63,371 nucleotides of DNA, taken from the IMG/VR virus record IMGVR_UViG_3300045999_004337, one strand, 5' to 3'. The DNA is from an uncultured virus (IMG/VR IMGVR_UViG_3300045999_004337). Its lineage: Duplodnaviria > Heunggongvirae > Uroviricota > Caudoviricetes. A model generated the notes under the pieces. That model worked only from the letters and a program-made list of their open reading frames with translations, did no database searches and was not told the origin of the DNA. Of the stretch, positions 1 through 63,371 are shown piece by piece; position 1 is the first letter of the stretch, and each line of letters opens with the position of its first letter. Made by a program: the position numbers and the translations under genes.

Positions 1-2
1 GA

Positions 3-1415
3 GAACGGCTCTCCGCTGGATGTAGTCGTGGAAGATGAGTCGCTGCGAACGCCAAACTGCACGATTCCGAACTTGAGGTTGTTCCTGACCCCCGTGATGC
101 CACCCGTGACATCGAAGGTGATTCCGACCGTCTCGATGTTGGACGAGTCCTGGTCAATCCTGCGCTTGTAGGATCTGCCTCCGGTGATACCGATCAACTG
201 CGCCCAACCCTTGACGGTTCCCGATGGAGCAGAACCGATGAGTTCCTCTCCCGCCCGCGACCAGTTGATCACATAGTTCTCGAAGTTGCTTGTCTGGACC
301 GACTGAGGACTAGATGGCTCCACGAACAGCGGCTGGAAGTTGGAGGGAAGACCGCTTTCCGACACGACCTCTACGCGGCTGATGGTGAATGCCGTGTTGC
401 CTGGATCGGGAGATCCCGTGCGGAACCTGGTTCCCATGTTGGAGTAGTCTCCGTTCAGGAACAGGATGTCTACGAAGTTGCTGTTAGTGGTATTCAAGCG
501 GCAGAAGATGTTGCCAGGAATACCGTAGTGGTAGAATGGATTGAACCTGTGGTCTCCGTCGCCAGGAGCGAACCTTTCGGCTGCGTAGTAGTTGGCTGCG
601 TTGCCATCGGGATTCGACCCAGTTCCCGTCAAGGTGAAGTTTTGAGCCGTGGTTCCACGGGCATACAAGATGTTGAACTTGTTGATGTCCTGATTGACGG
701 TCGAGATGAACTCGGTCGCTGCGACCTTGGGCTGAACCGTGACTGTGAACCAAGGAATGCTCTCGAACGAGACACCAGCCGAGGACTGCTGCGCACCGCT
801 TCCGCGATCCGAGAAGCCCGTGTATGTCACTCCGTAGTTTCCGCTAGATACTCCCGTGATGGCTCCTGCATAACCACCAAGTAGGGTGAAATCGCTGTAT
901 GCGGGGGTGGAAACGCTGTCGGATGTTCCTCCGTCGAAGAGGACGACTCTGAGCGAGTTTCCGAATGTGCCAGGATACCTTGCCTTGAAGTATGCCTTCG
1001 TCTCGATCCCGTCTCCTGCCGAGAATCCACCAAGAGTCCTGAACTGGTCGATGTTGCGGATGGTCCGCTGATCAACGCTGCCGATCCATGTCACGCCCGC
1101 ATCGTCCGATGTGGCATTGACCTCTCCAGCCTTGATGGCACGGATGACCTTCAGAGGCGAGGAGTAGCGGAGGAAGTTTGCCGCAGCGTTGAAGTCCTGG
1201 TTTCCATCGACGGCGGATGCATCGCTTGTCGGCTTTCCGAAGATGGTCGCAAGGTTGCTTTCCGTGCTGATGTTGGTGGCAACCAGACCTGGTCCCCAGT
1301 TGAAGATTCCGACCATGCCGCCAACATTGAGTCCCTCGGGGACGATGAACTGCGAGAGGTCGATCTCTGAAACATTTACTCCAGGACTGAGTTGCGTTGG
1401 AATGGGATTAGCCAT
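3..1415 (-). CDS. gp18: Second tail sheath protein paralog (partial, runs off the left edge)
   Basis: Not in the ORF track (no stop in window). Manual translation from ATG 1415: MANPIPTQLSPGVNVSEIDLSQFIVPEGLNVGGMVGIFNWGPG...FGKP...DFNAAANFLRYSSPLKVIRA, collinear with the N-terminus of the adjacent sheath gene; GGAG SD upstream. Confidence 0.85.
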   Translation of the reverse strand, partial: MANPIPTQLSPGVNVSEIDLSQFIVPEGLNVGGMVGIFNWGPGLVATNISTESNLATIFGKPTSDASAVDGNQDFNAAANFLRYSSPLKVIRAIKAGEVNATSDDAGVTWIGSVDQRTIRNIDQFRTLGGFSAGDGIETKAYFKARYPGTFGNSLRVVLFDGGTSDSVSTPAYSDFTLLGGYAGAITGVSSGNYGVTYTGFSDRGSGAQQSSAGVSFESIPWFTVTVQPKVAATEFISTVNQDINKFNILYARGTTAQNFTLTGTGSNPDGNAANYYAAERFAPGDGDHRFNPFYHYGIPGNIFCRLNTTNSNFVDILFLNGDYSNMGTRFRTGSPDPGNTAFTISRVEVVSESGLPSNFQPLFVEPSSPQSVQTSNFENYVINWSRAGEELIGSAPSGTVKGWAQLIGITGGRSYKRRIDQDSSNIETVGITFDVTGGITGVRNNLKFGIVQFGVRSDSSSTTTSSGEPF

Positions 1416-1424
1416 TTTCTCTCC

Positions 1425-3335
1425 TTAGATGATCTCGGTGAAGGTGCTGTCTGTCCTGGTCGCGATGAAGTTCAACTGGATGAAGTTGATGCTTCGGTTG
1501 GGCTTGATGAAGATGTCTGCGACGAACTGGTTGTTGTCGATGACCTGACCTGTGTTGTTGGTCTCGTCGCACACGACCTTGAAGTCGGTGATGCCGCGCT
1601 GCGCCTGTATGCTCCTGAGGTAGGGGATGACCAGGTTGCGGAACTGAGACCTAGTGAACTCGTCGTTGAACTCGAAGAGGCTGAACTTCGCTGCGGTGGA
1701 GATAGCCCTCTCCACCGTGATGAAGAGCCTACGGACATTGATTCGGTCGAACGCGGACGGCTTCTTGAGAAGGGTCTTGTCTCCGTAGAGAAGGGTTCCC
1801 TCTCCGCTGAATGTAGCCACGGGATTGACACCCGCCGAGTAGAGGATGTCACGCGCAGCCTGATCGGGGTTGAACGCCAGTTTCACGACATTCTTCAGCG
1901 ATCCACGGTTCGGTCCCGCTGGGGAGAACCAAGGCTGAGACGTGAACTCGCTCCTTGCGGCAAGACCAGCCGTGTCGGAGTTCAGAGGGATGTATCGGAA
2001 CAAGTCGTTGTACTTGTCGTAGACATACTTCCATCCGCTGTCCATGAAGACATAGGACGAGTTGATGTTGTAGGCATTGCGGGTCGCCACGACATTGTTC
2101 GTGGCTGTGATCTGAGACTTGTTGAGGACATCGCTGAGTTTTGGCGAGATGAAGACAACGCAGTCCTTGCGGGCATCAGCCATGTCCCTGAGCAACTTGA
2201 CGATGGTCTCAGCCTGTGAGTCGCCGCCAGCGCGTCCTGCCACGATGAGCGACACATCGATGTTCTCGCGGTCAGCCAACTTGGAGTAGCCGTTGGTGTA
2301 GATCCTGCTGCTGGCATTTGTTCCTGCGGTAGCACCACCGAGGCTGTAGCGGATGACCTTGGCGAATCCACCTGAGACATCGCTGAACGAAGTGCCTAGA
2401 GGCTGCTCTGAGGCTGCTCCCCAGATGCTCTTGATGTTTCCACCCCAGATGTATGTCGAGTCGTTGTTGATCGTGCTCGTCACATAGTTTGGCTGGTTGT
2501 TGTTGTCCTTGCTGTCGAAAGCCTTGGACACCGACTGATATGTCTCGAGAACGGAGTTCTTGGTTCCCGTGAAAAGACCGTCCTCGTCGATGACCGCGAT
2601 ATTCAGTTCGTCGTTCGCTCCACCGGCATTGGTTGCCTGTGTGCTGGTGTCTGCGGCAAGCGAGAAGAGATCCGCATACTTGCTGCGGTATGTGATGACG
2701 GTTCCGTTGGGAATGGTGCTTGCCACCGTGCTCTTGAGGGTGGCAGTCAGACCAGTGGCAGCGTCGATGAGGAAGACCTGCGAGAAGTTCTGCGTCTGGA
2801 ATATGAGTTTGTCGTTCTCCTCGACCGTTCCGCCGATTGCCGTGGTGAAGGTGATGGTGTTCGTTCCAGACGAGGCGGTGGCTCCGAGAGTCAGGCTAGC
2901 CTGTCCGTCTCCGTCCAGAACCACGACCTTGAGGGAGTTTCCGATGACACCTGGGCAGCGGGCATAGAAGGGAAGGGTCAAGCCCGATCCAGCAGCGAAG
3001 AAATCATCGTCGTTGAGGTAGATCTGACCAGTCGCTCCGCTGGAGTTTGCCGTTGTCTCGTCGCTTCCGACGACGCGGACGATCTTGAGGTTTCTCCCAT
3101 ATTGGAGGAAGTTAGCCGCAGAATGGAAGTCGATGCCGTCATCCGTGCGAGTAGGCTTTCCGAAAACCCTTACGAGATCGTCTTCGGAAGTGACGGTGAC
3201 GACCTTTTCGGCTGGTCCCCACTGAAACACGCCAGCAAAGCCACCTGTGGTGGTCGAGAGGTTTGGAACCACCGTGGTGAGGTCGATTTCCGAAAAGTTC
3301 ACACCAGGACTAAGTTGTACGGGCAGTCTGCTCAT
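1425..3335 (-). CDS. gp18: Tail sheath protein
   Basis: LSPGVNFSEIDLT, FQWGP, WFSPAG, GDKT and FDRINVRRLF motifs of T4 gp18. Confidence 0.97.
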   Translation of the reverse strand: MSRLPVQLSPGVNFSEIDLTTVVPNLSTTTGGFAGVFQWGPAEKVVTVTSEDDLVRVFGKPTRTDDGIDFHSAANFLQYGRNLKIVRVVGSDETTANSSGATGQIYLNDDDFFAAGSGLTLPFYARCPGVIGNSLKVVVLDGDGQASLTLGATASSGTNTITFTTAIGGTVEENDKLIFQTQNFSQVFLIDAATGLTATLKSTVASTIPNGTVITYRSKYADLFSLAADTSTQATNAGGANDELNIAVIDEDGLFTGTKNSVLETYQSVSKAFDSKDNNNQPNYVTSTINNDSTYIWGGNIKSIWGAASEQPLGTSFSDVSGGFAKVIRYSLGGATAGTNASSRIYTNGYSKLADRENIDVSLIVAGRAGGDSQAETIVKLLRDMADARKDCVVFISPKLSDVLNKSQITATNNVVATRNAYNINSSYVFMDSGWKYVYDKYNDLFRYIPLNSDTAGLAARSEFTSQPWFSPAGPNRGSLKNVVKLAFNPDQAARDILYSAGVNPVATFSGEGTLLYGDKTLLKKPSAFDRINVRRLFITVERAISTAAKFSLFEFNDEFTRSQFRNLVIPYLRSIQAQRGITDFKVVCDETNNTGQVIDNNQFVADIFIKPNRSINFIQLNFIATRTDSTFTEII

Positions 3336-3385
3336 TTGTTTCTCCCAATGAATCTACTCTCGTATGTATCATTTTGAGTATTTGC

Positions 3386-5080
3386 TCAGTACCACCCACC
3401 CGCGCCATGATTCATGCGGTCTTCCCAGAACTTCTCCGCGTTTTCCTTGTGCCAGACCGCACCGTCCTCGAATGCCGTGGTGGAAATCTCGTCATCCACC
3501 CCGTCCTCGACGAACCCAAACGGAAGCATCTCCTCCTCTATCTTCTCTATCTGCTCCTTGTAGATGTCCTTCTTGATGTCCATGTTGGTGACATCCTTGA
3601 AGTAGGGCTGAGTGGACATCCACCCGAAGAGAACCAGTGTCATCACAAGGTCGTCGTTGTAGCCAGCCTCAGCCTCGAACGAGTTTCTCTTGGACACATA
3701 AGAGTAGAGTTCCTTGATTGTGTCGAAGTCCTCCACGATCAGGCTGTTTCCCTCCAGCAGGGTCTTGAGGACGGAGCATCCAAGACGCTTGACCACCTCG
3801 GATGTACGGACTCCGAACTGCTTGGTTCCTACTCCGAACCCGCCGTCCATGACCTGACCCTTCCTTCCCCTGTGGGTGCATTTCAGGAGGTTCTCGTATT
3901 CCAGTTCCGAGTGGATGGCATCAGCCACCTGTCCTCCCATGTCGTTTATCTCGACCAGCACATGCGCATTGTTGTACTGCCTTGCTGCCATGTGGATGAC
4001 ATTCGGGAAGATCAGGGGGGATATCTTGTTGTTGCGGAAGGTGGCAACCACCTTGTAGGGTGTGCTGGTGATGTCGAACACGCTGAAGGCAGAGTAGTCC
4101 TGCTCCGTTCCATGCGAGACATCCACCGCCATGGCATAGATGTGCTTTGGTTCAGCCTTCTCGTACACCTTGAACCCCTCTCCGTTCTCGAATACGGGGT
4201 TCTTGTACGCCAGCGTCTTCAACTTGGCTGGCGATATGAGGGTGTGGATGGAGCCTAGGAACTCGCAGTTGTGCTCGGTGTTGAACTGCTCAAGAGAGGT
4301 GTTGGCAATCGTCTCTTCCATCCACTTCTCGTCGCGACCAGGAACATCAGACCAGTGGACTTCTATCGGGATGTATGTGTTCCTCTTGTTCGTGGCATCC
4401 GTCCACATCTTGTAGAACATGTTCATGCCGTGGGGAGTGGACACCACGATCATCTTGGTGTCCTTGCCGGACGAAATGGTCGGATAGACCGAGGAGAAGA
4501 ACTCTTCAGCCACATTGTCGGGGACATAGGCAAACTCGTCCAGTAGGATGGCATTCAGGGACATACCACGGACAGCCGATGACGAGGTCGCTGAAGCGAT
4601 GACGCGAGACCCGTTCTCAAGTTGGATCGACCCCTTGTTCCACTCCGTGATTCCCTGCTGAAGCCACCTTGGAAGATACTCGTATGCCAGTTTCAGCCTG
4701 GCAAGAAGTTCCCTTGCCGTGCTCATCTTGTTGGCAAGGATAGCCACATTCATGCTCTGGTTGAACAGGATGTAGTGCAGGAGATAGGCAGTCACCGTGG
4801 TTGACTTGCCAGCCTGTCGCGGCAACTTGGCAATGACGAACCTGTTCTCGTGGATCGTCCGCACTATCTCTTCCTGGTAGTCGTAGAGGTCGAAGGGAAC
4901 GAGACCCTTGTCTAGCGACACAATCTTGATGTATTTCTGCACGAAGTAGATGGGATCCCTGGCACATCGTGCGTATTCCGCCACCTGCTCCTGAGTCCAG
5001 TTTATCTTGACCCCAGGAGCCTTGAGGTTCTGGTTTCCCATGTACCAGCCTTCTGTCTTTGCTTCAGGCATCTTCGCCAT
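3386..5080 (-). CDS. gp17: Terminase large subunit
   Basis: YMGNQNLK N-terminus, Walker A PRQAGKST, Walker B LLDEFA, STPHG, C-terminal nuclease DDLVM. Confidence 0.98.
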   Translation of the reverse strand: MAKMPEAKTEGWYMGNQNLKAPGVKINWTQEQVAEYARCARDPIYFVQKYIKIVSLDKGLVPFDLYDYQEEIVRTIHENRFVIAKLPRQAGKSTTVTAYLLHYILFNQSMNVAILANKMSTARELLARLKLAYEYLPRWLQQGITEWNKGSIQLENGSRVIASATSSSAVRGMSLNAILLDEFAYVPDNVAEEFFSSVYPTISSGKDTKMIVVSTPHGMNMFYKMWTDATNKRNTYIPIEVHWSDVPGRDEKWMEETIANTSLEQFNTEHNCEFLGSIHTLISPAKLKTLAYKNPVFENGEGFKVYEKAEPKHIYAMAVDVSHGTEQDYSAFSVFDITSTPYKVVATFRNNKISPLIFPNVIHMAARQYNNAHVLVEINDMGGQVADAIHSELEYENLLKCTHRGRKGQVMDGGFGVGTKQFGVRTSEVVKRLGCSVLKTLLEGNSLIVEDFDTIKELYSYVSKRNSFEAEAGYNDDLVMTLVLFGWMSTQPYFKDVTNMDIKKDIYKEQIEKIEEEMLPFGFVEDGVDDEISTTAFEDGAVWHKENAEKFWEDRMNHGAGGWY

Positions 5081-5552
5081 CCTTCACTTCCGATTGGTCT
5101 ATGATCTGCCGCGCTTCGTCCATGGCTTTGGAGAAACTGCGCTTTGGGTTTATGAGTTCCTGAAGATCCTTCGTGGAACCAAGGAACAAGGCATTGTTTA
5201 TGTTCGTCTCGCCCTTGCTTTGGTACTTTTCCTGCTTGATGGTCTTCATGCGCTGATGCAGTTCGACCAAGTCCTTGTTGGTCTCCGCTACTGCCTTTAT
5301 CATCTGCGCGACCACTTCGTAAGCCCGTGGTTCCTCGACCTCGGTTGCCACCTTCAAGGCTCCGTCCACAGCCATGAACCCAAGACTGATGAGTTCCCGA
5401 AGGTTCTCCCTTGCCTTCTGGAAGTCCTTGTCTGCCTCGTCCATGTCCGTCTTGACGGCAAGCGGCTGACCATCCTTCCTTGCCAAAGGGGCTTCATCTG
5501 GCTGTATGTTGAGTATCTCCGAGAGGCTGTCGTCCATCTTTCCCATGCTCAT
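5064..5552 (-). CDS. gp16: Terminase small subunit
   Basis: PRAYEV and NNALFLGSTKDLQ motifs; directly upstream of gp17. Confidence 0.93.
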   Translation of the reverse strand: MSMGKMDDSLSEILNIQPDEAPLARKDGQPLAVKTDMDEADKDFQKARENLRELISLGFMAVDGALKVATEVEEPRAYEVVAQMIKAVAETNKDLVELHQRMKTIKQEKYQSKGETNINNALFLGSTKDLQELINPKRSFSKAMDEARQIIDQSEVKDGEDA

Positions 5553-5561
5553 CGCCTTTCA

Positions 5562-5729
5562 TCATGTGTTGCCCACCAGGTACACCCTGATTATCTCCTT
5601 GTAAGAGAAACCCGTAGCCCCGTCGAATGTAGCCCCATCGGAGAATGTCACCCCGAGGAAGTTAGTCTGCGTTATCCCCACCGTGTAGTTGGTCAGGAAG
5701 CCGTCAAGAGTCTTTTCGTTGATCGTCAT
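5562..5729 (-). CDS. 55-aa hypothetical protein rich in GxT motifs
   Basis: Manual: MTINEKTLDGFLTNYTVGITQTNFLGVTFSDGATFDGATGFSYKEIIRVYLVGNT*; ATGA overlap with gp15 stop, fills the gp15-gp16 gap. Confidence 0.65.
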   Translation of the reverse strand: MTINEKTLDGFLTNYTVGITQTNFLGVTFSDGATFDGATGFSYKEIIRVYLVGNT

Positions 5730-6385
5730 GGTTCGCTCATCAGTTCTTGGAATGTGAGGCGAACCTCGCGGATGATTCCCGAAGTCCTGATTCTGCCGAA
5801 GACGAATGACTTGGCTGTGAAACTGAGGGTGTGGGTGACCATCCTGCGGGTCATCAGGTCTCCCTCATATTCCTCCGTGGCATTCACCGAGTTCAATATG
5901 ATCGGCACATCGATCTTCTTGTCCAGTTCCGTGAAGTTCATCGTGATGGTGAAGTCGGGGGTGAAGTTGGGCAGTATCTGCTCGACTATCTGATGACCGT
6001 CCTCGATGTTCCTAGTCATGATGTTCAGGGTGAACTGGATGTTGTAGGGAACCTGATGGTAGGTGTTGGACAGCGTCTGATCCAGTTCGTCCTTCGGGGA
6101 AGTGGTCTTGTTGAGGGTGTTCAGTTTCCTTCCGCCGTCATACTGCATTCCCGTTATCTCGAAGCCGATCCTAGGAAGGATGTTCTCTACCGTGTCCCTG
6201 TCGCCAGCCTCGTCAAGTTCGATGACCCTTCTGTAGAACTTCTCCTTGGGACCATACGAGATGGGAACCTTGATCCTCTTCTTGCTGCTGTCGGGATACT
6301 CATGCTCCACGAACACCTCGTCGAAGAGGGATCCGAATGCGACCACCAGTTTCCGTATGCTACCGTTGTAGAAGTAGTCGAACAC
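5726..6385 (-). CDS. gp15: Tail sheath stabilizer/completion protein
   Basis: FYNGSIRKLVVAFGSLF, KVPISYGPKEK, LPRIGFEI, QIVEQILPNFTP. Confidence 0.95.
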   Translation of the reverse strand: MFDYFYNGSIRKLVVAFGSLFDEVFVEHEYPDSSKKRIKVPISYGPKEKFYRRVIELDEAGDRDTVENILPRIGFEITGMQYDGGRKLNTLNKTTSPKDELDQTLSNTYHQVPYNIQFTLNIMTRNIEDGHQIVEQILPNFTPDFTITMNFTELDKKIDVPIILNSVNATEEYEGDLMTRRMVTHTLSFTAKSFVFGRIRTSGIIREVRLTFQELMSEP

Positions 6386-6388
6386 GGA

Positions 6389-7240
6389 TCACCACCTTCC
6401 CTCTCCGAACGGGTCTTTGTCCGTGAAGTCGATTATGTCCTTCGCGGCTCTCTCCCTTTCTATGGCATGGCTGTCGTCTGCGTTGGTGTCCAGGTACTTT
6501 TCGTCCGTGGACGCAAGGGCTGTGTATGTGGTCTGCACTCCCGACTTCCCCCCCTTCAGCGGAAGAAGGATGTCGGGTGTCCCCACCTCGTCGCTGACCT
6601 TGAGCGTCTTCTCCTGCTGCTTGTAGTCGATGACGGTCGCCTTGTATGTGCTGCTGGAGAATGCAGCACCCTGATAGATGGTCTCGCCTTCCTGGAAGGT
6701 GACTCCTGCTGACAGCGTGAACGACCTGATCGGCTTCACCAGGTTGGTCTCTATGGCATCCACTTCCACGATCTCCGTGTCCAGTTTCTCCGCGTTGTAG
6801 CGGAACCTCTCGCAGTAGAGTTCATATGCAAAGAACGAGTTCCTGTTGTTGACATACTTGATCTCAAACAGACCCCCGTAGTCGGGAAAGTAGACCAGGT
6901 CTCCTTCCTGAGGGATGGTGTCCGTCCCGTACTTCGCGCTTTCCTCGGTGAACCTGCTCTTTGCCACCATGAGGTTCAATGAGTCCTGCAAGTTGATTCC
7001 GAACTTGTCTATCACCCTGCCTAGAGACTCGTAGAACTCGTAGTTGCTGACGAACATCTCTATCTGAAAACTCTTCTCGAACTTGGATATGGTGTCCTCT
7101 CCGAAGAGAGCGTCCAAGTTCTGAAACTTCCTGAAGATGTAGTGGACATCGAAGCCGAAGATCTGTATCTGCTCCTTGACCAGTTGCTCCAGAAGGTTTG
7201 AGTCCCTGAACGAGACCTTGAAGTAGGGGTTTCTTGCCAT
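6389..7240 (-). CDS. gp14: Neck protein
   Basis: NPYF N-terminus, PQEGDLVYFP, C-terminal DFTDKDPFGE; synteny. Confidence 0.93.
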   Translation of the reverse strand: MARNPYFKVSFRDSNLLEQLVKEQIQIFGFDVHYIFRKFQNLDALFGEDTISKFEKSFQIEMFVSNYEFYESLGRVIDKFGINLQDSLNLMVAKSRFTEESAKYGTDTIPQEGDLVYFPDYGGLFEIKYVNNRNSFFAYELYCERFRYNAEKLDTEIVEVDAIETNLVKPIRSFTLSAGVTFQEGETIYQGAAFSSSTYKATVIDYKQQEKTLKVSDEVGTPDILLPLKGGKSGVQTTYTALASTDEKYLDTNADDSHAIERERAAKDIIDFTDKDPFGEGRW

Positions 7241-8011
7241 TTAGCCCACCATGAAATCCACGGGCAGTTCGTACTTGGATTGAACCGTGTCCTCTATCTT
7301 GTTGATCTCGTCCACGGCTTCGCTGTAGATGAGAGCGGCATCGAACTTCATCCCGCCAGGCAAGGGGATGTCCTTGAACTTGATGAGGTTCGATGCCCAC
7401 TGCCGCTTGATGAGTGCGGTAACATACTTCTTGAGGAGGCGGTCGTTGTATATCTCTGGGAATGTGTCGGCATTCAGGGCAACATACGACTCTACGAGTA
7501 TCTTGTCTCCCACATCGAATGTCTTCGTCCAGTCGGTTCCCAACTTGATGCGGTTGGTCACTCGGCTGAACTCTACCTGCTTCTCGGGATTGAGGAACAA
7601 CTGAAGCATGTTGAGATACTGCTTCGTGCTGTCGTAGTAGTTCAGGTTGGACGATCCAGTGAGGAAGCCGTTGAAGTAGTCGTTGAGCATCAACTGATAC
7701 TGAACGCTGAACATCCCGCTCTGCACAGCCTGATCGACCACGAAGACCTTCTGTATGCTCACTATCTCCGCTCCAGTCGAACCCGTGGGGATGCTGGCTG
7801 TGGAGATGTACTTGTTGTCGATGTCCTGCTGAGTTATGGTGTAGGGAAGGTATGCCTTCTCTATTCCGTCGAAGTGGTACTGAGAGAAGAACTGCAAGGC
7901 ATCGTCTATGCGATCCTCGACCTGAGCGTCATCCACGTTGATTTCGATGACGGGAAACCCTAGCCTTCTGAGGGCATAGTCCTTGAGTTGTTCCCTTGAT
8001 CCGATGGACAT
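7241..8011 (-). CDS. gp13: Neck protein
   Basis: LRRLGFPVIEINVDDAQVEDRIDDALQ, YHFDG, IKRQWASNLIKF, PVDFMVG. Confidence 0.95.
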   Translation of the reverse strand: MSIGSREQLKDYALRRLGFPVIEINVDDAQVEDRIDDALQFFSQYHFDGIEKAYLPYTITQQDIDNKYISTASIPTGSTGAEIVSIQKVFVVDQAVQSGMFSVQYQLMLNDYFNGFLTGSSNLNYYDSTKQYLNMLQLFLNPEKQVEFSRVTNRIKLGTDWTKTFDVGDKILVESYVALNADTFPEIYNDRLLKKYVTALIKRQWASNLIKFKDIPLPGGMKFDAALIYSEAVDEINKIEDTVQSKYELPVDFMVG

Positions 8012-8304
8012 GGTTGCCTCCTTTCATTCCGAAGATTCTCAAAGTATCTAGCGTCGTTCTCTCTTTGGCTCCTGCACATCCTCAGTTCAGCGAGGCGATG
8101 CGCCAAATCATCGATGCCAGAGCAAGGAACTGGTAGACCCCTCTGCACATGTCCATCGGAGATGTAGTGGCGGCTGGTGTCGTAATAGTGAACCAGTTCT
8201 CCGGCATGGGGATAGTGAGGATTCACCATCAGTATGTCTGTAATGTGAAACTGCTCTCCTTGGAAGAAAACAACATCGCCGGATCTGTTGAACACCACGC
8301 TCAT
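7960..8304 (-). CDS. Hypothetical protein
   Basis: ATGA overlap with the upstream gene's stop; fills the gap to gp13 and overlaps its start. Confidence 0.55.
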   Translation of the reverse strand: MSVVFNRSGDVVFFQGEQFHITDILMVNPHYPHAGELVHYYDTSRHYISDGHVQRGLPVPCSGIDDLAHRLAELRMCRSQRENDARYFENLRNERRQPCPSDQGNNSRTMPSEG

Positions 8305-10229
8305 GCCACTTCGTTCGAGCCTCCATCGTTGGTTCCAAGGTATTCTCCCGTCTTCTTTGCGTATGTCAGGAATCTGGAGATCTTCGCTGAGGACTTGCTT
8401 CCTGCTGTTTTCAGGCTCGCCGTGAGAGAGTCGAACGCCTCCTTGTTCTTGGACTGATATTCCAGCAGGTCCAACCTGAGATTGCTCATTTCGGTCGGGC
8501 TGATGTTTCTTGTTATGCCCATTCCATCAACGAAGGAATACGATGCCTGAGATATTCCCTGCGTGATCAGATAGCCGTTCTCCATGATGTAGGACATCAT
8601 AAGTCTGTTCGTTGGGTCTATGAACAGAGCGGTATAGGCATTTGCTCCTCCGTAGCAGTTGCCCGCTCCACCCGAAAACAGTCTTCGGTATGGATTCTGA
8701 CCAAACTGGCTGGCTAGAGGGCTGCCGCTGGAACCACGGTTCCCCGAAGCCCCCTCGATCATTACGAACTGCAAGAACCCATATTCATAGATCGAATCAT
8801 TGGTGTAGTTCTTCACTATCGTGTCAAGAGACGGGTTGTTGTCGTACACACCATGCAAGGCAAAGCAATGGTCGTATCCCCACGGTCCAGTGTATCCCGT
8901 TCCTCCCACGGGGTAAAACTGACGAACTATTGCACCGTAGTTGGTCGAGAATCCAGTGGCATCCGAAAGCCCAGTTGCTCCGTCTATCCCCAAGGCATAT
9001 CTCACCACATCGGATACGCCAAGTTCAGTGGAATCCAGAAACGTAGATCCTGGAACGCTCTGACTCGTTATGCGCCTCGCGTATGAACGGATGTAATCCG
9101 TGCTCTCCGCAAAGAAGTTGGAACTGCCAGATACGCCGTCAAAGTGCATGATCACAGCCGTCTCGGAACTTATGGTGAACCCGCTGACCGTGGAACCAGC
9201 CAGAGTTCCGCCTCCGAACGGAAGGAATCCATATCCACCTGTCCCGAAAACTCCAGCGGTTCCGGTTGATTCCAGCAACCTGAAGTTGTCGATGTAGCCA
9301 TCGAACGATTCCGTTCCTGCTGGATTGTTTCCGAGGAACAATCCGCCATTTCCACGGGTTTCGGGGAAAGACCCCGCCGTGACGCTGACGAGGAACTTGT
9401 TTGCGTGATTGAAGTATCCCGACATCGCATAGCACACGCCAGCCCCGTTCCTCACTAGAGCCACGGCTATATGATGCCATTGGTTGACGGTCAAGCCAGC
9501 GGTGTTGACGATGTTTTCGGTTTTGTCGTATCCGGCAGTGGTTCCATAGGTCTGCCAGGCAAACTGAAGTTGACCAGCAGAACTGTCGAACGAAATCTTC
9601 CAGTTTGCCGATGCTCCAGTCGGTCCCTTCTGAACAAGGGTGAAGTTGTTGGCGGTGGATGTCGGATAGAAGTACATCTCCACGGCGTAGGAGAATGTTC
9701 CTCCCTTGGCAATGTCGTTGTGCGGAGCGGTAGCACCGCCGGTTTGATTCCTCTTGCTGAGGTTTGTTATGTGGATGAAGCCGCCCGTGTATCCCGTCAG
9801 GCTACGGGTGAACTTGCAGGATCCACTTCCGCAGATGAAAACCGAATTGTCGTGCTTCGGTCTGGTCGTTGGATCCTGCTGATTGAACACGGGAACAGCC
9901 TTGGTGATGTCCTGAATCACCCTGGTGTTTCGGTTTATCGTTTGCTGTGGATTCTCCATGAACAGCGTTACCTCAACCCGTGGATCATATGTCGATGAGT
10001 CGGAAAACTTGAACGATTCCTCTCCTGTGGTCAAAGGAGTGAATGAACCATCGAGGGTTTCGGTGAGGACTGTGTCGGGTGGAAGAAGGCTTTCTTCCAC
10101 CAGCCCGAATGCTCCGGGCATGGAATAAAGAGCGGGAGAACCCAGAAAGGTTGACTCGGAAGGGTACGTTTCTGGCGAAACAGACAGGATTTTCCCGTCC
10201 GAATCGAATGTGCATATCTTGTATCCCAT
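8301..10229 (-). CDS. LamG/concanavalin-A-like domain virion protein
   Basis: VEMYFYP, NQWHHIAVALVR, FLGN, FDGYIDNFRL typical of LamG-like domains. Confidence 0.8.
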   Translation of the reverse strand: MGYKICTFDSDGKILSVSPETYPSESTFLGSPALYSMPGAFGLVEESLLPPDTVLTETLDGSFTPLTTGEESFKFSDSSTYDPRVEVTLFMENPQQTINRNTRVIQDITKAVPVFNQQDPTTRPKHDNSVFICGSGSCKFTRSLTGYTGGFIHITNLSKRNQTGGATAPHNDIAKGGTFSYAVEMYFYPTSTANNFTLVQKGPTGASANWKISFDSSAGQLQFAWQTYGTTAGYDKTENIVNTAGLTVNQWHHIAVALVRNGAGVCYAMSGYFNHANKFLVSVTAGSFPETRGNGGLFLGNNPAGTESFDGYIDNFRLLESTGTAGVFGTGGYGFLPFGGGTLAGSTVSGFTISSETAVIMHFDGVSGSSNFFAESTDYIRSYARRITSQSVPGSTFLDSTELGVSDVVRYALGIDGATGLSDATGFSTNYGAIVRQFYPVGGTGYTGPWGYDHCFALHGVYDNNPSLDTIVKNYTNDSIYEYGFLQFVMIEGASGNRGSSGSPLASQFGQNPYRRLFSGGAGNCYGGANAYTALFIDPTNRLMMSYIMENGYLITQGISQASYSFVDGMGITRNISPTEMSNLRLDLLEYQSKNKEAFDSLTASLKTAGSKSSAKISRFLTYAKKTGEYLGTNDGGSNEVA

Positions 10230-10239
10230 TGATGGTTCC

Positions 10240-11289
10240 TCAGATCAGCGAATTCAGTACGTTGGACAGATTGAAGTTCAAGTATGCAGAGAATGACCCG
10301 GTGAATGTCCTAGCACCGCTGAAATCCTCGGGTGGGTATAGCCATGTTGGTGGCTTTACCGAGGTATAGCAATCCCTGTTCTGCGTGAGCAGGAGTGTCA
10401 GTGTAGATGTATCCGGAGCGGTATTTGGAAATGCCGATGCTGGACCGCCACCACCTGAAATGAGAGCGTTCCAATCGGTCGAATGGCTTCTTGGAACAAA
10501 CCTGTAACTGGCTGGTGCGTCCTCGAAGAGATTGAATGCTCCGTTCACTGGATTGAGTGGACTGTATACCGCCAACCCACCCCCGCCTCCGCTTATCTGA
10601 GACCACATGAACGATATTGGATTATTGTTGAGCAATGATCCGCTCAGACCAGAAATCGCAGATCTGCTCGACAGTGATGTGCTGTTGTTGGAGCAGAAGG
10701 AGTTTTTCTCGCTATGGAAATGAGTCGGTACTCTCTGTGCGGCTGGATCGAAGTTAGCCCATACGACAGTCATGCTGTCGAAGTTGGTCGGATCGAATGT
10801 CGAGCATCTGGAAACCAGCACACCTGTCAAGACGGGGAATACTGAAGCGCATCTAGTCACCAGCAAGGAAGAGGACGCTGCTGCGGAGAAGTTCTGATCG
10901 GACACCGAAGCCACGGATGAATCCAGACGCATCCGCGAACTTCCTAGACAGACGAAACCACGGAGAGCAGCATACGAGCAACAGTTGCTGGACACCATGG
11001 TCGATGTGTTTCTTGACGCAAACGAGGTCAATCTCGTAAAGACCGCCACCGACGAGTTGCAGATAATGGTGGATGATTCGGATGCCACATATGCGCTTCC
11101 TGTGGCTAGATGCAAATCCTCTATGCTGTATTCATAGGTGGTTGGACCGTCACCGTTTCCGATTACTGGTCCATCGCCGTCTCCACCCGGATCTACAGTG
11201 ACGGGGTCGTTGCCGATATCATCTCCGGTTCCTTGATTCGGATTACCGCCCCCTCCTTCAAAAACCGTTATGGGAGGAATTGATGACAT
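10240..11289 (-). CDS. Putative structural/fibre-associated protein
   Basis: Own GGAG SD; low-complexity G/D/P N-terminus followed by Ser/Cys-rich beta-helix-like repeats; within the fibre cluster. Confidence 0.6.
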   Translation of the reverse strand: MSSIPPITVFEGGGGNPNQGTGDDIGNDPVTVDPGGDGDGPVIGNGDGPTTYEYSIEDLHLATGSAYVASESSTIICNSSVAVFTRLTSFASRNTSTMVSSNCCSYAALRGFVCLGSSRMRLDSSVASVSDQNFSAAASSSLLVTRCASVFPVLTGVLVSRCSTFDPTNFDSMTVVWANFDPAAQRVPTHFHSEKNSFCSNNSTSLSSRSAISGLSGSLLNNNPISFMWSQISGGGGGLAVYSPLNPVNGAFNLFEDAPASYRFVPRSHSTDWNALISGGGGPASAFPNTAPDTSTLTLLLTQNRDCYTSVKPPTWLYPPEDFSGARTFTGSFSAYLNFNLSNVLNSLI

Positions 11290-11310
11290 TCGTGTTCTCC
11301 TTCGGTGGCG

Positions 11311-13119
11311 TTACTGTTGCAGAGCATTTGATCCCTCTAGAGTTCCGGCTTTGACCGCAATTGTGAGATTCTTGTCTCTCGGATCCCAATCCCACACCGT
11401 TCCCTTGATCCTACCATCGGGAGTGTCGAATGTCTGTCCTGGAACAAAAGAGTTGAAGGACAAGGTGGAACCTGCTTCTATCAACCTTATCCTGACCAAG
11501 GATTGTCCGACAAACGAGGTGAAGCATCTTTCGGCTACCATTGTCGAAGTGTTGATGGATGCAAAACCCGATTCAGCCATTCCCGTACAGACACTTCCGA
11601 TGGTCTTCACCACTGAACCCTTGTTAGCCACCACTCCATAGGAACAGTTGGATGCCACAAGAGTACCGAGCAAAACATTAGCCCCAGAGTCCGCGTAGAA
11701 ACCAACGTGGAAGTCCTTGACACCGACACTGTACAAAAGACCATCGACGAAACCATCTGGCTCATTTGCCACCGAAAATCCCAAGTCTCCACCAGAGCAG
11801 TATATCGCGCACTTGTTGCTGTAGCCTTCGTGGGCTGTGCCTATCAACTTCCAGTGAGACGGCATTCCCCTTCCGTCGAAGAAGATGTTGCTGATGTTCC
11901 GCAATCCACCAGATCCGATTCGTAGTATGTTTCCGAAACGCCTGAAGACGGTAGGTATCAGGGTCACGGTGATCATATTGGTATTCACCGTTCCCCAAGA
12001 AGCGGAAGCACCTGCCCCACAGACTCCGTTTACCATGACATGTTCATGGTAGTGAGGTCCGTACTTGTGGGGATCGTTCAAGAAGGTGTTTGCAGCGCCG
12101 GTGGCAGAATACCAACCGGTGTACTCGTTGTTGTCCGTGTAGAATATCCACTTGAACTCTGCCGTCTTCCCGCTTAGGGACGAGTTCGGAAACGAAGCAC
12201 CCGAGAAGTTGCTGGTCGCTCCAGATGGAATCCCGCTCTTCAGTGGAGTTCCATAGTATCCCACGGGTACACTGCTCATGTAGTGACCCTTGATCCATGA
12301 ACCGTTGTATGTGGCAACCTGCTGCAACCAAGCATTGTTCTGTAGTTCATTCAAGTCCGATGGTCCAGTGTACGAACCAGAGATGAAAGATACCCCCGTC
12401 TGAGCATTTCCGTAAAATCTGCCCCACTTGTCGGACGATCCGTTGGGTATGCTGAACCAGTCATCGCGTATGGTTGACGATACCGACAGAAGTCCAAATG
12501 AAACGCCGGACAGAGAGTGCGCTCCCAAGATCGATCCTTGGCGGGCAATGTTGTTTCTTGGGGTTGTGGGATACGCCGCGTAGTGGTTCGTCGGGTTGTA
12601 TTCGTCGGTGAACTTTAGGTCGTAGTCTTGGACGATCACGCCAGTGCCGACCTGGCTGTTGTTTATGCCGTTGGAGGCGGTTATGGTTTCGTACTGGGTA
12701 CTGGTGCTGTACCTGACGCACGACATCGTGATTCCGTGCTTTACGCCAGAATAGTACTTGGCATATCCGGGTGCGGTAAATCCGGTGGTGATGTAGTCCT
12801 GAACGTACTGAAGAATGAGTACTTCCGGTCTTGCCCCAACGAAAGCAACGCGATTTCCCTGATCGTGGTTCATCTCAATCGGCTCTTCCAGATCGTAGAT
12901 GCCGCCAGCAAAGTTCACCGTCACGAATCCACTGTCGGTTATCTGCTTGTCGGACAACCACTGCATTGCCCGCTTTGGGGTTCGGAAGGGAGAACCTTCT
13001 TCGGTTCCCGTGTTGAGAACATCATCGCCGGTTGGACTGACATACAGCGAAACCTTGGTGGTTATCGCCACCCTGATTCCGGTTTCTGCCGATACCCTAT
13101 GTGCCGAAAACTGAGACAT
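11311..13119 (-). CDS. Putative tail fibre/spike with right-handed beta-helix-like region
   Basis: LYVSPTGDD...GTEEGSPFRT motif common at the start of pectin-lyase-like domains; C-terminal beta-helix-like repeats. Confidence 0.65.
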   Translation of the reverse strand: MSQFSAHRVSAETGIRVAITTKVSLYVSPTGDDVLNTGTEEGSPFRTPKRAMQWLSDKQITDSGFVTVNFAGGIYDLEEPIEMNHDQGNRVAFVGARPEVLILQYVQDYITTGFTAPGYAKYYSGVKHGITMSCVRYSTSTQYETITASNGINNSQVGTGVIVQDYDLKFTDEYNPTNHYAAYPTTPRNNIARQGSILGAHSLSGVSFGLLSVSSTIRDDWFSIPNGSSDKWGRFYGNAQTGVSFISGSYTGPSDLNELQNNAWLQQVATYNGSWIKGHYMSSVPVGYYGTPLKSGIPSGATSNFSGASFPNSSLSGKTAEFKWIFYTDNNEYTGWYSATGAANTFLNDPHKYGPHYHEHVMVNGVCGAGASASWGTVNTNMITVTLIPTVFRRFGNILRIGSGGLRNISNIFFDGRGMPSHWKLIGTAHEGYSNKCAIYCSGGDLGFSVANEPDGFVDGLLYSVGVKDFHVGFYADSGANVLLGTLVASNCSYGVVANKGSVVKTIGSVCTGMAESGFASINTSTMVAERCFTSFVGQSLVRIRLIEAGSTLSFNSFVPGQTFDTPDGRIKGTVWDWDPRDKNLTIAVKAGTLEGSNALQQ

Positions 13120-13130
13120 TTACTCTCCCT

Positions 13131-14951
13131 TTAGACTGCGGTTCCGCCGCCATACACGACTATGTTCAGATACTGGAAGTTGTCGCTGTGGGTAGCACCG
13201 ATTATGTCGTAGACCTGAACTCCGAAGGTAAGTCCTCCGTAGTTGTAGGAGTTTGCGACAAACATCTGCGTTAGTCCGGACCCAGACTTGGCGACAGTAG
13301 CCTCGACTATGTATTTCGTCTGATCGGCTGTGCCAAGATCGAACAGTAGGTCATGACTGAAGATGTAGTTGCCTTTCGACGCATAGGAAACACCCCACGC
13401 ACCGTATCCTGCGTCGATTGTGCATCCCGCTCCCGGTGTGGATCTCGCCCATCTCTTGGCTGTGTTCTTGGCTACTACCACCCCGCCGCCAGAAGGACCG
13501 AGTTTGTACAACTTGGCATACGAATCCTTCCTCGTCTTGATGATCCAGTAGACCACGACATGCTGAGGAACATTGTTGTGCGGCGAGTTGCCTCCGGCGT
13601 TTCCAATCGACGCTGTCACATTGGGGGTAAGGTTGTTCGTGCTTACCGAAATGGTTCCAGTCACCGAATGCGAATGCGAACCAGCATTTGGCAACGCGCT
13701 AGAACTGCCTCCAACGGTTCTAACAACGCTGTCTGGTCCACCTAGGTCAAGGTCTATGTTTGTTTCATTGAACAAAGAGTGGTTGTGTGCTCCAGCGACA
13801 CTTGTCGTTAGGTTGTGGCTTACGGAAACATTGCCAGTAAGCGATGCGCTCACGGAAATCGGATGACCGTGTATCGGCAGTTCGTTTACTTGCAGTGAAT
13901 GACGTTCCTCACCACCAAGAAGTCCTATGGTGTACGATCCAAAAGCCGAGTTTTCTTGACCGGTCAATCCTCTGGAAGACCCGATGAGGAATCTTGCCCG
14001 CATGTCTGGCTTCTTGAGCCTAACTTTTGGATTGACCGCGCTGCTAACGCTGTAGAACGTACTTGTCTGAGACCCGTTCTCCAGGTAGATTCTTCCCTGG
14101 TCGCCAAGAACGAGTTGACTGTTGTGATAGGTTCCGTTGACCAGCAATGGGTCCACCAAGACTTCCGCCGTCAGGTTGTTTCCGGTCACGGCGACCGACA
14201 AAAAGGTACACCTGAACTCGCTGTTCAGTCCTGCCTTTGATACGAAGAAATACGATCCAATGAGTTGGTTGTCCGGTATGATCGTTCCATTTGTTTTGGT
14301 CATGGTGATCTGCTGGGTAAACCCGTAGATCGATCCACTGTTCAGCGATGCATGAAGATCGGAATAACTTGAGATCGGCAGCAAACCACCATCGCAGATG
14401 TCCCATCCAGCAGGAACATCTCCTGTGTTTCCAGCAAAGGCTATCACCGAACCAACGGGCTGTATGTCGCTGAGATCAACCGTGGAGTCTCCGCTGATCC
14501 TGGTCGATTGACCGTTCACGACGATACCATCTACAGTTCCAAGTGTGGGAGATGTGTCGTCCGTGGTTCCTGTCGTGATGATGACGGGCTTGATGACGCT
14601 AGCGGGATTGCTTGGCGCAGTAGTGGTCAACTTGCCCTTCTGTGTGTCGGACAGGTAGAATATCTGCGCTCCCGTGGATCCCGCGATAGTTGACATCAGG
14701 CTATCGGGAAGAGAGATCTCACCCGAATAGACCACGGTCACATCGTTGGATGTTATGGACTCGATGACACCAACGAATGCAGCGTTTGCCTCGCTGTTAG
14801 CCTGTGCAAGCAGATACTTGTCGTCCTGTGGATCATAGCGGATGACATCGCCAACGGCAAAGACATCAGCCGTGACTCCTGCCATGTCTATCTTATTGCG
14901 CACGGAGCGGACATCCGCTAGTGCTACTGGATCGAATGCGCTAGTTCCCAT
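13131..14951 (-). CDS. Tail collar domain fibre protein (gp12-like)
   Basis: PVGSVIAFAG..VPAGWDICDG, PDMRARFLIG, GGEERHSL..ELPIHGH, HxH motifs, PHNNVPQ..VYWIIK. Confidence 0.85.
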   Translation of the reverse strand: MGTSAFDPVALADVRSVRNKIDMAGVTADVFAVGDVIRYDPQDDKYLLAQANSEANAAFVGVIESITSNDVTVVYSGEISLPDSLMSTIAGSTGAQIFYLSDTQKGKLTTTAPSNPASVIKPVIITTGTTDDTSPTLGTVDGIVVNGQSTRISGDSTVDLSDIQPVGSVIAFAGNTGDVPAGWDICDGGLLPISSYSDLHASLNSGSIYGFTQQITMTKTNGTIIPDNQLIGSYFFVSKAGLNSEFRCTFLSVAVTGNNLTAEVLVDPLLVNGTYHNSQLVLGDQGRIYLENGSQTSTFYSVSSAVNPKVRLKKPDMRARFLIGSSRGLTGQENSAFGSYTIGLLGGEERHSLQVNELPIHGHPISVSASLTGNVSVSHNLTTSVAGAHNHSLFNETNIDLDLGGPDSVVRTVGGSSSALPNAGSHSHSVTGTISVSTNNLTPNVTASIGNAGGNSPHNNVPQHVVVYWIIKTRKDSYAKLYKLGPSGGGVVVAKNTAKRWARSTPGAGCTIDAGYGAWGVSYASKGNYIFSHDLLFDLGTADQTKYIVEATVAKSGSGLTQMFVANSYNYGGLTFGVQVYDIIGATHSDNFQYLNIVVYGGGTAV

Positions 14952-14960
14952 TTATGCTCC

Positions 14961-17519
14961 TCAGAGTTCCGATTCCACTTCGTAGTTGACTTCCATGCTT
15001 CCTGCGCTCTTGGTTGCCTTGAATCCCTTGCTGGATTGAGTTATGGCTCCGCTCCATGAAGGAAGACCCTTGATCGTAACCTGAGATGTGGATGCATCCC
15101 GTATCTCAACCGGATATCTGACTACAATGGTTCCTCCATCGACAGGAATGGAGTCGGCATTGCTTGCATTCGCGCCTCCGTTGACGATGTTCCTGAACGG
15201 AGATGCTGCGTTAGTCGTCTGATAGTAGCGAAGGCAACGCTCGTAGTCCGTCTGAGGGTCGTTGAGTTCAAACGGAGAAGCAGCCTGTCCCTGCTCAAGT
15301 TGCACCTGAGAGATGTATATGCTGTAGGACGGGGCGTTCGCTATGTTCGGGTTGATTTCCTCAGCCACATCCGTTCCTACCCTAGTGGATCCACCACGGA
15401 GGAAGAACCTGATTTCGGGACCATCCGTCCCCGAAGCACCGACAAGACCGAACTTGCTGTCGGGAAGGGCAAAGGTGTGCGTGAACTTAGCCCATTGGGT
15501 TGGTAGGCTGACCACGAAACCCTTTTCCTTCTGTGAGTTTGGCTCTATTCCCGTCACCGCGTAGTCTGGTGCGGTTCCTCCACCGAAGTCCCTTCGGAAG
15601 GACACGCCTAGTTTGGCATTTGCCACGGTAGCCTTTGCATAGAAGGAGATCGTGGCATATCCGCTTGGAAGGTTCTCTATTCCCTCTACCCGCTGATAGA
15701 GATATGTCTCCGATCCAGATGTGTGTCCACCCGTTCCGATTGCAAACTCTAGGGCATGACGGGAATAGACATTGGAATCCGAAAACTCCCCAAGCATGAG
15801 GGGATACCTGTTCACGGAGACATTCAGCCTGTCGGCGGTTGTTCCACCCGTGTTCACCATCTTCCACCTGTCGGCGGTGTAACGGTCTGGCTCGCTCACG
15901 GGGTTTCTGAACGGGAATGTGGTTCCCCTCTGCCAGAAGTCGAAGTTTCCGTTTATCAACTTGTTCTTGAAGCCTGAGTCGAACTCCGGAATCTCTATGC
16001 TGGAGCCGCTTCCGACATTGCTCGTCATGACGAGACCGACATAGTTCTGCACGATTCCGCTCGTAGGAGTGACCGCGACGAGCATCGGCTTCCTGACGGT
16101 GTTGACCGTGGAGGGCGGCGTGGTTACGAGCGTTCCTTCCTCCGTGCCGAGGAAGTAGACCGATCCTGGAGTCATCGGGGCATACGGTGCTGCCCCCAGT
16201 TCGATGTATCCTGAGATGGTCATCAACGAGGCAGCGGAGTTTCCTCCGTAGTTGGTCTTGGAGATGATTCCAAGAGCCTCTGCCAACTCGCTTGTGCTGG
16301 CTGATGCCTTGACGTAGGAACCAAAAGGTCTGTCCGATGCCGTGAGACCTTCCTCGAATCTGACTGCATCACCCACCGAAAAGAAGTTGGGTGGGTGCTT
16401 GACCACTACCGTGGATGCGTTCAGTCTTGAGAACAGGGAGTCTATGTCCACTATCTTGTTGCCGACATAGTTCATCACCATCGCCTGTGTTGCGCCGAGC
16501 GCATAGAGGATGGGCTTCCTGACGAATCCGGTGGTGGTCGGTGCGTTCTTGGTGATCTTGCCCGCCTCTGACTCGGAGAGGAAGTAGAACTCTCCCGTCC
16601 CTAGGGACGATGCTCCGTCCGAAGAAGCGATGGCGTTTGCAAAGTTTCCGCTGACATAGCCAAGCATGTTGACATCCACGAAGTTCTGCGTGGTGTTCAG
16701 GTTGACGGCAATGCCCATGGATTCGGCATTGAAGACCGTGTTAGCCTGAGCCTTGGTGATTCCTCCGGTGGTCGCATCGTGCCTGATGACCATTCCGAAT
16801 GTAAGACCGATGCCAGTGATACCACCTGCGGGAACCGAGAAACGCCTGACCAGTGATCCGTTGATGAGTCTGGTGGAACCATCGCTTCCGATGGAGATGT
16901 TTTCGTATGTGGTTCCTGCAAAGTTGCTTTCGACCGAGATGGTAGAGCCGGAATGCGTCGATGTCAGGCTACTCGCAGACGCGCTTCCGTCTCCACCGAA
17001 GAAGAACTTGTTGTCCTTGGAGTAGAACTTTGCTGCTCCCGTGAACGCTATGGGATCGCTGATTCTCCATGCTGGGAATGTCTTGCCGTCATCGAATGCC
17101 TTCCACAGGAAGTATTTGTCTCCGCAAGCGCCAGCGATTATGATGCCACCGCCACCTGCGTTGCTGATTACGGTGTCCGATGTTCCACCGGTGGCTCCGC
17201 TGGAACCGACAGCACCCAGAACCAGGTTGTAGTCGTCGATTGTGACCAGATTGCTGTTGACCGTGGTCACGGTTCCGTTGAATGTGATGTTTCCGGTGAA
17301 TGTATGGTTTCCTGGAACGATCTCCTCCAGGAATGCCACTGCCACTCCGTCCGTCTGCTGAATGATTCCGACTCCAGTCGCTCCCTGCAACTGGTACACC
17401 TTGATGCGGTTCAACTTGTCGATGATCTCGGTGTTGGTCAGCGTATACCACTCGTACATCGTGTCCGACAATGTCAGTTGAGGTATGATGTATGTGCTGT
17501 CTGCTGGACCTGTCGGCAT
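14961..17519 (-). CDS. Tail fibre-like protein
   Basis: Two repeated YFLS..GK/TL.TT.P..VRKP modules; KNKLINGNFDFWQRG...YTADRW and QVQLEQG..ASPFE...RCLRYYQ fibre domain. Confidence 0.8.
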   Translation of the reverse strand: MPTGPADSTYIIPQLTLSDTMYEWYTLTNTEIIDKLNRIKVYQLQGATGVGIIQQTDGVAVAFLEEIVPGNHTFTGNITFNGTVTTVNSNLVTIDDYNLVLGAVGSSGATGGTSDTVISNAGGGGIIIAGACGDKYFLWKAFDDGKTFPAWRISDPIAFTGAAKFYSKDNKFFFGGDGSASASSLTSTHSGSTISVESNFAGTTYENISIGSDGSTRLINGSLVRRFSVPAGGITGIGLTFGMVIRHDATTGGITKAQANTVFNAESMGIAVNLNTTQNFVDVNMLGYVSGNFANAIASSDGASSLGTGEFYFLSESEAGKITKNAPTTTGFVRKPILYALGATQAMVMNYVGNKIVDIDSLFSRLNASTVVVKHPPNFFSVGDAVRFEEGLTASDRPFGSYVKASASTSELAEALGIISKTNYGGNSAASLMTISGYIELGAAPYAPMTPGSVYFLGTEEGTLVTTPPSTVNTVRKPMLVAVTPTSGIVQNYVGLVMTSNVGSGSSIEIPEFDSGFKNKLINGNFDFWQRGTTFPFRNPVSEPDRYTADRWKMVNTGGTTADRLNVSVNRYPLMLGEFSDSNVYSRHALEFAIGTGGHTSGSETYLYQRVEGIENLPSGYATISFYAKATVANAKLGVSFRRDFGGGTAPDYAVTGIEPNSQKEKGFVVSLPTQWAKFTHTFALPDSKFGLVGASGTDGPEIRFFLRGGSTRVGTDVAEEINPNIANAPSYSIYISQVQLEQGQAASPFELNDPQTDYERCLRYYQTTNAASPFRNIVNGGANASNADSIPVDGGTIVVRYPVEIRDASTSQVTIKGLPSWSGAITQSSKGFKATKSAGSMEVNYEVESEL

Positions 17520-17520
17520 C

Positions 17521-17700
17521 TCAGTTTCCCTCTTCCAGATCGCGGATTCTGCTCTTCAGACTATCTATCTCGTCCCTCATAGCCCGCAACTCGTCCTGAA
17601 CCGTCCTGCGGAACATCAGTTCCCTCTCCTTTTCGGGATTGCTGATGATGAGTGCGCCTGATACCCTGTCGCGGGAGAACTGATGCTGTGAGTTTTTCAT
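17521..17700 (-). CDS. Small coiled-coil protein following the large structural gene
   Basis: MKNSQHQFSRDRVSGALII...EIDSLKSRI; ATGA overlap with upstream stop. Confidence 0.7.
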   Translation of the reverse strand: MKNSQHQFSRDRVSGALIISNPEKERELMFRRTVQDELRAMRDEIDSLKSRIRDLEEGN

Positions 17701-20700
17701 TGGACTGCCACCACCCTGAGATTCTTGACGACGGGAACCCGTGTCTTGTCGTTGCTGTACATGCACACCTTGACTAGGAAAACATTGAACGGATTCGAGG
17801 GAACAAGCGTATACGATGCCTCCCTGAAGTCGTATGGATTGGTCGAGTTCTTGAACTGACCGCCAGCAAAGAACTCTCCCGTAGAGTCGAGAGTCATGAG
17901 TTGATATCCCGTGTCTCCCAGTTCCCTGTTCACCTTGCTGGAATCGATGGTCTTGGCAAACACGCGAATGAATGAGTTCGGAGGGATGTTCGCGCTGAGG
18001 AACACCTTGAGTTCCGTTCCCTTGAGGTCACCGGGAATCGTGCTGTACTTGGTGATGTATCTCGCGGTGTCGTCTCCCTCCACGGAAGAGACATCCTGCT
18101 GTGCCACAGCCGTGCTGTGGGACACGCCCCGCCTTGGGCGGTTCTTGGGGTTCCTGCTGGGCTGTCCCGACACCGCAGCCTGTTCGACCGTGGTCTCGCT
18201 GCCGACGCTGTTCACGATGTATTCCACCGCGATCAGGTTCGACCTGTCCATGTCGATCATGAATGTGCCGATGGATTCGTCGGTCTTTCCGATGGTGAAC
18301 TCCACGAACGCCGTGGCTGTGGTGTCGAAGTCGAAGGAATTCTTCAGGGGAATGCTGCGACCGTTGACCATCCTGTATGTCGATGACCCAAGCGTGATTT
18401 CATTGCTGATCGATATGTCCGATGGAGCGAACATGAAGATGTTCGGCTGAACTATGCTGACCTCGTTGATGCCGTCTCCCGTGATTCCGACCTGTAGGTT
18501 GAAAGGATCAGCCCTCTGGAAGTTGCAGCGATAGAGGCTGAACATGAGGTCTGTGTTGGAGTCGCCAGAGACCTCGGAGTCGTTCTGTGAACGGAACAAC
18601 GCGCCCTTCTGGAAGGTCGAGGATATCCTCTCGTCCGTCTCTATGTCGGTCTCTCCGATGTTAGCCACGAACACGGTGTAGTTCTGGCTGTTGGTCGAGA
18701 TCAGTATCGCATACTCGCCTGGTGCAAGGAACACTGGAGTGCTGAACTTGAAGTTCGTAGCCGCTGGCGATGCCTCGTCCACGGTCAGTTCGGATGGCTT
18801 CTTGGTGACGGTGCTGAACGGCAGTATGACCGATGTGTGCGGAAGCCCGTTGATGACTGGGCATAGTTCGACCGTGATGGGAAGTTCCGCATCTGCCGTG
18901 GCAATGTGGATGTCAACGCTCTCGGCAAAGAACCCGTTGGGGTACAGGTCTTCGTTGACCTCGAATGTCTGAGCCAGCGGATCGATCCACTGGTTGTATC
19001 TGACCGTGTTGAGGTTCTTCTTTCTGTAGAGGGGAGTTGACACTACCTTGTTGCTGTTCGGTGTCTGCTTCCTTATCTCGGGATCGCGGATGGCGACGAC
19101 GCTGAGGTTCTTGCTTTCCCTGATGCCTGAGCATTGGAAGGAAGCCTCGGCAATAGTTGTGGCATTCTCGATGTCGTTCGAGGCATCATCGACGACTCGG
19201 ATTATCTTCTCGCCAACCGTGAACAGACCCGCTGGAATGTTCATGTTGACGGACATCAGCGACCCATCGACCGCATTGGTCATGAACGGACCACTTGCCC
19301 CATTCATGGTGCAGTAGGCATTCATGTTCACATTGTCCATGAAGACATGAACCTGTGTGCCGGGCTTTAGGTTCACGACATCGAACTTTACCGTGTTGTC
19401 TCGGACGAATGGAACCACGCTCTTGTTGACAAGCGTGTCGGTTGCCACTTCGTTGTAGTAACCCTTCCTGCGGAAGTCGGTGCGGTAGATTCCACGCGAG
19501 GATGCCGTGTCGTCAACCTTCCTGGACACGGCATCGTTGTCGAACCACTTGTTCTCGGCAGAGTTGGACTGCTTTGCCATGCGGCTTCTTGAGAAGAAGT
19601 ATGCGTTTCTCTCGCTCTCCGCGTCCGTAAGTTCGACCGACAGCCCCGTCCACAGGCTCTCCCAATCGTTCCACTGCGAACCGTGACCGCTGTACGAGTT
19701 CATCGTTCCGACGAGCCAGGCATCGTTCACGCCTCCGTCGTTGACCCTCACCACCGGTCGCCTCGACTTGTCGTACCAGAAGTCTGCGTGGGGATAGACC
19801 TTCATGCTGCCCACCCAGTTGGGAAGACCGAAGGGATTCACCCGAACAGCCTTGCTAGCCTTGGACTGAGTGACCACGGGATCGGTGTTCCGCGTGAAGA
19901 CCTCGCAGAGAATGTTGTCCTTCGTCAGGGTTATGCCCTGAGCGGACGGAGCGATGAAGTCGTAGGCATGGGAATCGAACGATGGTCTGAGTTCCCCGCG
20001 CTCCACATCGATTGAGCATCGGTGGTCATCGCTCACCACATCGGCTACTGAGTGACCGACGAATGTATCGACCAGCACTGCCCTCTTGATGGCATCCTGA
20101 CCGTTCGTCTTGACGATGTCCTTGGAGACCACGCTGAGTTCCACATCGGTCAGCACGGCATGCTGCTCAAGTTCGTCGATGCGGCGAGACATCGTCCCGA
20201 TGTCCTTCATCGTGAACCTGTCGTTTCCGATGCTTTCAGCCTTGATGTCGGTGGGATTGAATGTATATGCCGGTACGCTCAACACGAAGAGGGTCATCGA
20301 GTCCGATGTGTCCTCGGGAACAACTGGCGAATCGCTGGCGATTCCGCCCACCCTCTGCAATGTTGTGACTTCTCCGTCAGCCGCTATGTTGCGGGAAACG
20401 ACGATCTTGTCGATCCGTGGAAGATACGCATCGTGGTCGCTTGCAATGCTGGACTGAATGGGAGCGAACCCGTTTGAGTAGTTGATGAGCGGTCGGTTGT
20501 ACTGGTTTGGAACCGACGATCCGGATGAACCAAGCGTGTTTCCAGAGTAGAAGCCGATTATCTTGGCGATTGGACGGTAGTCAACCGCATTCGCAAGATG
20601 CACCGAGTTCCCCGTATGCGGATCCGTGTAGACGGGGATCTGGTCGTATGAGAGTCCGAGGTAGGAGTCTCGGACGAAAGGACCATATCCGCTGTGATCG

Positions 20701-23030
20701 AAGTTGGTGTATGTGACCGTGAACTGGAAGGTCTTCGTCTCCTCGTAGGTGGAGAAGAAGTTCGGCTTCACAAACAGCCTGGCGAGAAGATATGCCGAAT
20801 CGCGCTGACCATTGTCGAACTGAAACCTATGCGAGATGTCGTTTCCGCTGCCGTCCTGGATGGAAACTATGCGGTGGACATCAGCCTTGTTCAGGGTGAA
20901 GTACATCTCGTAGATGCCGTTCGCGCTGTTCCTTCTGATGATGCGCTTGCTCACATTGGACTGACTGGTGGTGTTCGTGATGGTCTCGGAGGTCTGCACA
21001 AGTGTCTTTGTGCGGATCTTCGATGTGTCAACGGACACCCCCTGCAAGTTGGTAGAGACTGCCTTGACCTTTCCGACAAGCCGATAGCCGCCAGGAGGCA
21101 GTTGGCTTGTGAAGACCACGAAGTCTCCGCTACCTGATATCTTCGCCCGCGCAACGCTCTGTCCCGATGGAATCTGTGCGCTTTGACCTACGATCTTGAG
21201 GATCGTGCCTGGAGCGAGGTAGTTCGCGTTCGTCGGAGGAAGAGACGGTGATTCGGAAACGACATAGTATCCGTCCTCGGAGTCCAGAACGACATCGTTT
21301 CCATCTGGCACGAAGCCCTGTCCTATGTTCGCTGCCTCGAAGCACCAGTTGTATTCGTTGCCAAGCCCCAGTTCCACCTCTGGAAACGGGTTTGCAGCGG
21401 ACACCACGAATGTCCTGGACACATCGTGGACATACGAAACGCTGTCCACATTCGCAATCATGGTGGTCGGGGTGTTTCCGTTGAGCGGATAGACAAGGCT
21501 CTGGCTGGCGAAGTCATGGAACTTGGGAACTGCCGAGTTGGCGGCATCCCTAGTGATGTCCGAGAGCAACTTGGTCGATATCCGCGTGACTGGATCGATC
21601 ATGTAGAGGTTGATCGGCAGACCCACCGTGGTTCCGAACTTGATGTTCTCCACCGAAGACAGGTATGCGCGGAACTGCATCGTCGCGCCTTGGGTGCTGT
21701 TCACGGTGGGATCGTCGGTGTCGAGCCTGTGGAGTATTCCGCTGAACAGGGTGTTGGCATACCCGTTCGCAAGGAACTCCTGTGCGGTGAGAGGTTGGGT
21801 TGCCCCGTAGACCTCGACCGACAGGCTTCTCTCGCCCCTCAACTGGCTTGGAAGGGAGAAGAGCGGAGCGATGTTCGTTCCCGATGCAACGGGGTTGTAC
21901 TTGCCAAGGATGTAGTTGCCGAAGTAGTTCGACACGCCCATGTACTGATACTCGGTGATCGTCCTTGCCTTTGGAACCTCTATCTGCTCCTTGAAGCGGG
22001 ACTCGTATTCGTGTCCGAAGACATATGCCTTGCCCGAACCGATCTCAGCAACCACTGAAGAGGCATCCGTGGAGTCCTTGAAGGTTATGTCGAACGGCTT
22101 TACGACATAGTTTCCCTTCTCGTCGTATGTCCTCTGAGCGAACAGGTTCATCAAGTCGGAATACTGCGTCTGGTCGAACTTCCGCACGACGGTTCCGTTC
22201 TGATACCTGACCAGTTCGACGAAGTCCTTCTCGGAGTCGGTCTCGACGAAAGACAAGACCATGTCCACCTTATATCGGTGAGCGCCGGGTGCGTTGTAGT
22301 TGTATGATCCGCTGGCGGGATCCTTGAGGGTGTAGTCGTCCTTCTCGGTGACTATCATGGATACGACCCTGAATCCCATCGATCCCGATGGAGCGGTGAA
22401 TGTCCTCACCCCATCGACCACCGTGTAGGCTGGTTCGATCTGATCGCTTGTCCTTACGAAGAACCCGTTAGCATAGTAGATGCCTTCGCCCGTAGCCACG
22501 ACACGGCATCTGCCCTTGTATGGAAGCGTCTGCGAGTCTGGGGCTGTGGTGACATTGAAGAACTTGTCTGGATTGTCCGACTCAAGCGAGGTCGATGCGG
22601 AGAACTCGGTTCCCGACATGTAACTGATGACTGCAACTACGAAGTTGTCGTCGTCTCCCGCCGGAGGCAGGAAGTCGAGAACCTTGGCTTTCGACACGAC
22701 ATTGCCCGAACCATCGCGCTGTATGAGGTTGAAGCCGACGATGTCCTGCTCCGCTAGGTTGAACAGAGGGACAGACGAAGACTGAGGAAGAAGCCTGACG
22801 AAGTTGAGGGTCTGCGTTGAGATGTTTCCGCCGATGATGCGGCTTCCGTCCCTGAAGATGTTGTTGCCGAACCGCTCGATCTGGTTCTGAAGGATGGTCT
22901 GCAACTGCGTCAGTTCGCGGGTCTGAACCGCGTAGCCTGGACGGAACAGCATCCTGAGGAACTTCTTGTCCTCCTCGTAGTCATCGTAGTAGGGGCGAAC
23001 ATTGAACAGGCTCGGATCGTAAGAGGGCAT
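17697..23030 (-). CDS. Large virion structural protein (VrlC/DUF4815-like)
   Basis: FNVRPYYDDY, LFRPGYAVQTRELTQLQ, NAPGAHRYK, RTYDEKGNY, YLPRIDK, DPLAQTF motifs. Confidence 0.9.
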   Translation of the reverse strand: MPSYDPSLFNVRPYYDDYEEDKKFLRMLFRPGYAVQTRELTQLQTILQNQIERFGNNIFRDGSRIIGGNISTQTLNFVRLLPQSSSVPLFNLAEQDIVGFNLIQRDGSGNVVSKAKVLDFLPPAGDDDNFVVAVISYMSGTEFSASTSLESDNPDKFFNVTTAPDSQTLPYKGRCRVVATGEGIYYANGFFVRTSDQIEPAYTVVDGVRTFTAPSGSMGFRVVSMIVTEKDDYTLKDPASGSYNYNAPGAHRYKVDMVLSFVETDSEKDFVELVRYQNGTVVRKFDQTQYSDLMNLFAQRTYDEKGNYVVKPFDITFKDSTDASSVVAEIGSGKAYVFGHEYESRFKEQIEVPKARTITEYQYMGVSNYFGNYILGKYNPVASGTNIAPLFSLPSQLRGERSLSVEVYGATQPLTAQEFLANGYANTLFSGILHRLDTDDPTVNSTQGATMQFRAYLSSVENIKFGTTVGLPINLYMIDPVTRISTKLLSDITRDAANSAVPKFHDFASQSLVYPLNGNTPTTMIANVDSVSYVHDVSRTFVVSAANPFPEVELGLGNEYNWCFEAANIGQGFVPDGNDVVLDSEDGYYVVSESPSLPPTNANYLAPGTILKIVGQSAQIPSGQSVARAKISGSGDFVVFTSQLPPGGYRLVGKVKAVSTNLQGVSVDTSKIRTKTLVQTSETITNTTSQSNVSKRIIRRNSANGIYEMYFTLNKADVHRIVSIQDGSGNDISHRFQFDNGQRDSAYLLARLFVKPNFFSTYEETKTFQFTVTYTNFDHSGYGPFVRDSYLGLSYDQIPVYTDPHTGNSVHLANAVDYRPIAKIIGFYSGNTLGSSGSSVPNQYNRPLINYSNGFAPIQSSIASDHDAYLPRIDKIVVSRNIAADGEVTTLQRVGGIASDSPVVPEDTSDSMTLFVLSVPAYTFNPTDIKAESIGNDRFTMKDIGTMSRRIDELEQHAVLTDVELSVVSKDIVKTNGQDAIKRAVLVDTFVGHSVADVVSDDHRCSIDVERGELRPSFDSHAYDFIAPSAQGITLTKDNILCEVFTRNTDPVVTQSKASKAVRVNPFGLPNWVGSMKVYPHADFWYDKSRRPVVRVNDGGVNDAWLVGTMNSYSGHGSQWNDWESLWTGLSVELTDAESERNAYFFSRSRMAKQSNSAENKWFDNDAVSRKVDDTASSRGIYRTDFRRKGYYNEVATDTLVNKSVVPFVRDNTVKFDVVNLKPGTQVHVFMDNVNMNAYCTMNGASGPFMTNAVDGSLMSVNMNIPAGLFTVGEKIIRVVDDASNDIENATTIAEASFQCSGIRESKNLSVVAIRDPEIRKQTPNSNKVVSTPLYRKKNLNTVRYNQWIDPLAQTFEVNEDLYPNGFFAESVDIHIATADAELPITVELCPVINGLPHTSVILPFSTVTKKPSELTVDEASPAATNFKFSTPVFLAPGEYAILISTNSQNYTVFVANIGETDIETDERISSTFQKGALFRSQNDSEVSGDSNTDLMFSLYRCNFQRADPFNLQVGITGDGINEVSIVQPNIFMFAPSDISISNEITLGSSTYRMVNGRSIPLKNSFDFDTTATAFVEFTIGKTDESIGTFMIDMDRSNLIAVEYIVNSVGSETTVEQAAVSGQPSRNPKNRPRRGVSHSTAVAQQDVSSVEGDDTARYITKYSTIPGDLKGTELKVFLSANIPPNSFIRVFAKTIDSSKVNRELGDTGYQLMTLDSTGEFFAGGQFKNSTNPYDFREASYTLVPSNPFNVFLVKVCMYSNDKTRVPVVKNLRVVAVQ

Positions 23031-23041
23031 CTACATTGCTC

Positions 23042-25342
23042 CTAGAAACCTATGACAATCTTGAACTCTTCCGATTGTTCCTGATTTCTCTGTATTGGTC
23101 GGATATTCTCTATGTATAGCAACTCACCCGAACCCACTGAGATGTCCGGAAGCGTTATTCCCGCGATGGTGACGGTCATCTGCTGTGCGGCAGTCAGTCC
23201 GTATTCGGTGAAGGACAGCGAATCTGTGGTGTTGAACTTGCCCCTGACATTGTTCACACGGAGTATTCCGGTGAGACCGCTTCCCCCTTGGACGGTGAAG
23301 TCAAGTATGTCAGCGTCCGTGCGGACGAGCGTCTTGGGATCGGTCTGCGAGAGGGTTCCATCCACGGCGGGAACTCCGAAGAGGACACCATCCGTGAACG
23401 GCGTTCCAGAAACTACTGTTATCTTGGTGGTCAGGTCGTATCGACCGATGTCCTCGGCTATTGAAGGTCTGAACGAAGTGGAAGCGATGCGACCGAACAC
23501 CTCGTCCCCGCCGAAAGTCATGAAGGAACTTCCTCCAGTGCTTCCGATTGTGAGTTGACCGATGGACTCTCCATACTCTTGATCGACATCCAGTATGGCT
23601 GCTGACTCCATGGTGTAGCCAGCGGTCCCGAAAGAGATTAGCCTGTCCTTGGTGAATGCTCCCTGTAGGGTGTCTATGACCACGCTTCGGTCGTAGAGGT
23701 CGTATGAGAATATCGTTCCATACGCGGAAAGGGTCTGTCCTACCACGGATGAATACTGCCTTGCGATGTCGCCAGTGGCAAATGGAGCGGAATAAGTGGC
23801 TCCGTAGTAGACCCTCACCTTGCTGGACGAGTCATCGGAGAACCTGAAGTCTCCCTCGATGTCCTTGAGATATAGACGAAGCATGCTGCTTCTGCTTGGA
23901 ACGAACCTGTCGCTGTCCACTATCCGTGCCGTGGCACGGCTTTCCTTGCCGAATATGAACATTCCGGGAACGAATGTGTTCAGCGAATACTTGTCGGTCT
24001 TGGTCGGCTGCTTCTTGACCAGAACCTCCAGTATCCTCTGCTCTTCCTGACCCGCAAGGGTCTCGCCTCCCCGAAGAAGGGGACTCTTGAGGATTCCGAA
24101 CTGCCTGTAGTCGTTCCTGTGGCTTATCTTGCCGTCTTCTGTTCCATCGACCTCAACTACCATCATCAGGCTGGCGGGCTTGAGTTCGCGGATTGCGTTG
24201 TATCCATGACCCTTCGGCGTGGACAGGCTTGCCGAAATGGTGTTGTTCAGGGTTGCAACTGCCGTTCCAATGCTCGGTCCAGAGGCTCCCGTGACCACCC
24301 TTGGTCTGGCATATGTGTAGTTCCTGCCTGGGTTCAGGATGGTCAGGTTGTCGATCTTCCTGTCGGAGTCGGTGACGGGTGCTACGACTGCACCAGTTCC
24401 ATCTCCATCGACGACCATGTATGGGACTATCCTGTATTGGCTCAGGGTGGAGACTGGTCTGTCGAGCGGTGGGTGGATCTCCGCATAGTGGTAGGAGACT
24501 CCGCTTCCCGTCTTGGCAAAGTTCACTATCCTGAGATACTGACCGATGCCAGGACCATCGGTGACGCGGATGGCATAGTCGTTCCAGTATCCGTTTGCGG
24601 GATTGATCGCCTCGTCGCCTATGTTTATGGTGACTATCGTCGAACCAGCCTGATTGGCGGTCACACCAAGGTCGGGAACCGTGTTGAAGGAGGTGAAGAA
24701 TCGGCTGTAGCGGAAAGACTTGTCGAATGTCGGTCCCGCCGTCTTGGTGAAGGAAACGGTGTCTATGCTTCCAGGAACCGCGCTGTCCTGCACCGCCCTC
24801 TGCTCAAGGTTCTCGTCTCCCGCAAGGAAGACCGGAATGTAATCGAGCGTGATGTGTCCAAGATAGTCCTCAGGAACGGTGTAGATGTATTTCCAAGAGT
24901 AGCCATCGGACAGGCTGAATACCTGAGTGGATCTGCCTGTAGGCATGATGGTCGATGCGTTTCCGGTGGACTTCATGCACTTGTAGACATCGTTTTCGGA
25001 AGTGAAGACATACCATTCCTTGTCCGCAAGGTCTGTGGTCTCCGAATAAGCCGCGTAGGTGGTTCCTGGCGTCCAGTCTATGCGCGGAACGATCAGTTTC
25101 GTGTTCTCGGGGAAAATCCTCTTGATGAAGATGCCGTTGCGAATGGAGTCGTATGTGTTCCTGCCGACCTCTCCGAACGACGGTGGTCTCGTGTCGCTTT
25201 CGACAGCCGTGGTCGATGGGTTGTCCTCGTAGGGGAGAGAACGACCCACGAACAGGTAGTAGTTGCTGCTTCCCGAGAGAAAATCGCGGATGATCTCCAC
25301 GATGTCGGTTTTGAAGAGTGACTTGAGGGCGGTGTTTGCCAT
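23042..25342 (-). CDS. gp8: Baseplate wedge subunit
   Basis: YYLFVGRSLP, VPRIDW, VYKC, DGYSWKYIY, C-terminal SGELLYIENIRPI.R...EEFKIVIGF. Confidence 0.9.
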   Translation of the reverse strand: MANTALKSLFKTDIVEIIRDFLSGSSNYYLFVGRSLPYEDNPSTTAVESDTRPPSFGEVGRNTYDSIRNGIFIKRIFPENTKLIVPRIDWTPGTTYAAYSETTDLADKEWYVFTSENDVYKCMKSTGNASTIMPTGRSTQVFSLSDGYSWKYIYTVPEDYLGHITLDYIPVFLAGDENLEQRAVQDSAVPGSIDTVSFTKTAGPTFDKSFRYSRFFTSFNTVPDLGVTANQAGSTIVTINIGDEAINPANGYWNDYAIRVTDGPGIGQYLRIVNFAKTGSGVSYHYAEIHPPLDRPVSTLSQYRIVPYMVVDGDGTGAVVAPVTDSDRKIDNLTILNPGRNYTYARPRVVTGASGPSIGTAVATLNNTISASLSTPKGHGYNAIRELKPASLMMVVEVDGTEDGKISHRNDYRQFGILKSPLLRGGETLAGQEEQRILEVLVKKQPTKTDKYSLNTFVPGMFIFGKESRATARIVDSDRFVPSRSSMLRLYLKDIEGDFRFSDDSSSKVRVYYGATYSAPFATGDIARQYSSVVGQTLSAYGTIFSYDLYDRSVVIDTLQGAFTKDRLISFGTAGYTMESAAILDVDQEYGESIGQLTIGSTGGSSFMTFGGDEVFGRIASTSFRPSIAEDIGRYDLTTKITVVSGTPFTDGVLFGVPAVDGTLSQTDPKTLVRTDADILDFTVQGGSGLTGILRVNNVRGKFNTTDSLSFTEYGLTAAQQMTVTIAGITLPDISVGSGELLYIENIRPIQRNQEQSEEFKIVIGF

Positions 25343-25343
25343 G

Positions 25344-27350
25344 TTAGAAGTTCGGTGATGTCAGTCGAGGGCTTTCTATCAGTCCGTATTCGTTGCCGTC
25401 CCCCGTGGTTCCGACATACGATGTGTTCTGCGGGCTTGAATGGAAGTGATAGCCAAGAGGCATTCTGAAGAATGGGTTGAGTGCCATAGCCCCGAAGGAT
25501 GCTCCAGCACCAGTTGATCCGTTCCAGACTCCCGTCAGACCACGGATTCCCCAGATGTTGGGGTGATGGTGTATCCGCCAGTAGTCGTAACTGAACCCCT
25601 GTGCTTCTATGTAGCCCTCGACACCGAGGCTGCTTCCAAGTGGTCTGCCCTGCGTGTCGTGGGTGAACCCACCTGTCTCGGGGACGATTCCTACTCCTGC
25701 TCTGACAAGGCTCACCGTTGCTGTAAAGCCTGAAGTTGCTGTGAACATCCTGATCGTCTTTCCCTCAACGAAGGAGGATGTGGCTCCAAACAATGCGGTC
25801 AATCCCGCTCCATTCAGGCTGATCCCCCTGAGAAGGAGGATTCCATAGGTTCCTCCATCGTTTAGACTTCTGAACTCAAAGACACCTGCGGTTATGCCGT
25901 TTCCGGAAGCACCGGTAGCAAATACGCTTGTGAAAGTCAGTCCCCCAAAGGTAAACCCGATTGGCTGCACAAAGAGTTTTCCACCCGTGCTTCCGTAGTT
26001 CTGCACATTGTTGTATACCGTGGCTCGTGGATTGAAGCCGTTTGGATAGACTCCGTATAGGTCGGCGGTGGTTCCCATCCTGTAAGGTGTGTAGTGACCG
26101 ATGTACGGGAGTTCGTACCTCTGCATCTCGGAATGGAACGGAAGGCTGTCGATCACGCCGCGATCAACCAGTATGTCTCCGAACATCTTGAACCCGGCGG
26201 GATGGACAAGCCGCTTGTACATCTCCTTGTACATGTCGAACGATATCTCGCTCTTCAGCACATACGAGAAGTCCTGATAGAAGTCTCCGTCGAAAAGACG
26301 CTTGGTGGAACTGAGTTTCCCATCGTTGTTTGAGTAGTATCCCCTGTACTGGCTCAAGGCTGAGACCACGACTGCAAACCTCGCGTTTCCGTCGCCGGTG
26401 TTGGAAACCACGAATGCGTCCACATCGTCGGAGTATCCTATTCCGGAGTCTATCACGGAAACCGATAGTATCCGTCCGTCCTTGTCGGTTAGTTCTATGG
26501 CAACGGAAGCACCGAATCCCTCAATCGCTCCAGTGAGACCCAACCTGTCGGCTTGTTCGTATCCCGATCCTCCGTTCAGCACATCCACGCGGCTGATGAC
26601 AGGAACGACTCGCTCTTCCAGCGAACCAGAGGGAAGATCGCACCTGATGGGAAGATTGGCTACGAAATCACCGAAAGGCTGTCCGATGAATATCTCCGTG
26701 ACCTTCCAGTGCCGCATGTCGTACTGAAACACGCGGGTGACCTGAGCGGATGCCACCACCTGTCCCGTGGCAGGATCGTACTGATATACCCGATTGCCCT
26801 CCATCAGGTAGTTCGCGGTTCCACCCGAACTGGTGGTCTTGAGAGACAGACGCTCTATCCACTTCCCGTCCGATCCCCTGAGTATGTCCTTTCCAGGATA
26901 GGCTACCTGGGACGAGACATTGTAGATGAGCCTGAACAGGAACCTGAACGACTTCTCCGTTCCCTTGGATCCATAGAAGTTCCTTGCGTTCTTGAGGAAG
27001 TTGGCTTCGCTGACCACCCGTCCGTTCTCGTCGGTTGCCAGTTGATATGGGAATCCGCGCAGATACATTTCGCGGAAGTCGGCAAAAAACAGACCGATGG
27101 TACGGTCGATGTCCGTGCTCTCCGTAAACGAGTCGATGATTCCGAACGCATTCTGATACTGCTCAAGCCACTCGTAGTAAGCCTCGAGGAACAGCCTGAA
27201 TGTGACATGGTCTCTGTTGACGAAGTCGGGAACCTGATCCACGACCAGGTTGCTGGGACCAAACCTCTTGATGGTAAGTGCTGGCGGCTCCCTCAGCAGA
27301 ACCTGAGGTGCTGGAGCGGGACCAGTGGAGCCGAACAGGATCGGAAGCAT
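25344..27350 (-). CDS. gp7: Baseplate wedge initiator
   Basis: FLEAYYEWLE, FYGSKGTEKSFRFLFR, FYQDFSYVLKS, LVHPAGFKMFG. Confidence 0.88.
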   Translation of the reverse strand: MLPILFGSTGPAPAPQVLLREPPALTIKRFGPSNLVVDQVPDFVNRDHVTFRLFLEAYYEWLEQYQNAFGIIDSFTESTDIDRTIGLFFADFREMYLRGFPYQLATDENGRVVSEANFLKNARNFYGSKGTEKSFRFLFRLIYNVSSQVAYPGKDILRGSDGKWIERLSLKTTSSGGTANYLMEGNRVYQYDPATGQVVASAQVTRVFQYDMRHWKVTEIFIGQPFGDFVANLPIRCDLPSGSLEERVVPVISRVDVLNGGSGYEQADRLGLTGAIEGFGASVAIELTDKDGRILSVSVIDSGIGYSDDVDAFVVSNTGDGNARFAVVVSALSQYRGYYSNNDGKLSSTKRLFDGDFYQDFSYVLKSEISFDMYKEMYKRLVHPAGFKMFGDILVDRGVIDSLPFHSEMQRYELPYIGHYTPYRMGTTADLYGVYPNGFNPRATVYNNVQNYGSTGGKLFVQPIGFTFGGLTFTSVFATGASGNGITAGVFEFRSLNDGGTYGILLLRGISLNGAGLTALFGATSSFVEGKTIRMFTATSGFTATVSLVRAGVGIVPETGGFTHDTQGRPLGSSLGVEGYIEAQGFSYDYWRIHHHPNIWGIRGLTGVWNGSTGAGASFGAMALNPFFRMPLGYHFHSSPQNTSYVGTTGDGNEYGLIESPRLTSPNF

Positions 27351-29164
27351 CAGGCTCTCCTGGAGGACGAGTCGGTGAGTCTGACAACCAGACCGCCGTC
27401 AAGGCTTGGGTCGATGAAGAGAACCTGGTTTCGCTTGGGGACTATGTCCTTGGTCTGGTCGGGAACGGCATTGATTTGGATGAACGGCTTCGTTCCTGTT
27501 CCAGTGGGGGCAAATCCAGTCAGGGACATCTTTCCCGTGGCGTAGTCGATCTTGCCGATCCTGTCGTTGATCACCTTGACGGTGGAACCCTTCACGGAGT
27601 TCAGGACTATGTTTCCAGAACCATTGTCGCTGAGATAGCAGTCCACCACGACATTCTGCGAGTTCCTGTGCTTGAACAGCGAGGACGAGATGACAGAGAC
27701 GCATGTTCCCTGGCTTCTCTGCAACTCCGCTCCGAAGTCAAGGTCATAGTTGGACAGACCGAATGTGGGAATGAATCTCTTGGCTAGGCGAGTGCTGATT
27801 CGGTTGCTGACCATGGCGTTGTTGGATAGGTCGATCAGCCTCGATATGGTCGAGTATCGGAAAGATCCGCCGAAGGAGTAGAGGTTTTGCGCGGAGTAGA
27901 GGACCGCAGCGAGTTCTATGGAACGCTTGACTTCGGATTCGCTGGTGAGTGTTCGGGAAGAATCGTATGTCGCGGAGCAGTCGAAGAGGATGTATGTGTA
28001 GTCAACATCGACCACCTCAGCCGTCACTGCCACAATCTTCCGTTGGTCGAGTATGGTGTTCAGTATCGTCTTCTTGTCCAGTTCTCCGATGAACTGCGAG
28101 TTCTTGGGTATGACCGAGATGAAGACCTTTCCATATTGAGGTGGGTCGCTCTCCTCCCCGCCCCATACCTTCACCTGAAGGGCGTTGTTGTATTCCTTCA
28201 GCACTATGGACTCGTAGTCCATTGCCGTGACCGCACGATCCTGCGACTGATAGTATCTCGGGGCTGTATACCTGATTCGCTCGGTGTCGTCCTTCACGCC
28301 TCCGAGGGTGGACGCAGACACCGTGGTGACGGTCGCTCCGAACTGGTTTCCGCCAAGCCCGCCGAAAAGGAACTCCGAGATGTTGTTGCCCTGCGGACCC
28401 TGCGTCTTCATGAAGATGGCTACGATGTACGAACCCTTCTCTGGTTCAGCCCCAAGTATTCCGTCTCCGAACGAGATTTCCGTGTTGCCCTTGTAGTTCT
28501 CGTTGACGAAGAACACCTTTGATGTTGGGTCTAGGGAGACGAAGTCCCCGTCTCGCTTCCACGAAAGGTCTGCGTTAGACAGATCGGTCGGAGAACGCAT
28601 GACATACAGCCGGATCGTTGATCGGTCGATGTTGTCGAAGGGAAGTTCCATCTTCCTCGAGTTGCTGTCGGGATCGTAGACGATGGAGACGGAGTCGAAT
28701 GCCCCCTGGTGTATCTCGACATTCTCGCACTTGTGGGGAGTGCTCGTCTTGTCTATGTCGTATGACTTCAGGGTCACGAAGGAATACTGGATCCCGTCCT
28801 TGGTGGAAGTGAACCTAGTTCCCACCGGAATGGTGTTGTAGCCCACCACATTCTCGCTGAACGACAAGTTGACCACGGCACGGGCTGCGGTGTCGGATGT
28901 AGGGACATACCCCAGGTTCTTGGCAAGAGAGACTACCGATCTTCGCAGAACAGCCGAATCGATGAACGACTCTGCGGCAAGCATGTTCGCATACATTGCC
29001 ATGTAGTGGGTGTTGTATGCCAGAACATCCAGAAGGATGTTCATTCCCGATCCCTCGAAGTCGTAGTCGGTGAACTCTGGGGTTCCGCTCAGATAGTTCC
29101 TGAGGTTGGTCTTGATTCCCTCGAAGTCTATGTCGGTGATGGGTGAAAGTGCCCGGTTAGGCAT
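27350..29164 (-). CDS. gp6: Baseplate wedge subunit
   Basis: FTDYDFEGS, LAYNTHY, SQDRAVTAMDY, WGGEESDPPQYGKVFI. Confidence 0.95.
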   Translation of the reverse strand: MPNRALSPITDIDFEGIKTNLRNYLSGTPEFTDYDFEGSGMNILLDVLAYNTHYMAMYANMLAAESFIDSAVLRRSVVSLAKNLGYVPTSDTAARAVVNLSFSENVVGYNTIPVGTRFTSTKDGIQYSFVTLKSYDIDKTSTPHKCENVEIHQGAFDSVSIVYDPDSNSRKMELPFDNIDRSTIRLYVMRSPTDLSNADLSWKRDGDFVSLDPTSKVFFVNENYKGNTEISFGDGILGAEPEKGSYIVAIFMKTQGPQGNNISEFLFGGLGGNQFGATVTTVSASTLGGVKDDTERIRYTAPRYYQSQDRAVTAMDYESIVLKEYNNALQVKVWGGEESDPPQYGKVFISVIPKNSQFIGELDKKTILNTILDQRKIVAVTAEVVDVDYTYILFDCSATYDSSRTLTSESEVKRSIELAAVLYSAQNLYSFGGSFRYSTISRLIDLSNNAMVSNRISTRLAKRFIPTFGLSNYDLDFGAELQRSQGTCVSVISSSLFKHRNSQNVVVDCYLSDNGSGNIVLNSVKGSTVKVINDRIGKIDYATGKMSLTGFAPTGTGTKPFIQINAVPDQTKDIVPKRNQVLFIDPSLDGGLVVRLTDSSSRRA

Positions 29165-29562
29165 CAGATGTTCCTCTCTATGGCGATGGTGAGGGTGGAT
29201 ACCTCGCGGCTGTTCATGAGCATGAACGAGATGGTCACATCAAACAGGTTGTATTCCTCGTTGAAGATGACCCGCACATCGTTTACCTTTGCCCTTGGCT
29301 CGTACCTGTTCAGTATGTCCATGATGTTGGATCGGATAGCCATGGCAGTCAGCGGTGTCGCTGGCTCGAAAAGCATTCGACTAACCCTGGAGTCGATCTG
29401 CGGGTTGAACGGCTTGTCGTATCTGTTCATCAGTACAAGGTTCCTGACGGATCGCTTGACTGCCTCCGCATCCTTCTTCAACGAGACATCCTTCGTCACG
29501 GGATTAGCCGCGAAGTCCAGATCCAGGTCAACGAAGAGGTTCTTCCTAACAATGCTTTTCAT
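29164..29562 (-). CDS. gp25: Baseplate wedge subunit
   Basis: DLDLDF..NPVTKD, AVKRSVRNLV, YEPRAKV. Confidence 0.93.
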   Translation of the reverse strand: MKSIVRKNLFVDLDLDFAANPVTKDVSLKKDAEAVKRSVRNLVLMNRYDKPFNPQIDSRVSRMLFEPATPLTAMAIRSNIMDILNRYEPRAKVNDVRVIFNEEYNLFDVTISFMLMNSREVSTLTIAIERNI

Positions 29563-30182
29563 CTGTAGTCTTCTGCCGTGCTCAACAAGAACGCTATCTG
29601 ATCCCGCGCATCGTCGATTTCATCCTGAAACTTGGACTCGTCCAGATTGTCCAATCTACCCAAATCGCACCATTCGATCATTATGTATCCGTGAATCGCG
29701 AGGCTGTGCTTGCATTGCACGGGCAGGATAGAATACGCCAGCGTGTCGTGAACCTCGAGGAACCGCTTGCTGTTCGACTCATCGTCCTCAGACACCATCC
29801 TGATGTCAGAATCGTTCTCCTGTAGCAATTCTATGAGTTCCACGAACCTGCTTACAAGAGAGTCCTGCCTGAACTGCATGGTGGACGATGCCTTCTGGTC
29901 GCAGGACTGATGTGTGATGGACATCCTGCGCATGGAGGATCCATCGACATACTTTCCTCCGTTGTGGAACTGAGCAAGGGTTGCCCTGCAAGCGTTGGAG
30001 CGGATGCGCAACTCGGTGAGGACTTCCCAGATCCGCATGTTCACTTGGGTGAAAGCCTTCTCCGATTTCTTGGCTTTCTTACCTTTGATGAATCTAAGAA
30101 CTTCCTTGAGACCGAAGTAGCCGCCAGCGATCATCGCGGCGACTCCTGCTCCTATCTTGAACCATAGATCGATGTCTTCCAT
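29559..30182 (-). CDS. Single-pass membrane protein with GAF-like domain (holin T-like candidate)
   Basis: N-terminal TM segment, basic stretch, then a soluble domain with QFHNGG; same architecture and size class as T4 holin T. Confidence 0.55.
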   Translation of the reverse strand: MEDIDLWFKIGAGVAAMIAGGYFGLKEVLRFIKGKKAKKSEKAFTQVNMRIWEVLTELRIRSNACRATLAQFHNGGKYVDGSSMRRMSITHQSCDQKASSTMQFRQDSLVSRFVELIELLQENDSDIRMVSEDDESNSKRFLEVHDTLAYSILPVQCKHSLAIHGYIMIEWCDLGRLDNLDESKFQDEIDDARDQIAFLLSTAEDYR

Positions 30183-30254
30183 GTCTTTGCCTTTCCTTTC
30201 TCGTCTGAAAGCATAATACTTAGGTTTTCAGCAAGATCTTGATAATGACAAAGG

Positions 30255-31148
30255 TCAGTCGTTCAGACTGGGAATGTAGTCCAAGAGGTTCACGGGAGCA
30301 TTTTCCACCTTCACGCCGCTTTCGTTTGCTATGTCCTTGAGTGCCTTGCTGGCATCCTCGGTGGTTATGAGGTTCGTGACCAACTGCGCACCGAAGCACG
30401 GGTCGGAAAGAACGGAGGAGATGATGGTGTTGCCAAGGGCATACCTCTCCACGAATGCGAGAGCGGCATTGTAGGCATTGATGTCGCCGTTTATGAGGCT
30501 CTGCATGGTGCTTTCCAACTGAACTAGGTTGTCCGTAAGTTGGCGGATCTTGCCGACATCCTCAGCGAGGTCAGTGAGACCGCCAGCCGCAAGTTGAGCC
30601 TCGATGTTGGAGAGAACGCTGGAGATCTGGCTCATGTTCTGCCCGAAGTTCTCGAAGAATGGTCCCGTGATCTGCGGGTTTAGCGAGGAGAAGGCATTGG
30701 AGAAGTTGTCCTCGAGTTTCTGTCCAGGATCCTTCAGCAAGTCCTTGATGGAGTTGTAGGTGGACATGACACCTATGATTTGATCCAGCCTCGGGAGGAC
30801 GCTGTTGGGGTCGCCAAGATCGACTCCGCTGAGTCTGTTGGTGTGCGCGATGAATGCCTGTAGTTCGGTGTTCGTTCGTCCCAGCACATCGGACAGGTCT
30901 CCCGCAGCGTCGGCAAGACCGCCGAAACCGCTGGACAGAGCCTGTATGCTTTCAAGTTGACCCAAGGACTTCCCGATGTCCCCCTGAAGGAGTTCCGCCA
31001 CCTGCTGCACGGGATTGCGGAGAAGGTTCCCGTCCATGAACTCCTGTAGGAACTTCTTCGGTCCTGGCGGGATGAGTTGGGATATCAGGCTGCAATTCGA
31101 TGCGTCGAAGATGCTGGGATATCCTGGCTGGTTCTGCGCCCATGTCAT
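30255..31148 (-). CDS. Hypothetical helical protein
   Basis: Likely start MTWAQ at ATG 31148 overlapping the PAAR stop (ATGA). Confidence 0.75.
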   Translation of the reverse strand: MTWAQNQPGYPSIFDASNCSLISQLIPPGPKKFLQEFMDGNLLRNPVQQVAELLQGDIGKSLGQLESIQALSSGFGGLADAAGDLSDVLGRTNTELQAFIAHTNRLSGVDLGDPNSVLPRLDQIIGVMSTYNSIKDLLKDPGQKLEDNFSNAFSSLNPQITGPFFENFGQNMSQISSVLSNIEAQLAAGGLTDLAEDVGKIRQLTDNLVQLESTMQSLINGDINAYNAALAFVERYALGNTIISSVLSDPCFGAQLVTNLITTEDASKALKDIANESGVKVENAPVNLLDYIPSLND

Positions 31149-31408
31149 AGTCCTACCTCCACATTGCTGTTGCATGTCATCGCGTGTCCGCAAGAAGCGT
31201 GGTTCCCGTAGACGCACACCCCTATGTCGCCAGCCGTAACCGACTGCGATCCCGTGACCATTACGGGACCAGAATGCTCGTCCCTGCCGTGTCCTGCCAC
31301 ATTGCTTCCGATTATCACCACGGGAAGGTCGTTGACGGTCACAGACTGCGATCCAGTCACAACCCTTCCTCCCGCGATTGCGTTTCCCACTCCTCCTAGG
31401 GACGGCAT
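31145..31408 (-). CDS. PAAR spike-tip protein (gp5.4-like)
   Basis: Two TGSQSVT repeats, His residues and ASCGH; near gp5. Confidence 0.9.
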   Translation of the reverse strand: MPSLGGVGNAIAGGRVVTGSQSVTVNDLPVVIIGSNVAGHGRDEHSGPVMVTGSQSVTAGDIGVCVYGNHASCGHAMTCNSNVEVGL

Positions 31409-31605
31409 CAGAATCTTCCTCCGTCCACTATGTCTATGTCGAATCCTGCCATCAGTTCAAACCCCGATCCTTCCACGAAAGGCGGAATGCCCTTCGTCTC
31501 GTCCACGCAGAGGTATGTGAACCCGTTGTCGGGGAAGTAGACCGCATCTCCAGGCTGATATGCCGTGTTCAGGTCGAAGGTTCCTTTCCAGTGTATTGAA
31601 GCCAT
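31408..31605 (-). CDS. Small protein with carbohydrate-binding-module-like motif
   Basis: WKGTFD..TAYQPGDAVY...TYLC pattern; C-terminal DGGRF. Confidence 0.65.
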   Translation of the reverse strand: MASIHWKGTFDLNTAYQPGDAVYFPDNGFTYLCVDETKGIPPFVEGSGFELMAGFDIDIVDGGRF

Positions 31606-31614
31606 GGGTGATTC

Positions 31615-32757
31615 TCAGAACGGGGATGGGTATTTGCCTGGAACGAACTTGGGGTCGCTCTGAGACGATCCTTGGCGGGAAAGGGAGTTTAGTTTGACCA
31701 TCCTGCCCTCTCCCTCCAGGAACACATCGCTTCCGCCATGCGTCTTGATAGCCGTGCTGTCAGCCGAGTTGGTCACTATCTTTCCCTCTTCCGTTTCGAT
31801 GACGCAGTTCCCCACGACCTTCGTGTACTTGTTTCCGCGTATCGTCTCCCTGTAGTCTCCCTGAACATCCATCTCGACATTCCCACACACGACTCCCCGT
31901 AGATCCTTCCTGGCAAGGAGGTTGACATTGCCCTCAACCTGTAGGTTCAGGTCGCCGCCGTCCTTTCCGTTCCCCACCAGAAGCCTTCCGTCCCCGTCTA
32001 TGGTGATGGTTGCCGATCCCTTGATGTGGATGAAGTCGCTTCCCGCTATGAGTTCATAGTTGTTCCCCACGACCTTGTGGACGCGGGTTCCGTTGGGGTC
32101 GTTCTTCCACCCGTTGGCAACCTCCTCGAAACTTCCCGATGGGTGGTATGTGTGATGGCGTTCCTTCTCTTGGGTGTCGTCCCATTCCTCGACCATTCCC
32201 GACTTGGTCGCAAAGACCTTGTTGTTGGGATACTTGGCTGCATATGGCGAAGTCGGTTCCGACCACTTAGCCTTCTCCTCGACATCCCATGCCACCATGA
32301 CATCCTCGACAAGGCTATCCTCCTTGTCCTTCAGGATGGTCTTGTCCTTCTCGTCTCCCGTGGCAAGTCGGTTCGTGTCGGGAACATCCTTCTCGGTGGG
32401 ATAGGTTCCAGTGGGATCGTTGAACCCGCTCCTGGGATCAGGCAGTTCCGATGGAATGCCTCCGACCGTGAACATGACCACAGGATGCTGCGCGTTCAGC
32501 CCGTCCCTGAAGAATCCGAAGACATGGGATCCTGGCAGCATGCCTGTCGGAGATCTTCCGATTCCGCTGATCGACGCGCTTCCGCATTCCTGTAGGACAT
32601 GCGCCCACGGAAGGCTCTTGGTGGGTATCTTCGACTTGTCGTCCGTGTGATAGCCGAAGGCGCGGACTCTGACCCGTCCTATCTTGAGTGGATCGTCTAT
32701 GTCTTCCACGACACCGAACCACCAGACGAATCTGTCCCTACCCATGAAGTCAGGCAT
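31615..32757 (-). CDS. gp5: Baseplate hub/central spike
   Basis: WWFGVVEDIDDPLKIGRVRVR OB fold, LPWA, YPNNKV..TKSG..EWDDT, VxGN beta-helix repeats; no lysozyme domain. Confidence 0.93.
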   Translation of the reverse strand: MPDFMGRDRFVWWFGVVEDIDDPLKIGRVRVRAFGYHTDDKSKIPTKSLPWAHVLQECGSASISGIGRSPTGMLPGSHVFGFFRDGLNAQHPVVMFTVGGIPSELPDPRSGFNDPTGTYPTEKDVPDTNRLATGDEKDKTILKDKEDSLVEDVMVAWDVEEKAKWSEPTSPYAAKYPNNKVFATKSGMVEEWDDTQEKERHHTYHPSGSFEEVANGWKNDPNGTRVHKVVGNNYELIAGSDFIHIKGSATITIDGDGRLLVGNGKDGGDLNLQVEGNVNLLARKDLRGVVCGNVEMDVQGDYRETIRGNKYTKVVGNCVIETEEGKIVTNSADSTAIKTHGGSDVFLEGEGRMVKLNSLSRQGSSQSDPKFVPGKYPSPF

Positions 32758-32762
32758 TCATC

Positions 32763-32924
32763 TCATCGCTTTCTGTCTCGGACTCGGTAGTTCTGGTCGG
32801 GGAAGTTCTCTCTTGCCCAAGACTCCCATTCCCGCAACTCCTCGTTGCTCATGGAGAGTTTGCGGACCTTGCTTTCGGTCTCGTCGGGCGTGATCACATG
32901 GACATCGGTTCGTTCATTCTGCAT
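32763..32924 (-). CDS. 53-aa hypothetical protein
   Basis: Manual: MQNERTDVHVITPDETESKVRKLSMSNEELREWESWARENFPDQNYRVRDRKR*; GGAG SD; fills the gap. Confidence 0.55.
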   Translation of the reverse strand: MQNERTDVHVITPDETESKVRKLSMSNEELREWESWARENFPDQNYRVRDRKR

Positions 32925-32935
32925 GGGTTCTCCGT

Positions 32936-34249
32936 TCACCTTATCTGTGTCTTCTCTATCCTGTCGGGCATACGCTTGATCAAGGACTCCTTGGACATCT
33001 CCACGGTGGTCTTGTACCCGCTCTTCCTATTTAGGACATGCTTCAGGGTCACGACGATGTACTTGCCCGTGATGAAATGATCCAGATAGTCCGTCTCCAT
33101 GTCCCCCATGTATCCGATCTTGGGAACCTGTAGACCGACCGTGTCCAGCAACCTCAGCGATGAGTTTCCAGGAACAAGCATAGTCACGCGCATCGTGGTG
33201 AACTGCTTCTGTAGGCTTCTGTTGGTCAGCGCGTATTCGCCATAGTTGTCGTTGTCCTGTATCCCGTCCATCTTCTTAGTCTGCGATGGGAGGTATATCC
33301 TGTTGGCAGACTTTCCCTTCTCAAGGTAGAGATCGAAGAACTTGTTGGTTGGTATCATTGGATATCTGTTCAGCGACTTCCATCCGGGATTGTTGGTGTA
33401 GTCAATGTAGTCGAAGTCCTGCTGCGTGTACTGCTTGGTCGTTATGTCGTGGGTGTTCAGCACTCCCGAGTACATTCCCCCCTGAAACTCGTCCAGTTTG
33501 TCGAAGTACGAGGTTATGGAGTAGTCTAGAACCCTGGTGAGGTATAGTTCGACATCGGCAAGGTTTCCTGGATTTCTAGGCTCCACGCGAAAGACATACT
33601 TCTCCTTCTTCTGAGTCTCATGCAGGATGTCCTTGAAGTGGAATCCGTCCACATCCTCGTAGAACCTGTAGAAGGATGTGTGCTCGTCGTTGAAGGCTCT
33701 CTCCGCAAGCCATGATATGGTGAACAGGGGTGTCCATCGGGGTATCACGAAACTGCGCTTCTTGCTTGTCCGAACATTGACATCTAGGGTCTTGTCGAAT
33801 GTATCCCGCAGTATAGCGGTAGCCATGTCCGTAATGCTTCCGGAGATGGATGACTCCGTGACAAGGAACCTGTTGAGGAAGTTAGTCTCGGTCACGAACT
33901 GAACGACATAGACTTCGGTCTTCTCTCCATCGGCTCTTGCCTTTCCCATGGGAGCGGTGATGAATCCCTTTATGGTCACAGGCTCGAACTGAGTGCCCGG
34001 AGTCCTGTATGTTACCTCCACCCTCTCGTTTCCGACTATCGGAAGCGTCTCGGACAGGTTCAAGGTGTCGCGGAGAAGTATCTCCCCGTAGAGTTTGTCG
34101 TCAAAGATGGATTCGGATATGACCAGTTCGATGAACACATCCATCGATGCTATCTCTATTCCGTCGCCTCCTGAGTTGCTGAATATCAGCAGACGGTCGA
34201 TCTGAAACCCGCTCTCGCTGTATGTCGAGGGAGACGATGCCTCAGCCAT
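32936..34249 (-). CDS. Baseplate hub protein (gp27-like)
   Basis: ISESIF, LPIVGNE, FYEDVDGFHF, VPGNSSL, ITGKYIVVTLKH; between gp53 and gp5. Confidence 0.75.
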   Translation of the reverse strand: MAEASSPSTYSESGFQIDRLLIFSNSGGDGIEIASMDVFIELVISESIFDDKLYGEILLRDTLNLSETLPIVGNERVEVTYRTPGTQFEPVTIKGFITAPMGKARADGEKTEVYVVQFVTETNFLNRFLVTESSISGSITDMATAILRDTFDKTLDVNVRTSKKRSFVIPRWTPLFTISWLAERAFNDEHTSFYRFYEDVDGFHFKDILHETQKKEKYVFRVEPRNPGNLADVELYLTRVLDYSITSYFDKLDEFQGGMYSGVLNTHDITTKQYTQQDFDYIDYTNNPGWKSLNRYPMIPTNKFFDLYLEKGKSANRIYLPSQTKKMDGIQDNDNYGEYALTNRSLQKQFTTMRVTMLVPGNSSLRLLDTVGLQVPKIGYMGDMETDYLDHFITGKYIVVTLKHVLNRKSGYKTTVEMSKESLIKRMPDRIEKTQIR

Positions 34250-35111
34250 TGCTCAACGACTCCTCGACCTGCTTGGCGACCTTCTCGACATACTGGCGGG
34301 GAAGAGCCACCACGCCCCGCCTGTCGTCGTTCTCGGCTACCTCGTTCTCTAGGTTCGTCACCACGAAGTCTGTGAAGTCCTCGTTGATGTATCTTCCAAG
34401 CAGGGTCTGTCCGAATGTGAATCCCGATAGGTCGGTCGGTTCCACGAAAGACTCCTGCAACGACAAGGGGAGAAGGGGATTTAGCATCGACCCATCCCGC
34501 TCGAAGTGGTGCATCGCGAAAGGACTCTGAATGGACTTTCCGACCCTCGCGACATAGTAGGTCTCGTTGCCTAGCACATCGGTGTTCTTTCCAGCGATGT
34601 ACGAGTTCTCTGCTGGTATCCACAGGGTCTTCTCCGCGAACTCAAGCACCAGCCTCCCCGTGACGGGATCGAAGGAATGCACCCTGGCTCCGAAGTTGGC
34701 ATTCTGATAGGATGGCTGCAAGCCTGGATTCGTCTGCGTGGTCGCATAGACGATGTCGTTCTTCCTGAAGGAACCCTCGAAAGGCTTGTCGCCCGCCACA
34801 TTGGTCAGGAACAGAGTGTAGCCAGGATGCTTCTCATCGACATAGTTGTCGAACGAGGACGGAGCCAGAACCCAATCGTAGTAGGGATTGACCGCCTCGT
34901 TCATCTGTAGGAGCAGCCAGTGGTATCTGGAGTCCCCGTACAACTTGTCCGAGAAGATGTCGGGTCTGTCCTTGTCTCCCGCTAGGATGTCCACAGGAAA
35001 CTGACCTTCCTTCATGAGGGCATCAGCCACCCTGAGATTGACGGTGATGTCCGTCATGTAGCCAAAGCCAAGCGGAGAGATGTATCTGGTGATCGGTATT
35101 CTGTCGTACAT
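34242..35111 (-). CDS. gp53: Baseplate wedge subunit
   Basis: DRPDIFSDKLYGDSRYHWLLL, NPYYDW, C-terminal ENDDRR. Confidence 0.88.
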   Translation of the reverse strand: MYDRIPITRYISPLGFGYMTDITVNLRVADALMKEGQFPVDILAGDKDRPDIFSDKLYGDSRYHWLLLQMNEAVNPYYDWVLAPSSFDNYVDEKHPGYTLFLTNVAGDKPFEGSFRKNDIVYATTQTNPGLQPSYQNANFGARVHSFDPVTGRLVLEFAEKTLWIPAENSYIAGKNTDVLGNETYYVARVGKSIQSPFAMHHFERDGSMLNPLLPLSLQESFVEPTDLSGFTFGQTLLGRYINEDFTDFVVTNLENEVAENDDRRGVVALPRQYVEKVAKQVEESLSNG

Positions 35112-35114
35112 GTG

Positions 35115-36593
35115 TCAGTATCCGTGGACTATATGCTCGTTGTTCAACTGCTCCATCTCCTGGAACTCAAGGGTCATGGTGATGAACGCTGGCTTGGAGT
35201 CGTGGAATGTCTTGAAGTCTCCCGCAGCGGAGTAGTCAACATTGACACCAGCCAGCGCAAGCCGTGGAAGTTTCGGAAGATGGTCGTTCACCACAGCCGC
35301 TCCTGCATCGGTTATGGTGAAGAAGGTAGCCTCGAACTCTGCGGGGAACTTGAAGAAGTGACCGCCGCCGCCACGGAGGGCAGGGTATGCATGGTATCGG
35401 AACATCCGTATGATGTCGAGAACGGTCTGCGCCTCGCGTGGGTTCTTCGGGGCAAACTCGAATGTGAAGGAGTGGTTTCTGATGCCGACATCCTTGAACA
35501 TCATTTCCCTTCTTGGATTGGTGACGCTTCTCGTCGAGGCATTCCTAGCAGCCTGAATGTTGGCAGCCTCTATTCCAAGCATTCCCGTTGCCTGATTTAT
35601 GAGATTGGCGATTGCCTGTGTTCCTGCCTTCTCGACCACCGACGAGACACCTCCTCGCTGTAGCGTCACCGCGCTGATGAGGCTCCTCATCATCCCCATG
35701 TCCTCATCGGAGTATATCAACTGGTCGTTGGCTGTGATCTTGAGCGGCATATAGAGGCATATCGTGTCCTTGGACTTGACATTGGCATAGCCGAACCTCC
35801 GGTTGGCAAGAAGGATGTTCTGCTCCCACTTCGGGCGGTTCACCTTCCGACCGCTGATTCCCCTGCGCTCGTAGTCTATCTTGTTGAGTTCTCCGCTTTT
35901 GTCCACAAGCACATCCCCACCAATAGACTTGGCATAGTTGATGAGGTCCGTCACGGGAAGGAATGTCTCTCCGACCTCCAATCCTAACTCACCGGCTATG
36001 GACGCTATTCCTCCAGTCCCGCTCAAGATGTTCCCAAGACCACCGAGAGCAGACTTCTCCAACTGAAGTATCTGCTCGTTGGCTGTAACGCCGCTTCGAC
36101 TCTCCGAACCGTACTCGCTCTGCTCCCTGACAAAGTCTATCTGTTCCTGAGAGAAACCCGCCTGAGTCAAGTATCCTGGGTAGTCTCCTTCCCACGAAGA
36201 CCTGGAACCATTTCCACCCGCTATCTCTCCCTTAGCCGCCAATGCGCTTGTTGACTGATTGACTATCCTGTTCTGCACCCTTGTCGAGTCCGACTCTCCC
36301 TGATAGATATTGAAGCACATGAAGTGATGGTATCTTCGGTTCTTGCCCAGATCCTGCGGATACTGAAGGAAACTGGGAATGCCCAGTATCTGATTTCGGT
36401 TGGCATCGGGTATGTTGAACTGGGAAAGGATCTGCCCGATGTTGTCGTCAGCCCCGCCCAGTTGGCTTCCAAGGTTGACATTCTGCACGTCAGCACCCCT
36501 GTTGCGGCTTCCGCCGAACGACGCTGCATAAGGGAACTCGTCCATGGACAAGTCCGTCTCCCTCTCGTAGTACTTTCCGTTCTCAGAGTTCAT
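35115..36593 (-). CDS. gp48: Baseplate tail tube cap
   Basis: ICLYMP, NPRREMMFKDVGIRNHSFTFEFAPKN, FKFPAEF, MTLEFQE. Confidence 0.88.
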   Translation of the reverse strand: MNSENGKYYERETDLSMDEFPYAASFGGSRNRGADVQNVNLGSQLGGADDNIGQILSQFNIPDANRNQILGIPSFLQYPQDLGKNRRYHHFMCFNIYQGESDSTRVQNRIVNQSTSALAAKGEIAGGNGSRSSWEGDYPGYLTQAGFSQEQIDFVREQSEYGSESRSGVTANEQILQLEKSALGGLGNILSGTGGIASIAGELGLEVGETFLPVTDLINYAKSIGGDVLVDKSGELNKIDYERRGISGRKVNRPKWEQNILLANRRFGYANVKSKDTICLYMPLKITANDQLIYSDEDMGMMRSLISAVTLQRGGVSSVVEKAGTQAIANLINQATGMLGIEAANIQAARNASTRSVTNPRREMMFKDVGIRNHSFTFEFAPKNPREAQTVLDIIRMFRYHAYPALRGGGGHFFKFPAEFEATFFTITDAGAAVVNDHLPKLPRLALAGVNVDYSAAGDFKTFHDSKPAFITMTLEFQEMEQLNNEHIVHGY

Positions 36594-36595
36594 CT

Positions 36596-37051
36596 ATGTC
36601 CACCCAAAAGAAGTTTCTGCAAGGATCTTTCATCCCGAAGAACCCCAAGAAGTACAAGGGGGATCCCACGGAGATTATCTATCGCAGTTCTTGGGAAAGA
36701 AGATTCATGAACTACTGCGACAACAAGACATCCATCGTGGAGTGGTCGAGCGAACGCACGATAGTCCCGTATCTCTACGAGGCTGACGGCAGGACTCACC
36801 GATACTTCGTTGACTTCCGCATAGTCGTGGAGGACAAGGAAGGCAAGAGGCAGACCTACCTAGTCGAGATAAAGCCCCACAAGAAGACGATGCCCCCGAA
36901 GAAGCCCAAGCGGCAGACCAAGAGTTACATATACGAGACGCTGGAGTTCGTCAAGAACCAGAACAAGTGGGATGCTGCCAGAAAGTACGCGGAGCAGAGG
37001 GGATGGAAGTTCCTCATACTCACAGAGAACGAACTCAAGATAGGAAAGTGA
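36596..37051 (+). CDS. gp4: Head completion nuclease
   Basis: PKNPKKYKGDP..IIYRSSWE, HRYFVDF, LVEIKP, NQNKWDAA. Confidence 0.95.
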   Translation: MSTQKKFLQGSFIPKNPKKYKGDPTEIIYRSSWERRFMNYCDNKTSIVEWSSERTIVPYLYEADGRTHRYFVDFRIVVEDKEGKRQTYLVEIKPHKKTMPPKKPKRQTKSYIYETLEFVKNQNKWDAARKYAEQRGWKFLILTENELKIGK

Positions 37052-37054
37052 CCC

Positions 37055-37735
37055 ATGGACCTGAAATCGCTGCGCAAGGTGTTCGAGGAAATGGAAGCCC
37101 TCAAGGACGAAGACCTGAAGACTCCCACGGACGACCTGGTGCAGGAGGCGGTGGATTGGTATCAGGACAATGCGACCGCTGTCTACAAGGACACCTACGG
37201 GGTCAGTCCAAAAAACGCTGGCTTCAAGCAAAGCACACTGCTGCCCCACTCGTCCATCGACTACGGAGCGATCCCCCGTGGCGGCGGAAGGCTCTATACC
37301 TTCGCCTACGAACCAGAGAAGTCCCACAAGAAGAAGACCTACTGGGACATGTTCCCTCTCGTCCTGACGATGATAGAGGACAAGCCCGCCCCAGGCACAT
37401 TCATGGGCATCAACCTGCACTACCTGGATCCCGAGCGGAGGAAACTCGCCTTCCTCACTCTCGTCGAGGAGTATGCATCGGGAGACCTATCTCAGAGAAG
37501 CACCAGGATTTCCTTTCTTGAGAACGCAAAACTCCGCGCTCCACCCGCTAGATACCTGAGACCCTGCATACGGAGATACAAGTTCGAGAACATCCGTGGA
37601 CGGGCTTTGCTCATACCACCCGAGCACTGGATGAAGATGATATTCCTGCCCACCCACCAGTTCACCGGTCGGTTCCTGGGGGCAGGAGAGGGAAGAGTGT
37701 GGAGAGACACCTGGAAGCGATACAGAAAGACCTGA
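37055..37735 (+). CDS. gp2: DNA end protector protein
   Basis: YWDMFPLV, FMGINLHYL, PCIRRY, LPTHQF, VWRD. Confidence 0.88.
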   Translation: MDLKSLRKVFEEMEALKDEDLKTPTDDLVQEAVDWYQDNATAVYKDTYGVSPKNAGFKQSTLLPHSSIDYGAIPRGGGRLYTFAYEPEKSHKKKTYWDMFPLVLTMIEDKPAPGTFMGINLHYLDPERRKLAFLTLVEEYASGDLSQRSTRISFLENAKLRAPPARYLRPCIRRYKFENIRGRALLIPPEHWMKMIFLPTHQFTGRFLGAGEGRVWRDTWKRYRKT

Positions 37736-37738
37736 CGA

Positions 37739-38647
37739 ATGGCATTCAACCCCCTCTTCTCATCATCAGCCCTGAATGCGCTGAACTCTCCCGATGCGCT
37801 GAACCGCGTCAACGGTAGCCGAAACAACACGGAGCAACAGTCGTTCGACGATGCCGTGAGGCAGTTTGAGAGCAGACTCTCGGGAATCCATGCCTCCAAC
37901 CTAGCCATGAACCTGGCGATAGACGGGTTGCTTGAGTCCAAGTCGGCGGCACACGACCCATCGACCAGCAGCGTCAAGCGGCAACTTGAGCACATCGTGG
38001 AGATGGGCTTCTATGCCAGACCCACCAGGTTCTCCTTCTTCATAGACGGGTTTCCCTCCAATGTGAACGAGCGTCTTGTGAGGAACTGCATGGCGACATC
38101 CATGCCTGGGCGGTCTCTCATGTCGCAGGGGTTCAAGATATATGGTCCACCCGTGGAGCAGGTATACGAGGCAATGTACGGCAACGAGATCGGGATGACC
38201 TTCCGCGTCGGTCAGGACATGATGGAGAGAGACCTGTTCGAGAGATGGATGAACATGTCCATATCCTACAGGACATCGGATGTCTCCTATCCGGACGACT
38301 ACATGACCACCATGAGGATATACCAGTTGAACCGCATGGACGGATATGTGTATGCGGTTCGCCTCAGGAATGTGTTCTGCAAGTCGATGTCCGACATGGA
38401 GTTCTCATCGGATGCATCCGATCAGTTGCACACGGTGAATGTCTCCTTGGGATACACCGACTATGCGGTGATTGGTCGAGTGAATCCACGGGAGCAGAGG
38501 CAGACTGCCGCAGCGGATGGTCCTGTGAGCGGAAGGCGGGCGATCTATTCAGACAGCGCAAGCAGGATAGTGTCCGACCTGACCAGCGAGGAGCAGCAAG
38601 CGATGAACAACTTGAACAACATAGTGTTTGGACGAACCAGCGGGTGA
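37739..38647 (+). CDS. gp54: Baseplate tail tube initiator (gp54/gp19 family)
   Basis: ARPTRF, MPGRSL, FERWM, YPDDY, IYQL; synteny. Confidence 0.75.
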   Translation: MAFNPLFSSSALNALNSPDALNRVNGSRNNTEQQSFDDAVRQFESRLSGIHASNLAMNLAIDGLLESKSAAHDPSTSSVKRQLEHIVEMGFYARPTRFSFFIDGFPSNVNERLVRNCMATSMPGRSLMSQGFKIYGPPVEQVYEAMYGNEIGMTFRVGQDMMERDLFERWMNMSISYRTSDVSYPDDYMTTMRIYQLNRMDGYVYAVRLRNVFCKSMSDMEFSSDASDQLHTVNVSLGYTDYAVIGRVNPREQRQTAAADGPVSGRRAIYSDSASRIVSDLTSEEQQAMNNLNNIVFGRTSG

Positions 38648-38670
38648 TACCCAGAACAGGATGAATCGAC

Positions 38671-39372
38671 ATGACATTGCCTAGAATAGCGATAGCCAAG
38701 TATCCCATAACGATCCCCTCCACGAAGAAGGAGACCTACTTCAGACCTTTCCTCGTCAAGGAGCAGAAGATACTCATGATGGCTTCGGAGAGCGGAGACG
38801 AGAAGCAGATTGCCAAGGCTATCGGGGACATAGTGGACAGATGCGTTGACGGGCTGACCAATGTGCATTCCATGCCCATGTTCGACCTGGAGTATCTCTT
38901 CCTAAACATCCGAGCCAAGTCGGCTGGCGAAGTGGTCAGCCTGAACGCTCCATGCCCCAAGTGCAGCAAGACCCATGGGGTCGAGGTCAAACTGGACGAG
39001 ATTCAGGTTGACTTCAAGGACAACAAATCCAACAAGATCATGCTCACGGACAAGATGGGGATAGTGATGAGGTATCCGTGCCTGGGCGATTCCGCCGTCA
39101 GCATGAACGGGATGAACGCTGAGGATGTGATTGAGTTCGTAGCCGCATCGATAGAGAGCGTGTTCGACGAGGAGATGGTCTACGGCAGGAAGGACTCCAC
39201 GCAGAAGGAGATGGTGGAGTTCGTGGAGTCGATGACCACTGAGCAGTTCGAGAAGGTCACGGAGTTCTACCAGAACCTCCCGCAGGTCCGCAAGGAAGTG
39301 GACTGCCGATGCCCGTCGTGCGGAAACGAATACAAGATAGACTTCAGAGGGCTACGCGATTTTTTTACCTGA
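38671..39372 (+). CDS. gp26: Baseplate hub assembly chaperone
   Basis: LPRI..Y, FRPFLVKEQKILMMA, FDLEYLFLNIRAKSAGE, two CxxC, ends GLRDFFT. Confidence 0.92.
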   Translation: MTLPRIAIAKYPITIPSTKKETYFRPFLVKEQKILMMASESGDEKQIAKAIGDIVDRCVDGLTNVHSMPMFDLEYLFLNIRAKSAGEVVSLNAPCPKCSKTHGVEVKLDEIQVDFKDNKSNKIMLTDKMGIVMRYPCLGDSAVSMNGMNAEDVIEFVAASIESVFDEEMVYGRKDSTQKEMVEFVESMTTEQFEKVTEFYQNLPQVRKEVDCRCPSCGNEYKIDFRGLRDFFT

Positions 39373-39554
39373 TGATGTGCCACGAGAACCTGGCAAACCT
39401 CTTCAAGACCAACTTCCTCCTCATGCATGAGCACAAGTATTCGCTCACGGAGTTGGAGGAGATGATTCCTTGGGAACGAGAAGTGTACCTCTCCCTGCTT
39501 GTCAAGCACATACAGGAGGAGAACGAAAGGCTGAAGCAGCAAAGGACAGGCTAG
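39372..39554 (+). CDS. gp51: Baseplate hub assembly catalyst
   Basis: NFLLMHEHKYSLTELEEMIPWEREVY. Confidence 0.9.
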   Translation: MMCHENLANLFKTNFLLMHEHKYSLTELEEMIPWEREVYLSLLVKHIQEENERLKQQRTG

Positions 39555-39555
39555 G

Positions 39556-41547
39556 ATGAAACCAGGCGAAAGAGAAGCCATAAAGTATCAGGCTGAGTCG
39601 CTGGGCAAGATGCTCAGGTTCAACCTTGGAAGCGCGATCCTCACGGGAGGCATCGGTGCTGCCGGTGCGTTAGGTCGCCTTCCTGGCGCAAGGACGATCA
39701 GGGAAAGCCTGGAGATTCGGAAGCGAGAACGCTACTTTCAGTCCGGACGAGACGAGCAGGGCAGGAAACTCACCAAGAGGGAACTACAGGACAGGGAAGC
39801 GCAGAGATCTGACATGGGCGCGTTGGGATACCTCCGAGAGGTGTTCGAGGATTCGTGGGGATTCAAGGGCAAGGGCGCGGAAAAAGGGGCAGTTCCCGTC
39901 AGGTTTTCCGATGCCGGTATCGACCAACTGAAGGAAGCATTCAGCGAACTCTCCCAGGTTCTGGGGGGAGTCGATGAAAAGGCAGATGCGGCACTTGCGG
40001 GGATCGGCACGATCCGGACTGCTCTGGGCGTATACGGAGGAGAGTCTTCTTCCGATCCGTCTTCCATCACAGCCCCGACACCACCTCCGGTCGCAGACAC
40101 GGCAGCGAAGGAAGCGGCGGTTGAGAAGGACCGCGAGGACGACAAGGACGCGGCAACGAAGGAAGCGGCGGTTGAGAAGGAGCGCGAGGACGACAAGGAC
40201 GCAGCAGAAGCCGCAGAGAAGCAGGAAGGTCTGTTCGGCAAGTTGATAAAGGCAGTCAAGGACAGCAAGGAAGAAGGAGGAGGGCTGTTTGGACTGATAG
40301 CAACGGCTATCGGCGGGTTTGCATCGATGGTGGCAGGAAAGTTCGGATTGCTGCTGGGCAAGATAGCACCGATACTGACCATACTCGGCAAGATCGCGGG
40401 ATTCTTCGGATTGAAGGGAATCTCTGGCGCTCTGTCTGGTGCTGCTAAAGGAACCGCGACTAGTGCTGCTAAAGGCACGGCTGCGGGTGCTGCGGGCGCG
40501 GCTGAAGCGGCAAAGAAGCCAGGCATCATGTCGCGCATGGCATCGGGAATAGGACGGGGTGTCAAGGGAATCGGTTCGATGCTTGCCAAGACGGGAATAG
40601 GTCAGACAGCCATACAGGCTGGTTCTGGTCTGGTCCAGGCTGGCAAGTTCGCAGGAAAAGAGATGCGCTACCTGGGAAACGACATAGCGGGAGCCGCAAA
40701 GAGCGCAGCAAAGCCAGCGGCAGGATGGCTGTCCAGCGCATGGAATGCCACAAAAGGCTTTGGATCCCGTGCCGTGGATGCGGTGGCAAGGTTGAACCCG
40801 CTCAAGTACATCAAGAACCTGGCATCGACTCAAGGACCGAAGTTGCTGAAAGGATTGACATCGGTTCCTGCAATCGGTGCTGCAATCGAAGCGATAATAG
40901 GTGCGCTCGACATAGCGAGCGTCAAGGGGGACGAGACCATGTCTCCCGACGAGAAGAAGACTAGGATAGGGCAAATCGTCGGAAAGACGATAGGAAGCGC
41001 ACTGGGCACGGTCGGAGGATCGGTGCTTGGAGGCGCAGTGGGATCGTTGCTGGGTCCAGGACCAGGAACCGCAATCGGGTCCATAGCGGGAGCCATGGGT
41101 GGAAGTTGGCTTGGAGGAACTCTTGGCGAAGCCCTAGCCGATGCGCTTGGACCAAGGGAGATCTACGACATACTGGAGTCCATTCCTGGAATCGGAAGTC
41201 TGCTGCGGGTCGATGATGAGAAAGAGACTGCTCCTATGACGGAGGCATCCAATCCAGTCACAGGATCGGCTGCTTCATCCGTTGGACAAGACTCATCGCA
41301 GTCGATTCCAAGCCGAGTGGACGCTCAAGTGGTGGATGCAAGACCGACGATGGGATCCAATGCATCTTCCATGATGCAGGAGAACTCCATGCTGAGGACG
41401 ACCCCTCAGCCTCAGCCCAAGCCAGCCACGACGAACATTGCAGACAACAGGGTGTCCAACAACGCTACGATGCTTTCGGCTCCGTCAGCCCGCATCGGAG
41501 GAGCAAACCAGACTGCCACCTTCAACGGACTGATGGCACTCGCATGA
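39556..41547 (+). CDS. Tape measure-like protein (gp29 position)
   Basis: Gly/Ala-rich helical protein with glycine-zipper segment, directly after gp26/gp51. Confidence 0.75.
   Translation: MKPGEREAIKYQAESLGKMLRFNLGSAILTGGIGAAGALGRLPGARTIRESLEIRKRERYFQSGRDEQGRKLTKRELQDREAQRSDMGALGYLREVFEDSWGFKGKGAEKGAVPVRFSDAGIDQLKEAFSELSQVLGGVDEKADAALAGIGTIRTALGVYGGESSSDPSSITAPTPPPVADTAAKEAAVEKDREDDKDAATKEAAVEKEREDDKDAAEAAEKQEGLFGKLIKAVKDSKEEGGGLFGLIATAIGGFASMVAGKFGLLLGKIAPILTILGKIAGFFGLKGISGALSGAAKGTATSAAKGTAAGAAGAAEAAKKPGIMSRMASGIGRGVKGIGSMLAKTGIGQTAIQAGSGLVQAGKFAGKEMRYLGNDIAGAAKSAAKPAAGWLSSAWNATKGFGSRAVDAVARLNPLKYIKNLASTQGPKLLKGLTSVPAIGAAIEAIIGALDIASVKGDETMSPDEKKTRIGQIVGKTIGSALGTVGGSVLGGAVGSLLGPGPGTAIGSIAGAMGGSWLGGTLGEALADALGPREIYDILESIPGIGSLLRVDDEKETAPMTEASNPVTGSAASSVGQDSSQSIPSRVDAQVVDARPTMGSNASSMMQENSMLRTTPQPQPKPATTNIADNRVSNNATMLSAPSARIGGANQTATFNGLMALA
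40101..40202 (+). repeat. Two in-frame 51-bp tandem repeats
   Basis: AAKEAAVEKDREDDKDA / ATKEAAVEKEREDDKDA. Confidence 0.9.
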
Positions 41548-41935
41548 TGCCTTCCTCCGTAGTGTAGTGGATCTGGTCGAAGACCTTCATGCACCACGGG
41601 AGGCACTTGGGGCATGGTCTGGACATGCGCATCTCCCCCTTGCGGTTGAACCTGAAGTTCCACAGTTCGATGTCCTCGCGGAGATCGCACCTCAGGAAGG
41701 CATCGAGTTCCGAATGGACTTCGTCGAAGAGGTAGCCGTGCTCGACTGCCATGGGATGTGTCTTGAACCTGTTCGTCCCCCATGCCACGATCCTGTTCTT
41801 GTGCAGGATCAGGCTGCAATGCTTCTTCTTGCGGGGAACATCCATGCACTTCTCGAAGGCAAACCTGAGAAGACGCTGATGTCTTTTGGGAAGTTTGTGA
41901 CTTCCCTGTGATACTGAGATACTCAATGGTTCCAT
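41522..41935 (-). CDS. Zinc-dependent deaminase (cytidine/dCMP deaminase superfamily)
   Basis: HSE and SRPCPKC zinc-binding motifs, GTN motif. Confidence 0.85.
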   Translation of the reverse strand: MEPLSISVSQGSHKLPKRHQRLLRFAFEKCMDVPRKKKHCSLILHKNRIVAWGTNRFKTHPMAVEHGYLFDEVHSELDAFLRCDLREDIELWNFRFNRKGEMRMSRPCPKCLPWCMKVFDQIHYTTEEGIMRVPSVR

Positions 41936-42103
41936 GATCTAAGTACTGGTATCTCGAGAAGGGGTCTTCTCAATCAGGACACAGTTAGATATGTCGGGCA
42001 GAAGACGCATCGGGAAATGATTCTGATCGAATCGAAAAGAAAGATTGGATCCCCATCCACCAAAATGATTCTCGTCAAAGTAAGGTTCATTTGACCGAAC
42101 GGC

Positions 42104-42131
42104 TTGACAACCTTTGGGAACACCGTATCTT
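42104..42131 (+). promoter_or_regulatory. Sigma70-like promoter
   Basis: TTGACA-16nt-TATCTT at start of plus-strand accessory block. Confidence 0.55.
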
Positions 42132-42220
42132 TACTTCAGTTGCGGAACGACACCGACCTAGATACGGAGCCGTCGTTGCCGCGAGGCAGATCATCGAAAT
42201 CGTGATAGAAAGGCATCATC

Positions 42221-42643
42221 ATGCTCAGGATGAATATCGACAGGAAGTTCTGCGCGAGCCTGAAGGTCTTTGAGGAAGGGCTTGGAAAGATCGTCGCGGA
42301 AGCCACCGATGGCGGATCAGAGGTCATCCACGAAGAGGGATACAAGTACGTCCGCATCGTCCTTGTCAGCAAGGAAGCGGACGGCAGCAGGAAGAAGCAG
42401 ATCTGGGGCTTCATCGACAAGCGCACGGGTGACATCTACCGCCCCGCAAGCATGAAGGCTCCAAGCCTCAACTACTCGCGTGGAAACATCCATGACGAGT
42501 CGAACGGGCTTGCCACCGCCCATTGGTCGGGACCGTCCTACATCTGGGAGATCAACGAGCGCAGGAAGGAAGAGAGCGCGGGGCGGCAGGAGGAAGCGGG
42601 AGAAGGAGAGACCGCACAGCCTACGATGGAGTTCCCCCTCTGA
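42221..42643 (+). CDS. Conserved phage hypothetical protein
   Basis: KYVRI...WGFIDKRTGDIYRPASMKAP...RGNI motif common in phage proteins. Confidence 0.85.
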   Translation: MLRMNIDRKFCASLKVFEEGLGKIVAEATDGGSEVIHEEGYKYVRIVLVSKEADGSRKKQIWGFIDKRTGDIYRPASMKAPSLNYSRGNIHDESNGLATAHWSGPSYIWEINERRKEESAGRQEEAGEGETAQPTMEFPL

Positions 42644-42927
42644 TGCCGCACTACAGGTTCCACATCGACATTCCGTTCGATCCATCGGATTCGGAGGAGG
42701 AGTGCGTCCGAAAGTCGGAGAAGGTCGTGTCCTTCCTAGAGACGATGACGATGATCGAGAACCTGGGGATAGAGAAGGTCAACTACAGGCTAGGTCACGA
42801 CGAGGACAGGCAGAAGTCCAACTACCTCGACAAGAACGAGAACGGGCATGTGAGCAACAAAAAGTTCACCATCGTCTTCAGCGACGATAACAGGCAGTCG
42901 AAAAGAATCGTTTCGGACAACCCTTGA
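42643..42927 (+). CDS. Hypothetical protein
   Basis: Likely start MPHYRFHIDIP overlapping previous stop (TGATG). Confidence 0.75.
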   Translation: MPHYRFHIDIPFDPSDSEEECVRKSEKVVSFLETMTMIENLGIEKVNYRLGHDEDRQKSNYLDKNENGHVSNKKFTIVFSDDNRQSKRIVSDNP

Positions 42928-42951
42928 CACAGCCGTGGAACTGGCTAGACT
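42924..42951 (+). promoter_or_regulatory. Sigma70-like promoter for tRNA-Ile(UAU)
   Basis: TTGACA-16nt-TAGACT, 16 nt upstream of the tRNA. Confidence 0.6.
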
Positions 42952-42967
42952 GATGCAGACAGTCAAT

Positions 42968-43042
42968 GTGCCGTGGGAGGTCTTGGCATCCTCAGCCTGA
43001 TTTATAAACAGGTAAGAACAGGTTCGATTCCTGTACGGCATA
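42968..43042 (+). tRNA. tRNA-Ile(UAU), atypical
   Basis: Acceptor GTGCCGT/ACGGCAT, anticodon arm CCTG-A-TTTATAA-A-CAGG, T-arm ACAGG-TTCGATT-CCTGT. Confidence 0.8.
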
Positions 43043-43051
43043 CATCAACAA

Positions 43052-43104
43052 CCGACCGTGCGCCATGTGGATCCACGCACGGTTCGGAGACTACAAGGAT
43101 CCAC
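43052..43104 (+). ncRNA. Putative H-type pseudoknot leader
   Basis: Stem CCG-ACCGTGCG/CGCACGGT-T-CGG; loop GTGGATCC pairs perfectly with downstream GGATCCAC. Confidence 0.5.
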
Positions 43105-43123
43105 TGACTATGGAGACATCGAC

Positions 43124-43492
43124 ATGATTAGGTTTGTTACTGACAGCGAAAGAAGCGGCAAGAGCGTGACTGGTCTGCTTGCCCTCCTTTTCGGCATCGG
43201 CTTCTTCTGGTTCACCTTCCTCTCACCTGAGACGGTGAACTCTGCCACGAAGGCAAACTACTGCCTCGTCGCGGCTGCTTTGTCGTTCGCGGGATACCTG
43301 TGGTTCCGCCTTCAGGAGACGAAGGCATGGCTCGAAAGCGAGGAGAAGGGTCGCAACGATGACCGCAAGGAAAACTACAGCAACGAGTCCATCCGTGGTC
43401 TGCACGACCGCATCGACCGCCTTGAGGAGCGTTCCAAGTGCAAGAACGGCGGCGGGTGCATGGCAGACAACGAAGACACATTCGGATTGTGA
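43124..43492 (+). CDS. Two-TM membrane protein
   Basis: Two hydrophobic segments followed by a charged tail; GGAG SD. Confidence 0.75.
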   Translation: MIRFVTDSERSGKSVTGLLALLFGIGFFWFTFLSPETVNSATKANYCLVAAALSFAGYLWFRLQETKAWLESEEKGRNDDRKENYSNESIRGLHDRIDRLEERSKCKNGGGCMADNEDTFGL

Positions 43493-43584
43493 GTCAAGTC
43501 CTGACTAAATAGGTTCCGTCCACCTACCTGGGGAAACGACAAGGACGGCAGAGGGGAGCGCATTCTGCGATAACGCTCTTTCGT

Positions 43585-43656
43585 GCGGATGTAACTCAGA
43601 GGTAGAGTCTCGGTTTTCCAAACCGATGGTCGTGGGTTCAAATCCCATCGTCCGCT
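43585..43656 (+). tRNA. tRNA-Gly(UCC)
   Basis: Cloverleaf; TCGGT-TTTCCAA-ACCGA. Confidence 0.95.
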
Positions 43657-43658
43657 TT

Positions 43659-43727
43659 GCGAGTGAGTGAGACGGCAACACACTAGGCTCATAATCTAGG
43701 GAAATGGGTTCGACTCCCATACTCGCT
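43659..43727 (+). tRNA. tRNA-Met/Ile2(CAU), atypical D-arm
   Basis: CTAGG-CTCATAA-TCTAG; T-arm ATGGG-TTCGACT-CCCAT. Confidence 0.85.
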
Positions 43728-43730
43728 ATT

Positions 43731-43804
43731 GTGACTGTAGAACAAATGGATAGTTCAGGAGATTGTGATTCTCCCCGTTGCGGGTTCAAGTCCCGCCAGT
43801 CACC
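43731..43804 (+). tRNA. tRNA-His(GUG)
   Basis: GGAGA-TTGTGAT-TCTCC; C73; no genomic G-1. Confidence 0.93.
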
Positions 43805-43816
43805 CTCTGTGATAAC

Positions 43817-43887
43817 TGCCCGATTGTGTAATGGTAGCACCCGAGACTCTGATTCTCGTTGTCCTGGTTCGAGTCCAGGTTGGGCAA
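43817..43887 (+). tRNA. tRNA-Gln(CUG)
   Basis: CGAGA-CTCTGAT-TCTCG. Confidence 0.95.
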
Positions 43888-43894
43888 CTTTTCC

Positions 43895-43966
43895 GTGGGG
43901 ATAACTCAGTAGGTAGAGTAGCGGACTGAAAATCCGTCAGCGAAGGTTCGATTCCTTCTCCTCACA
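43895..43966 (+). tRNA. tRNA-Phe(GAA)
   Basis: GCGGA-CTGAAAA-TCCGT. Confidence 0.95.
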
Positions 43967-43967
43967 T

Positions 43968-44038
43968 TGGTCTGTAGCACAACGGTAGTGCGCCGTCCTG
44001 TTAGGACGGGGTTACAGGTTCAAATCCTGTCGGACCAG
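43968..44038 (+). tRNA. tRNA-Asn(GUU)
   Basis: CCGTC-CTGTTAG-GACGG; G73. Confidence 0.93.
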
Positions 44039-44039
44039 T

Positions 44040-44112
44040 TGGACTGTGGCTCAGTAGGCAGAGCATTCCCTTGATAAGGGAGAGGTCGTTGGTTCGATTC
44101 CAACCAGTCCTA
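44040..44112 (+). tRNA. tRNA-Ile(GAU)
   Basis: TTCCC-TTGATAA-GGGAG. Confidence 0.93.
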
Positions 44113-44118
44113 TTCGAC

Positions 44119-44201
44119 TGATCGTTTCCCGAGCAGCAAAGGGGAGAGTCTGTAAAACTCTTGGTCTTCGACCTTCGTAGGTGCAAGTCCTACACGATCA
44201 A
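44119..44201 (+). tRNA. tRNA-Tyr(GUA)
   Basis: AGAGT-CTGTAAA-ACTCT; long variable arm GGTC-TTC-GACC. Confidence 0.92.
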
Positions 44202-44210
44202 CTTCAGAGA

Positions 44211-44284
44211 CGGGACATGGCTCAGTTTGGTAGAGCGTTCGCTTTGGGAGCGAGATGTCGCAGGTTCAAATCCTGCTGTCCCGA
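44211..44284 (+). tRNA. tRNA-Pro(UGG)
   Basis: TTCGC-TTTGGGA-GCGAG. Confidence 0.95.
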
Positions 44285-44294
44285 TTGTGTGTCT

Positions 44295-44366
44295 GCCCTC
44301 ATAGTATAGCGGCTATTACCGTTGATTTGTAATCATCAGACCTCAGTTCGATTCTGAGTGGGGGCT
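44295..44366 (+). tRNA. tRNA-Thr(UGU)
   Basis: GTTGA-TTTGTAA-TCATC. Confidence 0.92.
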
Positions 44367-44377
44367 TTCAAAAACCT

Positions 44378-44507
44378 TCCTCTTGCCTGTAATGCGCAAA
44401 GGCTCAAGTAGAGGAGAAAATGGAGAACACCACTCCATTGTGGGTTTCGCGGAAAACGGATTGGGTACTTGCAAAGCCCTACCGAATGTTCCAAGGTTGT
44501 CCCACCA
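44378..44507 (+). ncRNA. Unidentified structured RNA inside the tRNA array
   Basis: Three consecutive hairpins; the last is a long interrupted stem GTGGG...CCCAC ending in CCA. Confidence 0.4.
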
Positions 44508-44511
44508 GTTC

Positions 44512-44585
44512 GGTCTAGTAGATTAGTTGGCTAAATCGTTGGACTTTCACTCCAAAGACCGTGGGTTCGACTCCCACCTAGATCA
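44512..44585 (+). tRNA. tRNA-Glu(UUC)
   Basis: TTGGA-CTTTCAC-TCCAA. Confidence 0.93.
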
Positions 44586-44592
44586 TTCTTCC

Positions 44593-44955
44593 ATGCCATG
44601 CTATGCAATCTCCATCCGTGAAGACACGCAGCACCTCCTCAAGGACGGCGGGGGATACCTCTTCTACAGGAAGAAGTCCCTTGCCGTCGAGGTCTGCGAT
44701 GAGATGAATGCCCTGCGGAAGGGAATGAAACTGGAGCAGGTCTATTCGGTCTGCAAGGTGGACGAGAAGGATTGGAAGGGATACCCCTTCACATACGACA
44801 AGGAGTTCGATGATGACGGTTCCAGAGGAGATGTTCAACGCTATACGAAACGCACGGCACTTCATGCTGGCACTGATGGATCCAAAGCAGACTCCAAAGG
44901 TTCCAAGAGAAGTCCGAAAGAGGGCAAGGGACAGACTCAGGCACTTCCCTTCTGA
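44593..44955 (+). CDS. Hypothetical protein
   Basis: Start MPCYAISI just after tRNA-Glu; 3' end overlaps the next gene. Confidence 0.65.
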   Translation: MPCYAISIREDTQHLLKDGGGYLFYRKKSLAVEVCDEMNALRKGMKLEQVYSVCKVDEKDWKGYPFTYDKEFDDDGSRGDVQRYTKRTALHAGTDGSKADSKGSKRSPKEGKGQTQALPF

Positions 44956-45157
44956 GTTCGACATCAGCGAGATGGAAAAGTTCCATGCCCTCAGGGATCA
45001 GGATCCAAACATCCTTTTCGGAGAGTGCATGAAGAGGCTTGACTCCATCCGTGGGGAGATTACCATAGCGGAGCGAAAGTTGAGCGATGTCGGCAACGAC
45101 ATCGTGACCGCGATCAGGAACACCAGAGGAGGCAACGATGCCCAACAGCAAGGCTAG
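44810..45157 (+). CDS. Hypothetical protein
   Basis: TPKVPREVRKRARDRLRHFP motif seen in phage proteins; AGGAG SD. Confidence 0.8.
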   Translation: MMTVPEEMFNAIRNARHFMLALMDPKQTPKVPREVRKRARDRLRHFPSEFDISEMEKFHALRDQDPNILFGECMKRLDSIRGEITIAERKLSDVGNDIVTAIRNTRGGNDAQQQG

Positions 45158-45404
45158 GAATGTCGCGAGGAAGCACCGCAAGTCCAGGATTCGGTGGAAG
45201 AACAAGAACAAGGCAAGCCTGGCTCTAGCCAAGGACAAGGCATCGAAGCCCAAGAAGAAGGTCTCGGTGTTCGACAGGGCAAGGGCGGCACAGCAGAATG
45301 TTCCCCTGTCGGGGGCAACCCCGTCTGCCGTATCTAACCCGACAGGGGAACGCCGCACCGCTTCGATGATGACTTTCGACGAACTCAAGGCAACTGGAGG
45401 CTGA
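45138..45404 (+). CDS. Basic hypothetical protein
   Basis: GGAGG SD; Lys/Arg-rich. Confidence 0.75.
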   Translation: MPNSKARNVARKHRKSRIRWKNKNKASLALAKDKASKPKKKVSVFDRARAAQQNVPLSGATPSAVSNPTGERRTASMMTFDELKATGG

Positions 45405-45405
45405 G

Positions 45406-45675
45406 ATGGAAAAGACACAGATGGTCGAGTCCCTTCACCGTGGAATCTGCGAGGTGGTGTTCACCAAGGCAGACGGCACGGAGCGCACCATGAAATGCAC
45501 ACGGTCGCAGAGCCATGCTCCCATTTCCGTTCCCGCATCCAACCTCCTGACTGAGGACGGGTCGGTCGGACCCGATGTCATTCCCGTGTGGGATGTCGAG
45601 GCAGGGCAATGGAGGTCGTTCAACGCGAAGTCGGTGAAGTCCTTCCGCTCCGTTGGTTCGTTGCTGAACGGATGA
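45406..45675 (+). CDS. WYL-like/SH3-fold small protein (DUF2693-like)
   Basis: VVFTKADGTERTMKCT...VWDVEAGQWRSF. Confidence 0.85.
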   Translation: MEKTQMVESLHRGICEVVFTKADGTERTMKCTRSQSHAPISVPASNLLTEDGSVGPDVIPVWDVEAGQWRSFNAKSVKSFRSVGSLLNG

Positions 45676-45682
45676 GCGAGTC

Positions 45683-45946
45683 GCCCCTCTAACTCAATGG
45701 TAGAGTAACGGACTTTCAAATGGAACTGCCGTGCAGGAATGCACGGATCGAATCTTGTCAAAGTCGGTGAACTCCCTGTCGAAAGACGAGACAACGCCGA
45801 GCCAAGCGCAGCGATGCGAAGGTGTAGAGACTTGACGGCAAGCACCCAGAACGGGTGAAGGCAAAGTCCAGACCACGAACGGAAGGCGGCGAAAGCCGAA
45901 GTGGTAGGTAATCCGTCAGTTGTGGGTTCGAGTCCCACGGGGGGTA
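45683..45946 (+). tRNA. tRNA-Lys(UUU) interrupted by a group I intron
   Basis: Exons 45683-45716 and 45909-45946 join to ACGGA-CTTT|TAA-TCCGT, giving a normal cloverleaf with A73. Confidence 0.9.
45717..45908 (+). mobile_element. Group I self-splicing intron (192 nt, IC3-like, no homing endonuclease)
   Basis: Preceded by U, ends in G; P1 with U.G; P2 CCGTGCA-GGAA-TGCACGG; P3 CTTGTC/GGCAAG; core AAAGTCGGTGAAC, AACGCCGAGCCAAG, GTAGAGACTT, AAGGCAAAGTCC; P8 CACCC/GGGTG; P9 ACCAC/GTGGT. Confidence 0.9.
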
Positions 45947-45950
45947 TTGC

Positions 45951-46032
45951 GCCAGCGTGGCGGAATGGCATACGCAGGATGCTCAAAACATCCGGATCCT
46001 AGATCGTGCAGGTTCGACTCCTGTCGCTGGTA
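45951..46032 (+). tRNA. tRNA-Leu(CAA)
   Basis: GGATG-CTCAAAA-CATCC; variable arm GATC-CTA-GATC. Confidence 0.93.
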
Positions 46033-46044
46033 TTGGAGGAACAC

Positions 46045-46416
46045 ATGCAGACACAGAACATGACCAAGACAGAACTCATCGAAAACATCGAAATCCTCGC
46101 GGAAAAGTGCGAGAAGTTGATCGCCGAACTCGCGCAGCGCACCGCCGCTCTTGATCAAATGACGGTTCACCGCAATGCGACGATAGAACATCGAGACATC
46201 ACGCAGCAGGTGCTAAACGGTATCACCGTTGCGTTATCTCAGCGCACCGCCGACCTCGCCCGCGTGACCGCCGAGCGCGACGAGGCGCGGCGGTGGGTGT
46301 GCAGAAAGACGGTCTACGCAGAAAGGAAACCCCACGATTTGGTTGATTCCACCGAAGCAAAGGTTCTCCTCGAAGCACAGATGCGCGGCTGGGACTGCTT
46401 CGCAAAGGAGGGGTGA
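46045..46416 (+). CDS. Coiled-coil protein with TAERDEARR...RGWDCF module
   Basis: GGAGG SD; C-terminal module shared with the next gene. Confidence 0.8.
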   Translation: MQTQNMTKTELIENIEILAEKCEKLIAELAQRTAALDQMTVHRNATIEHRDITQQVLNGITVALSQRTADLARVTAERDEARRWVCRKTVYAERKPHDLVDSTEAKVLLEAQMRGWDCFAKEG

Positions 46417-46709
46417 TGAGCGACTTCCCCGAGATCACCACCGAGCAGATCGTGGCTCGTCTCCGCATGATCGTCGCAGAGCCAGATTCGCTCTGCAAGA
46501 CCGACATTCACTACATAGAGGACGCTGCTGACGAACTGGAGAGCAAGGGCGACGAGATCGCCCGCCTCACCGCCGAGCGCGACGAGGCGCGGCGGGAACT
46601 CTGCCAGTTGAAGTCACGATTGGGAGCGGACTACTACGTTCCATCATTGAATCCCGAGGGTTACGCCAAAGTGCGCGGCTGGGACTGCTTCGAGGAGGAA
46701 GGCAAGTGA
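46413..46709 (+). CDS. Protein with TAERDEARR...RGWDCF module
   Basis: Paralogous C-terminus; stop/start overlap. Confidence 0.8.
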   Translation: MMSDFPEITTEQIVARLRMIVAEPDSLCKTDIHYIEDAADELESKGDEIARLTAERDEARRELCQLKSRLGADYYVPSLNPEGYAKVRGWDCFEEEGK

Positions 46710-46954
46710 GCAACAAACCAGACATCGTGCATAGACTAGAGCGACAACCGCTATTCGTCACCCACGAAACATTCGGCAATCCTGTTTGCTGCGTGATGAC
46801 GAGCGAGACTTGCAAAATGAATCAAGAGGAGCGCATGGAGGCTGCATCGGAGATCAAACGCCTCCGCGCCGACCTCGAGAAAGTTCGCACAGAGCGCGAC
46901 CAAGCGTTGTGGGAATCAACACAGGACTTCTGGGGAAAGACAAGTGACTACTGA
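46706..46954 (+). CDS. Small protein of DIVxRL...EAAxEIxRL type
   Basis: DIVHRL...EAASEIKRLR; GTGA overlap. Confidence 0.75.
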   Translation: MSNKPDIVHRLERQPLFVTHETFGNPVCCVMTSETCKMNQEERMEAASEIKRLRADLEKVRTERDQALWESTQDFWGKTSDY

Positions 46955-47345
46955 AACATGGATCTTCATCGGCATCGGCATCTCACTGGTCTTGAACACC
47001 TACATGATCCTTTCGTACTACTGGGTTCATCAGATGACATCGAGGGTGAACGACCTTGAACGGAATCTGCTCACTCACGGCAAGGGACTTGACGACCTCT
47101 CCAGAAGGATTTACAACCTTGAGCGGCAATCCGAATATCTCACATACCAATTGAGCCTCCACGGCAACAGCATTGCAACCCTGAAGCCACTGACCGACTA
47201 CTTCGAGCACAAGAACAGGATGCAAGCAAAAACCAAACTTGCCGAACAGGATGAGTCTAAGATTGCAAAAGCAAAGAAACAGAAGGAAGAGGATGAGGCA
47301 AGACTCGCGGAACTGAAGAAGGAATTGGAAGGACTATTCAAGTGA
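46944..47345 (+). CDS. Membrane-anchored coiled-coil protein
   Basis: N-terminal TM segment plus heptad repeats. Confidence 0.75.
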   Translation: MTTETWIFIGIGISLVLNTYMILSYYWVHQMTSRVNDLERNLLTHGKGLDDLSRRIYNLERQSEYLTYQLSLHGNSIATLKPLTDYFEHKNRMQAKTKLAEQDESKIAKAKKQKEEDEARLAELKKELEGLFK

Positions 47346-47623
47346 AGCAGAACGAAGACCTCAAGTTCATCATCCACTTTGACCATGACTTCAGCAAGGA
47401 AATGTCGGAACAGATCGGCAACCACATCAAACAGCAATGGGAGAGTGGGATCATGGTCTTTCCGAATACTGTGTGCAGAGTGGTGATCATCGACAAGCAT
47501 GGAGATGCGAAGTACGAGTGGACTCGCCCCAAGGAGGTGATCATCGGTTCTCCCCCCAAGGAGGAAGAAAAGTCCTGGTTCAAGGAGGAAGAAAAGTCCT
47601 GGTTCTCTCGCTTGTTCTCGTAG
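47342..47623 (+). CDS. Hypothetical protein
   Basis: GTGA overlap; C-terminal duplicated KEEEKSWF. Confidence 0.7.
   Translation: MKQNEDLKFIIHFDHDFSKEMSEQIGNHIKQQWESGIMVFPNTVCRVVIIDKHGDAKYEWTRPKEVIIGSPPKEEEKSWFKEEEKSWFSRLFS
47557..47604 (+). repeat. Perfect 24-bp tandem duplication
   Basis: CAAGGAGGAAGAAAAGTCCTGGTT x2. Confidence 0.95.
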
Positions 47624-47663
47624 GGGTTGAACTTTGCTAAATATCTCCACAGAGGAGATTTCC

Positions 47664-48197
47664 ATGAAGACATACAGAGAGTTCGTAGCAGAGGCAGCAT
47701 CCCGTTCCCTTTCCCGCCTACACGGTCACCTACAGGCAGGGCATATGGTGGGGTTCATCTCCGCAAGCCGTGGGAATCTTTCTCCTGCCGAGAACAACAA
47801 GAGGACGAAGGAACTGCACAAGAGCCTCAAGGGGCATGGCTTTACCCCCGTCCCCGTCAAGGGCGAGTACATCGAAGACCACAATGGAGAGAAGAAGAAG
47901 GTAAAGGAGAAGACCTTCATGATCCATTCGGGTCAACTTTACGGTCATGCAGAGAATCCCACGAATGCGCATCGCGAGACGCTTCGCACCTTGAAGACGC
48001 TAGGAGCGCAGCATGATCAAGACACCGTCCTCACCGTCTCCAAGAAGCACGGCAGCGTGTTCCACGGCACGGGCAAGTCGGACTGGGTTCCGAAGGGCAA
48101 GAGGGCGCGTATCGGCGGTGCTGGAATCAGCACGAATGTTGGCGACTTCAACACTCGGTTGAAGGGCAAGAAGTTCATAGTAGGTGGAGGAGACTGA
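47664..48197 (+). CDS. Conserved T4-like phage protein, possibly capsid-internal
   Basis: MKTYREFVAEA leader resembling T4 capsid-targeting sequences; GFISASRG..ENNKRT motif. Confidence 0.8.
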   Translation: MKTYREFVAEAASRSLSRLHGHLQAGHMVGFISASRGNLSPAENNKRTKELHKSLKGHGFTPVPVKGEYIEDHNGEKKKVKEKTFMIHSGQLYGHAENPTNAHRETLRTLKTLGAQHDQDTVLTVSKKHGSVFHGTGKSDWVPKGKRARIGGAGISTNVGDFNTRLKGKKFIVGGGD

Positions 48198-48198
48198 G

Positions 48199-48423
48199 AT
48201 GAGTGGATTCTATTCGACATGGCTAAACCATCACTTTCGGGGAAAGCGCACATTCGATGTGCGACTTTTCAGGATGACACCCGCAGAGCGCATTGCCCGA
48301 TACGGGACGGACATGGTCGCTGAACTGCGACAGATGTCTCCCGAGGAGAGGAAGACCATCTACGGGTCGGACTTCTCCGAGTACCTGAATGTTTCTGCGT
48401 CGAACCCCATCCGCAGCGTTTGA
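48199..48423 (+). CDS. Hypothetical protein
   Basis: GGAG SD; internal MTPAER..YG / MSPEER..YG repeat. Confidence 0.7.
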   Translation: MSGFYSTWLNHHFRGKRTFDVRLFRMTPAERIARYGTDMVAELRQMSPEERKTIYGSDFSEYLNVSASNPIRSV

Positions 48424-48477
48424 TTCCAAATCAATAAGAAGATCCAAAGAGTCTTTTCGATTCTTGGTCGTGTGGTA

Positions 48478-48505
48478 TTGACTCCACCCCAGGATCGGTT
48501 AGACT
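48478..48505 (+). promoter_or_regulatory. Sigma70-like promoter
   Basis: TTGACT-16nt-TAGACT after an AT-rich stretch. Confidence 0.55.
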
Positions 48506-48593
48506 TGTGAAGCAACAGTTGAGGAGCGCACGGGGGCAGCCGATGCGCCAACCTCACCATCAAAGTGATGCTGCCCTTCAGGAGATTCAGACA

Positions 48594-48875
48594 ATGGCTA
48601 CCGCAACCAAGCCCACCCTCAGCAAGACCCGTCAGGTCATCAACCACCTCCGTTCGGGCAAGACCCTGACGCAGGATCAGGCGTTTAGCAAGTTCGGCGT
48701 GAGGAACCTCCGCGCCATGGTCTCGTCCATCCGTGAGCAGTTCGAGCGTTACGGCAACTGGATGCTCCAGACGGACACCAACAAGCGTGGCGAGACGGTC
48801 TACCGCCTCACCGACATCCACCCTGGTCAGCGCGTCTGGGGCTTCGACGCTCAGGGCAATCGTTACCGTCTTTGA
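48594..48875 (+). CDS. Winged-helix DNA-binding protein
   Basis: QVINHLRSGKTLTQDQAFSKFGVRNLRAMVSSIR...TVYRL; AGGAG SD. Confidence 0.8.
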   Translation: MATATKPTLSKTRQVINHLRSGKTLTQDQAFSKFGVRNLRAMVSSIREQFERYGNWMLQTDTNKRGETVYRLTDIHPGQRVWGFDAQGNRYRL

Positions 48876-48904
48876 ATGACGGGAATAGTTGAAACGGTCG
48901 CGTG

Positions 48905-49004
48905 GGAACGGCAGTCGGATACCGCGATCTATCCGATGATCATCGTCTAGCATGAGCCAGACGGCGGCAGGGCAAGGGGAGGACGCTCCCCTCCCTGCCG
49001 TTCC
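48905..49004 (+). ncRNA. Putative multi-branched structured RNA
   Basis: Closing helix GGAACGGCAG/CTGCCGTTCC enclosing three hairpins. Confidence 0.45.
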
Positions 49005-49023
49005 TGTTTTACGGAGGCATGTC

Positions 49024-49167
49024 ATGGACAACCGCAGACACAGCGCGGGGAAGGGAGACTCTCCCCGTCCCGTTGACCGCAAGAAGTGGTCGGAGAACTG
49101 GGACAGGATCTTCGGGAAGAAGCCGAAGAAGCAGTCCGTGCAGAAGAAGACCAAGAAGTCACGATAG
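49024..49167 (+). CDS. Small basic protein
   Basis: GKGDSPRPVD..KWSENWDRIF; GGAGG SD. Confidence 0.75.
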   Translation: MDNRRHSAGKGDSPRPVDRKKWSENWDRIFGKKPKKQSVQKKTKKSR

Positions 49168-49181
49168 TCAAACTTCCACAT

Positions 49182-49255
49182 ACACCTGTAACTCAGTAGG
49201 ATAGAGTAACGGTTTTCTAAACCGTCAGTCACAGGTTCGAGTCCTGTCGGGTGTG
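49182..49255 (+). tRNA. tRNA-Arg(UCU)
   Basis: ACGGT-TTTCTAA-ACCGT. Confidence 0.95.
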
Positions 49256-49271
49256 CTTTATGAAACACACA

Positions 49272-49565
49272 ATGCCAAGCAAAACCAAGAAAGTCTATTG
49301 TCGCTACGGGGAAGAACGCCTGATCGTTGACCACGGTCACGGCGTGTACACCATGAGCGGAAAGTGCGGCTACTACCGCGCTGGAAACGACCCATCGGGG
49401 AAGGGGATCGCATTCTTCGATCCTTCGGGTGGTCCGTTCATCGGGAAGGGAGAGATGGGCGTTCCGCTTGATGAGTTCGGTGGTCGCGTGGTCACGGACA
49501 TCATCATCGAATCCGCTGCCGAGGGTCACTTCAAGATCACGGTGGAGACGGAGGAACCCGCTTAG
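49272..49565 (+). CDS. Hypothetical protein
   Basis: CRYG..R and FFDPSGGPFI motifs. Confidence 0.75.
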   Translation: MPSKTKKVYCRYGEERLIVDHGHGVYTMSGKCGYYRAGNDPSGKGIAFFDPSGGPFIGKGEMGVPLDEFGGRVVTDIIIESAAEGHFKITVETEEPA

Positions 49566-49600
49566 GGAGGTGGCTATACATAAAGTAGGAGAACCACCAA

Positions 49601-49960
49601 ATGTACATAACCAGCCTTCTCACTCTTCAGAACCAACTTCGCATATTCCATTGGCAGACCACATCGTATGCGGAGCATGAGGCATTCGGAAAGGCATACG
49701 GAGATCTAGGAGACCTGATCGACACATTCATCGAGACGATGATGGGAAAGAAGGGGAGGATCCTCTCCAGCGGTGGATTCAGCATCCACCTCACCAACTA
49801 CCGCGAGACTGATCCCGTGGCATTCCTCAAGCAGTACGATACCTACCTCACATCGCTGGACGACGAGTTGTTGGAAGGAGACACGGAACTCAAGAACATC
49901 AGGGACGAGATGAAGGGCGTGGTGAACCACACAATCTACCTGCTCACCCTCAACAAGTGA
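49601..49960 (+). CDS. Ferritin/Dps-like four-helix protein
   Basis: HWQTTSYAEHEAFG, DLIDTFIE, NIRDEM...YLLTL. Confidence 0.85.
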   Translation: MYITSLLTLQNQLRIFHWQTTSYAEHEAFGKAYGDLGDLIDTFIETMMGKKGRILSSGGFSIHLTNYRETDPVAFLKQYDTYLTSLDDELLEGDTELKNIRDEMKGVVNHTIYLLTLNK

Positions 49961-49966
49961 GCAAAC

Positions 49967-50238
49967 GACATCGTTGATCTTTGCATACTACCTGGTCACA
50001 CGGGGGTTCGATACCCCCCGACTCCATTCAAACCTACGGGGTCGAACTGGAATCGACGGCTAGATGTTCGCAACAGGGAGATGTCCGAGAGGTCGCTGAC
50101 AACCCTCGTAAAATCCCAATGTCGGCAACCATAAACGCCGCGAACATGCGGATGGCTGCTTGAAGCAGTGGGGTCCGATCCACCCGCGACTGAACGGATC
50201 ATCGGCACAGGGTCTCCGAAAGGAGGCTTTGTGCTTTT
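49967..50238 (+). ncRNA. ssrA: Circularly permuted (two-piece) tmRNA; tag AANMRMAA*
   Basis: Acceptor piece ends GGGGG-TTCGATA-CCCCC-CGACTCC-A (50026); 11-nt spacer; coding piece starts GGGGTCG-AACTGGAATCGAC (50038) with G3.U70; P2 pairings; pseudoknot 1; ATAAAC|GCC resume at 50137; TGA in the loop of GCTGCT/AGCAGT. Confidence 0.9.
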
Positions 50239-50239
50239 C
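50205..50239 (+). terminator. Intrinsic terminator after tmRNA
   Basis: GCACAGGGTCTCC-GAAA-GGAGGCTTTGTGC-TTTT. Confidence 0.7.
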
Positions 50240-50293
50240 GGGAAGCCATAGATAGCCATGTACCCGTGATAGTTTCAGAATGGAGTCACCATC

Positions 50294-50752
50294 ATGGAGC
50301 AGCCCCCTATGGCATTCCTCACACCTGAGTTCATCTCCCTCATCGGAGGAAGCCTCGTCGGCTTCCTCTTCCGCCACATGGCAGAGAAGCGGGAGAACGA
50401 ACGGCAGATGGTCGAGAACATCATCAACCTCAACAAGCAGTCGAACGAGAACCACGACAAGGCTGTCGAAAGGGTTCCCATCGACATGGGCAAGACCATT
50501 CGGCGGATCATCGTCCTCGCGGTGCTGTTTGCCACGATGCTTGCCCCGTTCATCCTTCCGTTCTTCGGCATCCCGACCTTCCTCGAGGTGGATCAGTCCA
50601 ATCCCGACAGGCTCTTCGGGCTGATTCCCGCCTACACGCAGAAGTTCATAGTCGAGATCAACGGGTTCATCTATCCATCCGAGAACAGGCAGATCCTACT
50701 GAGCCTCGTAGGCTTCTACTTCGGCAATGCCGCAGGAAAAGGAAAGACCTAA
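50294..50752 (+). CDS. Multi-TM membrane protein (holin candidate)
   Basis: Three hydrophobic segments, C-terminal VGFYFG. Confidence 0.6.
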   Translation: MEQPPMAFLTPEFISLIGGSLVGFLFRHMAEKRENERQMVENIINLNKQSNENHDKAVERVPIDMGKTIRRIIVLAVLFATMLAPFILPFFGIPTFLEVDQSNPDRLFGLIPAYTQKFIVEINGFIYPSENRQILLSLVGFYFGNAAGKGKT

Positions 50753-51024
50753 TGCGCACAATCACAGCAATCGTCCTCTCTCTCATGCTCTACGGCTGCT
50801 CCGTGACCCCGAAGGTCATCCCCGACGAGACCAAGGGAAGCGCGATGACCCGCAAGATCGACAAGGACACGGAGATGGGCAAGCCGTTACAGACTGGATA
50901 CGGGTGGATCCTCTGGTACATACCCGTTGTCGTGGTCGCGATGGCTTGGGGATACCGAGAGTTCTTCCGAAAGCCGACTCCAGAGGACGATTCGACTCCC
51001 AAGAAGACCAAGAGACGCAAGTAG
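50752..51024 (+). CDS. Lipoprotein with C-terminal TM segment (u-spanin-like architecture)
   Basis: Lipobox LYG|C; TM WILWYIPVVVVAMAWGY; basic tail. Confidence 0.55.
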   Translation: MRTITAIVLSLMLYGCSVTPKVIPDETKGSAMTRKIDKDTEMGKPLQTGYGWILWYIPVVVVAMAWGYREFFRKPTPEDDSTPKKTKRRK

Positions 51025-51155
51025 ACGGCTCACGGAGAGGCTTCAACCATCACAAAAGCACCGAAACCACAATTCGTTGTGGTTTTTGTGTCAAATTTGA
51101 CTGATTTTCCTTGTCCAAAGGCTGTTCTAGGGTCGGTTTTGGTGGTTTTTCGGTC

Positions 51156-51182
51156 GTAAGTGCTTACCAGACCGAAACTTAC
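51156..51182. promoter_or_regulatory. Palindromic operator-like site GTAAGT-N15-ACTTAC
   Basis: Same half-sites and spacing at 58070; both about 40 bp upstream of a -35 box. Confidence 0.55.
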
Positions 51183-51222
51183 AACGATTTTCGTCGTTTT
51201 GGGGCTGTTTCGGCTGTCCCTG

Positions 51223-51251
51223 TGGACAAAACCTTCGGAATAGACGATACT
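51223..51251 (+). promoter_or_regulatory. Sigma70-like promoter (probably leaderless mRNA)
   Basis: TGGACA-17nt-GATACT with ATG 6 nt later. Confidence 0.6.
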
Positions 51252-51257
51252 AGTGGT

Positions 51258-51674
51258 ATGGATTCAGGTTCCGACCACGCCCTTTCCCTCTCCCGCCTCT
51301 CCGACGATGCCATGCAGCGCGGCTATCCCGACAACTTCTCCTCGCAGGAGGAGTGGGATGCCTACAACGAGCGTCTCGACGCTGAGGAGCGCACCGCAGA
51401 GCATCGCGCCCTGCACGGCACGGACGAAGTCGCCGTCAACTACCCCGAGACGGTAGTTCTCCGTGCTGCCGATGGGTGCGAGTCGTGCGGCGGCAAGGGA
51501 TTCGTGGTCGAGTCGCACGGCGAGGAGATCGACTGCGACTGCTGCTTCTATGCCGACCTCTCTCCCGACGAGACGGCGGCTGTCGAGATGGGGTCTTACA
51601 TCATCCAGCCTTCCGACTCGTATGTCCGCAAGATGGCTGAACGCGCCGAAGTCGAACCCGAAGGAGGCAACTGA
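51258..51674 (+). CDS. Acidic protein with zinc-finger-like motif
   Basis: CESCGGKG...DCDC. Confidence 0.75.
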   Translation: MDSGSDHALSLSRLSDDAMQRGYPDNFSSQEEWDAYNERLDAEERTAEHRALHGTDEVAVNYPETVVLRAADGCESCGGKGFVVESHGEEIDCDCCFYADLSPDETAAVEMGSYIIQPSDSYVRKMAERAEVEPEGGN

Positions 51675-51678
51675 GAAC

Positions 51679-52629
51679 ATGAGCAAGTACCGCACGAACA
51701 CGAAGCATCCAGTCGCGCCGCCGTACAAGAGCCACCGAACCAAGAGCAACGCCGTGACCGTCCCCGCCAACTCCATCAACCCCGACTACTTCAAGACCGC
51801 CCATGCCCATGAGGGCGTGGTTCGCAATCTCAAGAATGTGTATGGTCCCCTCACTCGCAGCAGCGGGATGAGCGCGTGGCGCGTGTGGGTTCGCATCACG
51901 ACCACCGAAGGGTGGGTTCTCATGGGCTACATCGGCAATGCCGCGACCGAGGCTGAACTGCCGAAGGTGGTCAAGGGCGACAAGATCATCCTTGATCCTC
52001 TCGTCCTCTCTTCGTGGCAGCGCGTGGACGGCATGGACGAGCGTCCCGCCGACTTCTCCCGCACCCTGCACGGCAAGATCGTGCGCGGTGCGGCTGCTGC
52101 GGCTCCCGCGACCGTGCCGCTGACGAACAAGCCTTTGGCTACGGGGGTGTCCTTCACGGCGGCAGTTCAGTCGAGTGTGGCTGCTGCTTCGGCTCCTGCC
52201 CCTCGCCGCCGATCCTCCCGCTCCCAATGGCTGAAGCAGAACGAGGCTCTCCGCGACAGCCTTGCCATCCCCGCGATCTGGTGCCTGACCAACACCACCG
52301 ACGAGAGCCACCTGAAGGTCTTCCTGCCGAATGTGTGGAACGGCTCATACGAAATCCGCGAGTACCGCAGGAACGATGCGGGATTGTGGATCTTCCGTGA
52401 GGGGCGTTCGTGCGTCCGCAAGGAAGATGCCGTTGCCCAATGGAAGAGCGACGAGTCCAGCGGCAAGTGGGGCAACCGCCGCAACATCACCAAGTACATC
52501 GATGTGGATGAGATCTTCAATGGATGGGGTGCTGAACATCCCGCCGACAGGTATGCGCGTCTCATCGGCGGCACGGACTTCGTCACCCTCACCGTCACCT
52601 TCGGCAACTCGTTCCCCCGCAAGTCCTGA
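51679..52629 (+). CDS. Hypothetical protein (two domains, Ala-rich linker)
   Basis: GGAGG SD; C/G-ending codon bias. Confidence 0.8.
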   Translation: MSKYRTNTKHPVAPPYKSHRTKSNAVTVPANSINPDYFKTAHAHEGVVRNLKNVYGPLTRSSGMSAWRVWVRITTTEGWVLMGYIGNAATEAELPKVVKGDKIILDPLVLSSWQRVDGMDERPADFSRTLHGKIVRGAAAAAPATVPLTNKPLATGVSFTAAVQSSVAAASAPAPRRRSSRSQWLKQNEALRDSLAIPAIWCLTNTTDESHLKVFLPNVWNGSYEIREYRRNDAGLWIFREGRSCVRKEDAVAQWKSDESSGKWGNRRNITKYIDVDEIFNGWGAEHPADRYARLIGGTDFVTLTVTFGNSFPRKS

Positions 52630-52647
52630 ACGAAAGGAACAGACACC

Positions 52648-53175
52648 ATGAATACGCTCACCTACACCAATTTCCGCGCTGCGCTGTACGATCTTCCCCG
52701 TGATGTGCGGATCAAGTTCGCGCTCTGGTGCATCGGACGCGCCAACAAGTTCGCTTATTCGGATGTCAATCCGCAACTCGCCGTCGTGCATCGTTATCTC
52801 GACGGCAAGGCAACCAAGGAAGAGGTTGCTTCCGCGAGGGATGTTCTCTATCGTTCTCCCGTCTGTTCATCCGTCCGTGCGGTGTATAGCCTTTGCTGCG
52901 ACATCTGCGAGGAGAACTCGCAGGGTGAACCTTCATTGGATCAGTCGTGCTTCGGGGCTATCTCCGTCTCTGCGTATGGCGTGTCGTTGGGAGTCGCTGA
53001 GAAGAAGTGGGAGAAGTGGATACTGAAGCATGAGTTTCAGTATCCGCCTCTGAGTTGCGGACGGCAGCAAGAGGAGAGGGCGGGATTTGATGCGATGCGG
53101 AAGGAAGCCCGTAAGAAGGAGCATGCCACGCAGACGAAGGAACTCATTCGACTTCTAGAGGAGACCAAGCGATGA
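52648..53175 (+). CDS. Hypothetical protein related to the next gene
   Basis: KFALWC...RYLDGKATKEE and C-terminal LIRLLEETKR shared with 53172. Confidence 0.8.
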   Translation: MNTLTYTNFRAALYDLPRDVRIKFALWCIGRANKFAYSDVNPQLAVVHRYLDGKATKEEVASARDVLYRSPVCSSVRAVYSLCCDICEENSQGEPSLDQSCFGAISVSAYGVSLGVAEKKWEKWILKHEFQYPPLSCGRQQEERAGFDAMRKEARKKEHATQTKELIRLLEETKR

Positions 53176-53666
53176 CTGACACCGACATCAATCGTCTGAT
53201 CGACCGCCTGTCCGACCGCCAACGCCGAGAGTTCGGGCTATGGTGCGCCGAGCGCATCCGCCACCTGATGACCGACCCGCGTAGCACCGCCGCTCTCGAT
53301 GTCGTGGCGCGGCATCTGCGCGGCGAGGCGACCGACGCGGAACTGGCTGCGGCAACGGCTGCGGCGTGGGCTGCGGCTGCGGCGCGGGCTGCGGCGGCGG
53401 CGTGGTCTGCGGCGGCGTGGGCGCGGGATGCGGCGTGGTCTGCGGCAGATGCGGCGTGGTCTGCGGCGTGGGATGCGGCGTGGGCTGCGGCGCGGGATGC
53501 GGCGCGGGCTGCGGCGGCTGCGGCTGCGGCGCGGGCTGCGGCGTGGTCTGCGGCAGATGCGGCTTCGGCTGCGGCGCGGGCTGCGGCGTGGTCTGCGGCA
53601 TGGGATGCAGAACGCGCCGCGCAGTTTGCAGAACTGAACCGTCTTCTGGAGGAAACCAAGCGATGA
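53172..53666 (+). CDS. Ala/Trp low-complexity repeat protein
   Basis: FGLWCAERI..DPRSTAALDV...GEATDAEL followed by AAW(S/A/D) repeats. Confidence 0.8.
   Translation: MTDTDINRLIDRLSDRQRREFGLWCAERIRHLMTDPRSTAALDVVARHLRGEATDAELAAATAAAWAAAAARAAAAAWSAAAWARDAAWSAADAAWSAAWDAAWAAARDAARAAAAAAAARAAAWSAADAASAAARAAAWSAAWDAERAAQFAELNRLLEETKR
53346..53609 (+). repeat. Degenerate 9/12-bp coding repeats GCGGCG(TGG/CGG)(GCT/TCT/GAT)
   Basis: Directly visible. Confidence 0.9.
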
Positions 53667-53950
53667 CTGACAACAAGAACGACATCTCGTCCCGCATCAC
53701 CGACCGCCTCGAACTCGTCCGCGTCGAGACTGCCAACTGCCGTGCAGGTCGCACCTACGGCTTTCCCGACGAGATCAAGGCGATGATCTTGACCAACCTT
53801 GCCCATGCCCGTTGGAACCGTCCTCTCCTTGACGAAGCGACCAAGCGGCTCCATGATGTCACGGAGTATGAGGTTCGTTGGCAGTTTGGCGACCTCGACC
53901 GCCTCATTGAGGCAGAAACCGACCGTTTGTCGGAGGAAGAGGGGGATTGA
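53663..53950 (+). CDS. Hypothetical protein
   Basis: MTDNKNDI start; ATGA overlap. Confidence 0.75.
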   Translation: MTDNKNDISSRITDRLELVRVETANCRAGRTYGFPDEIKAMILTNLAHARWNRPLLDEATKRLHDVTEYEVRWQFGDLDRLIEAETDRLSEEEGD

Positions 53951-53975
53951 CACCATCCCCGCCTTCGGATAGAAT
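53947..53975 (+). promoter_or_regulatory. Sigma70-like promoter
   Basis: TTGACA-17nt-TAGAAT. Confidence 0.7.
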
Positions 53976-54021
53976 CATACCACTCGACCGATCCGTTTCC
54001 CAAACCTTTCAGGAGAACCTT

Positions 54022-54477
54022 ATGCCGACCAAGACCAAGAAGACCAAGCGCACCGCGAAGACTACCAAGAGCAAGACCAAGGTGGTCGTGACTGCCGCCG
54101 TCCGTCCTGCGGGTCGCTCGACCCGATCCGCCACCGCGTCTGCCATGAGCAGCGGGCTTGCCGCGCTGACCGAGGCAGGATCTCGCAGCACGGCACAGGT
54201 GAAGCCCACGACCGCGTCCAAGCCCAAGTCGGGCAAGGAACCTTCGCTCGTCTTCGAGGCTCCTGCGGTGCAGAAGCACACCCGTGCCGAAGCGGAGGAG
54301 GCGATCCGCGACCTCCGTGCCATCGTCGCCAAGATGTACGGGGACGGCAAGTTCAAGAACTCGGCGGCTCTCATGGTTCCGCTGACCGACATCGACAACG
54401 CGACCTACTACAAGTCCAGCGGGTGCTACGACCGCAGCATCGACATCTGCAACAAGTGCAAGGACAAGATCAACTGA
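54022..54477 (+). CDS. Protein with basic K/T-rich N-terminus
   Basis: AGGAG SD; MPTKTKKTKRTAKTTKSK. Confidence 0.8.
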   Translation: MPTKTKKTKRTAKTTKSKTKVVVTAAVRPAGRSTRSATASAMSSGLAALTEAGSRSTAQVKPTTASKPKSGKEPSLVFEAPAVQKHTRAEAEEAIRDLRAIVAKMYGDGKFKNSAALMVPLTDIDNATYYKSSGCYDRSIDICNKCKDKIN

Positions 54478-54529
54478 CACAGCCCGAGCGACAGAAAACC
54501 CCGAATCAGACCGACAGGAGAAACCCATC

Positions 54530-54889
54530 ATGCCGAACAACAGCAACGACAACAACAACGACATCGTCCCGCCCCTCCACAACATCACCGCCGAGCACAA
54601 CATCAAGACGCTCGACCTCGTTGGTGGATTGATCATGGGGAGCATCAAGTCGAACACCCCCATCACCGTGGATCGGCTCCCTCTCATCATGGAGGCAATC
54701 GCGCAGGTTCGCATCTACTGCACCTTCCGCGATCAGAAGGAACTCACGGATGCCAACAGCCTTGCCGTCATCGCATCTGCGCGGGTGCTGCTCAAGCGCG
54801 GGATCGGTTCCAAGCCTTCTGATGCGGAGCAAACCGATGCGGCAGCGCAGGAGATCCTCGCTGACCTCCGCAAGAACGGCATCGGCTGA
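54530..54889 (+). CDS. Hypothetical protein
   Basis: AGGAG SD; codon bias. Confidence 0.8.
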   Translation: MPNNSNDNNNDIVPPLHNITAEHNIKTLDLVGGLIMGSIKSNTPITVDRLPLIMEAIAQVRIYCTFRDQKELTDANSLAVIASARVLLKRGIGSKPSDAEQTDAAAQEILADLRKNGIG

Positions 54890-54916
54890 TCGGACTGCAC
54901 AACCAACATTCGGGTC

Positions 54917-54938
54917 GGAGGGGGCGAAAGCCCCCTCC
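54917..54938 (+). terminator. Strong hairpin (terminator or processing stem)
   Basis: GGAGGGGGC-GAAA-GCCCCCTCC; weak U tract. Confidence 0.5.
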
Positions 54939-54964
54939 ATCCTTTCAAACGGGAGAAACACACA

Positions 54965-55237
54965 ATGAGCGGCAACAACGACATCGTGGAACAGATGTGG
55001 ACGGAACTCCAGTCCTACCAGCCGTTCGCTGACGCGGACGGGCATGGCGACACATGGAGAACCATGTGCGAGAAGAGGACGAAGGAAGCGGCATTTATAG
55101 CGGCAGATGCGGCGCGCCCGCGTCGGCGTACGCGGCGGGAATGGGCTTGGCGGGCGACTTTGGCGGCGATGACGGCGGCGGATTGTGAAGCATACAAAGC
55201 CATCGTGAATATCCGCAAGGCAAAGGAGGGACGATGA
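54965..55237 (+). CDS. Hypothetical protein
   Basis: GGAG SD. Confidence 0.7.
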   Translation: MSGNNDIVEQMWTELQSYQPFADADGHGDTWRTMCEKRTKEAAFIAADAARPRRRTRREWAWRATLAAMTAADCEAYKAIVNIRKAKEGR

Positions 55238-55503
55238 CACAGACCGAAACCCAGACAGACCAGTACGGGCTTCCCATGACGAAGATGTACACCGTCGAGT
55301 ACATCGTCCTGATCGACGGGGAGGAGATGGACGAGACCTACTATGAGATCGTGTGGGCAAGGGATCCGCACGATGCCGCCTACAAGGCTCAGGAGATCTT
55401 CTACGACAACGAGAGCATCGACGGCACAAGCATGGCATTCAAGTGGGTCGAGGTGTATGAGAATCAGTCAGCGATGAGGAACACCAAGGAGAACGAGCGA
55501 TGA
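55234..55503 (+). CDS. Acidic hypothetical protein
   Basis: ATGA overlap, GGAGG SD. Confidence 0.75.
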   Translation: MTQTETQTDQYGLPMTKMYTVEYIVLIDGEEMDETYYEIVWARDPHDAAYKAQEIFYDNESIDGTSMAFKWVEVYENQSAMRNTKENER

Positions 55504-55964
55504 AGAAGACCACGAAGAAGAGCAACAAGAGCAGCGTCCGTCTTGTGAACCAGCCGCTTTCCGAATGGCGGGTGGTCGCACGAAAGTACGAGAAGCCTAC
55601 CCAGGAGATTTTCGATGAGAATCAACGATGGATTCCAGGTGGTGTCCGTTTCGTGATCTGCAAGGTCTGCTATGACTCGAAGGGAAAGCCCAATGGCATC
55701 GTGGAATATCCCGACACAACGGTACGGGTGAACTATTCCGACTACGAAGGCAAGGACGAGTTTCAGCGTCCCTTGCACAAGGCAGAGCAGGAGAGCCGAC
55801 AAAACCTCAGGGACATGATGAGGGCGTGGCATCTTCCGATCCTTGAGGAGATCGACCGCACGGGAGACTACCGCATCCGCGAGTGGAAGGGAACCAAGGA
55901 GTTCAACCGACTGGAACGACTGTGCGACTGCCCCAAGAAGACCAAGAGGAAGACCAAGCGATGA
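55500..55964 (+). CDS. Hypothetical protein
   Basis: ATGA overlap. Confidence 0.75.
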   Translation: MKKTTKKSNKSSVRLVNQPLSEWRVVARKYEKPTQEIFDENQRWIPGGVRFVICKVCYDSKGKPNGIVEYPDTTVRVNYSDYEGKDEFQRPLHKAEQESRQNLRDMMRAWHLPILEEIDRTGDYRIREWKGTKEFNRLERLCDCPKKTKRKTKR

Positions 55965-57208
55965 ATGAACTGAACCCCAACCTCCCGTTCCATACCTTCC
56001 ATAAGAACATCCTCGCGGAAGACGAGCATGAGATCCGCAACCTCGACAGCGTCATGGCTGCGATGAACAGCGTCCTCGACACGCCGACCGTGCTTGAGGC
56101 GGCGATCATGCCCGATGCCTGTCCCGTGGGCAAGGACGAGATCCCCGTGGGAGGCGTGGTCGTCACCTGGAATGCGATCCACCCCCGAATGCACAGCGCG
56201 GATGTCTGTTGTTCCGTGATGGCTACGGATCTCGGCTATGCCGATCCCAAGATGGTTCTTGATCTCGCACAGGCGGTCACGCACTTCGGGATCGGCGGAC
56301 GGTCGCCCGACTTCGAGATCGGTCTTCCCGAAAACCTGAAGGCTCGTATCGAAGCCAATCCGTTCCTCAACAACCAGAAGAGCCTCTTCTGCGCTCAGTC
56401 GCACCTCGGGACGCAGGGGGACGGCAACCACTTCCTGTTCGTCGGTCGCAGCAAGAACACGGGTCGCACGATGCTCGTCACCCACCACGGAAGCCGTGGG
56501 TTCGGAGCGAATCTCTACAAGGAAGGCGTTAGGGTGGCGGAATCTTTCCTGAAGAAGATCGATCCGAAGGTCAATCCCAAGAACGCATGGATCCCTGCGG
56601 ACACGCAGGAAGGACACGACTACTGGGAAGCCCTCCAGATCGTCCGCTGTTGGACGAAGTACAACCACATCGTCATCCACGATGTGGTCGAGCAGGTGTC
56701 GTGGGCAGACCGCGTCTCGCGGTTTTGGAACGAACACAACTTCGTGTTCAGGGACGGTGACCGCTTCTATCATGCAAAGGGCGCAACCCCGATGTGCAAC
56801 AAGTTCGTCCCCGACTCGATTGATGGTCTGCGCCTGATCCCCCTCAACATGGGACAGCCGATCCTGATCGCCAAGGCGGTTCCCGATGCCCGACTCACGA
56901 ACGGCATCGGCTTCGCTCCCCACGGCGCGGGTCGGAACTTCAGCCGCACGGAACACAAGCGGACGAAGTTGGTCGGCAAGACGGTCGAGGAGGTGTTCGC
57001 TGAGGAGACGGCGGGGCTTGATGTCCGCTTCTACTCGGGCAAGATCGATGTGAGCGAACTTCCTAGTGCCTACAAGGACGCGGAGAAGGTGAAGGATCAG
57101 ATCCGACACTTCAACCTCGCGACCATCGTGGACGAGATCATGCCCTACGGGTGCATCATGGCGGGAGAGATGGAGAAGCCTTGGCAGAAGAAGAAGGAGA
57201 GCAAGTGA
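55961..57208 (+). CDS. rtcB: RNA 2',3'-cyclic phosphate/3'-P-5'-OH ligase RtcB
   Basis: MPDACP, PVGGV, SADVCCS, GTQGDGNHF, HHGSRG, HNF, HAKGATP, PHGAGR, ELPSAYK. Confidence 0.95.
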   Translation: MNELNPNLPFHTFHKNILAEDEHEIRNLDSVMAAMNSVLDTPTVLEAAIMPDACPVGKDEIPVGGVVVTWNAIHPRMHSADVCCSVMATDLGYADPKMVLDLAQAVTHFGIGGRSPDFEIGLPENLKARIEANPFLNNQKSLFCAQSHLGTQGDGNHFLFVGRSKNTGRTMLVTHHGSRGFGANLYKEGVRVAESFLKKIDPKVNPKNAWIPADTQEGHDYWEALQIVRCWTKYNHIVIHDVVEQVSWADRVSRFWNEHNFVFRDGDRFYHAKGATPMCNKFVPDSIDGLRLIPLNMGQPILIAKAVPDARLTNGIGFAPHGAGRNFSRTEHKRTKLVGKTVEEVFAEETAGLDVRFYSGKIDVSELPSAYKDAEKVKDQIRHFNLATIVDEIMPYGCIMAGEMEKPWQKKKESK

Positions 57209-57444
57209 AGGACAACCACAGCAATAGCGACCATGTGGAGACGGACACGGAAAAGAGGTGGGAGCAGGGCATCCCTCATCACCCAGAGTCCGAGAAGATT
57301 TTCGCCTTCCTCCGAAAGGCAGACGAGAAGTACGACTTCTTCGACTGGAAGGCGGGAGGTGACGGGGACAATGGAGAGGAACTGATGTATGCTCTTGATG
57401 TCTACTTTGACCTCAAGGATCGAAACAAGGAGAGCAAGCGATGA
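57205..57444 (+). CDS. Hypothetical protein
   Basis: FDWKAGGDGDNGEELMY; GTGA overlap. Confidence 0.75.
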   Translation: MKDNHSNSDHVETDTEKRWEQGIPHHPESEKIFAFLRKADEKYDFFDWKAGGDGDNGEELMYALDVYFDLKDRNKESKR

Positions 57445-57611
57445 GCGACACATATACTCATTTGGTTTTTCGTCTGCGTAGGACTGACAAGAACAGAGGA
57501 GTTCCAATCTGTTCAGAAGCAGCCGACGAGATCGAACGCCTCCTTGCCGAGATTGCAAGGCTGAAGCAACTTCAGCAGAAGACCAAGAAGGGAACCCGAA
57601 AGACACTATGA
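57441..57611 (+). CDS. 56-aa protein of EAADEIERL type
   Basis: Manual: MSDTYTHLVFRLRRTDKNRGVPICSEAADEIERLLAEIARLKQLQQKTKKGTRKTL*; ATGA overlaps at both ends. Confidence 0.7.
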   Translation: MSDTYTHLVFRLRRTDKNRGVPICSEAADEIERLLAEIARLKQLQQKTKKGTRKTL

Positions 57612-58048
57612 AGACCATGAAGAACATCCTCGCCGCATTCCTCCCGTTCGCAGTCGCAGCCGTGTGCGTGGCAGTCCCTCCTCCTGCGGGAACAGACATC
57701 GACCGCATCCTCGACGCGATTCAGAAGGTCGAGACGGGAGGCGAGGCTGACCCCGCGAACGCGGTGGGCGACAACGGCAAGGCGATTGGTCCGATGCAGA
57801 TCCACCGTGCCTACTGGAAGGATGCCGTGCAGTTCGATCCCTCCATCGGCGGAACCTACGAGGACTGCCGAGACGAGGACTATGCTCGTCGCATCGTGGT
57901 CGCGTACATGACCCGATACGCTCCCGACTGGAATGTGAGAACCATTGCGAGAATCCACAATGGCGGTCCTCGCGGTCACAAGAACCCCAAAACCGTCAAC
58001 TATGCCAACAAGGTTTTCAAGAACTACCAAACGATGACCGATAACTGA
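57608..58048 (+). CDS. Secreted lysozyme-like enzyme (i-type/destabilase or SLT fold)
   Basis: Signal peptide; AIQKVET, GDNGKAIGPMQIHRAYWKDA, ARIHNGGP. Confidence 0.8.
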   Translation: MKTMKNILAAFLPFAVAAVCVAVPPPAGTDIDRILDAIQKVETGGEADPANAVGDNGKAIGPMQIHRAYWKDAVQFDPSIGGTYEDCRDEDYARRIVVAYMTRYAPDWNVRTIARIHNGGPRGHKNPKTVNYANKVFKNYQTMTDN

Positions 58049-58069
58049 TGGATTTCACGCAGATTTGCC

Positions 58070-58096
58070 GTAAGTCCATATGGCTACAGGACTTAC
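58070..58096. promoter_or_regulatory. Palindromic operator-like site GTAAGT-N15-ACTTAC
   Basis: Extends to CGTAAGTCC...GGACTTACG; upstream of the promoter at 58134. Confidence 0.55.
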
Positions 58097-58133
58097 GATC
58101 TGAAGTATTTCGTTTTCCCGCGTTCCATGGGGA

Positions 58134-58162
58134 TTGACACAAACATCCGTTTGTGGGATACT
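58134..58162 (+). promoter_or_regulatory. Sigma70-like promoter (probably leaderless mRNA)
   Basis: TTGACA-17nt-GATACT with ATG 6 nt later. Confidence 0.65.
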
Positions 58163-58168
58163 TAGGGC

Positions 58169-59488
58169 ATGTCGAAGTCCACCAAGAACCCGTCCCGCAC
58201 CGTCCGCAACTCCAACAGCAAGGACAGCATGAGCAACAGCACGACCGCGTACAACAACCTCCAGACCCGTCAGCAGCGTTTCGTCGATACCCTCGCCTCG
58301 CTCTACGGCGAGGGTGACGGCAACTACAACTACACCCGCACCCAGGTCATCGCCGCCTCCGACAAGTGCGGCATGAGCAACCCGCCCGTGTGGGTCGTGA
58401 ATGTGCAGAGCCGCCGTGCGGGTCGCGGTCTGTACAATGTGGCTGAGTGTGCTGCGGCTCACGATGGCTCGGGCAGCACCAAGACTGCCAAGACTACCAA
58501 GCCCGCCGCGAAGAGCCGCGCCAAGGCAGTTGCCGCTGCCACGACCGAAGAGCCGCTTCCTGCCACGGTCGCCGCGCTCGTCACCGAAGTGCAGCAGTTC
58601 GTCCCGAACAAGAACCCGATCTATGTGCCGTGGGGTCACTTCGATACGCTCCGCAGCATCGTCAAGTCCAAGGTGTTCTACCCCGCTTGGGTCAACGGCG
58701 AGTCGGGCAACGGCAAGACGCTGATGATCGAGCAGATCTGCGCGGCTGAGGGTCGCGAGTTCTTCCGCGTCAACATCACGGAGGAGACGGACGAGGACGA
58801 TCTCCTCGGCGGCTTCCGTCTCGTCAACGGCGACACCGTGTGGCAGGACGGTCCCGTGGTGGAGGCGATCAAGCGCGACGCGGTTCTGCTGCTTGACGAA
58901 CTCGACCTCGGCTCGTTCAAGACCATGTGCCTTCAGCCCGTGCTTGAGGGCAAGGGCGTGTTCCTGAAGAAGGTCGGCAAGTTCATCAAGCCTCGCTCGG
59001 GCGGGGGCTTCACGGTCTTCGCCACCGCGAACACCAAGGGCAAGGGCAGCGACGATGGTCGCTTCGCGGGAACCCGCGTCCAGAACGAGGCTCTGCTTGA
59101 GCGGTTCAAGATCACCGTCGATCAGCCCTACCCGCCCGTTGCCACGGAGCAGAAGATCATCGACAAGGTCTTCGACGCGCTCAATGTCGATTCGGAGGTC
59201 GCCAAGCCTCTGTCCAGCACCCTTGCGCGTTGGTCGGAGTCGGTGCGCCGTGCGCGTGACGAGGGTGCGATTGAGGAGATCGTGACCACCCGCCGTCTCG
59301 TCGCAATCGCTGAGGGCTTCGTCATCTTCGGTGACATCAAGCAAGCCCTGACCCTCGGTCTGTCCCGCTTCGACGGCGAGACCCGCGATGCCCTGCTCGA
59401 CTTCTACAGCAAGTTGGCTCCTGAGACGGAGAAGAAGGACGAGGCTCCCGCTCCTGCCGCTGCGGATACTTCCGACTGCCCGTTCTGA
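58169..59488 (+). CDS. CobS/MoxR-like AAA+ ATPase
   Basis: Walker A GESGNGKT, RVNITEETDEDDLLGG, LLLDELD, ATANTKGKG, NEALLERF, TTRRL. Confidence 0.9.
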   Translation: MSKSTKNPSRTVRNSNSKDSMSNSTTAYNNLQTRQQRFVDTLASLYGEGDGNYNYTRTQVIAASDKCGMSNPPVWVVNVQSRRAGRGLYNVAECAAAHDGSGSTKTAKTTKPAAKSRAKAVAAATTEEPLPATVAALVTEVQQFVPNKNPIYVPWGHFDTLRSIVKSKVFYPAWVNGESGNGKTLMIEQICAAEGREFFRVNITEETDEDDLLGGFRLVNGDTVWQDGPVVEAIKRDAVLLLDELDLGSFKTMCLQPVLEGKGVFLKKVGKFIKPRSGGGFTVFATANTKGKGSDDGRFAGTRVQNEALLERFKITVDQPYPPVATEQKIIDKVFDALNVDSEVAKPLSSTLARWSESVRRARDEGAIEEIVTTRRLVAIAEGFVIFGDIKQALTLGLSRFDGETRDALLDFYSKLAPETEKKDEAPAPAAADTSDCPF

Positions 59489-59576
59489 TCGGACGGTCTG
59501 ACACGGGGGAGGAGAAGTATCTCCCCCATTCCCGCATTCTGCATCCTCGCAAACTCACACAACGGAGAAACGCACA

Positions 59577-59993
59577 ATGAACACGATCTTCAACCCGATC
59601 CCCGCCGCCATCCGCACCAAGGCTCTTGCCACCAAGCCCAAGCCGAAGCCGAAGCACAATCCGTACCTGTTCGATGTCCGAGAGGACAAGGAACTGATCG
59701 ACCTGCTGATTGATGCAACAGACTTCGGTCGTAAAGTTTTGCTGCCAGCGGGCGCATACCTGATCGACTGCACCAAAGCGGTGGACAACTGCCACGACGA
59801 ACTGGATGTTTCCGCCCCCATCGGGGTGATATGGGTTCTCGTCAGCCCGAAGGGGCATACGCAATACTACAACTTTGGACTGTCGGAGAAGATCCGTGAG
59901 TGGGCATGGTGGGTGCGGGAGTTCCTCGGCATCGAACCGAAGAAGACGAAGACCGCGAAGAAGACCCAGACCACGAAGAGGAGCAAGCGATGA
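59577..59993 (+). CDS. Hypothetical protein, paralog A
   Basis: NPYLFDVR, LPAGAYL, WVLVSPKG shared with the next gene. Confidence 0.8.
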   Translation: MNTIFNPIPAAIRTKALATKPKPKPKHNPYLFDVREDKELIDLLIDATDFGRKVLLPAGAYLIDCTKAVDNCHDELDVSAPIGVIWVLVSPKGHTQYYNFGLSEKIREWAWWVREFLGIEPKKTKTAKKTQTTKRSKR

Positions 59994-60407
59994 GCGATTT
60001 GAACGACAACATCTTCGACAACATCTTCAGCAAGATACCCCCCGCAGTCCGAACCAAGGCTCTCGCCAAGCCCGAGCCGAATCCCAATCCGTACCTGTTC
60101 GATGTCCGCAAGGACAACGAACTTCGTAGTCTCTTGACTGATGCCTTACAGCAGGGTCGTAAGGTCAACCTCCCCGTTGGTGCATACTTGTACACCTATA
60201 TCGAGGATCAGAATCCCAATTGCGGATACATTTCGTGGGTTCTCGTCAGCCCGAAGGGAGAGACTCGACTCTCCGCGAATATGAACATTCTCTTTCAAGA
60301 CACTGATGACTGGGATATTTCGGTGCGGAAGTTCCTCGGCATCGAACCGAAGAAGACGAAGACCGCGAAGAAGACCCAGACCACGAAGAGGAGCAAGCGA
60401 TGAGCGA
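59920..60407 (+). repeat. 78-bp perfect direct repeat (59920-59997 and 60330-60407)
   Basis: AGTTCCTCGGCATCGAACCG...GAGCAAGCGATGAGCGA in both copies. Confidence 0.92.
59990..60403 (+). CDS. Hypothetical protein, paralog B
   Basis: Paralog of 59577; ATGA overlap. Confidence 0.8.
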   Translation: MSDLNDNIFDNIFSKIPPAVRTKALAKPEPNPNPYLFDVRKDNELRSLLTDALQQGRKVNLPVGAYLYTYIEDQNPNCGYISWVLVSPKGETRLSANMNILFQDTDDWDISVRKFLGIEPKKTKTAKKTQTTKRSKR

Positions 60408-60921
60408 CATCGTGACTGATCTGCGAAGCGTTTCTTGCTTCTACTGCGCTGGAGGTCTAGAGGAGCGAGCCGCCAACGAGATCGACCGCCTCCGCGCCGA
60501 GGTCGCCGCGCTCAAGTCGGAGAACGCAACGCTCAAGAAGCAAAGAGGCGATCTGTGCTACGAAGTAAACAAACTGGAAGACGAAATACTGGGATCTTCA
60601 CTACCAACGAGGGATGGAGCCATGAGCGACAACAACACCAACGACATCACGGTCACCGAAGAGATCAGGGAACTCGCGGACTTCCTCCGTGTGTTTGCCG
60701 ATGCCAATGACGGCGGCGAGTTTGAAGCCGAGCAATGTGAGAAGTTGCGCAAGGCAGCAGACGCGCTTCTCGTCCTCGACGCTGCCGTGACCACGCTCAC
60801 GAAGGAGAACGCGGAACAGCACGGCATCCATCCTTGGTGCGACAACTCACGGCTCCACGAAGAGGAGGAGAAGTCCGACAGCGATCCGCTCACGGGAATC
60901 CAGTACGGCGACCTCACCTGA
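60400..60921 (+). CDS. Hypothetical protein, possible fusion of two small genes
   Basis: SDIVTDLR...RAANEIDRLR module, then an in-frame internal GGAG-ATG at 60622. Confidence 0.7.
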   Translation: MSDIVTDLRSVSCFYCAGGLEERAANEIDRLRAEVAALKSENATLKKQRGDLCYEVNKLEDEILGSSLPTRDGAMSDNNTNDITVTEEIRELADFLRVFADANDGGEFEAEQCEKLRKAADALLVLDAAVTTLTKENAEQHGIHPWCDNSRLHEEEEKSDSDPLTGIQYGDLT

Positions 60922-60926
60922 GCAAG

Positions 60927-61274
60927 CCGATCAATCGTTTCAGTCCACCCCTTTCACCACTCACACTTTCAGGAGAAACACGCAATGAACAACCCAGTCG
61001 GATACCCAGGCAACCAGTCTGAGCGAGAGAGCCTCATCAACACCATCGGCATCCTTTGTTCGGAATGCCAGCGTCTCAAGCGCCAGCATGCGCAGGATCA
61101 GGCAGACATAGCCGCTCTCCGCAGCACCAACGACATCCTGTCGGAACAGGCGCGTAAGCAGTTCTTTGAGGAGAATGCCAAGAAGGAGAGCGGAACCAAT
61201 CCTGCCTGACCAACCGATCAATCGTTTCAGTTCACCCCTTTCACCATTCACGCTTTCAGGAGAAACACGCAATG
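60927..61274 (+). repeat. 61-bp intergenic direct repeat (60927-60987 and 61214-61274)
   Basis: CCGATCAATCGTTTCAGTyCACCCCTTTCACCAyTCACrCTTTCAGGAGAAACACGCAATG, 3 mismatches. Confidence 0.92.
60985..61209 (+). CDS. Small coiled-coil protein
   Basis: AGGAG SD within the repeat. Confidence 0.75.
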   Translation: MNNPVGYPGNQSERESLINTIGILCSECQRLKRQHAQDQADIAALRSTNDILSEQARKQFFEENAKKESGTNPA

Positions 61275-61556
61275 CCCCGCAAGCCCATTGACCCCACCCG
61301 CATCGATTGGAACACCGTCGAGTCCACCCTCAACGCAGGGAAGACCAACTTCAAGACCCTCGGCAAGTTGACGGGAGTCTCTTCGTCCACCATCCGCCGC
61401 TTGATGCTCTCCCGCTACGGGACTCGCATCGTCCTCAAGCGCGGTCGTGCGGTGGGCGGAACCTCTTGGGCAGACCCCGATGCGTCCGCGCCTACCCCGA
61501 CTCCAGTGCAGACCACGGATACGGCTGATGCTGACGGGAACCCGACGAACGACTGA
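61272..61556 (+). CDS. Helix-turn-helix protein
   Basis: FKTLGKLTGVSSSTIRRLM. Confidence 0.75.
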   Translation: MPRKPIDPTRIDWNTVESTLNAGKTNFKTLGKLTGVSSSTIRRLMLSRYGTRIVLKRGRAVGGTSWADPDASAPTPTPVQTTDTADADGNPTND

Positions 61557-61575
61557 ACCCACACGGAAACACACA

Positions 61576-61884
61576 ATGACGCAGACCGAAACCATCAATG
61601 ATTCCGAAACCCACAATGGGTGGAAGAACCGAGCCACTTGGAACATTTCCCTGTGGATCTCCAACGACGAGAATGTTTACAACGCTGCCCACAAGGCAGT
61701 TGACAGGCTGAAGAATCGTGGTATCCTTGACTCTGCCGTGACCCCTTCGTGGGCGCGGTCGTTCTGCCGCGTGGAGTTCGATGCGGCATTCGGCAAGGAG
61801 CAAACGCCTGACGGGTACGGCGTGGACGATCCCGACATCGACTGGTCGGAGATCGCGAACATGATGAAGGACTTGGTTCTCTGA
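61576..61884 (+). CDS. Conserved phage hypothetical protein
   Basis: HNGWKNRATWNISLWISNDE...TPDG...IDWSEI. Confidence 0.85.
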   Translation: MTQTETINDSETHNGWKNRATWNISLWISNDENVYNAAHKAVDRLKNRGILDSAVTPSWARSFCRVEFDAAFGKEQTPDGYGVDDPDIDWSEIANMMKDLVL

Positions 61885-61907
61885 AACACAGAAAGGAAGA
61901 CACAGAG

Positions 61908-62150
61908 ATGACAAGCGAAGACTACCGCGACGAGGAAGAGTGCCGCATCGATGAGGAGTTCGATGAAGAGGAGGAGTGGGACGAGGACGAGGACTTCGAG
62001 GAGGATGAGGACGAGGACTTCGAGGAGGACGAGGACGAGGACTTCGAGGAGGATGAGGACTCGGAAGATGATGACGAGGACGAAGAGGACTTCGAGGAGG
62101 ACGAGGACTTCGATGAGGACGACGAGGAGTGGGAAGAGGAAGGCTACTGA
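61908..62150 (+). CDS. Extremely acidic Asp/Glu repeat protein
   Basis: DEDEDFEE repeats with periodic Phe/Trp. Confidence 0.7.
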   Translation: MTSEDYRDEEECRIDEEFDEEEEWDEDEDFEEDEDEDFEEDEDEDFEEDEDSEDDDEDEEDFEEDEDFDEDDEEWEEEGY

Positions 62151-62219
62151 GTCGTTCCTCGCAAGGCAATGAGAGGCAGTCGAAGTTCGCAGACAGAAAC
62201 TCAAGCAGGAGACACGACG

Positions 62220-62615
62220 ATGGAAGCACAGACCGCAGCAGTCAAGTCGATCAACGCAGCGATGGAGACCGAGGTCGGTCGCAAGATCCTGGTCAGCAAG
62301 ATGCTTTCGCTGAGTCAGGAGAACCGCACCCTCAAGCGCAAGGTGGCTGAGGATCGGATCGCAGTCCATGCCCTGAACGAGGTGTCTCGGCGCACCATCG
62401 ATCTCATGTATGCCATGCGTGACCACATGGCTGCGAACGGGATCGCTCCCGACGAGAAGATCAAGACCATCACTTCTTCGTTGCAGATGTATCAGTTGGA
62501 GAACCTTGGGGAGGAGATGACCGTCCGCATCGGTGCGATCCTCAACGACACCACGGGCGACGATCTCCTGCTCTTCGACCTGATCGGCAAGCAGCCTGAG
62601 GAGGGCAATGCCTGA
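62220..62615 (+). CDS. Hypothetical coiled-coil protein
   Basis: AGGAG SD before MEAQ. Confidence 0.75.
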   Translation: MEAQTAAVKSINAAMETEVGRKILVSKMLSLSQENRTLKRKVAEDRIAVHALNEVSRRTIDLMYAMRDHMAANGIAPDEKIKTITSSLQMYQLENLGEEMTVRIGAILNDTTGDDLLLFDLIGKQPEEGNA

Positions 62616-62974
62616 TGCAGAACCTTCGCTTCCTGCTCGTCCTCCCCGACTTCACCATGTATGTCGTGACAACTCCCTTCGGTGAGGCTTGGCAGATGAA
62701 GCGTTGGCTTGACGGCGTGAGGGAGGGAGGGACGGATTCATTCGTGGACGATCCGATCTCCTCCCTCCCTCCGCGTTCGTTTGTGAACCTTGTGATCGAT
62801 GAGATCGAAGACGGATTCAGCGAGGAGAAGAACGCCATCAAGCCGTCCCATGCCCTGCTCCGTGGATGTCACGGGACTCTCATGGTGGACGGCAACGGAT
62901 CGGTGTTCTACATGACTCGCGGATCGATGGAGAAGTGGGACTTGCCCTACCGCATCGGAACGGCAAGCGACTGA
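62615..62974 (+). CDS. Hypothetical protein
   Basis: TGATG overlap. Confidence 0.7.
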   Translation: MQNLRFLLVLPDFTMYVVTTPFGEAWQMKRWLDGVREGGTDSFVDDPISSLPPRSFVNLVIDEIEDGFSEEKNAIKPSHALLRGCHGTLMVDGNGSVFYMTRGSMEKWDLPYRIGTASD

Positions 62975-62983
62975 ACAAACAAT

Positions 62984-63057
62984 GTCCGCATGGCGCAATT
63001 GGATAGCGCAAGTCGGTCCTAACGATTAGGTTGCAGGTTCGAGTCCTGCTGCGGACG
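62984..63057 (+). tRNA. tRNA-Arg(CCU)
   Basis: AGTCG-GTCCTAA-CGATT; acceptor GTCCGCA/TGCGGAC. Confidence 0.92.
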
Positions 63058-63074
63058 CTTTGGTGGTTTTCACA

Positions 63075-63239
63075 ATGGACAAGTCAGAAACCGACAATCA
63101 GAATCTTCTCGACAGAGTGGAGGATGACTACTCTGCCTATGCGTTTCGCATCGAATTCACAACGATGATTCTCATAGTCCTGATGAACCTCGTATTGGTT
63201 TCACTTGGGCTTTTGGGCTTCGTTTACCTGCTTGACTGA
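63075..63239 (+). CDS. 54-aa membrane protein
   Basis: Manual translation; C-terminal hydrophobic segment. Confidence 0.55.
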   Translation: MDKSETDNQNLLDRVEDDYSAYAFRIEFTTMILIVLMNLVLVSLGLLGFVYLLD

Positions 63240-63260
63240 TACCCGTCCTTCGGGTATACT
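63232..63260 (+). promoter_or_regulatory. Sigma70-like promoter with palindromic spacer
   Basis: TTGACT-17nt-TATACT; ATACCCG-TCCTT-CGGGTAT inverted repeat. Confidence 0.65.
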
Positions 63261-63280
63261 TTCACATGAAAGGAGGGCAT

Positions 63281-63371
63281 ATGCCCAAGCGTGTCATCGA
63301 CCGATTCGACATCGAAGCCGAGCGGGAGGGGAGTGCCGTGGCACGACACAACCGTTCCATCTGCAAGCCGT
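63281..63371 (+). CDS. Hypothetical protein (partial)
   Basis: AAGGAGG SD, MPKRVIDRFDIE..., runs off the right edge. Confidence 0.65.
   Translation, partial: MPKRVIDRFDIEAEREGSAVARHNRSICKP

Follow-up and report, generated by a model that had tools for sequence, protein, structure and literature searches.

A circularly permuted tmRNA gene of an uncultured freshwater T4-like phage belongs to a viral family with a conserved eight-residue tag

Positions 49967 to 50238 of a viral DNA of 63,371 nucleotides (IMG/VR record IMGVR_UViG_3300045999_004337; the whole stretch is hereafter called the window) read like a tmRNA whose two halves stand in reversed order, and a sequence-only reading had taken them for a circularly permuted, phage-encoded tmRNA of minimal design. 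Is this a gene at all, is it of a kind already known, and what could it do for the phage that carries it? To our knowledge, the role of phage tmRNAs has been shown by nobody. Here, we demonstrate the anatomy, the conservation and the covariation of the window gene, which is a genuine, conserved gene of a known kind, the permuted tmRNA, and we infer for it a role in ribosome rescue. Two-piece tmRNAs of phages have already been published as a kind; what is new, and apparently undescribed, is a large phage family with a conserved tag of eight residues (hereafter the MAA-tag family).

The window covers part of the genome of an uncultured T4-like myovirus from fresh water. Its GC content is ~54%. 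Genes for a tail sheath, a large terminase and baseplate proteins are present, as are a T4 baseplate domain, 15 tRNA genes, an RtcB ligase and a CobS-like ATPase. Identity of the large terminase to the proteins of Synechococcus cyanophages and Methylophilales phage Melnitz is 58-59%, and that of the tail sheath to its counterparts in T4-like phages of Proteobacteria is 41-48%; no close cultured phage was found. An identical tmRNA is carried by the nearest record, G001 (34% complete). Sequence of the window turns up again in metagenome runs from lakes and fresh water, all of them DNA contigs: 16 rows contain at least half of the sampled words, and 10 of these may be the source itself.

ARAGORN makes a permuted call (tmRNA*) at 49936-50254 with the tag AANMRMAA*. 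The Rfam model RF04321 (tmRNA_permuted) aligns to 49967-50163 over model positions 1-213 of 213 with 57.1 bits (E 1.4e-10; gathering score 47), the acceptor 3′ strand lying upstream of the 5′ strand and thus in the permuted order of the model. A circularly permuted phage tmRNA gene with an intact tag frame, as had been proposed, is borne out by these two calls, although none of the other full-length calls that were compared scores so low (76-172 bits for the other viral permuted tmRNAs called by ARAGORN). RF04321 is a merged model built from the alpha, beta and cyano classes (PMC11915505), and on the window gene the three class models all remain below their cut-offs: RF01851 (cyano_tmRNA) reaches 40.4 bits against 70 over model positions 52-124 only, RF01850 (beta_tmRNA) 36.3 bits against 84 over positions 84-160 only, and RF01849 (alpha_tmRNA) 24.6 bits against 50 over positions 90-166 only (identical copy in G001). 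These three matches are local and confined to the tRNA-like core. The check that the sequence-only reading had asked of ARAGORN and of the permuted and class models has returned a permuted call together with three missed class cut-offs, and the window gene thus fits none of the three bacterial class models.

A protein-coding reading of the same region was rejected, the four ORFs that overlap it on either strand being without a Pfam or PHROG match. The Rfam search of the window gave no glutamine riboswitch at the gathering threshold.

The features of the gene are collected in Table 1. Direct reading finds everything that had been described for the tRNA-like domain, namely the T-arm, a 7-bp acceptor stem with G3.U70, the discriminator A73 and the 11-nt spacer; the T-loop is of the GTTCGA type. 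The three P2 pairings are all present in the window sequence, and the pairings of PK1, a pseudoknot between the tRNA-like domain and the resume codon, appear in the pair print-out along with a single further pseudoknot, as claimed. The resume context, with its alanine codon GCC, and the tag with its in-frame stop and Ala-Ala end are likewise confirmed, and the UGA does lie in a hairpin loop. Only for the terminator is the outcome divided: the minimum free energy (MFE) fold has the 14-bp hairpin followed by a U run, whereas a consensus scanner for terminators left this hairpin unflagged, the U run being of 4 only. On the predicted fold, the terminal hairpin is likely to be an intrinsic terminator.

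Table 1. Features of the window gene and its upstream neighbour, all on the + strand. The last two columns give the percentage of paired cells and the number of pairs with changes on both sides in an alignment (A1) of 23 short-spacer members of the MAA-tag family.
Feature	Coordinates	Basis	Cells paired (%)	Both-side change
Upstream gene DUF5856 / phrog_858; stop codon 6 nt before tmRNA	49601..49960			
Acceptor piece: P2 strands, T-arm, acceptor 3′ strand, A73	49967..50026	Rfam alignment, direct reading		
P2a 5′ strand GACATC; partner GATGTC 50080-50085	49967..49972	printed pairs; A1 pairing	99.3	2/6
GTTGAT box, directly 3′ of P2a 5′ strand	49973-49978	invariant in A1		
P2b 5′ strand TTGC; partner GCAA 50070-50073	49981..49984	printed pairs, MFE fold		
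P2c 5′ strand CTGGTC; partner GGCTAG 50058-50063, 2 G.U pairs	49992..49997	printed pairs, MFE fold		
T-arm: GGGGG 50002-50006, loop TTCGATA, CCCCC 50014-50018	50002..50018	direct reading, Rfam	100	4/5
Acceptor 3′ strand CGACTCC 50019-50025, discriminator A73 50026	50019..50026	direct reading, printed pairs	100 (acceptor helix)	3/7 (acceptor helix)
Spacer TTCAAACCTAC, 11 nt	50027..50037	direct reading; removal on maturation presumed		
Coding piece: 5′ acceptor strand, D-loop analogue, P2 3′ strands, PK1, tag, PK2	50038..50203	ARAGORN, Rfam		
Acceptor 5′ strand GGGGTCG; forms G3.U70 with 3′ strand	50038-50044	direct reading		
PK1: CGAG 50086-50089/CTCG 50105-50108 (stem 1), GCTGACA 50095-50101/TGTCGGC 50120-50126 (stem 2)	50086..50126	printed pairs	100 (stem 1); 85.4 (stem 2)	2/4 (stem 1); 3/7 (stem 2)
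Resume context ATAAAC, then GCC	50137	direct reading		
Tag frame GCC..GCT TGA = AANMRMAA + stop	50137..50163	ARAGORN		
Hairpin CTGCT/AGCAG, stop TGA 50161-50163 in loop	50156..50168	direct reading, printed pairs		
PK2: GGGT 50171-50174/ACCC 50182-50185 (stem 1), GATCC 50177-50181/GGATC 50196-50200 (stem 2)	50171..50200	printed pairs	82.6 (stem 1); 82.5 (stem 2)	1/4 (stem 1); 4/5 (stem 2)
Terminal 14-bp hairpin (50204-50235), GAAA loop, then CUUUUC	50204..50239	MFE fold		

The MFE fold of the whole tmRNA stretch has -103.3 kcal/mol (z -3.02), and none of 200 shuffled sequences was as stable. The T-arm, the terminal hairpin and the P2 helices all appear in it; an acceptor stem spanning the 11-nt spacer does not.

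Does the window gene have relatives? A blastn search with the gene against all fetched loci flagged the locus L048, a permuted tmRNA by Rfam (~85 bits) with the tag ANYMAMAA, which the family HMMs also recovered and which ARAGORN overlooked, presumably because its spacer is ~167 nt long. We define the MAA-tag family by the stop-hairpin motif ATGGCTGCTT(1-2 nt)AGCAGTGGGG, an 8-codon tag, an acceptor piece of 60-62 nt, the GTTGAT box and the absence of CCA, and the window gene has all of these. A scan of IMG/VR with the stop-hairpin motif gave at least 119 viral loci. Among the matches listed, 118 of 119 have an 8-codon tag ending in MAA, the remaining locus ending inside the tag at a contig cut, and the tags follow the pattern xxx[ML]xMAA: AAPMRMAA (54 loci), ANQLAMAA (17), ANELAMAA (13), AAPMAMAA (12), ANEMAMAA and ANYMAMAA (5 each), AAPLRMAA (4), ANQMAMAA (2), AANMRMAA (2, both identical copies of the window gene), and AAQMRMAA, ANNLAMAA, GAPMRMAA and AEPMAMAA (1 each).

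Permutation runs through the family as well. Complete permuted tRNA-like domains were parsed at 106 of the 119 loci among the matches listed, inspection shows permutation at two further loci, and the remaining 11 are truncated where their contigs end; every listed locus with sufficient upstream sequence is permuted. The parser demanded G3.U70, and the two full-length failures both carry G3.U70 and failed on other mismatches. Again among the matches listed, the acceptor piece measures 60-62 nt in 101 of 101 loci with the GTTGAT box, the spacers range from 5 to 167 nt, and the parsed loci have 13 different acceptor-stem combinations and encode CCA in 0 of 106 cases. The sequence-only reading had thought an acceptor piece of about 60 nt and an 8-codon tag peculiar to this gene; both turn out to be traits of the family.

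The family HMMs were built from an alignment that includes the window sequence, and they score the window copy with 120.7 bits for the coding piece, where the match spans 50038..50203, and 47.4 bits for the acceptor piece. RF04321 is passed by 15 of 15 members tested (51.7-85.2 bits), whereas 14 of these 15 fail all three class models and one, L361, just passes the alpha model (55.0). MAA-tag genes are likely to be unannotated, because ARAGORN missed the long-spacer L048 and the class Rfam models miss nearly the whole family. In a blastn search of 50,697 phage records, neither the gene region nor the relative L279 had a match, a pattern scan of metagenome contigs gave 27 loci with none from the family, and a full-text search of the literature found none of six family tags. 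The family thus appears to be undescribed so far, and the sequence tables of the tmRNA database may already list such genes. For the question of what phage tmRNAs do, these viral contigs with their near-invariant tag provide a sharply defined object, and the series of spacer lengths among the matches listed could reveal how permuted precursors are processed and which residues of the tag are key.

Is the structure conserved along with the tag? In the alignment of 23 short-spacer members, in which the structure counted is that of the sequence-only reading, mapped from the window sequence, 85.3% of cells are paired, compared with 77.8% after shuffling (0 of 500 shuffles reach 85.3%) and 35.6-49.5% with slid partners, it being understood that the structure derives from one aligned sequence and that the members were picked by motif. 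Changes on both sides occur at 25 pairs, and G3.U70 is retained in 23 of 23 members. The covariation supports the acceptor stem, the T-arm, P2a and both pseudoknots (Table 1). Stem 1 of PK2 has three near-constant pairs, two of them invariant G-C pairs and the third a G-C pair in 22 of 23 members. The conservation of P2b and P2c is unsupported in this alignment, with 42.4% and 52.9% of cells paired, respectively, and misalignment may account for these low values; cofolding of the P2 strands gave a mean z of -0.95, with values below -2 in 10 of 68 members and -0.91 for the window copy. The stop hairpin is invariant in the family and, since it is the search motif, uninformative on structure.

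What surrounds the gene gives an indication of how it might be expressed and which factors it might use. A scan of 49000-50800 gave 0 sigma-70-like promoter sites, which suggests co-transcription with the upstream gene. The gene itself ends without a 3′-terminal CCA, reading CTCCA and then TTC, and SmpB is not among the 38 window ORFs scanned, as the sequence-only reading had noted on both counts. It had gone on to treat the missing CCA as a peculiarity; this does not hold, since CCA is also encoded by none of the 15 tRNA genes in the window (13 of them continue with T) and by none of the 106 parsed relatives. The trailer of the tmRNA, TTCAAA, is similar to those of the tRNA genes of the same phage, in particular to that of tRNA-Thr. 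Domains of SmpB and of CCA-adding enzyme were absent from five viral records that bear family members (fragments, 34-76% complete), which points to reliance on host factors.

We consider it probable that the window gene is a functional two-piece (circularly permuted) ssrA of this phage, acting by the following steps. The transcript would be shared with the upstream genes and would end at the gene's own hairpin. Host RNase P would cleave the precursor 5′ of G50038, the 11-nt trailer would be trimmed to A50026, probably by RNase Z, and the host CCA-adding enzyme would extend the 3′ end; processing of permuted precursors by RNase P and tRNase Z has been proposed (PMC3985003). The acceptor piece (~60 nt) and the coding piece (~165 nt) would be held together by the acceptor stem and P2, and G3.U70 would lead to charging by the host alanyl-tRNA synthetase. 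With host SmpB and EF-Tu, the charged RNA would enter stalled ribosomes, resume at GCC 50137 and add (A)AANMRMAA, the C-terminal Ala-Ala of which probably marks the product for host Clp-type proteolysis. In E. coli, the C-terminal Ala-Ala of the tag is linked to proteolysis. The likely benefit would be that ribosomes stay available to the phage during the cleavage of host and phage mRNAs, a role with which the 15 tRNA genes and the nearby RtcB ligase agree.

Natural variants bear on whether the RNA is kept for its tag. Over 49600-50658, a contig from sequencing run X20 shows 77 differences and 8 gaps relative to the window. Within the upstream gene, 29 substitutions fall in 49679-49909. There are no substitutions in 49910-50058, a stretch that begins with the final 50 nt of that gene and takes in the entire acceptor piece, the spacer and the acceptor 5′ strand. 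Pairing is preserved in 3 of 3 changes at paired positions: 50059 G>A in P2c turns a U.G pair into U-A, 50123 C>T in stem 2 of PK1 turns G-C into G.U, and 50210 G>A in the terminal hairpin turns G.U into A-U. The tag of this variant is AAPMRMAA with frame, length and stop kept, a 1-nt deletion converting TGA into TAA and so maintaining the stop. The pattern of change in X20 shows what is expected of a constrained RNA. A contig from a further run, X16, has 14 differences over 49999-50193.

Could the RNA instead be a decoy that binds host SmpB or alanyl-tRNA synthetase and so blocks trans-translation in the host? There is a model for such an action in the tag-less tmRNA-like RNA of mycobacteriophage DS6A, which is cited in PMC11915505 as inhibiting endogenous tmRNA in E. 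coli and which, like the window gene, brings a phage-borne tRNA-like domain into contact with the host trans-translation machinery. Moreover, neither the 38 window ORFs scanned nor the five fragmentary records yielded a phage smpB, so the RNA would have to compete for host SmpB. A pure decoy, however, has no need of a tag frame, and the window gene, unlike the reportedly inhibitory DS6A RNA, keeps a conserved tag frame, PK1 and resume context. The 8-codon frame, the stop and the MAA end persist in 118 of 119 relatives among the matches listed, the one other being cut inside the tag, and the X20 variant retains frame and stop through several changes. We therefore regard a decoy as quite improbable and return to ribosome rescue as the preferred role.

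If the RNA does rescue ribosomes, the tag might still send its products to another fate, such as slower or faster decay or a different protease, and the phage would then reprogramme quality control rather than merely boost it. The tag is indeed unlike the other viral permuted tags seen, which have 10-23 residues and are of the ANDxxxALAA or ANKIV type, the pattern xxx[ML]xMAA is conserved across the family among the matches listed, and the literature searched holds none of the six family tags sought. Nonetheless, all tags read among the matches listed end in Ala-Ala, which within ALAA has been named as the protease target (PMC3985003), bacterial tags as short as two residues (Ala-Ala) exist (PMC11915505), and the window showed no gene for a protease or an adaptor. 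A separate fate of the tagged product seems unlikely to us in view of these points, and tagging for host proteolysis remains the reading that we favour.

How does the window gene compare with the two-piece tmRNAs that are known already? The sequence-only reading had known phage tmRNAs as one-piece genes. This is contradicted by the 53 unique permuted tmRNAs reported among 18,146 phage genomes, 50 of them aquatic (Buchholz et al. 2022, PMC9004378), which include phiCbK-like Caulobacter phages, pelagimyophages and cyanophages, e.g. S-CRM01 (PMC9004378, Table S1), and also by our own confirmation of the gene in the freshwater cyanophage S-CRM01 (RF04321 82.5 bits, ARAGORN tmRNA*, adjoining tRNA genes). 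Published examples of phage ssrA are those of Methylophilales phage Melnitz and of the pelagimyophages HTVC008M and Mosig (PMC9004378). Like the window gene, the published genes are permuted and reside on large aquatic phages with tRNA genes, and no phage smpB is reported for them. In contrast, they have no blastn match with the window gene, and the published phage copies that were scored pass the beta or cyano model and have tags of 10-23 residues, whereas the window gene stays below the cut-off of every class model and its MAA tag has eight residues. The lack of a glutamine riboswitch match at the gathering threshold is a further difference.

The same comparison disposes of the terms "minimal" and "streamlined" that had been applied to the gene, since PK1, the tag and one further pseudoknot make up the typical two-piece layout (PMC3985003). 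This topology, with the acceptor piece first, is common to the window gene and the bacterial alpha, beta and cyano classes, although the matches to these classes are only local ones in the core. When IMG/VR was scanned with a pattern for permuted tRNA-like domains that have short spacers, 33 loci emerged, 28 of which ARAGORN calls tmRNA*; spacers were 5-31 nt long, and the cyanophage-type copies are without CCA. Most of the other viral permuted tmRNAs called by ARAGORN pass the beta or the cyano cut-off. As a side observation, the S-CRM01 record is without annotation of its permuted tmRNA.

Might the window gene have been acquired from a host only recently, or be a remnant in decay that is useless to the phage? 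Cyanophage-borne tmRNAs have host-like tags and pass the cyanobacterial model, and tmRNA genes are discussed as integration sites in PMC9004378. Against capture or decay, the family is widespread on viral contigs and displays purifying selection and compensatory changes, the window gene is complete and not a mere 3′ fragment, and an integrase is absent among the window proteins scanned. On the bacterial side, a scan of bacterial genome contigs with a loose pattern gave at least 120 loci, and ARAGORN found a tmRNA at none of the 120 listed, while a positive control worked. The exact family motif was sought in 401 genomes from the phylum of G006 (Rhodanobacter) and in 401 from the phylum of G007 (a Pirellulaceae MAG); the single match is at the level of the reversed-pattern control and is not a tmRNA, so that the motif lies in no tmRNA of the 802 sampled genomes. 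This bacterial search is weak, given the loose pattern in the one case and an exact motif in 802 genomes in the other, and this leaves some room for a bacterial source. All in all, we hold a recent capture or a useless remnant to be highly improbable, and a functional phage gene remains our preferred reading.

Where, then, did the permutation arise? The neighbourhood of the gene offers a comparison. We collected 58 loci with homologues of the upstream DUF5856 gene (60 less two near-identical copies) and scanned 54 of them with ARAGORN, which called a one-piece tmRNA in L063 and L065 and a permuted one in none. These one-piece genes resemble the MAA-tag family in having tRNA genes and DUF5856 in their neighbourhood and in not encoding CCA. 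They differ from the permuted family in their standard gene order, with four pseudoknot regions and 130.8 bits on RF00023, and their tag, ANTQYRLAA, has nine residues and an LAA end as opposed to the eight residues of the family. When the coding-piece HMM was run against 136 loci, the only matches outside the family were these two one-piece tmRNAs (26.1 bits, E 1.3e-6), whereas the best other permuted tmRNA reached 11.2 bits. In addition, the GGAATCGA variant of the tRNA-like domain occurs both in family members and in at least 14 one-piece phage tmRNAs.

A phage origin of the permutation is conceivable because the HMM matches one-piece genes in the same slot, because the GGAATCGA variant is common to both, and because of a repeat at L063 described below. 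According to this proposal, the MAA-tag family would be a further independent permutation, born in phages from a one-piece tmRNA by tandem duplication and not taken from the alpha-, beta- or cyanobacteria, and its tag would be a phage-specific degron. The failure of the window gene and of 14 of the 15 relatives tested in all class models speaks for it. On the other hand, the 26-bit similarity comes partly from general tmRNA features, the beta model, the best class model in 11 of the 15 members tested, aligns to these 11 over its full length, if weakly (25.5-63.4 bits), and bacteria have barely been sampled. We put this origin forward tentatively and consider it, as a whole, somewhat doubtful. 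Should the permutation be phage-born, it would add an origin of two-piece tmRNA beyond the three bacterial lineages cited in the literature.

The locus L063 carries what could be a trace of such an event. On the 3′ side of its one-piece gene lies a 25-nt direct repeat of the gene's own 5′ region, 84% identical and at a spacing of 336 nt, i.e. one gene length, which looks like a partial tandem duplicate. At the repeat junction, Rfam detects a weak permuted tRNA-like domain of 30 bits. If the permutation is phage-born, this duplicate would be a candidate intermediate.

The spacer between the acceptor piece and the coding piece of the permuted tmRNA gene is about 71-99 nt long in five of the viral contig loci compared (L260, L275, L294, L278 and L313), and reaches 167 nt in L279/L048. 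These long spacers may have a fold of their own or contain a separate element. Conserved sequence is common to them, as in TTAGCCTAA..GATGGCGA..CAAGTCC..GCAG..GGGGCA..AGTCCTAGGCT, and the 167-nt type carries conserved GGTTAGCGGCGTGGTAGGGACACGC. A tRNA-like element also recurs within the approximately 100 nt upstream of the tmRNA in L289, L294, L278 and L258; it is closed by a stem of 7 bp (in L289, GCGTAGT...ACTACGC) and has a T-arm-like GAGGTGCAAGTCCTC and a long insert, and ARAGORN called it in none of these four loci.

Two other arrangements occur on viral contigs. Downstream of the one-piece gene in L063, a locus on the contig that also contains L401, lies a 25-nt direct repeat of the tmRNA 5' region (84% identical), spaced by 336 nt, exactly one gene length. 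The gene with its repeat looks like a partial tandem duplicate; the gene/repeat junction scores 30 bits on the Rfam permuted model. L381 has the same tmRNA 5' motif, and about 285 nt downstream lies a group I intron that scores 83.2 bits on RF00028, which suggests an intron-form phage tmRNA.

In the RefSeq record of cyanophage S-CRM01, the neighboring tRNA genes are annotated and the permuted tmRNA is left without a feature. Cyanophage-type permuted tmRNA-like genes also lie within tRNA clusters in L004 and L006, and both contain an NNIVSFRRT-like frame; neither was called by ARAGORN. L004, the one locus of this pair scored with Rfam, fell below the cut-offs of both the general permuted model (RF04321, 44.3 bits against 47) and the cyanobacterial model (RF01851, 54.2 bits against 70).

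Locations of tmRNA loci and of other genes in the window
Feature	Location	Remarks
S-CRM01 permuted tmRNA	L136:1404-1713	NC_015569 ~88.3-88.5 kb; tag ANNVVKFRRTAVTSLVAAL
One-piece phage tmRNA	L063:926-1260	with repeat, 926-1295
Possible intron-form phage tmRNA	L381:806-1043	viral contig
tRNA genes (15)	window 42968-46032, 49182-49256, 62984-63058	12 within 42968-44585
RtcB RNA ligase	window 55883-57208	
S-adenosylmethionine lyase family member	window 47634-48197	
TnsA-like endonuclease N-terminal domain	window 36596-37051	

None of the 15 tRNA genes of the window encodes CCA, and several directly adjoin one another with no spacer. The TnsA-like domain is located amid the tail genes.
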